A DNA stretch of 64,000 nucleotides from a candidate division WOR-3 bacterium (GTDB taxonomy: Bacteria; Hydrothermota; Tepidihabitantia; Tepidihabitantales; Tepidihabitantaceae). Both the position numbers and the translations under genes were made by a program. Below the pieces are notes generated by a model, which searched no databases, was not told where the DNA came from, and saw nothing but the letters and a program-made list of their open reading frames with translations. Location of the stretch: positions 18,989 to 82,988 of the forward strand of contig JBDRUH010000001.1 of the NCBI GenBank assembly GCA_039801225.1. The letters are read 5' to 3'. Below, piece after piece: positions 1 through 64,000 of the stretch (its first letter is position 1; each line of letters opens with the position of its first letter).

Positions 1-1222
1 CACAGACTACCGGTTCAAACCTCTCTACTAAACGGGGATTATCCCGATGGGACTTGGCTAATGGCGTCGTCTCCTTGGGATGGTCAATAACAAATGTTGG
101 CTGGACAATTTTATCCTGGACCAACTCACTAAACAACTTGTCCAAAACCTTTGCCCTTGATGTTTTAGGGTTTATCTCAATGCCTGAGCGGGTAGCAATT
201 TTATAAAGTTCCTCGTCCTGTAATTCCAATGGATTGACACCCAGTTTTTCCTCCAGCGCCTCAACAAACCTTAACCGTTGCCAGGGTTTACCAAAATCAA
301 TCTTCTGACCGGCAAAATCAATCTCTGTTCTCTGATACAACCCCAACGCCAGAAACTTAAACATCTCCTCAACCAGCCCCATCATATCCTGATAATCGGC
401 ATAAGCCTGGTAAAGTTCCAGTTGGGTAAACTCCGGGTTGTGAAACCGGTCCAGCCCCTCGTTGCGGAAATCCTTTCCTATCTCATAGACCTTTTCCAAT
501 CCCCCGACAATCAACCGCTTCAGATACAACTCGTCCGAAATGCGCAAAAAGAACTCCTTTTCCAAAACATTGTAATAAGTTTGAAAAGGTCTTGCCGCCG
601 CCCCACCGTAAATTGGCTGGAGAATTGGTGTTTCCACCTCAATAAACCCCCGGCTATCTAAAAAATTCTGGAGCAGTCGGACAATTTTAAAACGGAGCAA
701 AAAAACTTGCTTTGACTCCTGATTTACCAATAGGTCAAGATACCTTTGCCGATACCGTGTCTCAATGTCTCTCAAACCATGGAACTTCTCCGGCAACGGC
801 CGCAATGACTTCGCCAATAACCTCCACTCCCGGATGTGAATGGTAATCTCCCCGGTTTTAGTTTTAAACACCTCACCTCTTAACCCTAAAATATCACCGA
901 TATCTAACAGTTCCAACATTTTAAAAACCTCTGTCCCCAGGGTGTCCTGCCGGAAATAAACCTGCACCTTTCCCTTTTCGTCCTGGATGTGACCAAACTG
1001 GGTTTTACCGTGAATCCGCCGTGATATGAGCCTTCCCGCAACACTCACCTGAGTCTGGGATTGACTCAACTCTTCAAAACCCTCAATCACCTCTTGGGTG
1101 GTGTGCGTCCGCTTGTAATGATAGGCATAAGGCAAAACACCCATTTTGCGCAACTGGCTCAACTTCTCCAGTCGCACCTCATAGCCACTCTCGCAGGGTT
1201 GATGTTTTTCCACTTCACTCAT
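1..1222 (-). CDS. lysS: Lysine--tRNA ligase (class II), 3' end runs off window
   Basis: Manual translation from ATG at 1222: MSEVEKHQPCESGYEVRLEKLSQLRKMGVLPYAYHYKRTH, then HGKTQFGHIQDEKGKVQVY, RYRQRYLDL, YGGAAARPF, YLRIAPELYLKRL, FRNEGMD..HNPEFTQLELYQAY, which are LysS motifs. Confidence 0.95.
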   Translation of the reverse strand, partial: MSEVEKHQPCESGYEVRLEKLSQLRKMGVLPYAYHYKRTHTTQEVIEGFEELSQSQTQVSVAGRLISRRIHGKTQFGHIQDEKGKVQVYFRQDTLGTEVFKMLELLDIGDILGLRGEVFKTKTGEITIHIREWRLLAKSLRPLPEKFHGLRDIETRYRQRYLDLLVNQESKQVFLLRFKIVRLLQNFLDSRGFIEVETPILQPIYGGAAARPFQTYYNVLEKEFFLRISDELYLKRLIVGGLEKVYEIGKDFRNEGLDRFHNPEFTQLELYQAYADYQDMMGLVEEMFKFLALGLYQRTEIDFAGQKIDFGKPWQRLRFVEALEEKLGVNPLELQDEELYKIATRSGIEINPKTSRAKVLDKLFSELVQDKIVQPTFVIDHPKETTPLAKSHRDNPRLVERFEPVVC

Positions 1223-1276
1223 CGGGGTTAACTATAACTTCCATTCCGCTTCAAGTCAAAAACCACAGAACAGATT

Positions 1277-1415
1277 ATGAGAAACCCTAAATCCGAAATC
1301 CTAAATTCTAAACAAGTTCAAAGCACAAATGTTCTAAATCCAAAATGTTTTGATAATTGGGATTTTGGTATTAGAAATTGTTTAGGATTTAGTGCTTTGA
1401 AATTAGGATTTATTA
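1277..1415. repeat. Degenerate 7-mer array forming a long imperfect inverted repeat
   Basis: AAATCCG AAATCCT AAATTCT AAACAA on the left mirrored by TTGTTTAGGATTT...TTAGGATTT on the right. Confidence 0.8.
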
Positions 1416-1532
1416 ATCTCCTTGCGGTAAAGGAAAAGGTTGTTAAAATATGTGTTGATGAGAGTGGCTTCCCAATTCAAAAAATACCGGGATTCCGAGG
1501 GTGGTTTGGCAAAAATTAGCCTTACTGAACGA

Positions 1533-2021
1533 ATGAAAATGTCCTGGCGACGCCAGAACTACTGGCTTACAGTGGTAATCCTGACAGTTATAGGTGGAAC
1601 TATGATGCTATTAGTACCCAACAGAAAAAGAGAATTTTCCACATTGCCCAGACCGGAAACTTCTCCCCCGGATTATAAGATTCTATGGGTGAAAGAGACG
1701 CCGATAGAAGGAAAGGAAGGGTTGACGGTTGGCGGGTTAATAAAACCCGGATTAAACTCCAATGACCTTCGCATAGTTCTGGACTGGGTTTTGTTCTCAG
1801 TTTTAGATGACTACAACCGAATAAAGCGTCGGAATATCAGAGTAATTTGGGCGTATCTTTATGAAGATGCCGGCGCCGGTTTGGCTAATTGGCGGGCGAT
1901 GGCGGTTTGGGTTGACCCAAAACTGCCGAAAAAACACCATCCTACCGCTGCCCGGATAGGTGGTGATGCAATAAAAAAAGGTCCGGTAGAATACGACTTT
2001 ACCAATCCAATTATAAAATAA
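1533..2021 (+). CDS. Hypothetical membrane-anchored protein
   Basis: ORF with N-terminal TM segment (WLTVVILTVIGGTMMLLV); start codon uncertain. Confidence 0.65.
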   Translation: MKMSWRRQNYWLTVVILTVIGGTMMLLVPNRKREFSTLPRPETSPPDYKILWVKETPIEGKEGLTVGGLIKPGLNSNDLRIVLDWVLFSVLDDYNRIKRRNIRVIWAYLYEDAGAGLANWRAMAVWVDPKLPKKHHPTAARIGGDAIKKGPVEYDFTNPIIK

Positions 2022-2034
2022 AAGGGGGTGAAAA

Positions 2035-2601
2035 ATGAAAAAGACTCTTTTAACCTGGCTGTTGGTTGTCTTCGCTACCCTTGCCTTAGGAGAAGAAGGA
2101 CTCACCGCTACCCAGAAAAGGGGCTGGTTAGGTGTTGTGACGGAAGGAATGAGCCCGGCAATGCTTGCGGCATTAGGAATAGATTACGGCGTTCTTATTG
2201 CCGAGGTCGTGAAAAATAGTCCGGCAGCAAAGGCAGGATTGAAAATGGGCGATGTAATAGTTTCTATTGATGGTGAGAAAATTACCAACCGGGGCGATTT
2301 GATTCAAGCGGTGCGGCTTCGTCCTCACAAAAAGGTTGAGATGATAATTTTGCGGCAGTTGAAGAGACAAAAAGTTATAGTAGAAATTGGCGAGGAGGAA
2401 GCATTAGAAGAACCGGAGTGGAAACAGAGACCGATGGAAGGGATAAGAAAATTGCGCCAGATGCTTAAGCAACTTAAGCCCTTATACCGCTTTGAGCGGG
2501 AGTTATATAAAGAGTATCTGGATTCGCTCCGCTGTCAGATTGAGGAACTGCAGCAAGAGTTAAGGGAACTGAAAAGGAAAATTGAGGAGGAAAGGAGATA
2601 A
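2035..2601 (+). CDS. PDZ domain-containing secreted protein
   Basis: Signal peptide, RGWLGV...GVLIAEVVKNSPAAKAGLKMGDVIVSIDG PDZ motif, C-terminal coiled coil. Confidence 0.85.
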   Translation: MKKTLLTWLLVVFATLALGEEGLTATQKRGWLGVVTEGMSPAMLAALGIDYGVLIAEVVKNSPAAKAGLKMGDVIVSIDGEKITNRGDLIQAVRLRPHKKVEMIILRQLKRQKVIVEIGEEEALEEPEWKQRPMEGIRKLRQMLKQLKPLYRFERELYKEYLDSLRCQIEELQQELRELKRKIEEERR

Positions 2602-2604
2602 ATT

Positions 2605-3060
2605 TTACGGTCTGGCGGTTCTTATCCTCTCGGCAATCGCATCCAGTTCCGATTCCGAAAACTGGGACTGAAGCCTGGTCTGGCAGAAATGGTGCAGATT
2701 CAGCGTTTTATCAAGAAGATTCTCCTCGCCCTTAATCGTGGGAATAATCAGCATATGGGTATGGGGAACCCGGGTGCCGCGCAAAAGTAGCGTAACATAT
2801 TCGCACTCAAAAGCATGTTTGACTTTCCGGGCAACGATATAACAGGCACGAAGAAATGGTCCGGCAAGGTTGTCCTGTGGTTCAATATCAGTAAACCACT
2901 GAATATGTTTCTTGGGAATTACTAAACAGTGCCCCCGGGAGATAGGGTAAAGGTCCAAGAAAGCCAAAGTAGACTCATCCTCATAAACCTTGCGACAGGG
3001 TGCTCTCCCCGCCACTATTTCACAAAACGGGCACTCATTAATTACATCAATCTCTTTCAT
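2605..3060 (-). CDS. HIT family hydrolase
   Basis: CPFCEIV, AFLDLYPISRGHCLVIPKKH, VPHTHM; start placed at ATG 3060, just downstream of a promoter. Confidence 0.9.
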   Translation of the reverse strand: MKEIDVINECPFCEIVAGRAPCRKVYEDESTLAFLDLYPISRGHCLVIPKKHIQWFTDIEPQDNLAGPFLRACYIVARKVKHAFECEYVTLLLRGTRVPHTHMLIIPTIKGEENLLDKTLNLHHFCQTRLQSQFSESELDAIAERIRTARP

Positions 3061-3171
3061 AAAAATATCATACACCAATCCAATCTCTGGTCAAGACAGG
3101 AGAAAAAGCCTTCCCTCTTCGTTTCCCTGTCTTATTTGACAGCCGAATTTAACTGGGCAAAATCTACCCTT

Positions 3172-4338
3172 ATGACTGCTCGCCAATCGGCTGCTGACCT
3201 TGAGCCAAAACTGGAAAAGGTGCGCCGGCTATTACCGGTCACAAAGGAGCGGGTGTATTTCAATCACGCCGCCACCGGTCCTTTACCTTTGTCGGCAGTA
3301 AAGGAGATGAATAAGTTCTGCCGAAGGGCGGCAAACGAAGGCGCTGTGCCTTATCTGGAGGCGGAAAAGGTGGTTGAAGAAACCAGAGGGCTGGTAGCGA
3401 AGTTGATGGGAGTAAAGCCCGAGGAAATAGCATTTGTAAAAAACACCTCCAGCGGAATTATTCTGGCGATTGGGTTAATCCCTTGGGAGAGGGATGATAA
3501 CTTAATTATGATGTCCGACGCCTTCCCAGCCAACTCCTATCCCTATCATCTCCTGCTCGCCGATGTGGAAAAGCGGTTTGTTACCAGTGTTGAACTTGCC
3601 TCAGGTCCGGAATGCATCTTTAGGTTGGTGGATAAAAACACCCGGGCGGTAGCGTTAGATTGGGTTCATTTCCTCTCCGGGGCAAAGTTTGACATTGCTA
3701 CCATAAGCGATTTCTGCCGGAAAAAAGGGATATATCTGATTGTGGATGCAATTCAAGGGCTGGGGGCGATAAGAGAAAATTTCGAAAAGATTGGCGCCGA
3801 TTTTGTTGCTGCTGGTGGTGGAAAGTGGCTTTTGGCACCTCAGGGAATAGGTGTGTTATATATAAAAAATAAAACTTTGCCCTCATTAAAGCCGTTTAAT
3901 TTGGGCTGGCTTTCCTGCCATTGGGAGGAGTTTAACAGCACCTTTACCCCGAAGCCGTTAAAGAGGTCGGCGAGTAAATTTGAAGAAGGCACAAAGAACT
4001 ACCTCGGTATCTATGGCTTGCGTGAAGCGCTGAAACTCATTCTGGAATTCGGGCTGGCAGAAATTACCGAGAGAGTCTATCACCTTACCGGACTCCTCCA
4101 GGATAAGTTGATGGAATTCGGCTTTGAACTTCTCACCCCAAAAGAAAGGCAACTTCGGGCGGGTATTGTTACCTGCCGGAAAAGTGGAATGGATATGGTA
4201 AAATTACAGGCTCAATTGGAGAAAGAAAAGTTCATCTGCTCGGTGCGAGAAAACTGGCTGAGAATCTCACCCCATTTTTATAATACCGAAGACGAGGTTG
4301 AACGATTTGTCCAGCAGATTAAGATATTCAGTGAGTAA
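3172..4338 (+). CDS. Class V PLP-dependent aminotransferase (cysteine desulfurase-like)
   Basis: YFNHAATGP, VDAIQGLG, GGKWLLAPQGIG, RISPHFYNT motifs. Confidence 0.9.
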   Translation: MTARQSAADLEPKLEKVRRLLPVTKERVYFNHAATGPLPLSAVKEMNKFCRRAANEGAVPYLEAEKVVEETRGLVAKLMGVKPEEIAFVKNTSSGIILAIGLIPWERDDNLIMMSDAFPANSYPYHLLLADVEKRFVTSVELASGPECIFRLVDKNTRAVALDWVHFLSGAKFDIATISDFCRKKGIYLIVDAIQGLGAIRENFEKIGADFVAAGGGKWLLAPQGIGVLYIKNKTLPSLKPFNLGWLSCHWEEFNSTFTPKPLKRSASKFEEGTKNYLGIYGLREALKLILEFGLAEITERVYHLTGLLQDKLMEFGFELLTPKERQLRAGIVTCRKSGMDMVKLQAQLEKEKFICSVRENWLRISPHFYNTEDEVERFVQQIKIFSE

Positions 4339-5002
4339 GTTATTATCCCTTCGCCCCCTTCTAACCGCCCTGTTGACTTTTGTCCTAATAACCCCACCGG
4401 TCTGGTCAGGACCATCTCAAGGAACTGATATAATTGAAACTGGCGGTGAGCGGTTTGAAATTGAAGCCTCGCCAACCATTCCTAGGGACACCACCCAAGC
4501 CAAAAAAGGCAGAACCGAACCAGAACCAATCCTCACACCATTTCTTGAGGAAAGTGGCGCCGGACAGGGCTGGGTGGCGATATCAATTGACACATTTCCA
4601 ACCGAACTATGTCTTGATGGTAACCCGGTAATCGTGAATACCCCTCGGCAGGTCCTTCCCCTTATTCAAGGCCGGCACTTTCTCAGCCTCTTTCCTCTTA
4701 AACAGGTCTATCTCACTTATCGGGATGAGACGCCAGAAGGATTCTGGCAGACGAGAATGTCTCAGGATATGCCTCTTGACCGATTTGGTCTAATCTCCAG
4801 TTATGAACGGGAGGCGGTTCGGACAGGGACTCAATGGGTCCAGGTTATTCCCGATGATACGATTGATGTCCTCCTTTCTCATAAAGTGGTCCATCAAACC
4901 TATCGCCGTCAGGCGATGCATACCGCGATTACCCTTTTTACTGTCGCCGCAGTTATTGCCAGCGCAATGCTTGGCAGTGTAGCCTTGATTAGCAAGGAAT
5001 AA
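4331..5002 (+). CDS. Hypothetical exported protein with C-terminal TM helix
   Basis: Signal-like N-terminus and C-terminal hydrophobic helix; GTG start overlaps the upstream gene end. Confidence 0.6.
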   Translation: MSKLLSLRPLLTALLTFVLITPPVWSGPSQGTDIIETGGERFEIEASPTIPRDTTQAKKGRTEPEPILTPFLEESGAGQGWVAISIDTFPTELCLDGNPVIVNTPRQVLPLIQGRHFLSLFPLKQVYLTYRDETPEGFWQTRMSQDMPLDRFGLISSYEREAVRTGTQWVQVIPDDTIDVLLSHKVVHQTYRRQAMHTAITLFTVAAVIASAMLGSVALISKE

Positions 5003-5018
5003 TTTCTCAGGAGGTAAA

Positions 5019-6686
5019 ATGCTTTCTGATATTGAGATTGCCCAAAAGATTAAACTTCTGCCAATATGGGAAATTGCCAAGGGTCTGGACATTACCGATA
5101 TGGACCTACTCCTCCCTAATGGCAACTACAAGGCAAAACTTTCGGTTCGGCTTATGGAACAAATTAAAGATAAACCTACCGGCGGGTTGATTTTGGTTAC
5201 CGCCATCACCCCGACCAAGTTTGGTGAGGGCAAGACCACTGTATCCATCGGTCTCTCAATGGCGCTCAATCGCCTCGGGAAAAAATCAATTGTCGTTCTG
5301 CGTCAGCCCTCACTGGGTCCGGTTTTCGGCATTAAAGGCGGGGCAGCCGGTGGTGGCTATGCTCAGGTTTTGCCAATGGAGGACATTAACCTCCACTTTA
5401 CCGGTGATATTCACGCGGTCGCCTCGGCTCATAACCTTCTTTCGGCGATGTTAGACAATTCCCTGCATTTTGGCAACCCGCTGGGAATTGATGAAAGAGA
5501 GATTTTCTTCCCAAGGACATTAGATATGAATGACCGGGTAATGCGTTCAATGGTGGTGGGTTTGGGAGGAAGGGCAAATGGTCCGGCACGGGAGGATAGT
5601 TGCGTGATTACCGCAGCATCAGAGGTTATGGCGATTTTAGCCCTGGCAAAAAATCGGGCAGACCTGAAAGAGCGACTAAGCAGGATTCTCGTCGCATTAA
5701 ATTTTGATGACAAACCGATAACCGCTCAAGACTTAGGTGCCACCGGTGCGATGGCGGCGCTCTTAAAGGATGCTATCAAACCAAATTTAGTTCAGACCAC
5801 GGAAAACACCCCGGCCCTGATTCATACCGGTCCATTTGCCAATATCGCCCATGGCACCGCCAGCATTATCGCTATCAATGCGGCATTAAGACTGAGTGAA
5901 TGGACCGTTGTGGAGGCGGGGTTTGGCTCAGACTTGGGTGCCGAGAAGTTTGTTGACCTGGTGGCACCTTTGGGGAAATTTAAGATTGACGGCTGTGTCC
6001 TGGTGGCGACGATTCGGGCATTGAAACATCAGGGTGGTGCACCGGACGCCCGCAGAGGGATGTTGCGCCACCTCTGGCAGGGAGTGGAAAACCTGCGCCG
6101 GCATATTGAGAACTGCCGGCTGTTCGGGCTGGAACCGGTGGTGGCGTTGAACCGCTTTACCGGAGACTCACCAGATGAGTTAAAACTGGTGGTGAAGTCC
6201 TGTGAAGAGTTGGGCGTGCGGGCGGTGGTCTGTTCACCTCATACCGATGGCGGAAAAGGGTGTGAGGACCTGGCACAGGGGCTCTTAGCCCAGATTGCAG
6301 AAAAACCCGGTAAAAATCAACCAGTTTATGACTACTCCTGGAGTGTTGAGGAAAAAATTGAAGCGGTGGCAAAAAAGGTCTATGGTGCCGATCGAGTAGT
6401 TTATACCCCCCGAGCAGAAAGGGAAATTAAACGTATCTATGCTTTGGGCTATGACAAACTGCCGGTCTGTATCGCCAAAACACCACTATCCTTGAGCGAC
6501 GACCCGGAGTGCTTAGGTGCCTGCTCTGGTTTTAAAATTAGTATTTCTGCGGTCCACATCCGGTCAGGCGCCGGCTATCTGGTGCCGGTAGCGGGTGAGA
6601 TAGAACTCCTGCCGGGTTTAGGTAAGAAGCCCAATGCGTTAAAAATTGACATCGCCGACGACGGCAGAATCTTTGGACTTTCGTAA
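5019..6686 (+). CDS. fhs: Formate--tetrahydrofolate ligase
   Basis: LVTAITPTKFGEGKTT, GIKGGAAGGGYAQVLPMEDINLHFTGD, GPFANIAHG, EAGFGSDLGAEKF. Confidence 0.97.
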   Translation: MLSDIEIAQKIKLLPIWEIAKGLDITDMDLLLPNGNYKAKLSVRLMEQIKDKPTGGLILVTAITPTKFGEGKTTVSIGLSMALNRLGKKSIVVLRQPSLGPVFGIKGGAAGGGYAQVLPMEDINLHFTGDIHAVASAHNLLSAMLDNSLHFGNPLGIDEREIFFPRTLDMNDRVMRSMVVGLGGRANGPAREDSCVITAASEVMAILALAKNRADLKERLSRILVALNFDDKPITAQDLGATGAMAALLKDAIKPNLVQTTENTPALIHTGPFANIAHGTASIIAINAALRLSEWTVVEAGFGSDLGAEKFVDLVAPLGKFKIDGCVLVATIRALKHQGGAPDARRGMLRHLWQGVENLRRHIENCRLFGLEPVVALNRFTGDSPDELKLVVKSCEELGVRAVVCSPHTDGGKGCEDLAQGLLAQIAEKPGKNQPVYDYSWSVEEKIEAVAKKVYGADRVVYTPRAEREIKRIYALGYDKLPVCIAKTPLSLSDDPECLGACSGFKISISAVHIRSGAGYLVPVAGEIELLPGLGKKPNALKIDIADDGRIFGLS

Positions 6687-6737
6687 TAGGACCGATGACC
6701 GAAGACCGTCTTCCCTCCCCCGTCTTCAGTCTCACAA

Positions 6738-6878
6738 TTAATGAACTTTGACTATTGACTGGATGCGGTTAGGGAAGGGAATTTGCAAAAAATAGACACC
6801 GGCAGGAGGGCGGTTGAATGTTTTAATGTCTATTCTTCTACCCGAGTTATCATAAATCTTGAAATCGCCTAAGGAAAC
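6738..6878 (-). pseudogene. Orphan T9SS-type C-terminal sorting domain remnant
   Basis: Translates VSLGDFKIYDNSGRRIDIKTFNRPPAGVYFLQIPFPNRIQSIVKVH*, similar to the C-terminus of 7966..9411; upstream frame runs into repeat DNA. Confidence 0.7.
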
Positions 6879-6925
6879 AAACCCCTGCCCCGAGCCCGAC
6901 TTTAGGAAAAGTCAAAAGGCAAATC

Positions 6926-7022
6926 TCAAAAGCCAAATCTCAAATCATTTTGACCCCTCGGCTCCGTCATTCCGACCGAACCAATGGCGAGTGGAGGAAT
7001 CCCTTCGCTCGGGGCAGGCTTT
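6926..7022 (+). repeat. Composite palindromic repeat, copy 1 (copy 2 at 61219..61314)
   Basis: TCAAAAGCCAAATCTCAAATC..TTTGACCCCTCGGCTC.GTCATTCCGACCGA....GAGTGGAGGAATCCCTTCGCTCGGGGCAGGCTTT present twice. Confidence 0.9.
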
Positions 7023-7098
7023 GGCAATTTGCATTTTGCCTTTTGAATTGATTATAAGGAATTCCTCCACTCGCGGAGCCTGCCCGAACCGAAGGAAG

Positions 7099-7130
7099 GA
7101 GATTGCTTCCCCGATTCGGGTCGCAATGAC
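7099..7130 (+). repeat. REP-like palindrome GAGATTGCTTC...TCGCAATGAC
   Basis: Related inverted copy at 53265..53298. Confidence 0.75.
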
Positions 7131-7163
7131 GGGGGTGAAAGGCGCGCAAGGGGGAGGAAGGTA

Positions 7164-7503
7164 AAGGCTAAGTGTATTTATATATACACAAAATTCTGAT
7201 GGTCAAAATTTAGTTAAGTATCGTAATTAAATAACTTAACTTGAAGACCGGTTTATATAGGGGGCTGTCCACTCCAGCACTAGGGTGGTAAAACCCTTTG
7301 TTGAAAAGGTTTTAGGCTTGTTGCTAAGTTTGATGTTAAAATCTTGTTTAAGTTCAAAGGGAAAATCAAATGGCGAGATGCTCGGAAGAAGGAGTCTAAA
7401 TAGGTTTTCAGGAATGCCTTTTGATTTGGTGCTAAGTTCAAGACCAAAAAGAAGGCTAAAAAACGCCTTGAAATCCTATTTAACAAGAAAAGGGAAAAGA
7501 TAA
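7164..7503 (+). repeat. Conserved non-coding element A (palindrome, 28-bp inverted repeat, G/C block, 12-bp phased array)
   Basis: Homologous inverted copy at 50205..50549, with identical blocks of 39, 29 and 37 bp. Confidence 0.9.
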
Positions 7504-7605
7504 GTCCTTGCCAATTTAAAAACCCTATGGAGTTTTAATGTTGGTAAATGATGCCTTAGTTAAAAATGCTTTCCAGACTTTTACCATATCTTGTGAGGGA
7601 CCAGG

Positions 7606-7641
7606 TGTCACATTCCAGAAAGTGTCAATATGACATTTTCC
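7606..7641. mobile_element. Short remnant of IS1202-type end sequences
   Basis: 7623..7641 TGTCAATATGACATTTTCC is the exact reverse complement of 43558..43576 in the IS left end. Confidence 0.6.
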
Positions 7642-7704
7642 TTGGGGAACCACCCCGCCCATTTTAACAGTTGACCGAACCTTTTTTTGGAGTATCATTA
7701 ATTG

Positions 7705-7947
7705 ATGAAGCAGAAACTATCCCCTTATCGTAATATCAATGCATTTATCCGCAAAGGGGAGAAGTATTATGTGGCAGAATGTGTTGAAATTGGTGTAGTT
7801 ACTCAGGGGAAAACGGTTGACGAGACCATCGCCAATCTCAGAGAGGCGGTGGCACTACACTTAGAAAACTTTGACTTTTGCAATTTGCATTTTGACTTCT
7901 CTGTGCGATCGCTTGGTCGCCAATCAAAATGGTGTAACCTGCTTTAA
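7705..7947 (+). CDS. HicB-family antitoxin, C-terminus replaced by repeat-derived sequence
   Basis: YYVAECVEIGVVTQGKTVDETIANLREAVALHLE HicB-like motif, followed by 7-mer DNA repeats; no hicA seen. Confidence 0.75.
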   Translation: MKQKLSPYRNINAFIRKGEKYYVAECVEIGVVTQGKTVDETIANLREAVALHLENFDFCNLHFDFSVRSLGRQSKWCNLL

Positions 7948-7965
7948 CTGTCTTTTCATCTATTT

Positions 7966-9411
7966 TTATTTTGGTTTTACAATCGGTTTGACTCTCTGAC
8001 CTGAGGTGGTTGGAATTTGCAAAAAATAAACACCGGCAGGCAGATGGGGGAAATTTTCCGGACTGACCATTCTGCCGGATTTGTCATATAGGGAAAAGTT
8101 GCCGGTCAATGAGTTAAGAAAGGAGCCAGTAAAAATTGTCGGTATCATCGGTTTAAGGCTTAAACCTTTTTCCTCAGGGCTTTTAATCCCCTGTCCGATA
8201 AATATGTCTTTGGGCACGCGCAGATAAATCACCGGATTTAATCTCCTTTCCCCCTCACCCAGCTCCCAGGAGCCCGCCTCCTGGTCGGCAAAGTAAAGGA
8301 TGTGCAGGGTGTCGTCAACAACCTCGGCAAGATAGGGAAACCGTTTGCTCGTCTCATCCGGCTGTGTGAGCCTTAAGGGCTCACTCCAGGTTCTGCCGTT
8401 ATCAAATGAAGCACTAGCCCAGATGTCAGCGCGGGCGATGCCGGTTTTGGGGTCAATATTTTGCGGGTCAAACTGCTCCCAGGCCACATAAAGGATATTT
8501 TCTGGGGAACGACATCTCCGGCGGTCAATCCCAATTGAGGGACGGTCAATCGCGGCGGTGTGCGCACCAAGGCGGTCTGTGTCCGGTAGTGAATATTCGC
8601 AAATAAAGTGAACCGGAGGCGTGTCATAGGGACAATAGTGCCAGAGTTGAACCCTGCCGCGGTTTTTGCCATCGTAGAGGTCAAGAACAATGTGAATCCG
8701 GTTTGAATCTAAAACAGCGCTGGCACCAAAGAGGCTGCGGTTAAAATTGCTGGGGACATTCTCTGAAAGGTTCTTAGTTTGATACCAACTGTTACCATTG
8801 TCCGGGCTCTCTCGGAAAAACAGTTCGCCAGTATTGCTGTTTGCCCAGATGTAACCCAGCCGGGTGGAGATTTTTGAGACAATAAGGTTGTGCCGAGGAA
8901 ATGGACCGCTTTCTCCTAACTTATACCAGGAAAAAGCGCTATAGTAGTAGAGGGTATCGTTCATTATCCCGGCAAACTTGGGGAGTCCGTAATAACCCGC
9001 ACCGATTAAATTGTATTGTGGACCATAAAGGAAGGTAACTTCTGAGAAACTCCCTTGACCCGGGACGGAGTCAATGAAGTAGGAAATAAGCCGTTGTCCC
9101 CGCTTCAGGTAGTCTGCCGAAATCATCGCCTTACCATTCCGAACATTATAATCTAAACAACCAAGATTACGGGGATAAAGGTTAATAATTATCCCCTCAT
9201 TCCAGCGCCAGTTTTCACCCTTAGGCTTGAAGTTATAGCGGATTTCACCGTAACCGTTTTTGTAGATAGCATGAATCCCGCGCAAGGTATCATAAGCAAG
9301 ATAGCGAACCGCCGGACCTAAAAACTGGCGGTCGCGGTCTGCCCAGCCAATTGTGTCAATATGCGATTCTTTAGTAGTGATAGCAAAAATTAGCAAGAAG
9401 CCAATCCCCAT
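7966..9411 (-). CDS. Secreted BNR/Asp-box (sialidase-like) protein with T9SS-type C-terminal domain
   Basis: Asp-boxes SPDNGNSW and SFDNGRTW; C-terminus YDKSGR...LPAGVYFLQI...KPIVKPK. Confidence 0.75.
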   Translation of the reverse strand: MGIGFLLIFAITTKESHIDTIGWADRDRQFLGPAVRYLAYDTLRGIHAIYKNGYGEIRYNFKPKGENWRWNEGIIINLYPRNLGCLDYNVRNGKAMISADYLKRGQRLISYFIDSVPGQGSFSEVTFLYGPQYNLIGAGYYGLPKFAGIMNDTLYYYSAFSWYKLGESGPFPRHNLIVSKISTRLGYIWANSNTGELFFRESPDNGNSWYQTKNLSENVPSNFNRSLFGASAVLDSNRIHIVLDLYDGKNRGRVQLWHYCPYDTPPVHFICEYSLPDTDRLGAHTAAIDRPSIGIDRRRCRSPENILYVAWEQFDPQNIDPKTGIARADIWASASFDNGRTWSEPLRLTQPDETSKRFPYLAEVVDDTLHILYFADQEAGSWELGEGERRLNPVIYLRVPKDIFIGQGIKSPEEKGLSLKPMIPTIFTGSFLNSLTGNFSLYDKSGRMVSPENFPHLPAGVYFLQIPTTSGQRVKPIVKPK

Positions 9412-9449
9412 CGGATAAGATTACTTTAATCAAAATAAGGGTCAAGAAT

Positions 9450-9478
9450 TTGACAGCGGTGTTATTGAGATTTATGAT
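9450..9478 (+). promoter_or_regulatory. Sigma70-type promoter, 6 nt before ATG (leaderless)
   Basis: TTGACA-17-TATGAT-6-ATG. Confidence 0.75.
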
Positions 9479-9484
9479 AGTAGT

Positions 9485-10702
9485 ATGTTTGACTTCTCCC
9501 TGCTACCACTTGAGCCACAGGGAAAAAAGATTCTTTTGATTATTATGGATGGAGTCGGTGGTTTACCCCAAAGAGGAAAAACTGAACTGGAGACCGCCTG
9601 GCTTCCGAACTTTAACCGGCTGACAAGAACTTCCAGTCTTGGACTCCTTATTCCTATTGCCCGGGGTGTAACACCTGGCTCTGGTGCCGCTCATCTGGCA
9701 ATCTTGGGTTATGACCCGGTAAAATACCCTGTAGGTAGAGGGGTGATGGAAGCACTGGGAATTGGGTTAACTCCTCAATCAGGCGAACTCTGTGCCCGGG
9801 CAAACTTTGCCACGGTAGACAAAGAGGGAACTATCATTGACCGCCGGGCAAAGATCGGTGATAAACGGATGGACACCGCCGAATGTGCCGAGCTGTGTAC
9901 TAGGTTACAAAATGCCATTCCTGAAATTGAGGAAGTAAAGGTGCAGATAAAACCTGGGATGAACCATCGCTTTGTAGTAGTCTTCTCGGGAGCAAATTTG
10001 AAGGAGGAGATTACCGACTCTGACCCGGGTAAAGAGGGGAAAAAACCGCTGGAGGTGAAACCGCTGGTCCCGGAGGCAGAAAAGACAGCCCAAATTGTCA
10101 ACCGGTTTATCCAGTTGTGTGCTAAGGAACTTTCTCAAAGAAAGCGGGCAAACTATGTGCTATTGCGTGGATTTTCTTTGCCACCGAAACTGCCTCCTTT
10201 CTCGGAACGCTACAAATTACGCTCCGCCTGCATTGCCGGATATCCTATGTATAAAGGACTGGCAAGACTATTGGGAATGAATGTTTTAGAATGTGCCCCG
10301 AACTGGGAAGATGAGGTTTCAGAGGTAGAAAAAAATAAAGAAAAGTATGATTTTTTCCTCCTCCACTTTAAGGAGTTTGACCAGGCGGGTGAGGATGGCA
10401 ACTTTGAATTAAAGGTAGAACTCTTGGAGCATTTTGATGAAAAAATCATCCCCAAAGTTATAAAAATGGGTTTTGATGTTATTTGTATAACTGGTGACCA
10501 CTCTACACCGGCAGTTCTCCGCGCCCACTCCTGGCATCCAGTTCCCCTCCTCATCCACTCCCCTTATGTCCGTCCTAATGAAAGGGCTGAAGAGTTTAGC
10601 GAACGGGCTTGCCAAGAGGGTAGTTTGGGAGTTATTTTTGGTCAAGAACTTATGCCCCTCCTTCTGGCAAATGCTTTAAGATTGGGAAAGTTTGGTGCTT
10701 AG
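9485..10702 (+). CDS. apgM: 2,3-bisphosphoglycerate-independent phosphoglycerate mutase (ApgM type)
   Basis: IIMDGVGGLP, TPGSGAAHLAILGYDP, GRGVMEALG, TGDHSTP, HSWHPVP. Confidence 0.9.
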   Translation: MFDFSLLPLEPQGKKILLIIMDGVGGLPQRGKTELETAWLPNFNRLTRTSSLGLLIPIARGVTPGSGAAHLAILGYDPVKYPVGRGVMEALGIGLTPQSGELCARANFATVDKEGTIIDRRAKIGDKRMDTAECAELCTRLQNAIPEIEEVKVQIKPGMNHRFVVVFSGANLKEEITDSDPGKEGKKPLEVKPLVPEAEKTAQIVNRFIQLCAKELSQRKRANYVLLRGFSLPPKLPPFSERYKLRSACIAGYPMYKGLARLLGMNVLECAPNWEDEVSEVEKNKEKYDFFLLHFKEFDQAGEDGNFELKVELLEHFDEKIIPKVIKMGFDVICITGDHSTPAVLRAHSWHPVPLLIHSPYVRPNERAEEFSERACQEGSLGVIFGQELMPLLLANALRLGKFGA

Positions 10703-11278
10703 ATGGCAAAAGGTTGGGCGCTAATTTCGGTGTGGGATAAGTCTGGTTTAAAGGAACTGGCCGAGGTTATATTGAGGTGCGATTACCGATTACTTGCCAC
10801 CTCAAACACCGCCCAGTTTTTACGCCAGGTTAATTTGAATGTTACTGAAGTCAGTAAATGGACCAATGCACCAGAAATCTTAGGTGGTAGGGTTAAAACG
10901 ATTCACCCGAAGATTGCTGCCGGAATACTTTCCTTAAGAGGAAACGAAGGTATTGAGCCGATTGATATTGTGGTGTGCAATCTCTACCCATTTCTTCAAG
11001 GGGTTAAAGAAAAGAAAGATTTGCAGGAGATGATTGAACTGATTGACATCGGCGGAGTAACTCTCCTGCGTTCTGCAGCAAAGAACTGGCGTTTTGTCGT
11101 TCCGGTACCAGAACCTAAATACTATCCGCTGGTAATCAATGAACTTCAAGGATACGGCGCGGTAAGGGAACGGGTGCGTCTGCAACTGGCCCGGGCGACA
11201 TTTGAGTTAACGAGTAGTTATGACCAAGAGATAGCCAATTACTTCGCTAAATTGGTAAAAGAAGACGCTCAGATTTGA
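10703..11278 (+). CDS. purH: IMP cyclohydrolase (MGS-like N-terminal domain of PurH only)
   Basis: ALISVWDKSGL, GGRVKTIHPKI, VCNLYPF, IDIGGVTLLRSAAKN; ends at 191 aa. Confidence 0.88.
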   Translation: MAKGWALISVWDKSGLKELAEVILRCDYRLLATSNTAQFLRQVNLNVTEVSKWTNAPEILGGRVKTIHPKIAAGILSLRGNEGIEPIDIVVCNLYPFLQGVKEKKDLQEMIELIDIGGVTLLRSAAKNWRFVVPVPEPKYYPLVINELQGYGAVRERVRLQLARATFELTSSYDQEIANYFAKLVKEDAQI

Positions 11279-11323
11279 GTTTTAAACTTTTGCATATTAA
11301 AATTTCTCACTAGGAGGATAAAA

Positions 11324-11590
11324 ATGAATAATGGCTGGGAATACAAGTTCTTGCAAATAGATATCAATTTGAGTCCGATTTTGAAAATGGCTCGCTGGGG
11401 TGTCCAAGTGCCAGGCGAAAAAAAGCCGCGGGATACTATGGAAGGAGTGGAGGCTTATGTAAACGACCTTGGCCGGGAAGGTTGGGAACTGGTGGCGACT
11501 GTGAACGGAACCGATCACAGTGGTGTAATTACCCGGGCGATCCTTTTCTTCAAAAGACCCATCACCGCGAAGGATACAACAATGCAATAG
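11324..11590 (+). CDS. DUF4177-like small protein
   Basis: WEYK...LGREGWELV...FFKRP pattern; AGGAGG RBS. Confidence 0.8.
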   Translation: MNNGWEYKFLQIDINLSPILKMARWGVQVPGEKKPRDTMEGVEAYVNDLGREGWELVATVNGTDHSGVITRAILFFKRPITAKDTTMQ

Positions 11591-11592
11591 GG

Positions 11593-12084
11593 ATGAAGTT
11601 CAGCGGGATTGATGCCTTAGCAACTGGTATTGTCTCATTAGTTGCCGGAATTCAGTTTCTTCGGGCAATAAGAGATTTTTCCCTGGTATTCTATGAAACT
11701 ATCTTTCTGATTGCATCATTGGTCGCCGCGGTGAAGATATTTATGCCGGTGCATAATTTGAGCGGGCTGTCGGTACCGGTATCTTTTTTGGTAATATTTG
11801 TAATCTTCGCGATATTGGGAATAATCATCGCCAGTATATTCAACCAGACTCTGGAGTTTGGTTTTGGCAGTTTCAACTACTTCTTCGGACTGCTCATCGG
11901 TATCGCTTGTGGTTTTGTCGTCGGTCACACCGCCCTCAGGACGCTAATTATCGCTTATCGAGAAACAAAGCCAGAATTGGTTGAATCAATTCACCGTTCC
12001 TGGATGGCGAGCCAGGTACTTTATTTTGGTGCCTTTCGGGAATTACTCGGAATGTTAAGAATCGCCCGGTATCACAATATTTAA
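11593..12084 (+). CDS. CvpA-like (colicin V production) membrane protein
   Basis: About four TM helices, D-x-hydrophobic N-terminus, FGLLIG motif, C-terminal ..S.. helix; purine-gene context. Confidence 0.55.
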   Translation: MKFSGIDALATGIVSLVAGIQFLRAIRDFSLVFYETIFLIASLVAAVKIFMPVHNLSGLSVPVSFLVIFVIFAILGIIIASIFNQTLEFGFGSFNYFFGLLIGIACGFVVGHTALRTLIIAYRETKPELVESIHRSWMASQVLYFGAFRELLGMLRIARYHNI

Positions 12085-12121
12085 CTTAAAACAAAACCAC
12101 CTTAAATGGCAATCCAACTTC

Positions 12122-12178
12122 GCAAACCTAAAGGTAGTCGCACAGCGACCTGCCCGAATCGGGCAGAGTGCCCTACAT
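12122..12178. repeat. GTAG-type REP-like composite palindrome
   Basis: 57-bp inverted copy with one mismatch at 54064..54120; shorter relatives at 15135, 19717, 19752, 50078, 50642, 54029, 60359. Confidence 0.9.
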
Positions 12179-12224
12179 ATACCCTTTTTGGCTTTTGGAT
12201 TTTAGATTTTGGATTATATCTCCT

Positions 12225-12563
12225 TTACCAGCGTCGGTTGGAATAGCCTCCACCGCTACGACCTCCGCGGTGAGAACCACGAGTGCCACGACCTCGGACA
12301 CCACCTCTACTTTCAATTCGCTCCCGGGCTTCAGCCACTTTCAACGCCCGGTCCTCCCAGTTATAGCCATTCAGATTGGAAATCGCTGATTGAGCCCCCT
12401 GGTCATTAGCCATCTCTATAAAAGCGAACCCCCGCGGACGGTTGGTAAACCGGTCGGTAACGATATTTACTGAAACTACCTCACCCTGCTGACTGAACAA
12501 GTCACGCAGTTGATCTTCTGTTGCGCTGAATGGTAAATTACCTACAAACAAGCGCCTTGACAT
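12225..12563 (-). CDS. RRM-domain RNA-binding protein with Gly/Arg tail
   Basis: RNP2 LFVGNL, RNP1 RGFAFIEM, RGG-rich tail. Confidence 0.95.
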   Translation of the reverse strand: MSRRLFVGNLPFSATEDQLRDLFSQQGEVVSVNIVTDRFTNRPRGFAFIEMANDQGAQSAISNLNGYNWEDRALKVAEARERIESRGGVRGRGTRGSHRGGRSGGGYSNRRW

Positions 12564-12841
12564 GTTTATCCTCCTATATATTGTTATGCCTTAGAGCGTT
12601 CAAAAATGGTGGACTTGCGGGTAGGTAGTTTTTCCGCCCCACCAGCATCGAACGGTCTTAAGTTCTTCCCGGGTTATTTCTCAATTGTTGGCTGATAACC
12701 CGTCTTCAGTCAACAATCAATAATACCCAAATTCCTGATAATGTCAAATTTTTTAGGAGATTACCGATGATACTCTCAGCTGTCAGCGGAATGAATCAGC
12801 CGAGGGGCTTGACCCGGAAATAACTATTGGTAAATTAGATT

Positions 12842-13840
12842 ATGCTTTATCGTGAGGCCGGTGTTGATATTGACCGGATGAGTGCGGTGAAAAAGGAGAT
12901 TGCTCAACTGGTGAAAACGACCTTTTCCCCTGAGGTCCTCTCCGAAATCGGGCTCTTTGGCGCGCTATTCCGCTGTCCAATGGGGAAAAATCCCGTTTTA
13001 GTAGCAAGTTGTGACAGCGTTGGAACTAAGGTCTTTATAGCTAAAAATCTGGGTGTCTACCACACGGTAGGCATTGATATTGTCAATCACTGTGTAAATG
13101 ACATCTTAACCTTGGGGGCAAAACCACTTTTCTTCCTTGACTACATCGCCCATTCTGATCTCAAGAACAGTCAATTGGTTGATATCGTCAAAGGTCTTTC
13201 CCGTGCTTGCCGGATGAACAACTGCTCTCTGGTTGGCGGTGAAACGGCAATGATGCCCGATTTGTATCGCCCGGGTGATTTTGATTTGGTCGGTTTTATC
13301 GTCGGGGTAGTAGAGAAAAAGAAAATTGTCAACCCTGAGAGTCTTGAGCCGCAAGATCTGGCTATCGGCATCCCCTCTAGCGGTCTGCACACCAACGGTT
13401 ATTCCCTTGCCCGAAAAGTTTTATTTTCTAAAAACCGATTCACTGTCTCTTCCCGATTGAAAGGCTTAAGGCGTCCGTTGGGAAAAGAGTTGCTGGTGCC
13501 CCATCGCTCTTATCTTTGGCTCGTTTACCCTCACCTTGAGCATATTAAAGCAATCGCCCACATCACTGGCGGTGGGTTTTATGAGAATATCAAACGGTTA
13601 CTGCCGCCAGAGAGGGCATGTATTATCAAAAAGTCATCCTGGCGCCCCAAGCCAATCTTCCGACTGATTCAGCGCTTGGGTAATATTCCAGACACGGAGA
13701 TGTATCGGACATTCAACATGGGGATGGGAATGGTGCTATTTATCTCACCGGAACGGAAAGAAAAGGTTCTAAGGGCCATCCCCGGGGCGAAGGTGATTGG
13801 GAAAATTGTCCGTGGTACATTTGGCGTGGTGGTTATATAA
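12842..13840 (+). CDS. purM: Phosphoribosylformylglycinamidine cyclo-ligase (AIR synthetase)
   Basis: YREAGVDI, DSVGTK, GGETAMMP, SSGLHTNGYSL, HITGGG, TFNMGMG. Confidence 0.96.
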   Translation: MLYREAGVDIDRMSAVKKEIAQLVKTTFSPEVLSEIGLFGALFRCPMGKNPVLVASCDSVGTKVFIAKNLGVYHTVGIDIVNHCVNDILTLGAKPLFFLDYIAHSDLKNSQLVDIVKGLSRACRMNNCSLVGGETAMMPDLYRPGDFDLVGFIVGVVEKKKIVNPESLEPQDLAIGIPSSGLHTNGYSLARKVLFSKNRFTVSSRLKGLRRPLGKELLVPHRSYLWLVYPHLEHIKAIAHITGGGFYENIKRLLPPERACIIKKSSWRPKPIFRLIQRLGNIPDTEMYRTFNMGMGMVLFISPERKEKVLRAIPGAKVIGKIVRGTFGVVVI

Positions 13841-13845
13841 GAAAT

Positions 13846-14763
13846 TTATGCCCGGGGGTGAAAGGTTTTATAAACCTCGCGCAGATAACTGCGGTCAATA
13901 TGGGTGTATATTTGAGTTGTGGTAATACTTTGATGTCCGAGCATCTCCTGGACAGCGCGCAAATCAGCGCCACCTTCAAGGAGATGGGTAGCAAAGGAAT
14001 GACGGAGAGTGTGCGGTGTTACCCGGCGTTTGATTCCCGCAAGGTGCCAACATTTCTTTAATATTTTCCAGAACCCCATTCGGGTGAGACGAGCGCCACG
14101 GATGTTCAAAAAGAGGTAGGGATTACTTTTCCCGCGGCTGTAATAGGGTCGGGCGATGTTGAGATAATCCTTCACCGCCGAAATTGCCAGTTCCCCTAAT
14201 GGCACCATTCGTTCCTTGCCTCGTTTACCGATAACCCGGACAAACCTCTCACTTAAATCAATATCACCTGTCTTCAAATTAATGAGTTCTGAAACCCTCA
14301 AACCAGCCCCATAAGCCACCTCTAACATTGCCTTTGCCCGCAATACCCAGAACCGGTTAGCCACCTTCTCGGCACCCTCTATCAATTGGGCAACTTCTGA
14401 TTGACTGAGCGTATCTGGTAGGTGATGCGGTACCTTGGGCACTTTTAAATCAACCGTTGGGTTGCAGGGTAAATTATACTCGTTTACTAAAAAATCATAG
14501 AAGGAACGAATCGCTATTAACTTACGCGCTAAAGTAGAACTGGCTAACCCACAGTCGGCAAGGTGTCTAATATAATCTCTAATTGCCGCGGTCTGTGGGT
14601 GGTTCAGTCTTTCTTTAAAAGGACCGCTAAGAAATTGCTTCACATCGGTAAGATAGCAGTCTACGGAGGTTTTACTTATCCCTCTCTCTACTAAAAGGTA
14701 ATGGGCAAAACGCTCCAATATCTCGCTTTGTGGCTCTTGCCCGATTCGGGCATTATATTTCAA
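13846..14763 (-). CDS. xerD: Site-specific tyrosine recombinase XerD
   Basis: YGAGLRVSEL, GKRGKERMVP, TPHTLRHSFATHLLEGGADLRAVQEMLGH, TTQIYTH, FHPRA. Confidence 0.92.
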   Translation of the reverse strand: MKYNARIGQEPQSEILERFAHYLLVERGISKTSVDCYLTDVKQFLSGPFKERLNHPQTAAIRDYIRHLADCGLASSTLARKLIAIRSFYDFLVNEYNLPCNPTVDLKVPKVPHHLPDTLSQSEVAQLIEGAEKVANRFWVLRAKAMLEVAYGAGLRVSELINLKTGDIDLSERFVRVIGKRGKERMVPLGELAISAVKDYLNIARPYYSRGKSNPYLFLNIRGARLTRMGFWKILKKCWHLAGIKRRVTPHTLRHSFATHLLEGGADLRAVQEMLGHQSITTTQIYTHIDRSYLREVYKTFHPRA

Positions 14764-16363
14764 GGTCTGTCTTAGATATTATAGTATCTTTCTCAAACCT
14801 TTCATCCGGTAAAGGATGATCCTGATTATAGTGGAGACCGCGGGACTCAAGACGGCGCTGGGCGCAGGCAACAATTAGCCGGGCGGTAAAAAGGAGATTG
14901 CGGAGTTCTAAACTATGAATTTCGCAAGCACTGGACACTTGGGATTGAGAACTGAGCACTGATAGTTCTGCCGCCGCTTTTTTCAGCCCGGCATCACTCC
15001 GGACGATTCCCGCATAACGCCACATTATCTCCCGCAGACGCCTTGGCAAATGTGGAAGTGCGAATGCGAAATGCGGAAATTCTGAATTCCGAATTCCGAA
15101 TTCTTTTGGCTTTTGGCTTTTGCCTTTACTTTTTGCAAACCTAAAGGTTTGCCCTACATTTTCCTGTGCCGCTATCGCCGCCCTTTCGGCAAATACCAGC
15201 GCCTCAAGAAGCGAATTGGAGGCGAGGCGATTTGCGCCATGAAGTCCAGTGCAGGCACACTCACCTGCGGCAAAAAGCCCTTTTATCGTAGACTCTCCCC
15301 AGGAGTTAACCAAAACTCCACCGCAGACATAATGAGCTGCTGGAACAACCGGAATCGGCTCCCGGGTAATATCTATTCCCAAATCAAGGCAGGTTTTGTA
15401 AATATTGGGAAACCGCTCCTTTAATCTTTTTGGCGGTATCGGCGAGCAATCCAACAGCACAAATTCCTCCCCGCGCCGGGCAATTTCAGCAGCAATTGCC
15501 CGAGCAACTACATCCCTTGGTGCCAAAGAGCCATCAGGATGGTAGGCGTTCATAAAAGGCTTACCATCCCTGGTCCGCAAAATTGCCCCTTCCCCCCTAA
15601 CTGCCTCAGAAATAAGAAACGCCCGGTCGTCTATCTTTCTCCCGTAGAGCGTGGTTGGATGAAACTGGATAAACTCCATATTGGCGATTTTTGCTCCTGC
15701 CCGGAACGCCATAGCAATTCCATCGCCAGTGGCAATCATAGGATTTGTGGTATGAAGATAGACCTGACCAATTCCTCCTGTTGCAAGAAGGCATACCCGG
15801 GAATGGACAAGGACCATCTCTTTGGTGGATTTATTTAAAACAATCACCCCCCAGTATTCGCCGTTTTCATTTAAAACAATATCAACAGCAAAATGCTCCT
15901 CCCAGATTTTTACATTTGGTTGAGAACTCACCACCTGAAGCAGACCTCGTTCAATTTCAAACCCGGTGGCATCCTGAGCGTGAACAATCCGCCGCCGCCT
16001 GTGTCCGCCCTCCTGACCGAGGTCAAACTGCGGTTCACCTTTGACATCAACCGTGGCAGAAAACTTTATTCCTAACGCCCATAACTCCCGGACGAGGCGT
16101 GGACCAGATTCGGTAACCAGTTTCACAATATCCTTGTGGGCAAGACCCGCGCCAACCCTAATCGTATCCTCGTAATGAATCTGGGGATTATCATCTTCTG
16201 CGACTGCAGCGGCGATCCCGCCCTGAGCATAGTTGGTATTTGACTCCGGGCTCTCCTTCTTTGTCACAATAAGGACATTCCCTTTCTCTTTTAATTTATA
16301 AGCAAACCAGAGTCCGGCGATTCCGGAACCAAGAATTAGATAGTCAACCGTGATTTGATCCAC
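14753..16363 (-). CDS. nadB: L-aspartate oxidase
   Basis: GSGIAGL, SNTNYAQGGIA, EGGH..RRIVH, QFHPT, LAPRDVVAR, GLHGANRLASNSLLE, ESRGLHY. Confidence 0.95.
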   Translation of the reverse strand: MDQITVDYLILGSGIAGLWFAYKLKEKGNVLIVTKKESPESNTNYAQGGIAAAVAEDDNPQIHYEDTIRVGAGLAHKDIVKLVTESGPRLVRELWALGIKFSATVDVKGEPQFDLGQEGGHRRRRIVHAQDATGFEIERGLLQVVSSQPNVKIWEEHFAVDIVLNENGEYWGVIVLNKSTKEMVLVHSRVCLLATGGIGQVYLHTTNPMIATGDGIAMAFRAGAKIANMEFIQFHPTTLYGRKIDDRAFLISEAVRGEGAILRTRDGKPFMNAYHPDGSLAPRDVVARAIAAEIARRGEEFVLLDCSPIPPKRLKERFPNIYKTCLDLGIDITREPIPVVPAAHYVCGGVLVNSWGESTIKGLFAAGECACTGLHGANRLASNSLLEALVFAERAAIAAQENVGQTFRFAKSKGKSQKPKEFGIRNSEFPHFAFALPHLPRRLREIMWRYAGIVRSDAGLKKAAAELSVLSSQSQVSSACEIHSLELRNLLFTARLIVACAQRRLESRGLHYNQDHPLPDERFEKDTIISKTDLEI

Positions 16364-16374
16364 TCTCCAGTTCG

Positions 16375-17058
16375 TTACAGTCGGTATGAGACCTTCACGC
16401 CTGGCTGATTTTCTGCCGGTTTAAATTCAAGCCGACTACTCAACTTAGCCTCGGGCAGGAAAAACAGACAATCTAAAAAACTTACCAGCCGGTTCAAGAC
16501 CAGTGCGGCAGCAAGAAAACTGGCGTTCATCCCGGCAGTCCGTGCGGCTCTTCTCGTGCGCCAGTAGGAATAAATGCGGATTGAGTCTGAACTCCAGTCC
16601 CACTGGGCGCTACCAAAATACCCCCGCGCCTGGTAATATCGGCGCTGGGCATCCGGGTCATTAGGATACAGTTCTCTTGCCTCCCTTCGGATATCTTCAT
16701 TGAACTGTTCGGCATTATCGTAAACCTCCAGCGCCCGGTAATAACGGCGGTCGGTTATGGTAATGTCCGCACTGGCATATCTTTTGGCGATAAGCCGGGC
16801 GTCTTGCTCCCGGCTCTTCTGTAACCAAGCAAACCCTGCCCAACCCGAAAAGAAAATGCCATCCATCCATAGCATCACCTCTCCCCGTTTTTTCACCCCG
16901 CTAAGCAACTGCCCACTACCAGGTAGAACTATAGAACTCAGCATCACAACACCTCGCCCCAGTTTCTTGGTTTTGAGTTCCTGGTTTTGAGTTTTAGAAA
17001 ATATGAATTCTGAAATAGGGGAATTGCTGACTAATAAGACCGCCAGAACCAAACTCAT
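16375..17058 (-). CDS. Hypothetical protein (possible outer-membrane protein)
   Basis: LSSIVLPGSGQL motif and C-terminal beta-strand-like end; GGAGG RBS. Confidence 0.65.
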   Translation of the reverse strand: MSLVLAVLLVSNSPISEFIFSKTQNQELKTKKLGRGVVMLSSIVLPGSGQLLSGVKKRGEVMLWMDGIFFSGWAGFAWLQKSREQDARLIAKRYASADITITDRRYYRALEVYDNAEQFNEDIRREARELYPNDPDAQRRYYQARGYFGSAQWDWSSDSIRIYSYWRTRRAARTAGMNASFLAAALVLNRLVSFLDCLFFLPEAKLSSRLEFKPAENQPGVKVSYRL

Positions 17059-17113
17059 TTTCCCTCCTTATTTTTCTTTTTACTGCTTACTCTTTGCTCT
17101 TTAATTTCTAGCC

Positions 17114-19981
17114 TCATTCAATAATCAATTTCTTTCCGGTTATCATGCTTTTATAGCGGACAGTTAAAAAATAGACTCCAGGAATGAGCCCATCCAGGGC
17201 AACCTCCTCTTCAGCTACTCTTAGTTGATATCTCTTTACCTCTCGCCCCGATACATCATAAATACCGATATAAGCACCGGCTTGGGCAGCAACCTTGATA
17301 CTTCCCTTTCGCGAGAGAATTGTGGCGCACATTTGGCTTTTGGCTTTTGGCTTTTGGCTTTTAACTTCCTCCACTCCAATCAGATTCCAGTCGGTAAGTT
17401 TGGCATAAATGTCCCATCCCCGGTGCCGACGGTTGTCAGTCCAGGTAAAAGCAATTCTTTCCCTGTTAGCAGCAACGCTCTGACCAACAGTCCAGTGGAC
17501 ATTTTTCGGGAATATATTGGGTTCATTAATTTTCTTATTGTTGCTGACTCTTGTTCCATCTTCTCGGAACCGCTGGCAGTAAATCTGCGGATTGCCATAA
17601 CCTTCCCTTTCATCGTTAAACATAACCACCAGCCTGCCCGAAGGGTCAAAGGAACAGGTTGGTGAGTAGGCGTCGTAATCAAACCCTAAGGGTTCGTTAA
17701 TCCGTTCATTCTCGCCCAGTGGCTTACCGATTGAGTCCAACCACTGCAGATAAACATTATAGGTCTCGTTTCTGGTATCCTCCCAAGCGATCGCTATCCT
17801 CCTCTCATCCGATATGGCACAGGCTGGATAACCCTGATAAACGGCACTAGCGTCAGTATTCACCCGAATATTCCCGCCTATTCTTGAACCATCAGGACGG
17901 AATAACTGACAGTAAATATTATAATCACCATCCCGTAAGTCCATCCAACTTACAACCCATTCTCCAGAAGAGTTCATCGCTACGCTGGCATAACAACCTT
18001 CTGCGGCAGGGTCACTAACTAAAAACTCTGGACCCTGGGGATTGCCACTTTCGTCATAAAGCCGGGCAAATATCTGCGCCTTCCCTTCTCGATAATCAGT
18101 CCAGACAACCACCGCCCGATTGAAAGAATCAAGGGCACAATAGGAATACCACTGAAAGCCACCACTCGCATCAGAATTCACCCGAAAGTTGCCACCGCTC
18201 GGCTCACCTTCTCTATCAAAAAACTGACCGTATATATCCGCTTCATCACCTCTGATCTCGGTCCAGGTAACAAGAAACCGTCCTTTGCCACCAGCAACAC
18301 TGGGGTAATAATGGAGCGCACCAGGCAGTTCCTCATTTACTTTAATATTATCGCCTACCTCTTTTCCTAAAGAGTCAAACACCGCGAAGTAGATGTCCGA
18401 TTCACCATTTCGCTCATCATCCCAGGCGATGCCAATATTGCCCTGGCGTTCCATTCCGATTGATGATGTCCGCTGATGAGCACTAGCGCTATCATCATTC
18501 ACCTTGAAATTACTGCCAATCGGTGTCCCATCCCGAGCGAGCCTTTGACAGTAGATATCCAAATTCCCTGCCCGGGCGTCAGCCCAGGCAACCCAGTAAC
18601 CACCATCCAAAGTGGCTGCCACACTTGGTGAATTTTGGCTGGCTCCCCCGATGTCGGTATTTATTTTAAACTCATCTCCTATCCGATTGCCCTGGATATC
18701 AAACCGCTGGGCATAAATGTCCTCCTGTCCATCCCGACAATCGGTCCAGACAATTATAAACTCACCCAATTGATTTATCGCCACATCACTGCCGAACTGG
18801 TCGGCATCGCCGTTATCGTTATTAACCCGGAAGTTGTCGCCTATCGGCTCGCCCGAACTTGAATAAATCTGGGCATAAATATCCCCCTGACCGCGGCGAT
18901 GGTCATCCCAGGAGATGACAAACTCACCGCTCGGAGAAACACCGATTGACGGTGACCACTGAGTGCTGTCATCGGTTGTAACCTGAATGTTATTACCCAA
19001 CCTGGTGCCATCAAACCGAAATCGTTGAAAGAATATGTTCCAGTCCCAGGCGTTGTTTCCCCTTCCATCCATCCATACAACCACAAACCTGCCCGAGTCA
19101 TCACTTCCTACCGAAGGTTCATACTGATTGGCATAACCAATCGGGTCATCATTTACCCGAAAATTACCGCCTTGGGGTGAGCCATCGGGGTTGAAAAATT
19201 GAGCATAGATATCGCCAGTAAGCCCAAATCTTCGGTCATCCCAGGCAACAAGTGCCGTGCCATCCGCTCCTATGGAAACACTGGAAATACTCTGGTCTCC
19301 TGCTACCCCAGAATCACTCACCCGGAAATTATCACCAATTCTTGTTCCGTCAGCATCAAACCATTGAGCGAACACATCCGAGTTGCCAATCTCTCGCCGG
19401 TCCTCCCAGGTGAAGAGAAACTTACCATCCAAACCGATAGCACCTGCCGGGTCGCCCTGCCAGCCCATCGTTATATCGGTATTAACCCGCTCATTTGTTC
19501 CGATAGGATGACCGCTGGAGTCAAACCGCTGAAACCATATATCAGCATCACCATCCCGAAACTCATACCAGGCGATGACAAATGAACCATCCGAACCTAT
19601 AGCAATTGCCGGACCGGATTGAGGACAACCACCGGTTATATCATCATTACATAGAAAGTCACCCCGGATGACACTATCTCTGTCACCCTTATAGGACAAG
19701 GCTTTAGCCAACAAAAATGTAGGGCAAGGCTTTAGCCTTGCTTTTCCGAATGCAAACCTAAAGGTAGTCGCACAGCGACCTGCGTGCTCCACACAAGGGA
19801 GCCCAAAGACAGATGACCGAAGACCGTCTCCGGTCTCCCGTCTCCTGTCTTCTGTTGAGCGGGGTTTGGGGCACGCAGAGTGCCCTACATTACTCGTGGG
19901 GATATTAGCCAAGTTGTAGGACAACGCTTTAGCCCTACCTTCTCCCAAAATCATAAATCCCAATATGAGAATTAAATTCAT
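17114..19981 (-). CDS. Large secreted repeat protein with T9SS-type C-terminal domain
   Basis: Many ~63-aa repeats (W.D.R.G..DIYAQ.F...G...G.NFRVNDD); C-terminus IYDVSGREV...PGVYFL...KKLIIE. Confidence 0.8.
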   Translation of the reverse strand: MNLILILGFMILGEGRAKALSYNLANIPTSNVGHSACPKPRSTEDRRRETGDGLRSSVFGLPCVEHAGRCATTFRFAFGKARLKPCPTFLLAKALSYKGDRDSVIRGDFLCNDDITGGCPQSGPAIAIGSDGSFVIAWYEFRDGDADIWFQRFDSSGHPIGTNERVNTDITMGWQGDPAGAIGLDGKFLFTWEDRREIGNSDVFAQWFDADGTRIGDNFRVSDSGVAGDQSISSVSIGADGTALVAWDDRRFGLTGDIYAQFFNPDGSPQGGNFRVNDDPIGYANQYEPSVGSDDSGRFVVVWMDGRGNNAWDWNIFFQRFRFDGTRLGNNIQVTTDDSTQWSPSIGVSPSGEFVISWDDHRRGQGDIYAQIYSSSGEPIGDNFRVNNDNGDADQFGSDVAINQLGEFIIVWTDCRDGQEDIYAQRFDIQGNRIGDEFKINTDIGGASQNSPSVAATLDGGYWVAWADARAGNLDIYCQRLARDGTPIGSNFKVNDDSASAHQRTSSIGMERQGNIGIAWDDERNGESDIYFAVFDSLGKEVGDNIKVNEELPGALHYYPSVAGGKGRFLVTWTEIRGDEADIYGQFFDREGEPSGGNFRVNSDASGGFQWYSYCALDSFNRAVVVWTDYREGKAQIFARLYDESGNPQGPEFLVSDPAAEGCYASVAMNSSGEWVVSWMDLRDGDYNIYCQLFRPDGSRIGGNIRVNTDASAVYQGYPACAISDERRIAIAWEDTRNETYNVYLQWLDSIGKPLGENERINEPLGFDYDAYSPTCSFDPSGRLVVMFNDEREGYGNPQIYCQRFREDGTRVSNNKKINEPNIFPKNVHWTVGQSVAANRERIAFTWTDNRRHRGWDIYAKLTDWNLIGVEEVKSQKPKAKSQMCATILSRKGSIKVAAQAGAYIGIYDVSGREVKRYQLRVAEEEVALDGLIPGVYFLTVRYKSMITGKKLIIE

Positions 19982-22900
19982 CGGACAATTGCCAGTTTAG
20001 CAAACCTTATTTCTTTTTTTGTTCCATTCTCTACCCGCAGCCTAATAATATAAACTCCCGGAGGTATTTTCTTTAAGTCCAAAGAGGTTTCATTATCGGC
20101 TAATGAAACCGCCTGCCCTTGAAACTCTTTTACAAGCGGTTTGCCGCTCATATCCAAGAGCATAAGCCACACCTTGTTGTTGCCCTCACCGAGATAATAT
20201 CGGACATTAACATTGTCTCCTGCTGGATTGGGATAGAGATAAAATGAGTCTATCAGTTTGGGAGAAGAGGAAACCATAGGCGGGATATAAGGAAGTAAAC
20301 CGGTATGGCAGGGGTCGTGATAGGCACAAGACCAGTCAGGTGAAACGGTTGCCCCGGGCATTTTCCAAACATAGAAAACACCTTGGTCCGAACCAACCGC
20401 TATCTCCGATATTCCGTCCTGGTCAATGTCTGCGACCAGAGGAGTTGCGCTGACGGAAGCGGTTGCCATCAAAGGAAAGTAGGACAACATAGTGCCATTA
20501 GTTCCGTCAAAACCGAGGACACCATATTGGGGCGAACCGATGACAATATCCCTTACCCCATCGCCATTCAAATCTACCGGAATTGGTGAAGAACGATACT
20601 CAAACGGCACATCATAGGTGATTATCCAGTTACCGGCCAGTTCTTTTTTAACAAAAGTAGACTCGTGGAGAAAAGGGTAGTTGGTAACCAGAAGCGCGTT
20701 GCGATTGAAGGCAAATATTTTATGCCGAGAGGCTAAAAGGATGTCAAGGTAGCCATCATTATTCATATCACTTACCGAGACGGTCCCTTGAAAAGGATGC
20801 TCTATTAGTTCCCGGGATTCAAACACCACCCTTCCATCCTGCTCCACTATATAAAGCCGGTAGTTATGCTCGCCACCGGCAACCACCGCTATCTCTAAAA
20901 CACTATCCCGGTCAAAATCACAAACCACCGGCTGCGCCTGAACATAAAATGGCGCATTACCCAAAACAATCGGGAAGTTATTAATTAGGCTGCCATCGGA
21001 ATTTAATAGAAACAGCCGACTGTCACCCGAGAGCACCACAATCTTAGGCTGGATGGTATCGGTAACCGCCACCGGTGCCCTTATTTCCGAACCGATATAA
21101 ACCGGAAAATTCCCAACCGCCTCCCCGGTTCCTTTCCAGGCATAAAGCCGCATATCGGTTGCACCAACGATAATATCTTTTAACCCGTCTCCATCAAGGT
21201 CACTAAGCACCGGGGGCGCCTTTATTCGGTCAACGGTCTTCATCATCGCCAATAATTGACCGGCACTGCTATAGACCCGCACACTTCGGTCATCGCCGGC
21301 AACGACAACTTCCAGCCCAGGACTAACCGCCACATCACCGATGGCAATGTCAACACCAATTGACGTTCCGGTATTAATGAACCCGCCATTAGGATAACGG
21401 TAGCCCTGACCAAAAGGAAGCCAGGCGCTTACCTGACCGGCGCTGTCCGCGGTAACAATCTCTATCGTATCATCGCCGTCCAAGTCGCAAGCAAACGCAC
21501 TAAGAAACCGCGACCCCCTACCCTGGTCAACCGGGAAACCCGGCTGGTTAAGTTCCCAGTTTACCTTTACCGGTATGACCGTATCCTTAAGCCGGTCAAA
21601 AGTGTCTTTTACTCCTAATAGCTCTATCGCCAGGAATGTCTTACCACTATAGCCATCACTGTTCGGATTGGTCCGGGCATTAAATTTGTCATTATAACCC
21701 TGCCGGGAAAAGGCATCAAATTTGTAACCATAAACTTCATATTGATAGTTGTATGTCTGCCAATAGGGAACATCAAAGTCCTGAATGCCGTCCGCCTCTT
21801 CCAGGTCAACCCCCTTGTGTGCCGGGTCAATATTAATCGCATTATAAGGAGCGTAATCGGCAATAACCTTTTCGTCAATATGCCATATTAAAATACCGCT
21901 CCCGGGTTGAAAAAAGTCATACTCGTTGGACTCAACCCCGATTAACACGCCATCCTCAACATCAACAATTATTGTATCCGGCTTTCGCACATCGGTCTGC
22001 CGGTTTTCAATCAGGAAATACTCATTTTCATTTATGGGCACCTTCACCACTGTCGGATAGGCGCTATCCGGTCTAAGACCGAAAGACCCGGTGTCCATCG
22101 CTGCGGCATAAATCAATATTGAATCCCTCGGCACCCGCACTTCTACCGGCTGAATAAAACCCAAACTCACCCGGTTATAGGCATCAAGGAAACCAGGTAT
22201 AACCCCTGGTGGCGCACCGGCACCATAATCTCCTAACCAGCCACCATAACCCATCAGACTCCAAGCACCGACACCCATTGTTGCACCGGTCACATCGTAT
22301 AAATCGTATGCACCCAGAAGATGGGCAAACTCATGGGCTAATGTCCCTGCTAAACCAACCATTCCGGCAAGATTGGTCTCCCCTTTCTCGGTCAAAGTGT
22401 CCTGGCGCATCATCTCCGGCAAAACCGTTGCCTGCTCAATTCTCGTCCTACCCTCATCCACCAAAATATAAGGCTCACCCAGATAAGCCTCCATCGCACC
22501 CGGTGGAATCTCTCCGGCTAAAAGGTCATAAGGACTGTCCCATTTTCCATCAGCCGCATAATCGGACTGGAGACCACTGCCCGCATGAAAGATGATAAAT
22601 TCATCATAATCACTAAACCGAATCGCTGTGTCCTCATCAGCCACCTTAAACGCATCCCGCATCAGCCGAACCAGTCCGAACTCTATCCCCTCATAGGAAA
22701 CCGTATCGCCATAAAAGCGCATCTCCCGCGGCAACTGATAAGCCTCCTTTTCCCCTTCCGGCATCACCCGGAAGTCAACATAAAGTTTACCCAGTGACTG
22801 TGCCCGATAGTAGTTTCTTAAACCCTCCATCAGCCTTTCAAAATACCGTTTGAAGTGGGGCGGGTCGTAAAAAAGACCGGAATCGGGCGAAAGGAAGCCA

Positions 22901-23232
22901 AAGGTGTCCATCTTACCATTTCCGGTAGTCAGCCTCGTAGTGTCTTCAACAAACTCCACCCGTAAACACAGCACCCTAACGGTATCAACCTCGCCCATTT
23001 TTAATCTTTGAATTCGGGCGATGTCCTTCTCGGTTGGATGAAAACGAAATCGGGCAAAGGGCGAAGTTCCTCCTTGTTGGATGGTAACTGCCGGAATAAG
23101 CCTCTTGGTAAAATCTATCTCTTGGCTTTTTTTCTCCATTCGGGATTTGGCAAGGGTGACCCTATGCGCCTCAACCGAAACGGGCAAAAAAAACAGCCCC
23201 AATATTAAAAAAGTTATTGTATTATTCAACAC
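19978..23232 (-). CDS. M6-family (immune inhibitor A-like) metalloprotease with FG-GAP/VCBS repeats and T9SS-type C-terminal domain
   Basis: HEFAHLLGAYDLYD, WSLMGYG, EYFLIENRQ, GILIWHIDE, DLDGDG repeats, YPNP...PGVYIIRL. Confidence 0.85.
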   Translation of the reverse strand: MLNNTITFLILGLFFLPVSVEAHRVTLAKSRMEKKSQEIDFTKRLIPAVTIQQGGTSPFARFRFHPTEKDIARIQRLKMGEVDTVRVLCLRVEFVEDTTRLTTGNGKMDTFGFLSPDSGLFYDPPHFKRYFERLMEGLRNYYRAQSLGKLYVDFRVMPEGEKEAYQLPREMRFYGDTVSYEGIEFGLVRLMRDAFKVADEDTAIRFSDYDEFIIFHAGSGLQSDYAADGKWDSPYDLLAGEIPPGAMEAYLGEPYILVDEGRTRIEQATVLPEMMRQDTLTEKGETNLAGMVGLAGTLAHEFAHLLGAYDLYDVTGATMGVGAWSLMGYGGWLGDYGAGAPPGVIPGFLDAYNRVSLGFIQPVEVRVPRDSILIYAAAMDTGSFGLRPDSAYPTVVKVPINENEYFLIENRQTDVRKPDTIIVDVEDGVLIGVESNEYDFFQPGSGILIWHIDEKVIADYAPYNAINIDPAHKGVDLEEADGIQDFDVPYWQTYNYQYEVYGYKFDAFSRQGYNDKFNARTNPNSDGYSGKTFLAIELLGVKDTFDRLKDTVIPVKVNWELNQPGFPVDQGRGSRFLSAFACDLDGDDTIEIVTADSAGQVSAWLPFGQGYRYPNGGFINTGTSIGVDIAIGDVAVSPGLEVVVAGDDRSVRVYSSAGQLLAMMKTVDRIKAPPVLSDLDGDGLKDIIVGATDMRLYAWKGTGEAVGNFPVYIGSEIRAPVAVTDTIQPKIVVLSGDSRLFLLNSDGSLINNFPIVLGNAPFYVQAQPVVCDFDRDSVLEIAVVAGGEHNYRLYIVEQDGRVVFESRELIEHPFQGTVSVSDMNNDGYLDILLASRHKIFAFNRNALLVTNYPFLHESTFVKKELAGNWIITYDVPFEYRSSPIPVDLNGDGVRDIVIGSPQYGVLGFDGTNGTMLSYFPLMATASVSATPLVADIDQDGISEIAVGSDQGVFYVWKMPGATVSPDWSCAYHDPCHTGLLPYIPPMVSSSPKLIDSFYLYPNPAGDNVNVRYYLGEGNNKVWLMLLDMSGKPLVKEFQGQAVSLADNETSLDLKKIPPGVYIIRLRVENGTKKEIRFAKLAIVR

Positions 23233-23310
23233 TTCTCACCTTTCTTTCAACATTTTGAATCTTACTCAAAAAAACAAAGAGGGCAAACTCCGGGCTTACT
23301 TACAGGAAAG

Positions 23311-23399
23311 CGGAGAGAGAGGGATTCGAACCCCCGATACCCTTGAAAGGGTATACGTGATTTCGAGTCACGCGCCTTCGTCCACTCGGCCATCTCTCC
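23311..23399 (-). tRNA. tRNA-Ser(CGA)
   Basis: GGAGAGATGGCCGAGTGG...CGTGA CT CGA AA TCACG, long variable arm, GGTTCGAATCC. Confidence 0.95.
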
Positions 23400-23408
23400 A
23401 ATGCTCTT

Positions 23409-23882
23409 TCAACCCTTGCGCCCTGCCGCCTCTTCCCGCTTCTCGCTGAAGAACCTTCTCAATAGTTCTGCCGACTCCGCTGCCAAGACATCACCGTTAA
23501 CCTGCAACCGGTGATTGAAGCGGTTGTCCTGAGCAATGTTGTATTGCGAACCCAAACAGCCAAACTTAGGGTCTCTGGCACCAAACACCACCCTATCTAC
23601 TCGGGAAAGGATGAGCGCGCCGGTGCACATTAAACAGGGTTCCAGGGTAACATACACCGTTACCCCGCTCAATCGCCAGTTATTCAAAGTTGTTGCGGCA
23701 GCGGTTAGTGCCAGTATTTCGGCATGGGCGGTTGGGTCCTTCAGCGCCTCAACCCGGTTGTGTCCCCGTCCGATTACACTGCCATTTTTGACAATTACAC
23801 AGCCAACCGGCACCTCATTCTCCACGAGTGCCGCCTCCGCTTCACTCAGTGCCAGCCGCATCCACTTCTCGTCTTCACTCAC
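23409..23882 (-). CDS. tadA: tRNA adenosine(34) deaminase
   Basis: EVPVG, DPTAHAE, TLEPCLMC, ARDPKFG, LLRRFF. Confidence 0.95.
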   Translation of the reverse strand: MSEDEKWMRLALSEAEAALVENEVPVGCVIVKNGSVIGRGHNRVEALKDPTAHAEILALTAAATTLNNWRLSGVTVYVTLEPCLMCTGALILSRVDRVVFGARDPKFGCLGSQYNIAQDNRFNHRLQVNGDVLAAESAELLRRFFSEKREEAAGRKG

Positions 23883-23906
23883 CTATACCTTTACCTCTAA
23901 TTTTAA

Positions 23907-23980
23907 CGCGCCCGGCGCGACTCGAACGCGCAACCTACGGATTCGTAGTCCGGCACTCTATCCAATTGAGCTACGGGCGC
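23907..23980 (-). tRNA. tRNA-Arg(ACG)
   Basis: GCGCCCGTAGCTCAATTGGATAGAG...CT ACG AA...GTTCGAGTC...CGGGCGCG. Confidence 0.95.
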
Positions 23981-24027
23981 TTCATCAATTTTATTTTACG
24001 GCGATGCCTTAAAAAGTCAAACCCAAT

Positions 24028-25494
24028 TTACTTTTCGCAAACGGTATTGGGTGGCAGTTCGTAGTTTGGTGCCTCTTTGATTATTGTGATACTGTGGGGA
24101 TGGCTCTCCCGCAAACCGGCATTGGTAATCCGGACAAACTCGGCATTTTTCTGAAATTCGGCAATCGTCCGGCAGCCACAAAAACCCATTGCTGCCCGAA
24201 TCCCGCCCTCAAGTTGGAAAAGGACATCTTTAACGCTACCGCGATAAGGCACCCTGCCGACAATCCCTTGGGGCACAAGTTCTGCTCCACTTTCCTGAAA
24301 ATACCGGTCCCAGGAACCTTTTCGCATCGCATCTATTGAGCCCATTCCCCGGTAAACCTTATACCGTCTTCCCTCAAGAAGCACATCCTCTCCTGGACTC
24401 TCATCAGTTCCTGCCAGCAGGTTGCCCATCATTACCGAACTGGCGCCAGCGGCGAGCGCCTTGGCGATATCGCCCGAATACCTAATTCCACCGTCGGCAA
24501 TCACTGGGATATTGAACCTCTTCGCCACGCTCACACACTCCATAATCGCAGTTAACTGCGGGACACCAACACCGGCAACCACCCGGGTGGTGCAAATTGA
24601 ACCAGGTCCAATACCAACTTTCACTGCGGAAACCCCTATCCTTGCCAGCGCCATTGTCCCTTCCGCGGTAGCAACATTCCCCACAACAAGTTCCAAATCC
24701 GGATAACGCCGTCGCAGAGCCTTTGCGGTATCAATTACTCTACTGGAATGACCGTGGGCGGTATCTATGACAATCGCATCAACTTCAGCTTCAATAAGCG
24801 CCTCTGCCCTCTTTAGCGCCTCCTTACCAACACCAATCGCCGCCGCCACCATTAAACGGCGCTTGCCATCAACAGTGGCAAATGGATACTCAACCCTTTT
24901 GATGATGTCCTTAGCGGTAATAAGCCCCTTGAGCCTGCCGGCACCATCAACTATTGGCAACTTTTCAATCCGGTGCTTTTTTAAAATCTTGCGCGCCTGT
25001 TCAAGGGTGGTCCCTACCCGGGCGGTGATCAACCCCTTTGCCGTCATCACCGCCTGCACCGGCTTACTCTCTTCATCCTCAAAAAGCAGGTCGCGGCGGG
25101 TAACGATACCCAACAACTTACCCTTTTCATCCACCACCGGTAGTCCGGAAATGTTGTGCTGAGCCAAAAGGGTGCGCGCCTCTTCAACTGTCCTCTCCGG
25201 TGTAATACTCACCGGGTCAGTAATCATTGAACTCTCTGCCCGCTTAACCTTTGCCACCTCGGTCGCCTGGAACTCAATGGTGCAATTCTTATGAATTACT
25301 CCAATGCCACCCGCTCGTGCCATCGCAATCGCCATTTTTGCCTCAGTAACCGTATCCATCGCCGCACTCACTAACGGCAGGTGCAGTTTTATCTTCCGAG
25401 TGAATCGGCTCTCAGTTAAAACCTCAGCCGGAAGGACCTTTGACTCCATAGGGACAAGAAGGACATCGTCAAAAGTTAATGCCTCTTTCATCAT
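24028..25494 (-). CDS. guaB: IMP dehydrogenase
   Basis: [21 protein letters not shown] pair, [23 protein letters not shown]. Confidence 0.97.
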
Positions 25495-25499
25495 TATCC

Positions 25500-26207
25500 T
25501 CAAAACTTCTTTTTTAAACTCTGAATATAAGTCAAAAAGAACTTCACCTCTTCGGCTTTGTCGGCAGCTGGTCTCCCCTTTTTCAGATACCGCTCATAAA
25601 CCCTCTCTGCTTTGGCTAAATCTCCTGCCTTACGATAACATCTCCCGGCGCCAAGGAGCGCCTCAAAACCCAAAGTTGATTGAAAATACCTTTGATTAAC
25701 CCGCTCATACACCTTTGCCGCCTTGAGGTAATTCCCTTGCTGCTCCTCACAGATGGCGATGGCTAACATCGCCGCAGGAATTAAGACCGGGTCCTTTTTC
25801 GCCTTCTTTAAAAAAATCTGAAACTCTCTCTTTGCCTCATCAAGCCGGGGTGGCTGGGAACGGGAATAGAGAACACCTAAATAGTAATGTGCCTTAATTC
25901 CGGCATATTCTTTACCAAACCTCCCTGTAAGGTCCTTCAACGCCCGCTCAGCATAATCATGGTTACCCTGAAACAGATTCCCTATCGCATCCATTAACCG
26001 CAACTCCACCTCAGGATTTTTTACCGGCCGGGGCCGATTATGCAGGAAAAGTATTCCACCGATGATTACCAAAAGCCCAACTACTACCCCGGTCCAAAAC
26101 CTTTTTGGGTTGGCATAATAAAACGCCGCCACCCGCTCAACCATCTCTTGAAACTTATCCTCTTTCAGTTCCTCTTTACTCACCCGATGCTTTACCTTCA
26201 CAATCAC
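25500..26207 (-). CDS. Membrane-anchored tetratricopeptide repeat protein (YfgM-like)
   Basis: ELKEDKF N-terminus, one TM helix, TPR-like helices. Confidence 0.75.
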   Translation of the reverse strand: MIVKVKHRVSKEELKEDKFQEMVERVAAFYYANPKRFWTGVVVGLLVIIGGILFLHNRPRPVKNPEVELRLMDAIGNLFQGNHDYAERALKDLTGRFGKEYAGIKAHYYLGVLYSRSQPPRLDEAKREFQIFLKKAKKDPVLIPAAMLAIAICEEQQGNYLKAAKVYERVNQRYFQSTLGFEALLGAGRCYRKAGDLAKAERVYERYLKKGRPAADKAEEVKFFLTYIQSLKKKF

Positions 26208-26223
26208 TCCATTTTTAACGCTC

Positions 26224-26297
26224 TACCCCTGGCCCGATTCGAACGGGCGACCTGCGGTTTAGGAAACCGCCGCTCTATCCTCCTGAGCTACAGGGGT
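26224..26297 (-). tRNA. tRNA-Arg(CCT)
   Basis: ACCCCTGTAGCTCAGGAGGATAGAGC GGCGGT TT CCT AA ACCGC...GTTCGAATC...CAGGGGTA. Confidence 0.95.
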
Positions 26298-26399
26298 TCA
26301 CATCTCATTATAAACGCTTCTCATCAACTGTCAAAAGGGTGTATAAGTCAAATCCCTGGGCGACATTTTGGTTTTCTCCAACAAGAGATATACCAATGG

Positions 26400-26765
26400 G
26401 CTCTTAGGTTTAAATTTCCGGGAAAAATTCCGAAGGTAACAAAAGGGATAATTGGCGGGGTTAAGATGAGGGTAATCCTGATGGTGAAATAGAGGATTTC
26501 CGCCAAGATTACTTAGCCAGTTATGGGCGTAATCAATTTCCGAGCGACTCAAGAAATTACCGCCCAAATTATTTGGGAGATAGTCTGAAGAATTATGAAC
26601 GAAGCGATTTTTAGGATTACTTAGTTAGATGGCAATTTAACAGTTCATCTCGGGGGCTACCTGGGGGCTGGGGTCTAAAATTTTGTGCCATCACTATAAC
26701 ATTTTGAAGATCAAGGCGATATTCAATAAAAACCCTTTTATAATTTTCTACCTATAGGTAGAATT
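26400..26765 (-). repeat. Non-coding element C: 12-bp phased array, G/C block, perfect 18-bp palindrome
   Basis: Units starting RTWAY every 12 bp over 26412..26627; GGGGGCTACCTGGGGGCTGGGG at 26652..26673; TTCTACCTATAGGTAGAA at 26746..26763. Confidence 0.75.
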
Positions 26766-26946
26766 TTTTGCAGGGCAAATTGCAGCCTTTTCCCAATACT
26801 TCACCCTGAGTTCTAATAGCCTTTTTAATTAAAAGGCTTGCCTTGAGGGTAGCCGAAAGGATGAGCCGATGGAGAGGTCAATCGGTATTGAACCTGAAAT
26901 ATAGAATCGCTATTCGGAAAAATGAGGTCTAAATTATTGATTGAAT

Positions 26947-27507
26947 ATGAGTAATGAAAAAAAAGGACCCGTGCGACAGATGGTAGAGCATCTGATGGAG
27001 TTAGAGGCTAACGCCCAGAGTTTGAAGAACGAATACCTTCGTTTACTCGCGGATTTTGATAATTTCCGAAAACGGATAGAAAGGGATATGGAAATCAGAC
27101 AGGAGGCGGAAGTGGCGAAATTGATGGCTGACCTTCTGCCGGTATTGGACAACTTTGGGCGAGCGCTTAGCGCAACGGCTCAATTACCCCAAGAAACGGC
27201 AAGGAATTGCCCAAATGCGGAGAGCAAAGAAAGGGGTGTAGAGAACGGAATTATGAAGGGTATTGATATGATATATAAAGAGTTATGCGCGGTATTGGCA
27301 AAACACGGGCTGAAAGAGTTCAGTTGCCTTGGTGAGGAGTTTGACCCGAGGGTGGCTGAGGCGATAAGTTTTGTTGAGAAAGATAAAGAATCTGAAAACC
27401 GGGTGGTTGAGGAGTTGTGTCGGGGTTATGAGTATCGGGGAAGGGTTTTGAGACCGGCACGGGTTGTTGTGGCAAAAACAATTAATTCAGGAAAAGAAAA
27501 AGTTTAA
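26947..27507 (+). CDS. grpE: Nucleotide exchange factor GrpE
   Basis: LRLLADFDNFRKR, LLPVLDNF.RAL, GEEFDP, GRVLRPARVVV. Confidence 0.96.
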   Translation: MSNEKKGPVRQMVEHLMELEANAQSLKNEYLRLLADFDNFRKRIERDMEIRQEAEVAKLMADLLPVLDNFGRALSATAQLPQETARNCPNAESKERGVENGIMKGIDMIYKELCAVLAKHGLKEFSCLGEEFDPRVAEAISFVEKDKESENRVVEELCRGYEYRGRVLRPARVVVAKTINSGKEKV

Positions 27508-27529
27508 ACTTTGAAAATGGAGGTGGATT

Positions 27530-29419
27530 ATGAGTAAAGTTATTGGTATTGACCTTGGAACAACATTCTCCTGTGTTGCGGTTATGGAGCGGGGGCAGCC
27601 AGTGGTTATCCCCAATCCCGAAGGTGGTAGAACAACACCTTCAGTTGTCGCAATAGGGAAGGAGCGACTGGTAGGAACTCTTGCCAAACGCCAGGCGGTA
27701 ATTAACCCGATGTCAACCGTTTACTCAATCAAGCGGTTTATGGGTAGGCGGTATGCCGAAGTTACCGAGGAGATTAAGCGGGTGCCTTTCCGGGTAGTAG
27801 AAGCGGCAAATGGCGATGCCTGGGTTGAGGTTGATGGCAAAAGGTTCTCACCACCTGAGATATCGGCGATGATTCTCTCCTACCTGAAGAAGGCGGCTGA
27901 ATCCTACCTCGGTGAGGCGGTAACCAAGGCGGTTATTACCGTTCCGGCCTATTTCAACGACTCCCAGCGCCAGGCGACAAAGGATGCCGGGAAAATAGCC
28001 GGGCTGGATGTTTTAAGAATCATCAATGAGCCAACCGCAGCCTCACTGGCTTATGGTTTGGACAAAAAGCGCTCCGAGCGGATTGCTGTTTACGATTTGG
28101 GTGGCGGAACTTTTGACATCTCAATCCTGGAGATCGGTGAGGGGGTTTTTGAGGTGCGTTCTACGAATGGCGACACCCACCTTGGTGGTGATGACATTGA
28201 CCAGCGGATAATGGACTGGATTATTGAGGAGTTCCGCCGCGAGCACGGCATTGACCTGTCCAAGGACAAAACCGCTTTACAGCGGATAAAGGAGGCGGCA
28301 GAAAAGGCGAAGTGTGAGCTTTCCACATCTCTGGAGACAACAATCAGCCTGCCATTTATCTGCGCCGATGAGAAAAAAGGTCCCTTGCACATTGATTATC
28401 GTCTGACCCGGGCAAAACTTGAATCACTGGTTGAAGACCTTCTCCAGAGAACTCTGGGACCGGTAAGACAGGCGTTAGAGGATGCCAAGATTACCCCGCG
28501 AGACATTGACGAGGTAATTTTAGTTGGCGGACAGACAAGGATGCCCAGAGTTCAGCAACTGGTGCGGGATTTCTTTGGCAGGGAGCCTCACAAGGGAATC
28601 AATCCGGATGAGGTGGTGGCGATTGGCGCGGCGATCCAGGGCGCGGTATTAGCCGGTGAAGTCAAGGATGTCGTGCTCTTAGATGTAACTCCACTTTCTT
28701 TGGGAATTGAGACCGCCGGGGGGGTATTCACCAAGATAATTGAGCGGAATACGACAATTCCGACCCGGAAGAGCCAGATATTTACCACCGTTGAAGACAA
28801 CCAGACTACGGTGCGCGTCCATGTCCTTCAAGGCGAACGGGAAATGGCCGCAGATAACCGAACATTGGGAATGTTTGACCTGGTGGGAATAACTCCAGCC
28901 CCGAGGGGAATTCCTCAGATTGAGGTAACTTTTGATATTGATGCCGACGGTATCCTCCATGTTACCGCAAAGGATAAGCTCACCGGCAAAGAGCAGAGTA
29001 TCAGAATTACCGCCTCCTCCGGATTGACCAAGGAGGAGATAGACCGGATGATCAGCGACGCCCAGGCGCATGCGGCTGAAGACCGGCGTCGTCGGGAAAT
29101 TATTGACAGCCGGAACCGGGCCGATACAATCATATACCAAACGGAAAAGAGCCTCAAAGATTTAGGCGACAAAGTAACCGCTGAGGAACGTCGGCAGATT
29201 GAAGCGGCAATCGCCCGCCTTAAGGAAGTGATGAAAGGAGATAATAAGCCGGCGATTGACTCGGCGGCTGAGGAGGTTCAACGATTAATGAGCAGTATGG
29301 GAGAGAGGCTCTATAAAGAGACCGCTACCGGTGGCAAAGAGACCGGGAAGACAAAGGGCGATTCAGAGAAAAAGGTTGAGGCGGATTATACGGTAATTGA
29401 TGAAGATGAGAAAAAGTAG
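27530..29419 (+). CDS. dnaK: Chaperone DnaK
   Basis: [31 protein letters not shown]. Confidence 0.98.
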
Positions 29420-29521
29420 GTTTAGTTAAAGGAGGTGAATTTTTCGCCGAGGCACTGGTAATGGTTCATATACGGTATTAGACCGGAGGTTATAGAACCA
29501 TTAGCCTTTAGTTTGTAAGGA

Positions 29522-30661
29522 ATGCCGACAACAAAACGGGACTATTATGAGGTTTTGGGAGTTTCACGGAACGCTACGCCAGAAGAGATAAAATCGGCAT
29601 ACCGTCGTCTGGCAAAAGAGTATCATCCCGACCGAAATCCCAATAACCGCCTTGAGGCAGAGGAAAAGTTCAAAGAACTGTCCGAGGCTTACGAAGTCCT
29701 CGCCGACCCTGAGAAACGCCGGCTTTATGATGCTTATGGGCATGAAGGTGTTTCCACCCAGTTCGGACCCGGAGGGTTTGATTTCCGGCGTCACTTCACC
29801 CATGAAGAGGACCTGGCGGATATCTTCAGTGACCTTTTCCGGGGATTCGGCACCGGCGGAGGAACAGGGAGTATATTTGACCTTCTGTTCGGAACGGAAA
29901 CAGCCCGAACCACCCGAACAGCCCGCGGGCGGAATATTGTTATCCGTCTCCGTTTAAATCTGGAGGAAATCGCCAATGGTGCCAATAAGGAAATCAAATT
30001 CTCCCGGTATGAAGTGTGCCCTGAGTGCCAGGGGGTAGGCGGCAGTGGCAGGACTATCTGCCCCACCTGTCATGGGCAGGGACGTATAAAACGGCAGACC
30101 AGTTCCTTCTTCGGTCAGTTTGTTCAAGTCTCCACCTGTCCTGATTGTGGCGGGAGCGGTGAAAGGGTGCGGAACCAGTGCCGAAGATGCGATGGAACCG
30201 GTAGAGTAAAAGAAAGTCGGACTCTGAAGGTGAAAATTCCTGCCGGGGTATCTTCGGAAACTCCGATTGTCCTGAATAACGAAGGTCACTGGGGACCGAG
30301 CGGTCCCGGCGATGTGATTATTCAAGTGGAGGAAAAGGAACATCCACTATTCATCCGCCAGGGGGATGATGTGATAGTAGAGGTGCCCGTGTCAATAGCC
30401 ACCGCGGTTTTAGGCGGAAGGGTAAAAGTGCCAACTCTCAGCGGGGTGAAGGAGATTGACCTACCGGCCGGAACCGCTTCCGGAACTGTCTTACGGCTCC
30501 GTGGAGCAGGAATAAAGCGTCTCGGAGGAGGTGTTGGTGACGAACTGGTGCGAATTGTAATTCACATTCCCAAACATCTTACCCGTGAGGAAAAGGCGCT
30601 TTATCGTCAACTAAGTGAGATTCAGTCCGAAGCGGTGCCCGAGCCGAGAAAACCAAAATAG
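29522..30661 (+). CDS. dnaJ: Chaperone DnaJ
   Basis: J-domain with HPD, G/F region, four CxxCxGxG repeats. Confidence 0.97.
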
Positions 30662-30667
30662 TAATAA

Positions 30668-31390
30668 GTGGAAATTTTTTATATTCCTGATATAATTGAT
30701 AATACAGAATGGGTAACAATTACCGGTGCGGAGGCAAAGCACATCACTAAGGTTCTGCGCCACAAAGCGGGTGACGAACTGTTTGGTACCGACGGCAGGG
30801 GAAACGAGTTCCGACTAAGAATTGAGCAGACGCGCGGCACAACCATTATATGCCGAATTGTCGAAAAGAAAACCGGCAGGCGCGAACCGAAACATCGGCT
30901 GGCGTTAGCCCAGGCGTTACTGAAGGGCGACAAACTCTCTCAGGTGGTTGAGGGCGCTACTGAAGTGGGCGTAAACGAAATCATCCCTTTTGTCAGCAAG
31001 CGGGTTATTGGTAAAATGGGTGAAACAAAACGTCGGCGGCTGGAGAAGGTGGCGATAAGTGGGATGAAGTCCTCCTTGCGAACGGTGCTGCCTAAGATTG
31101 GTGAGGTGGTTGACATTCTTAGACTTTTAAAGCGCTTTGCCGAATTTAGCCAGGTACTGGTTGCTTATGAGGAAGAAAAGGAAACCGGGTTGGCACAGGT
31201 GCTAAAACGCGACATCCAGTCACTCTTACTCATTGTCGGTCCGGAAGGAGGGTTCACCGATGATGAGATTAAACAGATGAAGGAAGCCGGGGCAATCCCT
31301 TTTACCCTCGGTCCGAGAAGGTTGAAGGCGGAGACCGCTGCCCTGGTAGTAAGTAGTTTGTGTTTAGGTTTGTTAGGTGATTTGGGTTAA
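30668..31390 (+). CDS. rsmE: 16S rRNA m3U1498 methyltransferase
   Basis: HITKVLR, ATEVGV, VGPEGGF, LGPRRLKAETA. Confidence 0.93.
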   Translation: MEIFYIPDIIDNTEWVTITGAEAKHITKVLRHKAGDELFGTDGRGNEFRLRIEQTRGTTIICRIVEKKTGRREPKHRLALAQALLKGDKLSQVVEGATEVGVNEIIPFVSKRVIGKMGETKRRRLEKVAISGMKSSLRTVLPKIGEVVDILRLLKRFAEFSQVLVAYEEEKETGLAQVLKRDIQSLLLIVGPEGGFTDDEIKQMKEAGAIPFTLGPRRLKAETAALVVSSLCLGLLGDLG

Positions 31391-31415
31391 AAAAGAAAGG
31401 AGGTGTTAAAAATAA

Positions 31416-31610
31416 ATGGTAAGTATTACTGTCAAAGAAGGCGAACCTTACGAGAGTTTTATCCGTCGGTTTCGCCGGGCGTGTGAACAGGCGGGTATTC
31501 TGCGTGAGGTGAAGCGTCGCGAGTTTTACGAGAAACCGAGTGAGCGACGCAAGCGTAAACTGGCCGAAGCCCGCCGCCGCATCTATCGGAAGCAGCTATT
31601 GGAAAGATAA
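31416..31610 (+). CDS. rpsU: 30S ribosomal protein S21
   Basis: IRRFRR, REFYEKPS. Confidence 0.96.
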   Translation: MVSITVKEGEPYESFIRRFRRACEQAGILREVKRREFYEKPSERRKRKLAEARRRIYRKQLLER

Positions 31611-31713
31611 CCGAAGGAAAGGCAAATCTCAAAAGCCAAATGCAAAATTGGCGCGGTACACTCGTCCATTTTGGTCGGACAGAAATTTTTGTCTGTCATC
31701 ACGAGAGGTAGCA

Positions 31714-34086
31714 GTGGATAAAGAAACACTGAACGCCCTTGACTTTCCTCGCCTTAAGGAGATATTAGTGAATTTTTGCACCACCGAGTTGGGCAGAGAA
31801 AAAGCCCAACAGTTGATGCCCAATTTAACCCCAGCAGAAGCAAAACTGGAACTGGACCGGCTGGAGGAGGTCTTAGAACTAAACCAGGAACCACCGCTGA
31901 GCGGCATTGTTGACATCAGAACTTTAATTACCCAGGCACGGGTAGGAAGGGTATTAACCCCTGGAGAACTTCTGAAGGTTTATGCCACCTGTACCGGTCT
32001 GCGGGCAAGCGAGGAGTTTTTTCGACGTTACAAAAAAGACCAAAGAGCGCTGAGAGGAAAAAAAGAGCCGACCGCCAACGGCCGACAGCCGAACGAAGAA
32101 AGTGACCTTGGGTCTTTAGTAAATGATATTGTCTCATTCCCGGAACTGGAACAGGAGATTAAACGGGTGATTGACGAATCCGGAATGGTGCGCGACACCG
32201 CCAGCCCGAGGTTAGCAGAAGTTCGGAGTGAGTTAAAAGAACGGCGCAACCAACTGGTGGCACAATTGGAAAGAATGATTGAAACCAATCCAGATTGGTT
32301 TGAAGGACCGGTGATGGTTCGCCGGGAGCGGTTTGTTCTGCCGGTAAAGTTACCCGAAAAGAACCGGGTCCCGGGAGTGGTTCATTCGGTATCGGACACC
32401 GGTCAAACGGTGTTTATTGAGCCGTTAACCACCATCCCGGAGCAGAACCGACTCCAAGAATTGCGCGACGCCGAGAAGGAGGAGATAAACCGACTTCTGC
32501 GCGACCTGTCGGCAAAAGTGGCCACCTTTGAGACAGAGCTAAGCCGAGCATTGGACCGGGTTGCCGCTCTGGACCTGCTTATTGCCAAACGCCGGCTGGC
32601 GATAAAATTCAACTGCCATAAACCAATCATTACCGATGAAGGAAAAATAGAATTAGTCCAGGCAAGACACCCGCTCCTTCTCCTCCATAAACAGGAGGTC
32701 GTTCCCTTAGACCTTCGTTTCCCTGATGGGGTAAATGTTGTCATTGTTTCTGGACCGAATGCCGGCGGAAAGACGGTGGTTCTAAAAACCTTGGGGCTTT
32801 GCAGTCTATTGCTCAAAGCCGGGATGTTTGTCCCGGCAGCCTCAGGAACAAAGTTACCTTTCTTTGAGAAGATTTTTGCCGATATCGGTGACGAGCAGTC
32901 GCTTGAGGCGGATATGTCCTCATTTACCGCCCATCTGAAACGGCTAAAAGAAATTCTCCTTGAGGCGGATGGACGAAGTTTAGTTTTAATTGACGAAATT
33001 GGTGCCGCCACCGCCCCTGAAGAAGGTGCCGCGCTGGCGATCGCGGTCTTGGAAGAGTTACGGAATCGGCAAATTTCCACTGTTGCCACCACCCATTTCA
33101 ACACCCTTAAACTCTTTGCCCGGAATGAGCCCGGGATGGTGAATGCGGCGATGGAGTTTCAAAACCGACCGACCTATCGGCTGATAATGGGAGTGCCGGG
33201 AGAGTCAAGCGCGTTTGAAATCGCCGAAAGTCTGGGTTTCCCAGCTCAGCTATTGGCGCGGGCAAAGATGCGGCTGGGCAAAGAGTGGCTTGACTTAAGT
33301 GCCAAATTAAGAACGCTTGACAAAAAATTACAGGAGGTGGAAAAGGAACGAGGCGAATTAAGGACGGAGAGAAGCCGTGTTGAACAACTGGCAAAGGAAT
33401 ATCAGACGAAATTAGGGGAATTTGAAATTTGGCGAAAGGAGCAGATGGCTCACCTCCACGAGGAGGAGGAGCGCTTCCTTAAGGAAACTCGCCGCCAGGT
33501 GGAAAATCTGATTCGGGAATTGAGGGAAGAAAAGGCAAACCATAAAAGTATCGTCCGGGCAAAGCGGTATATTGAGGAGCGACTGAGTCAATTGAGTAAG
33601 GAACCAATCAGCCAACAGCCGGCTATGACCGGGGAAAGTCTGGCGATAGGCGATGTGGTGGAGTCAAGATTATTTCACCGCCAGGGTCAGATAATAGAGT
33701 TGAAAGGAAACCGGGCGGTGGTGGCGTTTGGCAATATCAAAACGGAGTTGGACATCCGCGACCTAAACCCAGCCGTCAGCCCTCAGCCGACAGCCAACCG
33801 CGGACAGCCGAATGAAGAACAATATGAGTTTATCCCCAGGCTGAATGTCCGGGGAATGACCAAAGAGGATGCGGTGAATGCGCTTAACCGCTTTCTTGAG
33901 GAGGCAACCATCGCCAGAGTAAATGAGTTATCAATTCTTCATGGAAAAGGAACCGGTGCCCTGCGCTCAATCATCTGGCGTCGGTTGAAACAGGATAAAC
34001 GGGTTATGGAGGTCAGATTTGCCGAGCCGGCGGAAGGCGGAATGGGTGTAACATTGGTCAGGCTGAGGTTAAGTAGTAATGATTAA
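31714..34086 (+). CDS. mutS2: MutS2 family ATPase with Smr domain
   Basis: ARHPLL, SGPNAGGKT, DIGDEQS, DEIGAATAPEEG, TTH, Smr ILHGKGTGAL; GTG start after GAGG. Confidence 0.93.
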   Translation: MDKETLNALDFPRLKEILVNFCTTELGREKAQQLMPNLTPAEAKLELDRLEEVLELNQEPPLSGIVDIRTLITQARVGRVLTPGELLKVYATCTGLRASEEFFRRYKKDQRALRGKKEPTANGRQPNEESDLGSLVNDIVSFPELEQEIKRVIDESGMVRDTASPRLAEVRSELKERRNQLVAQLERMIETNPDWFEGPVMVRRERFVLPVKLPEKNRVPGVVHSVSDTGQTVFIEPLTTIPEQNRLQELRDAEKEEINRLLRDLSAKVATFETELSRALDRVAALDLLIAKRRLAIKFNCHKPIITDEGKIELVQARHPLLLLHKQEVVPLDLRFPDGVNVVIVSGPNAGGKTVVLKTLGLCSLLLKAGMFVPAASGTKLPFFEKIFADIGDEQSLEADMSSFTAHLKRLKEILLEADGRSLVLIDEIGAATAPEEGAALAIAVLEELRNRQISTVATTHFNTLKLFARNEPGMVNAAMEFQNRPTYRLIMGVPGESSAFEIAESLGFPAQLLARAKMRLGKEWLDLSAKLRTLDKKLQEVEKERGELRTERSRVEQLAKEYQTKLGEFEIWRKEQMAHLHEEEERFLKETRRQVENLIRELREEKANHKSIVRAKRYIEERLSQLSKEPISQQPAMTGESLAIGDVVESRLFHRQGQIIELKGNRAVVAFGNIKTELDIRDLNPAVSPQPTANRGQPNEEQYEFIPRLNVRGMTKEDAVNALNRFLEEATIARVNELSILHGKGTGALRSIIWRRLKQDKRVMEVRFAEPAEGGMGVTLVRLRLSSND

Positions 34087-35761
34087 ACCCGAGGTGATTG
34101 AACAAATCCGCGAAGAGACCGATATTGTTGCCTTGGTGGGTAGTTACCTGCCGTTAAAAAAGGTGGGCAGAAATTATCGGGGGTTGTGCCCATTCCACTC
34201 GGAGCGGTCACCGTCGTTTTATGTAAGTCCAGAGCGACAGTCCTATCACTGTTTTGGCTGTGGGGCAGGGGGTAATGCGTTCACTTTTATAATGGCTTAC
34301 GAAAAAGTGGACTTCCCTGAAGCGGTAAAAATTCTTGCTAAACGATTGGGCATTAAAGTAGCCGAAACCTTCTCTTATGGGAACCAACCACTTTATGAGG
34401 TATTAGAGTTAGTAGCCCGATTCTTTGAAGAGAATTTAACCAAATCAATAGAGGCACAAAGTTATCTAAAAAAACGCGGCTTGAGCCGGGCAACTATCAA
34501 GCGGTTTCGTCTCGGATTTGCACCGGCGGGCAATCTCCTGCGCGGCGCCGGGAAAAAATTGGGGGTCTCGGAAGAGCATCTTCTCCGCGCCGGGCTTTTG
34601 TTTAAGAAGGAAAACGGTCTTATTGACTATTTCCGCGAGCGAATTGTCTTCCCGATATTCTCGCCCTCCGGTAAGATAATTGGTTTCAGCGGCAGAGTGC
34701 TTGATGATAGCGAACCGAAGTATTTGAATTCACCCGATAGTCCGGTATTTCATAAAGGAGAAATCCTCTATGGGTTTTTCCAAGCAAAGGGCTATATTAG
34801 AGAGGAAGTACCGATTTTGGTTGAGGGGAATTTTGACCTACTTTCTTTAGTAGAACGGGGTATCAACAATGTGGTTGCCCCCTTAGGAACCGCATTAACT
34901 GTTAATCAGGCGCTGTTACTAAGACGCTATAATCGCCAGGTTTTCTTATGTTTTGATGGCGATGAGGCGGGAGAGAAAGCCTGCCGAAGGACAATAGAGG
35001 TATTTTTGCGCGCCGGCGTTGAGCCACAAATAATGAAGTTGCCCGAAGGAAGAGACCCTGATAGTTACATCCGGGAGGCAGGTATTGAAGGGTTCTCCCT
35101 CCTTATGCGCCAGGCGGTTGATTTTGTTGACTTCATAGTAGGGATGAAGCGAGGCAAAACCGTAGGTGAAAAGCGAGGTGTTATCAGTGAACTGGCAGGA
35201 CTGGTGCGAATAATGAGCGATGAGACCGCTCGGGAGTTGTTCGCTAATAAGATCGCCCAGTTGTTTCAAATTAATCGGCATCTAATCCTCTCCGGCGATA
35301 GCGGGGAGAGACTCGGACCCGATTCGGGTAAGGAGCAAAGAGGTGTACCAGTTTCTTTAAACAGAGGGATAGAAGAGAAATTTGTCGCGGCAGCGAGTCA
35401 GGATAAAAACCTTGCCCAGATCGCCCGAGAGTTAAAACTTTCGGAAATGGTTGAGGATGAATGTTTAAAAAGGATAGCCCGGCTTATAGAAAACCATTAT
35501 GATAAATCCGGGTTTGGACTCGCCTTGTTAATTGATATGATGGAGGACGAAGCGGATCGTTCGCGGATCGCCCAGTGGGCGTTTACCGAAACAAACCTGC
35601 CTAAAGAAGAGGAGTTTCGCATCCGTCTGCAACGATTTCGTGCCCGATGGCTCCATAGGCAGATTGAGGCGGCACATCGGGCGGGTAAAGAAAAAGAGGT
35701 GGAAAGCCTCGCCAGGGAACGAGAGGTATTATTGAAAGATGTTGTCAAAAAAGAGGGGTAA
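34079..35761 (+). CDS. dnaG: DNA primase
   Basis: [39 protein letters not shown]. Confidence 0.97.
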
Positions 35762-35762
35762 T

Positions 35763-37430
35763 ATGAAAAAGAATAAAGATAATTTGCCAAAGCGACTTTT
35801 GTTTAAAAAAGCCCGAGACCAGGAAACTGAAACCGGCGAAGATAACGACTTTCAGTTGCCCAACTGGCTGGAAAAGGTCTACAAAAAGGCGGCGGCAGAC
35901 CGCCAGATTACCTACGATGAGCTGGAGGAGTTACTCCCGGATGAGGTCCTTATGGTACCCGAAAGACTGGAAGAGGTTATCGCCGACTTGGACCGCAACG
36001 GCATCCAGATGACCGACTCTCATCTGGGAAAAAGTTCCCTCCAGCGCGGACTCAAACCGGTAGTGCAGCGGACCGATGACCCGACCAAGGCATATTTCCG
36101 GGAACTGGCAAAACTGCCACTCTTGGATCGAGAGGATGAGGTAAAATATTCCCGAGAGATGGAGGAGGGCTATAAAAATCTCATCCAGTATTTGTTTGAG
36201 CCGGTGCCGATGATGCTCCGGCTAATAGAGGAGTGTAAACCAGTAGAGGAAGGGACACGCTCTCTTGACCAGGTTGCCCGGGTGGAGTTTGAATGTTTGT
36301 TTGATAAGAAGGCGCTATCACGAGAAAGGGTTAAATTTATTCGCTGCCTCCGGGATATCAGACGAATCGCCGAACAGATTAGCCTCCTTTCCGCTCGCCC
36401 CACAACGCCGAAAGTTAAAAAGGAGATTGCCCACCTGCGCCACCGCGCCTTTAACCGGATTCAAGCCCTTTCCCTCCAGCACCATATCATCAATAACTTT
36501 CTGGTGCAGTTTAAGGAGTTGGCAAAACAGGCTCAGGAATATTACGAACGCTTAAAGAACCTCCGGGAAGAAGGAAAAGAGAAGAGTGAAGAGGCAAAGG
36601 CGTTAAAGAGCAAACTGAAAGAGATACAGAAATTTTTGGGGAAAAACCCGAACCAGCTCAAGGGGATTCTGGCAGCGATGACCGAATGCGAAGAACGAAT
36701 CCTTGCTGCCCGGGATAAAATGATAGAAGGAAATGTCCGACTGGTAATCTCAATCGCTAAACGCTATATCAATCGCGGGCTGGAATTCGCTGATTTATTA
36801 GAGGAAGGAAATGTCGGTCTGATTAAGGCGGTGGAAAAATTCAATTATCGGAAAGGATTCAAGTTTTCCACCTATGCCACCTGGTGGATTAAACAGGCAA
36901 TAACCCGGGCGATTGCCGACCAGTCTCGCACGGTAAGGGTTCCAGCGCACATTATTGATGCAATTAATAAAGTGGCAAAAATCCAGCGCCGTTTTATGCA
37001 GACCTGCGGCAGGGAAGCAACAACCGCTGAACTTGCTCAACGGCTTTCCACACCAAAAGAGAAGTTGGAGGCATTAGGAAAAATCGCCCAATTTGGTGTC
37101 TCAATAGACAAGCCGATCGACGAAGAGGAATCAAGTTTCATTGGCGATTTTATCCATGACGACAAAACCGTCTCTCCTTCCCATCGGGCGGCAGTGGAAC
37201 TCTTGGGCGAAAAATTAGAAATGGCTTTACGCACCCTCACCCGCCGCGAAGAAAAGGTATTACGACTGCGCTTCGGAATGGGGGATGGTCAACCCCGAAC
37301 CCTGGAAGAGGTCGGGCAGATATTCAATATCACCCGCGAGCGGGTCCGACAGATTGAGGCCAAGGCGTTGAGGAAATTACCCCATCTTTTAAGTAGCAGT
37401 GATATTCAAGAGTTGCTGAAACTTTTATAA
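35763..37430 (+). CDS. rpoD: Primary sigma factor (sigma70)
   Basis: [55 protein letters not shown]. Confidence 0.95.
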
Positions 37431-37432
37431 AA

Positions 37433-37903
37433 ATGTTCCTCGGAATTATCTCCGATACCCACGATAACTTGGACCGGGTGCGATCTGCTGTGACACTTTT
37501 CAACCGGCTGGGCGTTGACCAGGTAGTCCATTGCGGTGACATCATTGCCCAATTTGTCTTGAGTGAATTTGTTCTATTAAAGGCACCTTTGACTATTGTA
37601 CTGGGCAATTGTGACGGTGATAAGGAAGCGTTAAGAAAAAGAGCCGCGGAACTGAAAATCAAAATAAATGACCCTCCTTGGGAATTTACATCAGGAGGAA
37701 AGAAACTCTTTGTTACTCATAAGCCTGCAGAACCGATTCCAGATTGCGATTACTACATCTATGGTCATACCCACCGGTGCCGATACGAACCCGGAAAACC
37801 GTTAATAATAAACCCTGGCGAGGCATGTGGTTGGCTAAGCGGTAGAGGCACTGTCGCGGTCCTGAATACCGAATCGGATGAGGTGAAATTTTTTGACCTG
37901 TAA
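37433..37903 (+). CDS. YfcE-family metallophosphoesterase
   Basis: SDTH, HCGD, GNCD, GHTH, NPG motifs. Confidence 0.9.
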   Translation: MFLGIISDTHDNLDRVRSAVTLFNRLGVDQVVHCGDIIAQFVLSEFVLLKAPLTIVLGNCDGDKEALRKRAAELKIKINDPPWEFTSGGKKLFVTHKPAEPIPDCDYYIYGHTHRCRYEPGKPLIINPGEACGWLSGRGTVAVLNTESDEVKFFDL

Positions 37904-38609
37904 CCGAGAAAAAATTAGTGAAGAAATCGTCCCGGGGTTGTATGTAGTTTCTACCCCGATTGGCAACCTGAAAGACATAACCTATCGGGCACTGAATGTC
38001 CTTGCTCAGGTAGACCTTATTGCCTGCGAAGATACCCGGCGGACCGGTCTGCTCCTTAAGCACTTTGGCATTGAAAATCGCCTTCTCCCATATCATGAGT
38101 ATAACAAAGTCCGTCAAACACCAATTATTCTTAACCTTTTAACTCAGGGGAAATCGGTGGCGCTGGTAAGTGACGCCGGAACCCCGGGAATTTCTGACCC
38201 GGGATTCTACTTAATTCGGGCGGCGGCGGAACGAGGCGTTCGGATCGTTCCGGTTCCTGGCGCTTCAGCACTGCTGGCTGCCCTAGTCGTCTCCGGTTTG
38301 CCATCTGACCGTTTTGCCTTTGAGGGGTTTTTACCCAAACGCGCAGGAAGGCGCCGAAAACGGCTCCTCTCGCTTATTAAGGAAACAAGGACGATGGTTT
38401 TTTGCGAATCGGCTCGGCGGGTCAGGCGGTTTCTTGAAGAGATAGAGGAGTTGTTCGGGGAAAGGAGGGTGGTGGTATGCCGGGAACTTACCAAAAAATT
38501 TGAAGAGGTCATAAGGGGAACGCCGTCGGAAATACTCTCGGAAATCAAAGACAGGGAACTAAAGGGTGAAGTTGTTGTCGTGGTAGCCGGCTATGAGGAA
38601 CAAAACTAA
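37893..38609 (+). CDS. rsmI: 16S rRNA C1402 2'-O-methyltransferase
   Basis: LYVVSTPIGNLKDIT, ACEDTR, VSDAGTPGISDPG, RELTKKFEE. Confidence 0.95.
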   Translation: MTCNREKISEEIVPGLYVVSTPIGNLKDITYRALNVLAQVDLIACEDTRRTGLLLKHFGIENRLLPYHEYNKVRQTPIILNLLTQGKSVALVSDAGTPGISDPGFYLIRAAAERGVRIVPVPGASALLAALVVSGLPSDRFAFEGFLPKRAGRRRKRLLSLIKETRTMVFCESARRVRRFLEEIEELFGERRVVVCRELTKKFEEVIRGTPSEILSEIKDRELKGEVVVVVAGYEEQN

Positions 38610-39174
38610 AACCATTGGCAGAAGACTATTACATCCAGCGGTAAAAGTTTTGGCCTCTCTCCACGTCAGTCCCACAGCGGTTACTTTAACCGCATTGCCT
38701 TTAAGTATCGGTGCCGCAATTCTCTTTTCTCAAGGGTTATTTACCTGGGCGGGCATCACCGTATTTCTTGCCGGGCTATGTGACACCTTAGATGGTGAAA
38801 TTTCTCGCCTTACCGGAAAAACCTCCTCAATTGGTGCCTTCCTTGATTCTACTGTTGATCGGGCAAGTGAGGGGATTGTCCTTATCGGCATCGCCTGGTA
38901 TTACCTTCCGTTCAGCCGTTTTGGGGTAATAACCGCCTTCCTTGCTCTCCTCTTTTCTCTTTTGGTAAGTTACGCCCGGGCTCGGGCTGAAGGAATAGGA
39001 ACGATTTGCACCGTTGGGGTATTTGAAAGACCGGTCCGGGTTGCTATTTTAGTCTTCAGTGCGCTCCTCTTAGGCAAAAGCTACTTACCTTGGGGACTCC
39101 TCCTCATTGCCCTCGGTAGTTTCATTACCTTTCTTCAAAGGATTTATTGGACCGTAAAACACCAGCGGCGATGA
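38593..39174 (+). CDS. CDP-alcohol phosphatidyltransferase
   Basis: DTLDGEISR...GAFLDSTVDR signature; SYARARAE. Confidence 0.92.
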   Translation: MRNKTKTIGRRLLHPAVKVLASLHVSPTAVTLTALPLSIGAAILFSQGLFTWAGITVFLAGLCDTLDGEISRLTGKTSSIGAFLDSTVDRASEGIVLIGIAWYYLPFSRFGVITAFLALLFSLLVSYARARAEGIGTICTVGVFERPVRVAILVFSALLLGKSYLPWGLLLIALGSFITFLQRIYWTVKHQRR

Positions 39175-40454
39175 GCACCCGGGTTCTCCTTGTCGGTGTC
39201 GTAAAGTCCGGTCGGGAACGGTGGGCTAAAATTGAGGGTTTAGAGGAATTGGCCGCATTGTGCAAAACCTCCGGGGGAACGGTAATAGAAAAACTAATCC
39301 AGGTCCGCTCCCATCCTGACCCGGCAACCTTGATTGGCAAAGGGAAAGCCCGGGAGTTGAACACCATCTGCACCACCTACGATATCCACTTAATTGTCTT
39401 TGATGATGAACTTACCCCCACCCAGATAAGGAATCTTGAGGACATTATCGGTGTCCGGGTTATTGACCGCCCGGCATTGATTCTGGACATTTTTGCCATT
39501 CATGCCCGGACCGCCGAGGCAAAGACCCAGGTAGAACTTGCCCAGTTGGAGTATTTAAAAACCCGATTAACCGGCTCAGGACTGGAAATGTCCCGATTAG
39601 GTGGGGGTATTGGTACCCGTGGTCCAGGTGAGACGCAACTTGAGGTTGACCGCCGCCGGATTGAACAGCGAATCCAAACCCTGCGTCAAAGACTCGCCCG
39701 GATTGACCGCGAGCGACAGGTGCAGCGGAAACGGCGCAGCAATATCCTCCAATTTGTCCTTGTTGGCTACACCAATGCCGGTAAGTCAACCGTTTTCAAC
39801 CGACTAACCAGGGCGCACACAAAAGTCTCTGACGAACTCTTTGCTACCCTTGATGCCAACACTAGACTTTTGAGATTGAGTCACAATATTTCGGCGGTAT
39901 TAACCGATACCGTTGGTTTTATCCGCAACTTACCCACCCAGTTAATCGCCAGTTTCCGCTCCACTCTGGCAGAAATCAAAGATGCCGACTTAATTCTCCA
40001 TATTGCCGATGCCAGCGCCCCTCAGGTAAACGAACAGATAGCAGCGGTAAAGGAAACGCTCCAGGGACTCGGGGTGGGCGAAAAGCCGACACTACTCATC
40101 TTCAATAAAATTGATCGGGTTTTTGATGAAACAGTCCTTCTCCGGCTAAAGGAGCACTACGAAGATTCGGTATTTATCTCCGCCCTTACCGGTTATGGGA
40201 TAGAAAAACTACTAAAAAAAATACGCTCTTTCGTGAACCGTCTCTTGATAACAAAAACATTTATCATCCCCAGCGAACGCTGGGATCTGGTAACCCAGAT
40301 CCTCAACGCCGGGGAACTTCTCGGCGACGAGGAAATCAATGGCAAACGCCGTCTCAAAATAAGAAGCTTTCCGGCAGAAATTGCTCGCTTACGCAAACTC
40401 CTTACTGCCGGTCGGCTGACGGCTGAGGGCTCGACCGCTATTCCTCTATTTTAA
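39171..40454 (+). CDS. hflX: GTPase HflX
   Basis: GGGIGTRGPGETQLEVDRR, GYTNAGKST, DTVGFI, NKID. Confidence 0.96.
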   Translation: MSTRVLLVGVVKSGRERWAKIEGLEELAALCKTSGGTVIEKLIQVRSHPDPATLIGKGKARELNTICTTYDIHLIVFDDELTPTQIRNLEDIIGVRVIDRPALILDIFAIHARTAEAKTQVELAQLEYLKTRLTGSGLEMSRLGGGIGTRGPGETQLEVDRRRIEQRIQTLRQRLARIDRERQVQRKRRSNILQFVLVGYTNAGKSTVFNRLTRAHTKVSDELFATLDANTRLLRLSHNISAVLTDTVGFIRNLPTQLIASFRSTLAEIKDADLILHIADASAPQVNEQIAAVKETLQGLGVGEKPTLLIFNKIDRVFDETVLLRLKEHYEDSVFISALTGYGIEKLLKKIRSFVNRLLITKTFIIPSERWDLVTQILNAGELLGDEEINGKRRLKIRSFPAEIARLRKLLTAGRLTAEGSTAIPLF

Positions 40455-40626
40455 TTGCGCTTGCCGGACAATCCTCCGCCGCTTGATGAACACACTCTTC
40501 AGCGCCTTCCGGCACCACATCCGACTTCACATTCGCCACATCACCGTTTAGTTCAAACACATCCGGACAAGAGTCCGCACACAGTCCACAACCGGTACAC
40601 AGTTCTTTATCAATTGCTACTTTCAT
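40438..40626 (-). CDS. Ferredoxin (single cluster)
   Basis: CTGCGLC...CP...CP; GGAGG RBS. Confidence 0.92.
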   Translation of the reverse strand: MKVAIDKELCTGCGLCADSCPDVFELNGDVANVKSDVVPEGAEECVHQAAEDCPASAIKIEE

Positions 40627-40685
40627 TTTCCTCCTTTTTTAAAAACGCTATATCTAATACTGGAAAAATTTACTTTGTCAAGAAA

Positions 40686-41838
40686 TTATTCACTAAAATC
40701 TTTTGACCGGTTTTTACTCTCCGGCTCCCCTTTATTCCCTTTGGACTTAGGCATTGTCAGAAAGGCGTGGACAAACTCATCAATATCACCCTCCAGGACT
40801 TTATTGACATCATGCGTCTCCACGCCGGTCCGATGGTCCTTTACCAGTTGATAAGGAAAGAGGACATAAGAGCGAATCTGATAGCCCCAGGCAATATCGG
40901 TCTTGGCCGCATCAAACTTCTCCAATTTCGCCTCCTGCTCTTTTTTGTAATATTCGTAAAGTCGCGAGCGCAGAACCTTGAGGGCGTTCTGCTTGTTCTG
41001 AAATTGAGAGCGTTCATTCTGACAGGTTACGACAATGCCGGTAGGTAGATGGGTGATCCGCACCGCCGAACTGACCTTATTGACATTCTGACCGCCATGC
41101 CCACCAGCGCGGAATGTCTCAATTTTTAACTCATTGGGATTGAGCGCCACTTCAATCTCCTCTACTTCTGGAAGAACCGATACCGCGGCAAAACTGGTAT
41201 GACGTCGGCGATTGGCATCAAATGGCGAAATCCGAACCAGCCGGTGCACCCCCATCTCCGATTTTAAAAGCCCATAGGCATAAGCTCCGGTAACCTCCAT
41301 CGTAACATCTTTAATACCCGCCTCTTCATTGGGTTGCAGGTCAAGGATTTCGTAACTGAGCCCCTTTCTTTCAAAATAACGAGTGTATAGTCGCAAAAGC
41401 ATCTCTGCCCAATCACACGATTCGGTGCCGCCGGCCCCGGGATGAATTGAAAAAATTGCTGCCCGATTGTCCTCTGGGGCACGGAAAAGTGCCATCTTCT
41501 CAAGTTCCCCAAATTCCTGATTGATTCTCTTGAGATGGTCCTGAAGTTCCTCCAAAACCTTTTCGTCAGTTGAAAACAGTTCCTGTAACTCCTGAGTTTC
41601 TTTAATTTCTGTCTGCAATCGCTCCACCCGGTTAATGACATCTGATATTACTGCTATCCGGCGCAACACCTCTTGCGCCTCCGCGGGATTACCCCAGAAC
41701 TCCTTATTTGCCGCTTTGGTATTGAGTTGGGCGAGTTCGTTCCGGAGTTTATCTATCTCAAAGAAACTCCGTAATTTTATTTAACTGGGTAGTGAGGTTT
41801 TCCAGTTGACCCGGCTCAAGAACCTGGTAGCCACCCAT
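40686..41838 (-). CDS. prfB: Peptide chain release factor 2 with programmed +1 frameshift
   Basis: SPF and GGQ motifs; ATG 41838 opens 26 codons ending CTT TGA (41763..41758); the +1 frame continues EIDKLRNE...FWGNPAEAQ into the main ORF. Confidence 0.95.
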
Positions 41839-41848
41839 AGAATTGCGG

Positions 41849-42070
41849 TTATTTCTTCTTGGACTTTTTCTCCCCTTGGGCGTAGCGCCGCCGGAATTTC
41901 TCCACCCTGCCGGCGGTATCAACAATTTTCTGCTTACCGGTAAAAAAGGGATGACAGGCCGAGCAAATTTCTACATGGATTTTCGGTTTGGTGGAACGGG
42001 TCTTAAATGTATTACCGCAGGCGCAGGTTACCACGCATTCCTTATAATCGGGGTGGATTTTGGGCTTCAT
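41849..42070 (-). CDS. rpmE: 50S ribosomal protein L31 (zinc-binding type)
   Basis: [21 protein letters not shown]. Confidence 0.97.
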
Positions 42071-42082
42071 TTTGACTCCTTT

Positions 42083-43354
42083 TTAACTTTCGCTCATTGA
42101 TTGCAGAAACTCTTTATTATTCCGGGTAAGACGCATCTTGTCAAGAACAAACTCCATCATCTCCACTGGGTTGAGTTCAGCAAGGAGTTTCCGGAGGACC
42201 CATATCCGGTTGAGTTCAAATTCGCTAAGCAAGAGTTCCTCCTTACGGGTCCCGGAGCGTTGGAGGTCAATCGCCGGAAAAATTCTCCGGTCCGCCAGCC
42301 GACGGTCAAGAATAAGTTCCATATTACCCGTCCCTTTGAACTCCTCAAAAATAACCTCATCCATTCTGGAGCCGGTTTCAATCAAAGCGGTGGCGATTAC
42401 GGTGAGGCTGCCGCCCTCTTCAATGTTACGCGCCGAACCAAAGAACTTTTTCGGTTTCTGGAGGGCATTGGAATCAAGACCGCCAGAAAGTGTTCGCCCA
42501 GAATGAGGCACTACCAAGTTATGAGCCCGGGCAAAGCGGGTGAGCGAATCAAGGAGAATAACCACATCATATTTATTCTCCACCAACCGCTTTGCCTTCT
42601 CTAAAACTATATCCGCCACCTGGACATGCCTCTCCGGTGCCTCATCAAATGTTGAACTCACTACCTCGGCTTTCACCGACCGTTCCATATCGGTTACCTC
42701 TTCGGGTCGCTCGTCAATCAAAAGAATGATAAGTTTGATTTCCGGGTGATTGGCGGTGATACTATTGGCGATCTTCTGCAAAAGAACGGTTTTGCCCGCT
42801 CGCGGTGGTGAAACAATCAAACCGCGCTGTCCCTTACCGATAGGAGTGAAAAGGTCCACTACCCGCATAGAAAGGTCATTGCGTTCTTCAACCTCCAGTC
42901 GGATGCGTTCCTGAGGATAAAGCGGGGTTAGGGCATCAAAAGGTATGCGTGGTCTTTCTTCAGAAAGGGGAATGCCATTTATTGTCTCAATTTTCAGAAG
43001 GGCAAAGTATCGTTCACTATTTTTCGGCGGCCGTGCCAGCCCGGTTATGGTATCACCGGTCCGCAGTCCAAACTTTTTAATCTGGGAGGGAGAAACATAA
43101 ATATCATCCGAAGATGGCAGGTAACTGTATTCCGGCGAACGGAGAAAACCAAAACCCTCCTCTAAGATTTCTAAAACACCGTCTACCTGAACGCCGCCCT
43201 CTCCCCCCTCTGCGGCTCGTTCCCGTGCCTTTGCTTCCAGAATCGCCATAATCAAACCATGCTTTCTCTTTGACCGGTAATCAGGAATGTTTAATGATTC
43301 AGCGATCTCATAGAGTTCGCTTATTTTTTTACTTTTAAGTTCTTCCTGAGTCAT
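42083..43354 (-). CDS. rho: Transcription termination factor Rho
   Basis: [42 protein letters not shown]. Confidence 0.98.
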
Positions 43355-43517
43355 AAGGCTCCTTTCTCTTACTTTTTATTTTCTCCCGGTAAGGAGGTCA
43401 GATATTAACTGGAGACGCTACTCCGGGATTTTTTTGCGGTATATCTCCGGCTCAACTTCTTTAGACTAATTAATTATAGAAAAAATATTTTACCTGTCAA
43501 AGAAAACCAACATCCTC

Positions 43518-44850
43518 TGTGAATATTCAGCGATAATGTCATAGGGAAATTATTCAGGGAAAATGTCATATTGACAGGTTTGGGTTTATGAGAGGGATGG
43601 GGTTGTTACTATGGTGGTAGTATGGATGAAGTATTATCGTTTAATTTCAGGAGGGTCGATATGGATAGATTGCAGGTTCTTACGAGGACTTTTGATAATC
43701 TGACGGCAGCAAGCGCTGCTAAGATACTTGATCTCAGTCCGCGCCAGGTGTTCCGTCTCAAGGCGCGGCTTCGGCAACTCGGACCGGAAGGTATAGTGCA
43801 CGGCAACCGTGGTCGCACGCCGATAAACGCCAAGCCGAAGAGGCTACGCCGTTGGGTCTTATCACTCTACGAAAAGGAGTTCTCCGACCATACCATTGCT
43901 CACTTCAGTGATGTTTTGGCCGAGGAATATCACCTCAGAGTGGGCTACAGCACCCTTTGGCGGTGGTTGCATAAGGCCAATCTTGTCCTTTCCACCTACC
44001 ACACTCCTTCCCACCGCCGACACCGGGAACGCCGGGCAAGGTTTGGCGAACTGCTCTTCTTGGACGGCAGCCCACACCCTTGGTTTGGACTATCACGCCC
44101 CTCCGTAACACTGATTCTGGCTACCGATGACGCCACCGGCAAGCCCCTCTACGGTCTCTTCGCCCCACAAGAGACCCTAAATGCTTGTTTTGAGGTGCTT
44201 TACCATATCTGCCGCAAATATGGCATCCCAGGCGCACTTTATCTCGACCGTGCCAGCCACTTCACTACTACCAGACACGGCGGCATCCACCGATTTCAAA
44301 GAGACGACCAGCTCACCCACTTTGAAGTTGCCCTCAAAACACTGGCAATTGAACCTATCTTCGCCCACAGCCCGCAAGCACGAGGAAGAGGTGAACGCAT
44401 CAATGGGTCGTTCCAGCGCCGACTCGTCCCAGAACTGCGCCGTAAGGGTATCACCGACATCGCCACTGCCACCAATTATCTCAATCAGATATTCATCCCC
44501 CAATATGCCCGGAGGTTTGGCCGACCACCAAAAGACCCAAACCCCGCCTTCCACCACATACCAAATGGCACTGACTTGAGAACCATCCTCTGCGTAAAGG
44601 AGACACGCACCGTTGCTAATGATGACACTATCTCCTACAAAGGCATCACCTATCAACTCCTCCTTACCAGACAAACACCATCCCTCGTCGGTGCGAAAAT
44701 TGAAATCCAAGTCTGGTTTGACAACTCAATCCATGCCTTCTATCCTCACCTCGGTGAAATCCCTATCCGCCCTCTCCCCAAACTCACCTCAAATACCCCT
44801 ATGACATTTTCGCTGAATACTTAGTATGACATTTTCGCTGAAATTTGACA
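43518..44850 (+). mobile_element. Insertion sequence, IS1202/ISNCY type
   Basis: TGT...ACA ends; each end carries two tandem TTCAG(C/G)GA(A/T)AATGTCATA sub-repeats; flanks TCCTC / TCCCC. Confidence 0.9.
43622..44824 (+). CDS. DDE transposase, ISNCY/IS1202 family
   Basis: N-terminal HTH (LSPRQVFRLK, HGNRGR), LDGSPH.WF, DDATG, YLDR, PQARGRGER. Confidence 0.92.
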   Translation: MDEVLSFNFRRVDMDRLQVLTRTFDNLTAASAAKILDLSPRQVFRLKARLRQLGPEGIVHGNRGRTPINAKPKRLRRWVLSLYEKEFSDHTIAHFSDVLAEEYHLRVGYSTLWRWLHKANLVLSTYHTPSHRRHRERRARFGELLFLDGSPHPWFGLSRPSVTLILATDDATGKPLYGLFAPQETLNACFEVLYHICRKYGIPGALYLDRASHFTTTRHGGIHRFQRDDQLTHFEVALKTLAIEPIFAHSPQARGRGERINGSFQRRLVPELRRKGITDIATATNYLNQIFIPQYARRFGRPPKDPNPAFHHIPNGTDLRTILCVKETRTVANDDTISYKGITYQLLLTRQTPSLVGAKIEIQVWFDNSIHAFYPHLGEIPIRPLPKLTSNTPMTFSLNT

Positions 44851-44870
44851 TCCCCTGCACCATTTCCGTA

Positions 44871-46280
44871 TCAGCGCAGTTGAGCGCGGTATTCGTAGCG
44901 GGTGAGGATATTGGGCGAGGCAATCCAGAGATAGCGGTTATCGGCATAAAGGGCGGTAATTTCTTTATTGGGCAGTCCGTTACTCTGGTCAATGGTTGTC
45001 CAGGTGTGGCTTTTTAAATTGTAGGCGATTACTCTCTCCTGCTCACCGATAAAGAGTAGTTCTTCGGTTGCCGCCATTACCCGAACCGGTTGGGAAAGGT
45101 CAAAGCCGGGAGGAATGAGATGGCTCCAGGTGTTGGTGGAGTCAAGTTGCAGAATCCCGCCCCGAATTCCGAAAAACGCCATCTTTTTGCTCGGGGTGAT
45201 GCTGAACACCCCCCAGTCGCTTTTGGCAAATGGGTCGGTTATTCGGGTTAACCCGCTGTCATGTAAGAGAAAGAGTCCGTAGTCGGTGGCCACGAGCGTT
45301 GACTCCCGCACCAAGGCGAGGGCATTCACCCGGGTTTTGAGCCGGCTGATGTTCTGGAGTTTTCCCTCTCCAGTAAGAAAATAAAGCCCATCTTCGGTGG
45401 CTAATAAGAGGGAGTTACTGGCAAGGGGAAGCAGTGCGGTCAACTTCTCCTGGCGGTGGAGGTCAAGAAGGGGAGCGATGAACCGCATTCGGGAAGGGGT
45501 AAGTTCACCCGGACGGTAAGAAAAGTGGTGCCAGTTGCCCGCCGAGTCAATGAGAGCCGCCCGGTTTTCTGATAGTAGCCAAAGACCTTCCTTTCTTTTG
45601 AGGACCTGCTGGATAGTCAGGTTAATCGGACCGAGTCGGAGCTCATTTTCCTTAAACCCGTAACGGAGGTTGTAGATGATAATCCCATAATCCTGGGCAA
45701 CCACGAAGAGGCGATTGTGCCTTTCCTCCACCCAGACCCTGGTGAACGGGTGGGAGATGAGTTGTTCGTCAACGACGAAATATGGGGTGAGGAATGGGAA
45801 CATTTTGGGGTGAGTGGTGTCTTTCTCACCGAACCAGGTGACCGGTTCTAATACTTCTGAGACCGGTGTGTACAGGTCGGCGACTCGCTCCTTGCGAAAC
45901 AGCCCGGATTCGGTATCAAAAAATGCCCCGCTGGTAGTGATACCGATGGAACGAATTTTCTTAAAAGGTGGACTGAGCCGTTGGACCCTACCCGTAATAG
46001 GAAGGTAGTGGTAAAGGGTAGATTCGGTGGCGATTAGGAGTTCATTATATGCCGGGCTAAAGGCACACAGTTTAATCTTTTCGGCGATACCATCGGCGGA
46101 AGTTAAAGTCCTTAGATGCTGGTAGCGGTGGCTATCAAAGATATAGATGCCATAGGGCACCGCAACATAAATCGCCCGGTTGCTGGTGGTGACAGAAAAG
46201 ACTTCCGCCATTGAAGGATAAACAAGCCAGTAACCGGGCTCATAACTTAAAGAAAGGGCAAAAAGGAGAAGGTGAATCAC
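44871..46280 (-). CDS. Hypothetical secreted beta-propeller protein
   Basis: Signal peptide; blade-like repeats (LLLATEDGLYF, GLPNKEITAL...LWIA). Confidence 0.7.
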   Translation of the reverse strand: MIHLLLFALSLSYEPGYWLVYPSMAEVFSVTTSNRAIYVAVPYGIYIFDSHRYQHLRTLTSADGIAEKIKLCAFSPAYNELLIATESTLYHYLPITGRVQRLSPPFKKIRSIGITTSGAFFDTESGLFRKERVADLYTPVSEVLEPVTWFGEKDTTHPKMFPFLTPYFVVDEQLISHPFTRVWVEERHNRLFVVAQDYGIIIYNLRYGFKENELRLGPINLTIQQVLKRKEGLWLLSENRAALIDSAGNWHHFSYRPGELTPSRMRFIAPLLDLHRQEKLTALLPLASNSLLLATEDGLYFLTGEGKLQNISRLKTRVNALALVRESTLVATDYGLFLLHDSGLTRITDPFAKSDWGVFSITPSKKMAFFGIRGGILQLDSTNTWSHLIPPGFDLSQPVRVMAATEELLFIGEQERVIAYNLKSHTWTTIDQSNGLPNKEITALYADNRYLWIASPNILTRYEYRAQLR

Positions 46281-46289
46281 CGGGCTCTG

Positions 46290-47846
46290 TTACTGGGCTA
46301 GTAGAATTTTAGCGAGCGCCTTCGGGATGTAGTTTAAAAGGTCACCGGCGGCAAGGGAATATCCAGTTAGCTCTTCAGCACCAATGTCACCGGCGAGACC
46401 GTGAAGGAAAGTTCCGATAAGCGCGGCGTTAATCGGCGAGGCGCCCTGGGCAATAAGACCGGCTAAGAGACCGGTGAGGACATCACCGGTCCCTCCTGAT
46501 GCCAGACCGGAGTTACCGGTTGGGTTGACAAACACCTGTCCGTCCGGCGTGGCGATAACCGTTGGTGCGCCTTTTAAGACCAAGACACATTTGTGGTTAA
46601 GGGCAAACTCCCGGGCGACAGTTATCCGGTTAGCGTTGATTTCTGCCGGGTTCTTGCTGATAAGCCGGCTCAACTCACCGGGATGAGGCGTAAGGATTAA
46701 AGGTGCCTTCACCTCTTTAAGAATTTCTATTGCCCCGGCAAGGTTGTTCAACCCGTCGGCGTCAATAACGGTGGGTTTCTCTAACCGGGGGAGGAGTTCT
46801 AAAAGGAGTTTTTTTGTCTCCGGATGGGTGGAGATACCCGGACCAATCGCAATGCTGTCAACTTTACTGAGCAGTTCTAAGATGAAGGGCAGTGCCGCCG
46901 GGCTTAAGGTCTCGGAATCGGTCTCAGGGAGCGGGTGTTTCACCGGTTCAATTGCGCAGGACTCTATCACTTGAGATATCCCTTTAGGATAGCCGAGGTG
47001 AATCAGCCCGGCACCGGAGCGCACCGCCGCCATTCCAGCAAGAACACAAGCACCAGAATAGCCCCGCGAGCCGCAGAGCAATAGGCAGGAGCCGAAACTG
47101 CCTTTATGCCCATCAGCCGGGCGCCGGGGCAGGTTTTGACGGACAAACTCCTCATCAATTAAAAAGGTTTTTGTTCTCTCCTTAAGGAGTTGGTAAGGGA
47201 TGCCAATATCGGCGACAATCAGTTTGCCGGCATAGGCTCTACCTGGATAAAGGAGTAGCCCGTATTTGGGTACTCCCATTGTTACAGTCAGGTCGGCACG
47301 AATCGCCGGTTCTAACACACCGCCGGTATCGGCATCAATTCCGGAAGGGATATCAACACTTACCACATAATTGCCACTTTCGTTGATTAGTTGGATTGCT
47401 TTGGCAAAGATACCCTGAGGTGGTGAGGAGAGCCCGGTGCCGAAGATAGCGTCAATAACAACCGACGCCCGGGAGGTGAGAGCCAACAGCCGGAAGAAAT
47501 CCTCCAGTGTGCTAACCTCTATGATTTCGTAACCGTTATTAATGAGAATCTGGGCATTGGTCCGGGCATCGCCCTTAAGCTCATCTATCTTTCCTAAGAT
47601 GAAGCAATTAACCTCTGCCCCCCGGTTGAGTAGATGCCGGGTGATGACAAACCCGTCGCCGCCGTTATTCCCCTTGCCACAGACAACAAGAAACCGCTGT
47701 TTTTTTACTTCGCCCAACTCTTTCTCTAATGCATCAACCACCGCCCTGCCCGCATTCTCCATTAATACCAATCCAGCGATTCCCCACTCCTCAATCGCCA
47801 TTCGGTCAATTTCCTTCATCTCCCGCCCGGAAACAATTGGTAACAT
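46290..47846 (-). CDS. nnr: Bifunctional NAD(P)H-hydrate epimerase/dehydratase
   Basis: LMENAG, GKGNNGGDG, DAIFGTG, HKGSFG, TPHPGE, GGTGDVL. Confidence 0.95.
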   Translation of the reverse strand: MLPIVSGREMKEIDRMAIEEWGIAGLVLMENAGRAVVDALEKELGEVKKQRFLVVCGKGNNGGDGFVITRHLLNRGAEVNCFILGKIDELKGDARTNAQILINNGYEIIEVSTLEDFFRLLALTSRASVVIDAIFGTGLSSPPQGIFAKAIQLINESGNYVVSVDIPSGIDADTGGVLEPAIRADLTVTMGVPKYGLLLYPGRAYAGKLIVADIGIPYQLLKERTKTFLIDEEFVRQNLPRRPADGHKGSFGSCLLLCGSRGYSGACVLAGMAAVRSGAGLIHLGYPKGISQVIESCAIEPVKHPLPETDSETLSPAALPFILELLSKVDSIAIGPGISTHPETKKLLLELLPRLEKPTVIDADGLNNLAGAIEILKEVKAPLILTPHPGELSRLISKNPAEINANRITVAREFALNHKCVLVLKGAPTVIATPDGQVFVNPTGNSGLASGGTGDVLTGLLAGLIAQGASPINAALIGTFLHGLAGDIGAEELTGYSLAAGDLLNYIPKALAKILLAQ

Positions 47847-47852
47847 TAGAAA

Positions 47853-47880
47853 ATTATAAAATGAGGAAATATGGTGTCAA
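47853..47880 (-). promoter_or_regulatory. Consensus sigma70 promoter of nnr (leaderless)
   Basis: TTGACA-16-TATAAT-6-ATG. Confidence 0.8.
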
Positions 47881-47953
47881 ACCCGTTTTCCCCTCGTCCG
47901 TCCTTTAGTACACGGTCCACGGTCACGGATTACGGATTTCCGGTCGCCGGTTT

Positions 47954-50029
47954 TTACTTTTTTGCGCCGAAGAGGGGATAGAGTTTGATGCGGGTTTCTT
48001 CGTCAACCGGACTGAACCGTTTGAACTGCATTGAGTGAGTCGCTCTTCCCTGGGTTAAGGAACGGAGGCTGGTGGCGTAGCCAAATGTCTTTACCAGCGG
48101 TAGTTCCGCGGTCACAATCTGATGTCCTTTGACCGGTTGCAGGTGCAGGATTCTACCACCGCGGGCGTTGATATCGGCAAGGACACTTCCCAGATACTGT
48201 TCTGGGGTAACCACCTCAAGTTCCATTATTGGCTCAAGGAATGTCGGCTGGGCGGAAAGGAACGCTTCCCGAAACGCCTGGGCGGCGGCGACTTTGAAAT
48301 CAACATCCGAGGAGTCAACCTGGTGATAGTTTCCTTCAATAATCCGCACCCGGGTGTTAATAATCGGATATCCCGCCAGGACGCCACCGTCAAAGCACTC
48401 ACCAATCGCCTCTTCAATCGGTGGTATGAACTCCTTAGGAATGAGGCCGGGCGGTATCTCGTTGACAACCCAGTTTCCCTCCCGGGAAGGTTCCAGGGCC
48501 AGTTTAACCACCGCATAGTGTCCCCGGCCACCGGTCTGGCGGATAAACCGACCTTCGGCACTGGCGCTACTGGTAACAGTCTCGCGATAAGAGACCTGTG
48601 GTTTACCGGAATGGACGCCAACCCGAAAGTCGCGCTCCAGCCGGTCAATGAGAATCTCTAAGTGGAGTTCGCCCATACCCGAGAGGATAAGTTGCCCGGT
48701 CTCCTCGTCGGTGCGCACTTTAAAGGTTGGGTCCTCAAGCGCCATAGTCTCAAGCGCATTGTGGAGTTTCTCGTCATCCGCCTTGCTCTTGGGTTCAATC
48801 GCCAGAAAGACCACCGGCTCAGGTGGCTTAATTGGTTCAAACGCAATTGGCTGGGCAAGGTCGGCAAGGGTATCGCCGGTCTGGATATCCTTCAGTCCAA
48901 TAACCACGCCGATTTCACCGGCAGTCAATTCCGCCACCTCCTGAACCCGGTTGGCATGCACTACCGCCAGTCTGGGTATCCGAACCCGTTTCATCTTCGG
49001 CACCGCCATTACCACATCACCCGATTTAACCTTTCCAGAATAAATCCGGATATATGAGAGCATCCCGCGATTGGGGTCAAAGGCAAGTTTGAATACCAGG
49101 GCGGCAAAGGGTGCCTGCGGGTCTACCGCTCTTATTTCCTCCTGGTTTGTTTTGGGGTTGAAGCCCTTAGCCGGTGGAATGTCCAAAGGTGATGGTAGAT
49201 AATCAACTATCCCGTCAAGGAGTTTTTGAATTCCTTTATTTTTGAGCGCGGTGCCGCAGAAAACCGGCACAATCCGTAACTCTAATGTCCCTTTACGAAT
49301 TGCCGATTTGATGTCCAGGGAAGTGATTTTATCCCCGGCAAGGTATTTTTCTAAAAGGGCTTCATCAAATGTTGTGAGGATATCCAAGAGTTTATGCCGT
49401 GCCGCCGCCACCTCCTTAAGCCGTTCCTCAGGAATGGGCTGAATCTCGTAGGTGGCGCCCAGGTCCTCGGTATGCCAGATGTATGCCTCTTCGGTGATTA
49501 GGTCAATTACGCCGGTGAAGTGGTCCTCAACCCCTATCGGCAGTTGCACCGGCACCGGAATCTCTTGAAACTTTTCCGCCATCATTTTAACCACCCGATA
49601 GAAGTCGGCACCGAGCCGGTCCAGTTTATTAACAAAGGCGATGCGGGGCACTTGATAGCGGTCCGCCTGACGCCAGACCGTCTCCGACTGCGGCTCAACA
49701 CCACCAACGCCACAGAAGACAATAACGGCACCATCCAACACCTTCAGCGAGCGTTCCACCTCAATGGTGAAATCCACATGACCCGGGGTGTCAATGATGT
49801 TAATCCGGTGGTTTAGCCAATAAACGGTAGTTGCCGCGGCGGTGATGGTGATGCCTCGCTCTCGTTCCTGGGTCATCCAGTCCATTTGGGTTGTGCCTTC
49901 ATCAATCTCGCCCATCCGGTGAATCCTGCCGGTATAATAGAGAATCCGCTCGGTGGTGGTGGTCTTACCGGCATCAATATGTGCCGCGATGCCGATGTTA
50001 CGAATAGATTTCAGGTCTTTTTCCAACAT
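47954..50029 (-). CDS. fusA: Elongation factor G
   Basis: [38 protein letters not shown]. Confidence 0.96.
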
Positions 50030-50204
50030 AGAAGGGATATGTTAGCACCTTAAGCGGAAGTGTCAAGCCAAGTTGAGTGTAGGGCAAACCTTCAGGTTTG
50101 CATTCCTTAGATGACCGTTAACCGTCATCCGTCCTCCGTTTTCCGGGGCACGGTCACGAACCACGGTTGTTTACCTTTTATCAAATTATTATTGTAAAAA
50201 TCGG

Positions 50205-50549
50205 TTAAAGTTCTCTCTTTACCTCTCTTGTTAAAAGAGATTTCCAGCCGCTTTTTAGACTTCTTTTTGGGTCTGAACTTAGGATTAAATGAAAAGCCAC
50301 TCCTATGAAACTATTTAGACTACCTTTTATAAACATTGCTCCATTTGATTTTCCCTTTGAATTTAAATCCGATTTTACCATAAAACTTAGAATCTAACCC
50401 AAAACCGAATTAGGAAGGGGTTTTACCACCCTAGTGCTGGAGTGGACAGCCCCCAAGCAAAACTGTGTTCAGGTTAAGTTATTTAATTACGATACTTAAC
50501 TCAATTTTAGCCATCAGAATTTTGTGTATATATAAATACACTTAGCCTT
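50205..50549 (-). repeat. Conserved non-coding element B (inverted homologue of 7164..7503)
   Basis: Palindrome 50524..50541, 28-bp inverted repeat 50473..50500 and 37-bp G/C block 50418..50454 are identical to element A. Confidence 0.9.
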
Positions 50550-50684
50550 AAACCCCTTCCTTTCTCTTACGCCCTTCATCATTACGAGACACAAAAGCGG
50601 CGAAAGACTCATATTGCCGGAGGTTCCTCGCCAGACTCTAAATGTAGGGCAAACCTTGAGGTTTGCAAGGCTCCAAACTATGAA

Positions 50685-50870
50685 CTAATTTGTAATCACA
50701 ACCTTTCTATCTATTCCTGAACCATCTTTTATGAAATAGACACCCGGGGCAAGGTGGCGGATGTCATTTTCACCGGGCATAAGGTCAACCACCTTTTGAC
50801 CGGTAACATCAAGGAGGACCGAAGACCGGGGACCGTGTTCCGTGCCCCGTCTTCCGTCTTCTGTATTGCA
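50685..50870 (-). pseudogene. Orphan T9SS-type C-terminal sorting domain remnant
   Basis: Translates TEDGRRGTEHGPRSSVLLDVTGQKVVDLMPGENDIRHLAPGVYFIKDGSGIDRKVVITN*, with no cargo domain. Confidence 0.75.
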
Positions 50871-50894
50871 AAAATACCTGTAGCAACCAGCAGG

Positions 50895-53437
50895 TTACTC
50901 AGCACCCTCCCGCTGCAGTTCCTGCTCAATCTCTGAGGAACGGCGGCGCTGAAAGCGGTAGTTGTTGAAGTTATAGGTCAAGCCGAGTGTAATAGTCGGA
51001 CCTGGACTCTCAGAATGGTATTCAGTTTTAAACTCTTTGCCTTCTGAAGAGGAATACCATTTTTGTCGGAATGGGTTGGAGACCTCCCCAAATATGTTGA
51101 ACTGCCTCCCAAAGAACTGGTGGTTAAATGTAAGAGTGGCGTGAGAGAATCCGCTTCTTTTCCCTTGGGCAGATATGGAAGGACCGTCAAAAAATCCCTG
51201 GAGATCAATTTGGCTATTACCGATTTGAAAACTACCGGTAATATTTCCGTTATAAGTAAACTCCCTCCGCTGGAGGTCTTTGCCCCTTATTTGATAATTA
51301 AACATTTCGCCACCCAGGGTCAACCGCCACCATTTGAACAGATTGAGGTCAAATCTTATCTCAGCCCCAAGTGCGTAGGATGAGCCGACATTCCTGGGAG
51401 AGGTTATCATTATCTGCCCCGAATCCACCGAAGCGATGAAATCACTCGCGTTGTCGGTGAGTCGGTAAAAAATCTCCGTAGAAACCCGGCTTTCCTTTAT
51501 TGGTAAAAAATATCCGATTTCAAACGAGTGAATAGATGCTGGGTACAGATTAGGGTTGCCCTGAGTCCTGGTCCGCGGGTCGCTCCAAAAGAGATAGGGA
51601 TAAAGGAGTTGAATCAATGGTCGGTTAATCCGACGCGAGTAACTCGCCATCATCTGCTGTTCCTTTGGTAATTGATAGGAAAGGTGCAGGCTGGGGAAAA
51701 AGTCAATCATTTTTAATGGGTAAGTATCTCCTTCATATTGAGCGATAAGCCTCTGCTCCCAGAACTCCGTCCTCAACCCGATTTTACCCTTAAACTTGCC
51801 CCAAGCCCCAGAGATTGTAGAATATGCCCACCGGTTTCTCTTAAGATAATAAGTCTGATGGCAGTATAATAAGTGCACCTGATATTTATTTATGGTCGTG
51901 TCAAGGATGAACAGACTGTCGGAGTGCCGACCGTCATCATATCGCATACCTCCTCCCACCTCAAATTGATTATCTTTTGCAAAGGGAAGGTTGTAATTTA
52001 TCTCTACATTGGTCAATCCCAAATTACTTTCTTGTTTTCTCTCCCAGCCCGCAGTGCAAATAAGCGAATCAAACCTTTCGGTTTTTGAGTAGTAACCTTC
52101 ATTCTTGTGGCTGTAATTTGCCCGTAGGATAAAATTATTTCCCGGTTTTTCAAACTTGTGCTCATAGTCAAAACTGAAAAGGTGGTAAGGTCCAAACCGT
52201 TGAAAGGTATTTTCATTTCGGTAGTTAATAGTATCCTTTCCCGGGGAACTCCACTCAGAAGCCTCGGTCGTAAATGTGCCCTTTGTCTCTCTCTTTCCTG
52301 TTCGGGCATCAAAACCTATTTTGTCCTTCTGGGTAAGTTCAATTGTAAAACCACCATTAATCCAAGGGAAGAGCATTGCCCGAGGCATTTTCTCCTTAGA
52401 CACAAGGTAAATGTGGTCTCATCTTGATGTATCTCGCGCTTTCCTTCGGTTTTGTAGCCTATATAAAACCTGCTATAGCGCGCACCGATATAACCGCTCC
52501 ATCTTCCTCCCTGCCGATAATTTAAGGAAAGGTTGCCACTATAACCTGGGGGATATCCCAATTGAGAGCCACCACTCGCATTAATGAGTCCACTTAAACC
52601 AGGTTGCCGCTGCTTCTTTAATATTACATTGATTATTCCTGTTACCCCTTCTGCCTCATATTTTGCCGACGGGTTGGTGATAATCTCAATTTTGTCAATG
52701 TTTACCGCCGGAATCTGCTCCAGCGCCTCCTTGGGCTCAAGCAGTGTCGGACGACTATCAACGAGGACAATAAAATTTGTACTACCTCGCAAGGTGATAT
52801 TCCTTTCCGCATCAACCTTTACCGAAGGCGCATCCTTCAGGACATCAACCGCCGTCCCGACCGGCGGAGTTCCCATCCGGGCAACATTCAAAACCTTCTT
52901 ATCAATCTCAAAGGTTAACTTTGGACGGGTCTCGGTTACCTCCACCTCCTCAACCGGCACCGCGGTCTGCCGGATGTAAATGTCGCCAAGATTAACCCTG
53001 CCCTTAGCCGCAAGATTGATATCCTCGATCCTTCTGGTCTTATACCCGATGAATGAAACCTCAAGGTAGTAATCCCCAGGTTTGATCCCAGTTATGTTAA
53101 ATCTACCATCCTTCCTTGTGGTTGTTCCAATAACCTGAGAACTGTCCGGCAACTGGTAAAGGATGATTGTTGCATATTCAATCGGCACCTTAAGGTCGGC
53201 ATCATAAACCCTGCCGGTGATGACGCCTGGCATCTGTGGCTGGGCAAAGCCGATGTTCAGCCCAGTCATTGCGAGGAGCAAAGCGACGAAGCAATCTCTT
53301 ACCGTATGATGTAATTGGCACAACCTTTCAGGGCTCGCAAAGACAAGCCTGGAGTGCGGCAGGAAAAATGCCGCTTTAAGGACTCGGGATAGATTTCTAT
53401 CCTCCATTATCCTGCTTACCTTTGCCGGTCTAATCAT
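50895..53437 (-). pseudogene. TonB-dependent receptor split by a frameshift near 52400
   Basis: 5' ORF has a carboxypeptidase-regulatory-like domain and plug (IEIITNPSAKYEAEGVTGIINVILKK); 3' ORF is the barrel (SYSRRINRP, GNPNL.P, LGLTYNFN); frames differ. Confidence 0.8.
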
Positions 53438-53472
53438 TAACTCCTTTCCCAGAGAAACTCTCCGGCGGCGTG

Positions 53473-53942
53473 TCAAAGGCACCCCGACTGTAAAATGGAG
53501 CCGTGCGGTGGGAAAATGGCCGTTTCTTGCCTTCTTCGCTCGCGCTCCTTCAAAACCAAATCCCACATCCCCAAGAGAAGTAAAAGATACGCTATCCAAC
53601 TTGTAAATTTGAAGAAATTCGCCATAACAATCGCAACATCTGTGGACCACCACTTCCATATTGAAAGACTAATCCTGTACCACACGAAAACCAATAGGTA
53701 GTCAACAAGTTGAATGGTGAGCGAGATCCCCGAGCCCATCATCAGCCAGAAAATCAGGCGATTGTGACGTCTTTGCAGAAATGAGAAACCGATACCCCTC
53801 AACCCGACGATTCCATTGCATATCGCAAGGGCTTTAGTATACACCGCCGCTCCCTGGATAACCAGAATTCCCGATAGGCAGAAACAGTTGCCCAAAGGTC
53901 ATTATGGACGTCTGGGGCAATAACCCTCTTAATGAAACTCAT
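53473..53942 (-). pseudogene. Hypothetical membrane protein, possibly frameshifted at its 5' end
   Basis: Hydrophobic ORF 53473..53895; the RBS-preceded ATG at 53942 is in a different frame. Confidence 0.35.
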
Positions 53943-54173
53943 CACTTACTCCCGAACATCACCAAAAATATAATGCCAATTCATTCTTGTGTCAAGTGGG
54001 CGCATCGCCTGAATTCCTCCGGCAAAATGCAAGGCTAAAACCTTGCCCTACAGCCCCAATCCAATGTAGGGCACTCTGCCCGATTCGGGCAGGTCGCTGT
54101 GCGACTACCTTCAGGTTTGCATATGATAAAATTCCCTTGACTTATTTTAAGGGGAGAATAGTCTATTATTTCA

Positions 54174-55448
54174 ATGGCTACAGTGGTAATCGTTGGACGC
54201 CCCAATGTCGGGAAATCAACCCTTTTCAACCGGCTGGTTGGCACTAGGGTTGCCATTACCCGAAAAGAGCCGGGGATTACCCGCGACCGGCTGATTCAAC
54301 CTGCCCAGTGGCAGGGTAAGGATTTCTGGGTTATTGATACGGGCGGTTTTGTTCCTGATTCCTCGGTTGAAATGGAAAGAGAAATTGCCCGGCAGATTGA
54401 GATTGCCTTAGCGGATGCCCAAGTGATTATTCTGGTTGTTGATGGCGCTAGCGGACTTTTGCCATTAGATGAGGAGATTGCCCGCCGTTTGCGGCGCGAG
54501 GGTAGGAAATTCCTTTTGGCGGTGAATAAATGTGATATCAGAAGAAATTTTGACGCCAATGAGTTCTACCGTCTCGGCACAGCAAAGATATTTATTATCT
54601 CCGCCGAGCACGGCACCGGCGTAGATGAACTTCTTGATGAGGTTATCCAGCACCTTCCCGAGACAAAAATTACTCCAAAAACCGGGATCAGTCTTGCCAT
54701 CCTTGGTAGACCGAATGTGGGCAAGTCAACCCTGCTCAATCGGCTGCTGGGTAAGGAAAGGGCGATTGTTACACCTTTGCCGGGAACTACCCGCGACGCA
54801 ATAGAAGATTCTTTTGAATTTGATGGTGAACAATTCCGGGTAATTGACACCGCCGGCATCAGGCGTCGCAGCAAAATTGAAGAGCCGGTGGAATTTTACT
54901 CGGTCAGTCGGGCAATTGACACCATCAATCGCGGCGATATCGCTCTGGTAATGATTGATGCCACCGAAGGTCCAACCGCTCAGGACAAACGGATAATCAG
55001 TCTGGTAGAAAAAAGGGATAAGGGGCTGGTAATCGTTGCCAACAAAACCGACCTGATTCCTTTAGAATTGAAAAAGAAGGTTGAAGAGTATATCAGCGCC
55101 CGGTTGCAGTTTGTCAATTATGCGCCGCTGGTATATACCTGTGCAGTGAAGGGAAAAGGTGTCTGGGAGGTGGTGCGCCAAGCAAAGGCGGTTTATTATT
55201 CTGGTGCGATGCGGCTGAGCACCACCTTCCTTCGGTCTACCATCCTTAATGAACTTAAAGAGAACCCTCCCGCCTATAACTGTCGGGTCATCGGGATTTC
55301 CCAGACCGGTATCCGACCGCCGGTTTTTCGTCTCCGCCTGTCCAATCCGTCAACGGTGACAACCCGTTACCAGCGCTATGTGTTAAACCTGCTCCGGAAA
55401 CATTTCCGTTTCACCGGTTACCCGCTACGACTCAAGATAACCAGTTGA
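54174..55448 (+). CDS. der: Ribosome biogenesis GTPase Der (EngA)
   Basis: Two GRPNVGKST G-domains, DTGG and DTAG. Confidence 0.97.
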   Translation: MATVVIVGRPNVGKSTLFNRLVGTRVAITRKEPGITRDRLIQPAQWQGKDFWVIDTGGFVPDSSVEMEREIARQIEIALADAQVIILVVDGASGLLPLDEEIARRLRREGRKFLLAVNKCDIRRNFDANEFYRLGTAKIFIISAEHGTGVDELLDEVIQHLPETKITPKTGISLAILGRPNVGKSTLLNRLLGKERAIVTPLPGTTRDAIEDSFEFDGEQFRVIDTAGIRRRSKIEEPVEFYSVSRAIDTINRGDIALVMIDATEGPTAQDKRIISLVEKRDKGLVIVANKTDLIPLELKKKVEEYISARLQFVNYAPLVYTCAVKGKGVWEVVRQAKAVYYSGAMRLSTTFLRSTILNELKENPPAYNCRVIGISQTGIRPPVFRLRLSNPSTVTTRYQRYVLNLLRKHFRFTGYPLRLKITS

Positions 55449-55451
55449 GAT

Positions 55452-56531
55452 ATGAGACGCCGCAACTGGCTCTGGCTATTACTCGCTATCGGTGGTGGTC
55501 TCCTTTTCCTCCTTACCCTCTTTTTTTACTTTTTTGGACACCGCCCTTACCGGATTGTCCCAACCGCCCTCCAACCCGGACCAAGAGGCGAGATAAATAT
55601 TCTCATTATCGGCAAGGATGCCCGCGCCCTCAATCCGGCTCAGGACCAGGGTGGTAAAACCCGAATTCCCCGGCAAAAGGATGCCCATTCTGACATCGTA
55701 ATTGTCTGCCACATCAACCTTAATCTCTGCCGGGTTAGTCTCCTGGCAATTCCCCGTGACCTTTTGGTGATTGTCCCCGGTGTTACTTCTGCCCAATCAA
55801 ACACCGACTTTAATCAGATGGAAAAAATCACCCACACCTATGCGATGGGTGGCGAGCCATTGCTCCGGCGGACAGTGGAGCACCTCTTGGGTATTAAGAT
55901 TCATCGCTCCATCGCCTTTGACTTTGACACCTTTCGGATGATGTTCCGGCTACTTCGTTCTATCATCGGTCCGATTAAAATTGGCACGCACGGTCTTCAA
56001 GACCCAACTCAGGCGCTAAAGTTCGTTCGCCAGCGGAACGGTCTTCCCTATGACGACCTTGACCGCTGCCGGAATACATTGAATTTTATCTATACAATTC
56101 TTTTGCGCACCTGGCGATTCGTCGGCACGCGTTTCGGTGATATGCTCATTGACCAAACTCTCAAAATAGTCGGAAGCGATACCGACTTCACTGCGGAAGA
56201 AATAAAGCAACTTGCCGGCGAGTTGCGTAACAAGCGGTTTAATCCGGTTGACACCCGCCGGGCGGTTTTAGTTAGCGAAGGCAGACCGGTTACCCTTGAC
56301 CGGTATGCGATGACTCTTTCCTGTTATTTGCCGATTTACCCCGAGATGGAAAAGCAGATAGAGCATTACCTCTTTGACCGGGATGATATTTCCGCAATGG
56401 ACTTTATGACCCAGCAGGCTTACCACTGGCCAGAATATATGACTGTTGATTATGACCTTTTACCCGATTATCACCATGATACCTTAAGGCGCCAAGAGTT
56501 AGTGAGAAAAATCCTAAATCTCTCTCCTTAG
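55452..56531 (+). CDS. LCP (LytR-CpsA-Psr) family protein
   Basis: TM anchor, INILIIGKD, HSD, AIPRDL, ALKFVRQR...DLDR. Confidence 0.85.
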   Translation: MRRRNWLWLLLAIGGGLLFLLTLFFYFFGHRPYRIVPTALQPGPRGEINILIIGKDARALNPAQDQGGKTRIPRQKDAHSDIVIVCHINLNLCRVSLLAIPRDLLVIVPGVTSAQSNTDFNQMEKITHTYAMGGEPLLRRTVEHLLGIKIHRSIAFDFDTFRMMFRLLRSIIGPIKIGTHGLQDPTQALKFVRQRNGLPYDDLDRCRNTLNFIYTILLRTWRFVGTRFGDMLIDQTLKIVGSDTDFTAEEIKQLAGELRNKRFNPVDTRRAVLVSEGRPVTLDRYAMTLSCYLPIYPEMEKQIEHYLFDRDDISAMDFMTQQAYHWPEYMTVDYDLLPDYHHDTLRRQELVRKILNLSP

Positions 56532-56568
56532 ACGGCAGACGCTCCTCGGGTTTAGATGTTCTCTTTTG

Positions 56569-59154
56569 TCATAAAAAGGCTTGAATTTCCTTACGGAAGG
56601 TCTCTTGCCCCTCTGACAACTTTGCTATTAAACCGCCACCCTCAGCAATGCTGGACCGGCCGCCACCGCCGCCGCCCAGCGCGCTACCTACCGTCTTGGC
56701 AAGCCTTCCTGCCGGTAATCTCTCTTCCAGCCCCCTACTGACGAAGATAACATAACGGAGCCTTGACTCCCTCACCCCACCGCTCAAAAGCCCAATATAT
56801 TCACCACTAAGCAACTCTCTGACCCGGTCAACAATAAGCCGTAACTCCTCAACTTCAAAATCGGGAAAATGCCCAACAATCACCTTTACGCCCGCAATCG
56901 TTTGGGCATTCTCAATCAGCGCCGGCGCCTCCTTGCCGGCGAGTTCGCCTGACAACTGCCGGACTCGGGCATTGAGGTTCTTCACCTCAACCCTTAAATC
57001 CTCAACCTTTTTCAAAAGCCCATCTTCGGTTACACCCAAATTTTCTTGCAAGCGGGCTAAAATCTCCCGCTCCTGGTTCAGTTGCTCAAACGCCCGCTTG
57101 CCGACCAATGCCTCAATCCGCCTTATCCCGGCCGCCGCCCCCGTTTCCGCAACAATCCGGAATATGCCAATCTCCCCGGTCCGGCGGAGATGAGTTCCGC
57201 CGCACAACTCCATTGAGAAATCACCTATCCGCACCACCCGCACCTTCTCGCCATACTCCTCACCAAAGAACGCCAGCGCGCCCATTCGCTTCGCCTCTGC
57301 CAAAGGAACATCGGTCAATCGCTCAACCGGCAAATCCTGAATTATCTGCTCATAAACCATTCTCTCCACCGCCAAAATCTCCGCCGGCTTTAAAGGCTCA
57401 AACGCGGTAAAGTCAAACCGCAGTCGGCCCGGTTCAACTAATGACCCCTCCTGCTTTACATAATCGCCCAAAACCCGGCGCAATGCCGAATGTAAAAGAT
57501 GGGTGGCGGTGTGTGCCCGCTCAATCTCTCTTCTTCTCTCTTTGTCAATAACTGCCAAAACCGGACCGACCTTCGGCTCGCCCTTTTTCAGTTTTGCCCG
57601 GCTGAATCGGACCTTATGTTTGTAATAACTGTCAATAATATCAAACTCAAACCCCTCACCCCTTACCCGACCGGTATCGCCAACCTGCCCCCCCGCCTCG
57701 GCATAAAAGGGTGTTTCGCGCAATAAAATCTCATAACTCCCATCCTCCTGCCGAACAAAACTTACCAGTTCGGTATCGGTCTCATCAACATCATAACCAA
57801 CGAACTTTCCGGCAACCGGCACTTCAGCGCCTACCGCCATCCCTTCCACACCACTAACAATAAAGGTTGCCTGCCGGCTCCTTTTCCGTTGCTCACTCAT
57901 CGCCTTTTCAAAACCGGTGATGTCCAGTTCCACCCCCGCCTCTTGAGCCAACTCCTTGATAAGTTCAATATGAAATCCGTAGGTGTCGTGCAGTTTAAAC
58001 AACTCCTCGCCCGGAATTACTCCGCCACTCCGGTAATCTTTTAAAACTATATCCCACCTTGCCAACCCCGCCTCTAATGTCCTTAAAAATCGCTCCTCCT
58101 CGGACTTGATGACCAGCGCCGCCTGCTCCCGTTTTGCCACCAGTTCCGGATAAAACTGCCGCATCAACTCAACCACCGCTGCCGAAATTCGGTAAAGAAA
58201 CGGCTCCTTCAGCCCCTGGCGGTAAGCAAAAACCAGGGCTCGGCGCAAAATATTCCGCAAAATATAACCCCGCCCCTCATTTGACGGCAGAGCACCATCA
58301 GCAATTGCAAAGGTCAATGCCCGGGTGTGGTCGGCAACAATATAAAACATCTGCCGGCTTTTCTCGTTTAAATCCAACCCCGAAATGTCCCGTATTGCCT
58401 TGACAATTGGGGCAAACAGGTCGGTCTCAAATATGCTTTTCTTCCCCTGCGAGACCATCGCCAGCCGCTCCAAGCCCATACCGGTGTCTATCCCGCGATT
58501 CTTCAAAGGCTCTCGGGTCCCATCCGGTAACTGATTGAACTGGGGAAACACAATATTATAAACTTCACTAAATCGGTCACAGTCGCAGCCGGGCGCGCAA
58601 CCTTTTTTACCGCAACCAAACTCCTCGCCCAGGTCGGCATAAATTTCTGAACAGGGACCACACGCGCCGGTACCGCCGGCCGGACCCCAGAAGTTGTCCT
58701 CCTCGCCCAGCCGATAAATCCTACTTTCGGGCAAACCCACCACCTTATGCCAAACCTCATACGCCTCCTCATCCTCCTTAAAGACTGAAACATAAAGCCG
58801 TGCCGGGTCAAGTCTTACCACCTGAGTCAGATACTCCCATGCCCAAGGTATCGCTTCTGCCTTAAAATAGTCGCCGAATGAAAAGTTGCCCAGCATCTCA
58901 AAAAAGGTGCAGTGCCGGGGTGTCTTGCCCACCCGTTCCAGGTCTGAGGCGCGCAAACACTTCTGAATTGAGCACGCCCTTTTATAAGGTAACTCCACCG
59001 CGCCCGCCCAAAGCGCCTTAAACTGCACCATTCCGGCGCTGGTGAAGAGGAGCGTCGGGTCATCGCGTGGAATCAAAGAGGAACTCGGAACAATTTTATG
59101 CCCCCTTTGGGCATAGAACTCCAAAAATGTCCGACGCAACTCCCGATGATTCAT
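56569..59154 (-). CDS. alaS: Alanine--tRNA ligase
   Basis: DPTLLFTSAGM, FFEMLGNFSFGDYFK, GPCSEI, DTGMGLER, HTATHLLH, ELCGGTH, GGGGG. Confidence 0.98.
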   Translation of the reverse strand: MNHRELRRTFLEFYAQRGHKIVPSSSLIPRDDPTLLFTSAGMVQFKALWAGAVELPYKRACSIQKCLRASDLERVGKTPRHCTFFEMLGNFSFGDYFKAEAIPWAWEYLTQVVRLDPARLYVSVFKEDEEAYEVWHKVVGLPESRIYRLGEEDNFWGPAGGTGACGPCSEIYADLGEEFGCGKKGCAPGCDCDRFSEVYNIVFPQFNQLPDGTREPLKNRGIDTGMGLERLAMVSQGKKSIFETDLFAPIVKAIRDISGLDLNEKSRQMFYIVADHTRALTFAIADGALPSNEGRGYILRNILRRALVFAYRQGLKEPFLYRISAAVVELMRQFYPELVAKREQAALVIKSEEERFLRTLEAGLARWDIVLKDYRSGGVIPGEELFKLHDTYGFHIELIKELAQEAGVELDITGFEKAMSEQRKRSRQATFIVSGVEGMAVGAEVPVAGKFVGYDVDETDTELVSFVRQEDGSYEILLRETPFYAEAGGQVGDTGRVRGEGFEFDIIDSYYKHKVRFSRAKLKKGEPKVGPVLAVIDKERRREIERAHTATHLLHSALRRVLGDYVKQEGSLVEPGRLRFDFTAFEPLKPAEILAVERMVYEQIIQDLPVERLTDVPLAEAKRMGALAFFGEEYGEKVRVVRIGDFSMELCGGTHLRRTGEIGIFRIVAETGAAAGIRRIEALVGKRAFEQLNQEREILARLQENLGVTEDGLLKKVEDLRVEVKNLNARVRQLSGELAGKEAPALIENAQTIAGVKVIVGHFPDFEVEELRLIVDRVRELLSGEYIGLLSGGVRESRLRYVIFVSRGLEERLPAGRLAKTVGSALGGGGGGRSSIAEGGGLIAKLSEGQETFRKEIQAFL

Positions 59155-59250
59155 ACCTATCGCCCGCAATCAGTTCTTCGTTTATTGTTCATAGTTAACA
59201 GTTTAACCAAAAACTAACCAAGAACCAAAACTCACTTTCGCCCAATTCTT

Positions 59251-60315
59251 TTATTCAACCGGACCAAAAACGAACTCACCCCTTTTGTTTATATAAGCAC
59301 CCTTACCTTCTACCGCTACCGGCGCCAGCGCGCCGAGGAAATCTCCCACCGCACCAAACTTTGGTTCAATTACTATCTTACCGGTGGTGTCAATATATCC
59401 ATACTTCTCACCTATCTTAACATAGGCAAGACCTTCAAAGAAGTTTCCACAATGCTTAAACTGAGGCTCTATCACATATTTACCGGTGGTGTCTATGTAA
59501 CCCCATTTGCCTTTTTCCTTTACCCGAGCAAGTCCCTGAAAAAACATTCCCGCCTCTTCAAACTTCGGTTCAACGACAAACTTCCCGGTTCTGTCTATGT
59601 AACCCCATTTGCCGGTCACCGTATCTCCTATCATTACTGGCGCCCGACCAAAAGAGAACTCCAGCGCCTGGTCAAACTCGCGTCTGATGGCAACTTTTCC
59701 GCTGGTGTCTAAAAATCCCCACTTGCGCGGTTCCAGATTACTGAACAGAGCCAGACCTTCGCGAAAGCGACCCAGTAGGTCAAACTGCGGCTTGATGAGA
59801 TATTTGCCCTTTTTGTCAATAAATCCCCACTTGCCGCTCTGGATTCCACCTACCCTCACCTGAGCAAAACCTTCAGAAAAAGGCATTGCCATACTAAACT
59901 GTGGTGGGATGACAAATTTACCTTTTTTGTTTATATAGCCCCATTTTTCCTTCACCATCACCCCGGCAAGCCCTTCAGTAAAAGGCAAGACGACATCAAA
60001 CTTTGGTTTGACAACCACTCTGCCGGTGGTATCAATGTAGCCCCATTTCCTATTTGCTGTTGAGATGTAGGCGAGACCATCCGAAAATGGTCCCACCGCA
60101 TCAAACTGCGGTTTAATGACAAAATTACCGGCGGAGTCCAAAAACCCCCACTTACCTGCTACGCCTCCCACCCTTGCCGGAAACAAAGTGGTGCGCACCG
60201 CTTCTGGTTCAGGATAAAGTAAAGGTCGTTTGAAGCAACCGGGTAAGGTAAGAATAAAAACCAATATAAAAGAGGCGCTAATAGCTGCTAACTTCCTCAC
60301 ATCATCTCCTTTCAT
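59251..60315 (-). CDS. WG-repeat lipoprotein
   Basis: Lipobox LPGC; repeated KWGYIDTTG..VI.P.F....F.EGLA. Confidence 0.9.
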   Translation of the reverse strand: MKGDDVRKLAAISASFILVFILTLPGCFKRPLLYPEPEAVRTTLFPARVGGVAGKWGFLDSAGNFVIKPQFDAVGPFSDGLAYISTANRKWGYIDTTGRVVVKPKFDVVLPFTEGLAGVMVKEKWGYINKKGKFVIPPQFSMAMPFSEGFAQVRVGGIQSGKWGFIDKKGKYLIKPQFDLLGRFREGLALFSNLEPRKWGFLDTSGKVAIRREFDQALEFSFGRAPVMIGDTVTGKWGYIDRTGKFVVEPKFEEAGMFFQGLARVKEKGKWGYIDTTGKYVIEPQFKHCGNFFEGLAYVKIGEKYGYIDTTGKIVIEPKFGAVGDFLGALAPVAVEGKGAYINKRGEFVFGPVE

Positions 60316-60436
60316 TCCGAAGACGGCAGCCCGGTTTAGGTTAAGGTTAAGGTCAAGAATGTAGAACGCTGTGCGACTACCTTCAGGTTTGCTTTCCTCA
60401 TCCTCAACCTGCTGACGGGCGGTGCGAATTCATTCT

Positions 60437-61138
60437 TCACCGAATCACAAAACTGGCAGAGACGGTAACTTTGATCTCTTTGTTGCGAGTGGTGGTGCTG
60501 AAAATGCCGTAGTCGCTCACTTCGGTAGAGTAGGGTTCGGTAATCTGGAAGACACCCTGGCGCGCCGAGACAATTTTACCCAGCCGGGCATTGGCGCTTT
60601 TAGCGATCTCCTGCGCCCGTTTGATCGCATCCTGGGTGGCTAAGGCGAGCAGTTCCTTTTTCAACTCCTCCATTCTGGTATAGTTGTATTCCAGATAGGA
60701 GTTTTCCAGCAAAATTTCCTTCTCAAAGATGAAATCGGGCGAGCGCGCCAGACTCTCAATCTTTGCGATGTTCTGAGAGATGACGGTGAGAGACTGGCGG
60801 ATGGAAAAACCGACCTGCCTCCCTCCGTCCCAGAGCGGGTTTACCGAGGGCGGTTGGATGGTAATGGCGTTTGGGTCAATGCCGTAGTTAGTTAGGGCGG
60901 TGGTAAGGGTGGCGAGGTTGTTTTTTAATGTTTTATAACCGGCGCTGATACCGGTGAGAGGGGTGCTGGTGGTTATGGTAAGATTCCATTTGACAATGTC
61001 CGATTCAAAGCCTTTGGTGGCATAGCCGGTTACTTTAATGGTGTGCTCTGGCTTTCTCCCGACATAAAAGAAGATGCCAAGGATTATTGCCGAAATTATA
61101 ATCGCAATGCTAAAGAGACCGATGTTTCTTATTGGCAT
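60437..61138 (-). CDS. SIMPL (DUF541) domain protein
   Basis: TIKVTGYA...SD...W, ATQDAIKRAQEIA, ARQGVFQIT, VTVSASF. Confidence 0.88.
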   Translation of the reverse strand: MPIRNIGLFSIAIIISAIILGIFFYVGRKPEHTIKVTGYATKGFESDIVKWNLTITTSTPLTGISAGYKTLKNNLATLTTALTNYGIDPNAITIQPPSVNPLWDGGRQVGFSIRQSLTVISQNIAKIESLARSPDFIFEKEILLENSYLEYNYTRMEELKKELLALATQDAIKRAQEIAKSANARLGKIVSARQGVFQITEPYSTEVSDYGIFSTTTRNKEIKVTVSASFVIR

Positions 61139-61218
61139 AATTGCTCCTATTTGTAGGAGATTAAATAAATTTTGGATAAAGTCAAGTAGGACAAACTTTT
61201 AGGAATCCCTTCGTAAAG

Positions 61219-61314
61219 TCAAAAGCCAAATCTCAAATCTTTTGACCCCTCGGCTCGGTCATTCCGACCGAGCGAACGGTGAGTGGAGGAATCCCTTCGC
61301 TCGGGGCAGGCTTT
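61219..61314 (+). repeat. Composite palindromic repeat, copy 2
   Basis: Near-identical to 6926..7022. Confidence 0.9.
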
Positions 61315-61350
61315 TTGTAATTTGACTCTGAGGCGGGTGACCGCTGGGCT

Positions 61351-61881
61351 TCACTCAGGCGAAAAACTGTAAAGCCCCTTCGGGTTTGTCAACAGCAGTT
61401 TCCGGCAAGTGCCGAGGAAGGTGAGGCAGGTTTCGGTTTTGTAGTCCGGATAGGTCCAGAGTAGAGGTTCAAACCTTCCCTTATGGTAAATCAGGGTTAC
61501 CTCGGCATAGATACCTTCACCAAGGCAGACACGGTGAGCATAGTCTTTGGTTGTTGCCAGGACAAGGTTGTGGAGGGTTAAAATACCCGGGTCAAGGTTC
61601 AAGGTTCGCCTGCCTTGCTCATCCCGAAAGGCGTTTTCTATGGTGATGGTCCTCTTCTTAAAGGCGAGCAGGGAGTCAGGCGCAACTAATGGTGAGTGAC
61701 AGACCCAGCACCGGGTTATATCTGGTCCCAACTCATCCTCATAGTAGCGGGAGAAGTTCCAGGAAAGGTTCGGGCTCTTGACAATGATAGGACCAAACTC
61801 CTGAGTTAGAACCGGTTGCACTTGATTAATGAGGTCAGGATGACGGGCAAGAATTCCGATAATCAGTCGGGCGGGCTTCAT
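61351..61881 (-). CDS. DUF4416 family protein
   Basis: YYEDELG, RTLNLDPG, LATTKDYAHR, GIYAEVTL, WTYPDY. Confidence 0.85.
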   Translation of the reverse strand: MKPARLIIGILARHPDLINQVQPVLTQEFGPIIVKSPNLSWNFSRYYEDELGPDITRCWVCHSPLVAPDSLLAFKKRTITIENAFRDEQGRRTLNLDPGILTLHNLVLATTKDYAHRVCLGEGIYAEVTLIYHKGRFEPLLWTYPDYKTETCLTFLGTCRKLLLTNPKGLYSFSPE

Positions 61882-62500
61882 AATAGTTTTGGCTTTTAGC
61901 TGTTGGGTTTTTGCCCTCGGTTGTTGGCTGAGAACTGTCGGCGGTTGCGGTCTCTGGCTCCCGGGCGGCAAGGAATGCCTCCAGTTCTTCCAGTCTGGGA
62001 AGTTCGTCAAGGGATTCAAGCCCGAAGTAACGGAGAAACTCCTTTGTCGTGCGATAGAGGAATGGATTACCCGGGCGGTGTGCCCGTCCGGCGGTAACAA
62101 TCAAGCCCCGTTCTAATAGAGTGAGAATCGGTCCGGAGGAGTCAACGCCGCGCAGTTTTTCTATCTCCGGTCTGGTCACCGGCTGCTGGTAGGCGATAAT
62201 GGCAAGGACCTCAAGTGCGGCGGCTGAGAGGCGTTGAACCCGGTTGTGCTGATATAATTTTCTTATCCAATCGGCATATTCGGGGAGGGTGTAAAGTTGG
62301 TAACCATGGGCTACCCGGTTAATGCGAAATGTTCTGCCGGTCTCAGTATAACTTTGATTGAGGTTGTAGATCGCCTGTCTTATTGGCTCTTCCCCAAACC
62401 CGGTAATTTCCACCAACCGGTTAATTGAAACCGGTTGTTCGGCAGCGAAAAGCAGCGCCTCAATAACCCGTTCAACATCTGCTGTCGGCTCTCGGTTCAC
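61835..62500 (-). CDS. scpB: SMC-Scp complex subunit ScpB
   Basis: IEALLFAAEQP, LSAAALEVLAIIAYQQPVTRPEIEKLRGVDS, TTKEFLRYFGL.SLDELP. Confidence 0.95.
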   Translation of the reverse strand: MNREPTADVERVIEALLFAAEQPVSINRLVEITGFGEEPIRQAIYNLNQSYTETGRTFRINRVAHGYQLYTLPEYADWIRKLYQHNRVQRLSAAALEVLAIIAYQQPVTRPEIEKLRGVDSSGPILTLLERGLIVTAGRAHRPGNPFLYRTTKEFLRYFGLESLDELPRLEELEAFLAAREPETATADSSQPTTEGKNPTAKSQNYYEARPTDYRNSCPSS

Positions 62501-63720
62501 GGTTGTTGGCGTCGGGTTAGCCGAAAACGGGTAAGAAGTGCGGTCACGGCAATACGGAGGTCTTTCTGGTCAATAACGCAGGTGAGCCGGGTGGCGGTAA
62601 GGGCAAAAGCCTCCAGGTGGATTTTCGCCTGATGGAGTGTGTCAAAGGTTTCGGCAACGATTTCCATATCGGTGCCAACGCCCGGTCCGATCAGGGATAC
62701 CGAGCAGAGTTTTTCGGTGATGTTTAACCTTTTTGCACCGATTTCGGTAGTAAGTTGCTCTAAAATTGGGCGAGCCAATGGCAGCGCCGTCTTGGGAATG
62801 ATGAAAATGAGGTCAAAGTTATCGCCGTGGGGTATGCCGTGGTCAAACAGAAGAATCGGCACCCTTGCTGCGGTAAGTTTGGTTATTACCTGATGGAGAC
62901 AGCGGGGTTTCTTCTTGACATCCATCAAGGCGACCCGAACAAGTTTATGCTGGTGGGTGATTGCCCGGACAAACGCCTTTTCCAACTTTTCCTTTTCTTT
63001 CACCATAGTCCCTCGCTTGTTGTTAAATGATGAACGGATAATAAGGGGCACCCGATACTTTTCCGCCAGGGCACAGGCACGCGGATGGATGACTTCTGCC
63101 CCGGCTTGTGCCAGTTCTGCCAGTTCGGTAAAGGTGAGTTCGGGAATATGCCTTACTTGGGTAAACTCCTGCGGATTTTCGGTAAATATGCCATCCACAT
63201 CTTTAAACAGTTCACAAAGGTCAGCGCCCAAGACCGCCGCCAGCGCCACCGCAGTAACATCCGAACCACCCCGTCCCAAAGTGGTTATCTCCCGCTCGTT
63301 GCTCATCCCTTGAAATCCGGCAACAATTGGAATTTTGCCGGCCCGTAGCGCCTGAGTGAGCCGGGAGAGACGAATCTCCTCAATCCTGGCGTCGGTGTGA
63401 TAGTGGTCGGTAATAATTCCCACCTGCGAGCCGGTAAAAGACTGGGCAACTTCTCCATAACGCATTATCGCCATTGAGAGGAGCGCCATCGTCTGCCTTT
63501 CTCCGGCAGAAAGGAGCATATCCAGTTCCCGGGGAGGTGGCATAGGATGGACCTTTCGGGCAAGGCAGTAGAGCCGGTCAGTGGTATTGCCCATCGCCGA
63601 GACCACCACCACCACCTTTTTACCCGCCTGATGAGTTCCGGTGATTCGTTTTGCCACCGCCTGAATTCTTTGAATGCTCGCCAGTGAAGCGCCACCATAT
63701 TTCTGAACCACCAACCCCAT
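62497..63720 (-). CDS. lysC: Aspartate kinase
   Basis: VQKYGG, VVVSAMG, TTLGRGGSD, DVDG, ACT domains. Confidence 0.94.
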   Translation of the reverse strand: MGLVVQKYGGASLASIQRIQAVAKRITGTHQAGKKVVVVVSAMGNTTDRLYCLARKVHPMPPPRELDMLLSAGERQTMALLSMAIMRYGEVAQSFTGSQVGIITDHYHTDARIEEIRLSRLTQALRAGKIPIVAGFQGMSNEREITTLGRGGSDVTAVALAAVLGADLCELFKDVDGIFTENPQEFTQVRHIPELTFTELAELAQAGAEVIHPRACALAEKYRVPLIIRSSFNNKRGTMVKEKEKLEKAFVRAITHQHKLVRVALMDVKKKPRCLHQVITKLTAARVPILLFDHGIPHGDNFDLIFIIPKTALPLARPILEQLTTEIGAKRLNITEKLCSVSLIGPGVGTDMEIVAETFDTLHQAKIHLEAFALTATRLTCVIDQKDLRIAVTALLTRFRLTRRQQP

Positions 63721-63722
63721 AC

Positions 63723-64000
63723 TTATTTCCTGCTGACGGTCGATTTTAACCAGCGACCGATGCGCTCGGCGGCGATGAGAAGTTGTGATTGTGGCGCAAC
63801 CAGGGCAAACCGAACAAACCCCTCACCGGCATTGCCAAAACCAACTCCCGGGGCACCGAGCACCCGGCAACTCTTAAGCATTTCCTTAACAAAACTGTAG
63901 GAGGTTGAACCATTTTCCTTCTTATTCCAGAAATCCGGGAGTTTTGCCCAGATGTAGAAAGTTGCTTCCGGAGGCTTTACCCGCCAGCCCTGGCGGTTGA
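63723..64000 (-). CDS. Class I/II PLP aminotransferase, C-terminal part (5' end outside window)
   Basis: PEATFYIWAKLP...APGVGFGNAGEGFVRFAL; LL-DAP-aminotransferase-like and next to lysC. Confidence 0.8.
   Translation of the reverse strand, partial: NRQGWRVKPPEATFYIWAKLPDFWNKKENGSTSYSFVKEMLKSCRVLGAPGVGFGNAGEGFVRFALVAPQSQLLIAAERIGRWLKSTVSRK

Follow-up and report, generated by a model that had tools for sequence, protein, structure and literature searches.

A dispersed family of intergenic elements with a conserved core and a 12-nt-periodic tail in a candidate division WOR-3 genome

We found that positions 7164–7503 of the window (the whole 64,000-nt stretch of DNA that was analysed) and the reverse complement of 50205–50549 are two of about 28 copies of one intergenic element in the host genome (G000, from a hot-spring bacterium; 1.5 Mb, completeness 89%). 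The element is ∼420 bp long and has two modules, a ∼150-bp core (7166–7318) and a C-poor, A-rich tail of degenerate 12-mers. The family is old and non-coding, its core is constrained site by site, its tail keeps a 12-nt register and its copies are biased in orientation. We read it as an intergenic module retained by the host, which may be linked to transcription in cis and whose periodic tail was expanded in this lineage, and we give this reading a probability of roughly 0.35.

A family of two-module elements

The homology of the two stretches, which an earlier note had proposed from the sequence, was borne out by an alignment running from 7165/7166 to ∼7503. Within the element a single gap, of 1 bp, occurs at 7259 in the head linker, and the array part aligns without any gap, as that note had claimed. 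It had described a duplicated element of ∼340 bp; the homology holds, but the copy number is ∼28 rather than two, both by sequence search and by a sequence model, R1, and the length was too short, as the homology between copies extends to ∼+430 (window equivalent ∼7570–7590). The idea of a repeated or mobile-type element thus fits better than the note foresaw. The count refers to 28 of the 40 listed places, with E ≤ 1.5e-10, and to 28 matches in G000 of R1, which was built from aligned heads and was also scored on 43 other genomes of the family. The ∼28 copies are 77–86% identical, and the average identity between pairs of copies declines along the element, from 0.86 in the head to 0.61 where the tail ends. 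Three pairs of copies are mosaic. Copies with unrelated upstream flanks share the left boundary GGCTAAG.

Copy A lies on the plus strand. Its core (7166–7318), the conserved family head, has homologues in the 122-nt elements of the genus g12, and its tail (7319–7560) holds ∼20 degenerate 12-mers with the register starting from 7324. Copy B lies on the minus strand, with the core at 50398–50549 (projected from C1:69537 downward, the inner boundary being approximate) and the tail at 50176–50397 (3′ limit approximate), upstream of and pointing at an EF-G gene that starts near 50020 (Pfam EF-G domains, L008:1-1314:-). The left flank of copy A (6860–7165) is outside the element and contains other short repeat families of the GGAATGACGG.. 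and GCAATTTGCATTTTGCC types; the first 36 query bases, which belong to this flank, have additional copies elsewhere. On the other side, copy A is abutted by a distinct repeat of ∼90 nt that contains the palindrome TGTCAATATGACA (7560–7653, plus strand) and is likewise outside the element. This repeat was found by blastn at seven places of the genome, three of them beside a copy of the element.

The mean column identity across 20 aligned heads is 90%. At its left end the core carries the 18-bp near-palindrome P1 (7172–7189; GTGTATTTATATATACAC, GTGTAT-N6-ATACAC), which had been recognized earlier and can be read directly from the sequence. It is followed by an inverted repeat, GTTAAGT...ACTTAAC (7213–7240), overlapping a weak sigma70-like pair inferred on the plus strand (7209–7237; TTGAGT, which is TTTAGT in copy A, a 17-bp spacer and TAACTT). 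The 28-bp inverted repeat is present as the note had reported, but the 11-6-11 symmetry that it gave was overstated, because complementarity is confined to the outer 7 bp of each arm, with 14 bp between them. The identical 37-bp G/C block at 7260–7296 (plus strand) was confirmed; this variant, V1, has a hairpin CCACTC/GGGTGG within GGGGG...CCC. Five other copies have the variant V2, which carries GGGGCTGTTCCCC, and the V2 hairpin GGGGCWGTYCCCC occurs 8–10 times each in the genomes G020, G045 and G048. The motifs TGTCCAC and CCTACC have some likeness to DnaA boxes.

From the comparison of copies, we observed that P1 and the inverted repeat together reach 86.5% pairing, compared with 84.2% in shuffles, and that 17 cells are changed on both sides, against 8.0; none of the 500 shuffles reached the observed value in either measure. 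At the third pair of P1, the 45 g12 copies have GC in 18, AU in 7, UA in 5 and GU in 2 cases, with 13 unpaired. The 7-bp repeat shows one-sided changes of the G-U type (UG 22/UA 12 and AU 28/GU 15). All 45 g12 copies retain the invariant GT.TA...TA.AC, other stretches such as ACTTA are nearly invariant, and the invariant columns of the core sit directly beside columns at ∼50%. This juxtaposition of invariant and free columns supports constraint acting site by site.

Matches to R1 were obtained in two of the 43 other family genomes, G046 (37 matches) and G047 (33), as homologues of 122 nt. Two of the seven g12 genomes thus have the core type, and the other genera among the 43 genomes scored lack it. 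The two g12 species have copies at orthologous loci, namely at gyrA, smpB, POR-gamma, a tRNA and a PLP enzyme. BLAST-level searches with the whole element in 40 relatives, exact head patterns in genome, metagenome and viral contigs, and blastn against phages and plasmids gave no match, so that only the profile search reached the relatives. A further metagenome scan gave three loci, two of which are identical with the locus L045 adjacent to uvrC.

The g12 unit is ∼122 nt long and ends, after the hairpin, with GrTTTTGG, where the T-run reads AAAACC in the G000 lineage. Similarly, T-runs in g12 (GGTGATTTTGG, GATTTTG) stand against A-runs in G000 (GGTGGTAAAACC, TTAAAAT). The G000 unit continues past the hairpin into a purine-rich, C-poor tail of 250–290 nt, and the search for this tail in G046 and G047 gave no match below E 0.1. 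The sister genus retains the 7-bp repeat only in a shifted form, TTGAGTT/AACTTAG. Upstream of gyrA in G011 and G044, we observed tails with a lag-12 z of 3.5–3.7 and a different composition.

The 12-nt register and a putative link to transcription

The tail unit has the consensus yTAArww b nnn k, so that each unit consists of a conserved 5–6-bp core (TAArw) and a free spacer. The tail of copy A contains 39% A, 29% T, 21% G and 12% C. The 12-bp periodicity that the note had described was upheld by autocorrelation: against dinucleotide shuffles, z at lag 12 exceeds 2 in all 23 tails analysed (mean 3.68), with mean z of 2.47 at lag 24 and 2.15 at lag 36, and there is no excess over expectation at the lags 3, 6 and 9 (−1.04, 0.5 and −0.96). 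The conservation profile also peaks at period 12 (0.9–1.1), against 0.14–0.23 at period 3, and in a genome-wide scan 10 of the 12 clusters at z > 4.5 were tails of the element. With significant periodicity and units in register, the tail qualifies as a period-12 tandem array (minisatellite). TRF reported no repeat in it, because the units are too degenerate.

The tails of 25 copies show five deletions of exactly 12 bp and, apart from these, two deletions of 1 bp close to the 3′ end. Thus, the conserved 12-mer phase claimed from copies A and B extends, with this exception, to the family. The restriction of indels to 12 bp could come from a bias in slippage instead of selection, and the gradient of identity from head to tail, together with the three mosaic pairs, could come from gene conversion instead of selection.

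Without exception the elements occupy intergenic DNA, next to unrelated housekeeping genes, and we observed no functional or regulon theme among the neighbours. At 43 of 58 classifiable sites the element faces the downstream gene (p = 0.0003), and in tandem gene pairs 26 elements are co-oriented and 6 are not, both by a crude hand classification. On one and the same strand, the tails of all copies show a GC skew of +0.35 and a C content of 12%. The orientation towards the downstream gene and this same-strand skew indicate a strand-specific element.

These properties led us to propose that selection preserves the ∼150-bp core at each site and that the core most likely acts in cis on transcription, from head to tail. 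In this scheme P1 would be a putative palindromic binding site of 18 bp for a protein, with its centre ∼63 bp upstream of a candidate weak sigma70-type promoter (TTGAGT, 17 bp, TAACTT), which would be followed by the short G/C hairpin; the transcript, like the promoter and the binding protein, is putative. The positions of the hexamers and their 17-nt spacing are retained across genera, in the element consensus and in g12, and true promoters of these genomes are of the TTGACA/TAnnnT type. Against a promoter stand the weak match, 7 of 12 consensus positions and below the calling threshold of the promoter scan, and the variable first base of the −10-like hexamer, which is T in about half of the g12 copies. 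Between the element and the downstream gene there is usually a promoter belonging to that gene, so that a promoter role for the element is not needed. The 15 of 58 sites that do not face the downstream gene, including the convergent 3′ ends of uvrB and uvrC, and the missing theme among neighbours also argue against a transcriptional role in cis. As for termination signals, the scan called no intrinsic terminator on the plus strand inside the element in G000; the g12 elements have a GGGG/CCCC stem and then TTTT, usually after a gap of 5–8 nt.

The register of the tail would likewise be under selection, probably through a protein that binds the transcript or the DNA at one position in every 12 nt. 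A more specific version, which we hold to be rather unlikely, is that the tail might serve as a register-locked landing strip for a putative oligomerising protein, loaded at the head on the transcript or on DNA, with one protomer per 12 nt and ∼20 protomers per element. If this were true, ∼28 strips in a 1.5-Mb thermophile chromosome would represent undescribed dispersed sites of ribonucleoprotein or nucleoprotein filaments, and the sister lineages would retain the rhythm and not the sequence.

Alternative explanations

It is quite possible, though on balance we doubt it, that the element is a selfish non-autonomous repeat of the REP, ERIC, Correia or MITE type, without a host function. The core would then be the recognition target of an enzyme acting in trans, and the tail a passenger minisatellite that predates the spread in this lineage. 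The ∼28 diverged intergenic copies occur in either orientation, five of the 28 are cut by contig ends, and copies truncated at the 5′ or 3′ side are present in G000. The element is AT-rich relative to its surroundings, clusters with other repeat families and, as the core type in two of seven g12 genomes, has a patchy distribution. When the copy A locus was compared with that of a ∼91%-identical strain, the element was absent from the latter: an X7 contig of 17,397 nt has 245 other letters between the equivalents of 6818 and 8283, as expected of dispensable or mobile DNA.

The signatures of transposition argue the other way. The ends of the element, GGCTAAGTG... and ...GAAGGTGGAAAATTTTTT (...TTTTGG in g12), are not mutual inverted copies, and the flanks show no direct repeat that would mark a target-site duplication. 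We searched for transposases of the Y1, TnpB and Y2 families and for tyrosine recombinases. Y1 (PF01797) was found neither in G000 (0/1) nor in five g12 genomes (0/5), where the genomes searched were 75–99% complete and the control was positive in 6 of 14 genomes; TnpB was not found in G000. The Y2 family (IS91-type rolling circle), considered for the head-to-tail gradient, gave no match, and its control was also silent. One rve_3 ORF adjoins one copy of the element. A selfish origin is also difficult to reconcile with the persistence of copies at orthologous loci in two species, with the biased orientation, and with the strong rate differences from column to column, which are unexpected under neutral decay.

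Another explanation of the conserved register is a scaffold at the DNA level, in which the palindromes nucleate a DNA-binding protein that spreads along the 12-bp units and organises or insulates the intergenic DNA, like a ParR-parC or TubR-tubC iteron array or a nucleoid-associated protein. It would explain the unit-length indels and the combination of a TAArw core with a free spacer in each unit, and is consistent with the lack of an RNA structure signal. The correspondence of A-runs in G000 to T-runs in g12 fits a reading at the duplex level, and the tails of other composition upstream of gyrA in G011 and G044 point in the same direction. We nevertheless regard it as unlikely: a partner gene is not found adjacent, 28 dispersed arrays do not resemble a centromere, and duplex binding needs neither strand asymmetry nor a bias in orientation. 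In a wedge model, which is a weak test, neither static curvature nor handedness rose above the level of shuffled sequences (mean z −0.02 and −0.22, n = 24).

The probability is lower still that the elements are a family of genes for small or long non-coding RNAs whose function depends on a conserved fold. In favour of it are the palindromes and the G/C hairpin conserved across genera, the one-sided G-U-type changes in the 7-bp repeat, and a slightly more stable fold of the plus strand than of the minus strand (mean z −1.6 and −1.1, 12 sequences each). These z-scores are far from those typical of structured RNAs. A search of Rfam 15 with the whole window at the gathering threshold gave three tRNAs only, the region 7100–7650 at E ≤ 10 gave three chance-level matches of 15–18 bits, and twenty related loci gave tRNAs and sub-threshold matches only, so that the element matched no Rfam family. 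RNAalifold gave no consensus beyond P1, and we observed no covarying RNA helices beyond the two palindromes. The best tail helix scored 2.53, below the null maximum of 2.75 in column-shuffled controls. Two further candidates were rejected: a long 3′ stem (CCAAAA..hairpin..TTTTGG) suggested by folds of single sequences, which is 63.1% paired against 65.3% in shuffles, and a helix P2 (AATTCAG/TTGAGTT) with less than 75% pairing. The structured RNA offered by the earlier note as an option is hence not supported.

We consider it highly improbable that the tail is a small protein gene (∼45–58 aa, in the frame of the ATG at 7333) or its decayed remains, encoding a tetrapeptide repeat (L/V)-(K/S/N)-x-x. 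The ATG at 7333 is found in most copies, the span 7333–7456 is open in 18 of 25, the stops are strongly biased among frames and indel lengths are multiples of 3. However, the start codon is missing in several copies, and this most open frame has a dN/dS of 0.91. The two frames with lower ratios (0.44 and 0.52) contain stops, 1–8 per copy in +f0, and −f2 is open in only 4 of 25; every frame bears stops in several copies. The frame bias of the stops arises because TAA is phased every 12 nt. A period of 3 is absent from the tail autocorrelation, which has no signal at lags 3, 6 or 9, and from the conservation profile. Protein coding was therefore rejected as the cause of the phase, as had been concluded before, although one of the arguments then used was only half right: of the two frames open in copy A, the minus-strand frame has four stops in copy B, but the ATG 7333 frame is open in both copies (56 and 58 codons).

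Finally, a XerC/D-type tyrosine-recombinase core site with accessory arms, suggested earlier because 7213–7240 can be parsed as 11-6-11, is barely credible even though the genome encodes two tyrosine recombinases: the arms pair in their outer 7 bp only, g12 has a different, shifted 7-bp pair, both recombinase genes lie at places unrelated to the element, and instead of the one site per replicon of the dif type there are 28 copies in G000, a number per chromosome that would invite rearrangements.

Comparison with known systems

Sites of the dif type have their greatest symmetry at the inner ends. The element resembles XerC/D dif sites in having a ∼28-bp inverted repeat, but differs from them in that its symmetry is outer and not inner, it is multi-copy and the sister genus has not kept its register. 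The sponge RNAs of the CsrB/RsmZ type are long non-coding stretches with repeated short motifs that are displayed in hairpin loops, and they come from one or two loci. The likeness is a short motif repeated ∼20 times in a long non-coding stretch; the sequence of the element is however AU-rich, and its motifs are evenly spaced at 12 nt, located outside hairpin loops and spread over 28 loci.

As in PATE and omega-RNA sequences derived from IS200/IS605, inverted terminal repeats and target duplications are absent, and the 122-nt g12 form has hairpins near both ends, like PATE. In contrast to them, the two hairpins are unrelated in sequence, neither TnpA (Y1) nor TnpB was found in the genomes checked, and no omega-RNA was matched in Rfam.

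The tubC unit of pBtoxis is 12 bp. The element is similar to ParR-parC and TubR-tubC in having arrays of direct repeats, short and in a fixed register, next to a site of nucleation, but it forms ∼28 dispersed chromosomal arrays that are strand-asymmetric, and its units are far more degenerate. TubR centromeres have been described as blocks of direct repeats upstream of tubR (PMC6009700). The arrays found here have housekeeping genes as neighbours, in place of the adjacent genes for a binding protein and a motor that characterize an iteron centromere.

The closest parallels in form are the REP/BIME, ERIC (IRU) and Correia families, which comprise tens of intergenic, palindromic, lineage-restricted copies of 100–400 bp; these are often co-transcribed with their neighbours and can carry promoter or terminator activity. 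Our element is likewise multi-copy, short, intergenic, palindrome-bearing and restricted to a lineage. It differs from Correia elements and MITEs by the absence of their terminal inverted repeats and target duplication, and from REP in that no RAYT/Y1 transposase was found in the genomes searched. Dispersed intergenic repeats are common in bacteria; we know of no counterpart in the REP, ERIC and Correia families of a modular core joined to a 12-nt-periodic tail with register-preserving indels. As far as searched (Rfam, collections of phages, plasmids and viruses, and a literature that did not address the point), the new feature is the combination of a core shared across genera, a ∼250-nt tail whose length changes by whole 12-nt steps, apart from the two 1-bp deletions near its 3′ end, and a rhythm without shared sequence in relatives. 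This single family occupies ∼0.7% of a streamlined genome, which annotation would leave blank or fill with spurious ORFs of 60–70 aa, and it offers a clean, testable case for selection on register in non-coding sequence.

Copies of the element and anatomy of its core

We aligned 7164-7503 (+) with 50205-50549 (-) and confirmed the homology of these two regions (copies A and B), which belong to one family of intergenic repeats. The palindrome GTGTATTTATATATACAC (P1, 7172-7189), an inverted repeat (7213-7240) and a 37-bp block identical in both copies (7260-7296) were found where the earlier note had placed them. Its claim of an array without indel between the copies also holds, the sole gap being 1 bp at 7259. 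The alignment of copies places the left boundary at 7166 (GGCTAAG), common to copies having unrelated upstream flanks; the first 5 bases are swapped out in three copies, where another repeat abuts. The core (7166-7318 in copy A) consists, in this order, of P1, AAAATTCTGATGG, the inverted repeat AAATTGAGTTAAGTATCGTAATTAAATAACTTAA, TTTGAAGAC, a variable linker, the G/C block and GGTTTTGG. Two forms of the G/C block occur: V1, that of the window, and V2 (GGGGCTGTTCCCCCTACCGCTTAGGTGG), present in 5 copies. On the right side the homology reaches about +430, many copies terminate in ...AAGATTAAAGGTAAC...GAAGGTGGAAAATTTTTT, and the last ~60 nt of copy A differ from the other copies.

A similarity search of the window's own genome, G000 (1.50 Mb as searched, 72 contigs, 89% complete), gave 28 places at E<=1.5e-10 with 77-86% identity, and the sequence-only covariance model R1, built from the head, likewise counted 28 copies. 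Contig ends cut 5 of these 28, which is expected since repeats break assemblies. Pairwise identity in G000 declines between the head (0.86) and the end of the tail (0.61), and three mosaic copy pairs pass from 0.97 to 0.56-0.71 identity; together these observations point to exchange between copies. At least one short, tail-less copy of the type seen in the sister genus, with the hairpin GGGGCAGTTCCCC, is also present in G000 (contig C42, 2889-2993).

Other repeats adjoin the two copies. Clusters of short palindromic units of the GGAATGACGG/CCGTCATTCC type and of GCAATTTGCATTTTGCC(TTTTGAATTG) occupy 6860-7165 and 7868-7900; the 36 bases at 7100-7135 have at least six further copies in G000, and at most element copies repeats of the left-flank type stand on the left side only. 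A separate ~90-nt repeat (7560-7653; palindrome TGTCAATATGACA) directly follows copy A and occurs at 7 places in G000, 3 of them directly behind an element copy. In the window it lies just upstream of a promoter-like site (7671-7698) and an 81-codon ORF, 7702-7947 (+). The N-terminus of this ORF resembles HicB/UPF0150 (Pfam DUF7387, E 8.4e-6, below cut-off), its C-terminal part is translated from a GCAATTTGCATTTTGAC repeat, and it occurs once in G000. Copy B is flanked at 50650-50675 and 50075-50100 (-) by the hairpin-like motif GCAAACCT(C/G)AAGGTTTGCCCTACA, which looks like another short repeat.

The 12-base register of the tail

The tail register begins at 7324 and comprises about 20 units, whose stack gives the logo y-T-A-A-r-w-w-b-n-n-n-k (A 39%, T 29%, G 21%, C 12%; GC skew up to +0.35). 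Autocorrelation at lag 12 exceeded dinucleotide shuffles in 23/23 copies (mean z 3.68), bearing out the period that had been proposed; lags 24 and 36 were also raised, and lags 3, 6 and 9 gave no signal in the same comparison. Column conservation across copies peaked at period 12 (power 0.9-1.1, versus 0.14-0.23 at period 3). When a sliding scan was run over the entire genome, element tails accounted for 10 of the 12 clusters above 4.5 SD, and at 3.5 SD the scan recovered 21 of the 28 copies. The rhythm is therefore a property of the element, not one of the genome at large. Outside the family, periodicity at 12 bp is strongest on contig C36 (about 2449-2700; 5.1 SD), in a G/T/A-rich stretch that terminates at a TTGAC...TAATAT promoter and looks like the sister-genus tails.

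Across 25 aligned copies, the indels of the tail comprise five exact 12-bp deletions, three of them at 7444 and one each at 7316 and 7334, and two deletions of 1 bp near its 3' end. Other 1-bp indels are limited to the linker at 7251/7259, plus one copy with a compensating pair.

Homologues in the sister genus

BLAST of the element gave no match in 40 relatives, and sequence searches of public collections found none. R1 gave 37 matches in G046 and 33 in G047, two genomes of another genus in the same family; these were the positives among 43 other genomes scored and among 7 of the sister genus. Here the element is ~122 nt long, with flanks diverging beyond its end, and reads TAAGTnTATATAAAnATAnAC, AAAAyTC, GGTnAAATTGAGTTA, TCGCAnTTT, AACTTAGCC, CAnnTTTTG, a GGGG(4-6 nt)CCCC hairpin and GrTTTTGG. 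The two species share several copies at orthologous positions, which lie upstream of gyrA, smpB, POR-gamma, a tRNA and a PLP enzyme; these copies are therefore older than the divergence of the species. Some columns are invariant in 45/45 sister-genus copies beside adjoining columns that are almost free, a pattern that would not arise if dead copies were decaying neutrally.

Three further genomes of this genus, G020, G045 and G048, have 8-10 exact copies each of the V2-type hairpin GGGGCAGTTCCCC (control 0-2). Several distinct conserved contexts of ~100 nt lie upstream of the GGGGCAGTTCCCC(CTACCGT) loci (L098, L105, L106, L115-L134), and in these three genomes the hairpin is followed by long compositionally skewed stretches up to a TTGACA/TAnnnT promoter. 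One such tail (L106/L119) is pyrimidine-rich, conserved between two species and upstream of a tRNA. Stretches upstream of gyrA in two other genomes (G011 and G044) are also periodic (lag-12 z 3.5 and 3.7), being G/T-rich and not A-rich. A few sister-genus copies carry a ~170-nt tail with an end resembling that of G000 tails (..AAGATTAAA.., GAAGGTG..ATTTTTT). From these comparisons we conclude that both the core and some sort of tail are old, and that what the G000 lineage amplified is the form with an A-rich array of 12-mers.

Genomic context and possible function

Element copies lie beside housekeeping genes that have no relation to one another, among them those for formate-THF ligase, DNA pol III delta', AsnRS, EF-G, a release factor, trigger factor, EndoV, aminotransferases and TonB receptors. 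By a hand classification from ORF lists, which is crude, above all where flanks are short, the element faces the downstream gene at 43 of 58 sites (p=0.0003), and between tandem genes 26 elements are co-oriented versus 6 opposed (p=0.0005). A position after an upstream gene (35/58) was not significant, and 15/58 sites do not fit, including the convergent 3' ends of uvrB and uvrC.

Taken as a whole, the element is modular, non-coding, old and multi-copy; it is constrained site by site, its strands are asymmetric, its orientation is biased and its tail is locked in register. Our preferred reading, a tentative one with a probability of roughly 0.35, is a transcription-linked cis module. In it, a palindromic protein site would lie ~63 bp upstream of a putative promoter, TTGAGT-17-TAACTT (a weak match), followed by a leader hairpin; in the G000 lineage, transcription may read through into the tail, which would be bound once per 12 nt.

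Only slightly less probable is the main rival, a repeat that is purely selfish and is mobilised by some unknown means. A contig of 17.4 kb from another study, belonging to a strain of ~91% identity, connects 6818 to 8283 via 245 other letters that replace the repeats, the element and the small ORF resembling hicB, so the copy A locus is polymorphic; of the empty site sought in relatives, this gives a strain lacking the element and not a precise empty site. In contigs of public hot-spring runs, element bins are 10-25 times deeper than their flanks. No terminal inverted repeats or target duplications were found at element copies, and family searches found no Y1 transposase or TnpB in G000 and no Y1 transposase in five sister-genus genomes.

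A DNA-level scaffold, to which phased tail units might be suited, is unlikely, and a structured RNA more so. Rfam gave no family at the gathering threshold and only chance-level matches at E<=10. The best helix in the G000 alignment scored 2.53 versus up to 2.75 in column-shuffled controls, RNAalifold predicted P1 as the sole helix in 45 sister-genus copies, and single-sequence folds had modest z-scores (mean -1.6 plus strand, -1.1 minus strand). A long 3' stem from such folds was rejected (63.1% paired versus 65.3% in shuffles). P1 and the 7-bp repeat pair better than shuffles (86.5% versus 84.2%), with 17 both-side changes versus 8.0 and 0/500 shuffles as high, so their palindromic symmetry itself seems to be maintained.

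Descent from a decayed ORF is very improbable. Although 18 of 25 copies keep the most open frame (7333-7456) intact, its dN/dS of 0.91 indicates no ORF under purifying selection there, and its start codon is not kept among copies. Most copies have stops in the two frames of lower dN/dS (0.44, 0.52), of which the minus-strand one is open in just 4/25; stops are distributed very unevenly among frames because TAA is phased every 12 nt. A protein-coding gene is ruled out by this dN/dS, the stops and the start codon. The non-coding view of the earlier note thus stands, though not its appeal to stops in copy B: the one noticed lies upstream of ATG 7333, from which the frame is open in both copies. 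The Xer site proposed there is hardly credible, and neither of the two tyrosine recombinases of G000 adjoins an element copy. The distance between copy A and one of the two recombinase genes (13894-14409, -; Phage_integrase, 167 bits) is 6.4 kb.

Closest in workings are intergenic repeats of the REP, ERIC and Correia type; the testable defining features of MITEs, REP/RAYT and PATEs are absent from the element. Plasmid centromeres have a phased iteron array in common with it, but not the genomic context. Judging from a literature search by generic terms, by which a lineage-specific name could be missed, what appears unusual is the register-preserving tail, whose rhythm is kept without its sequence in relatives.
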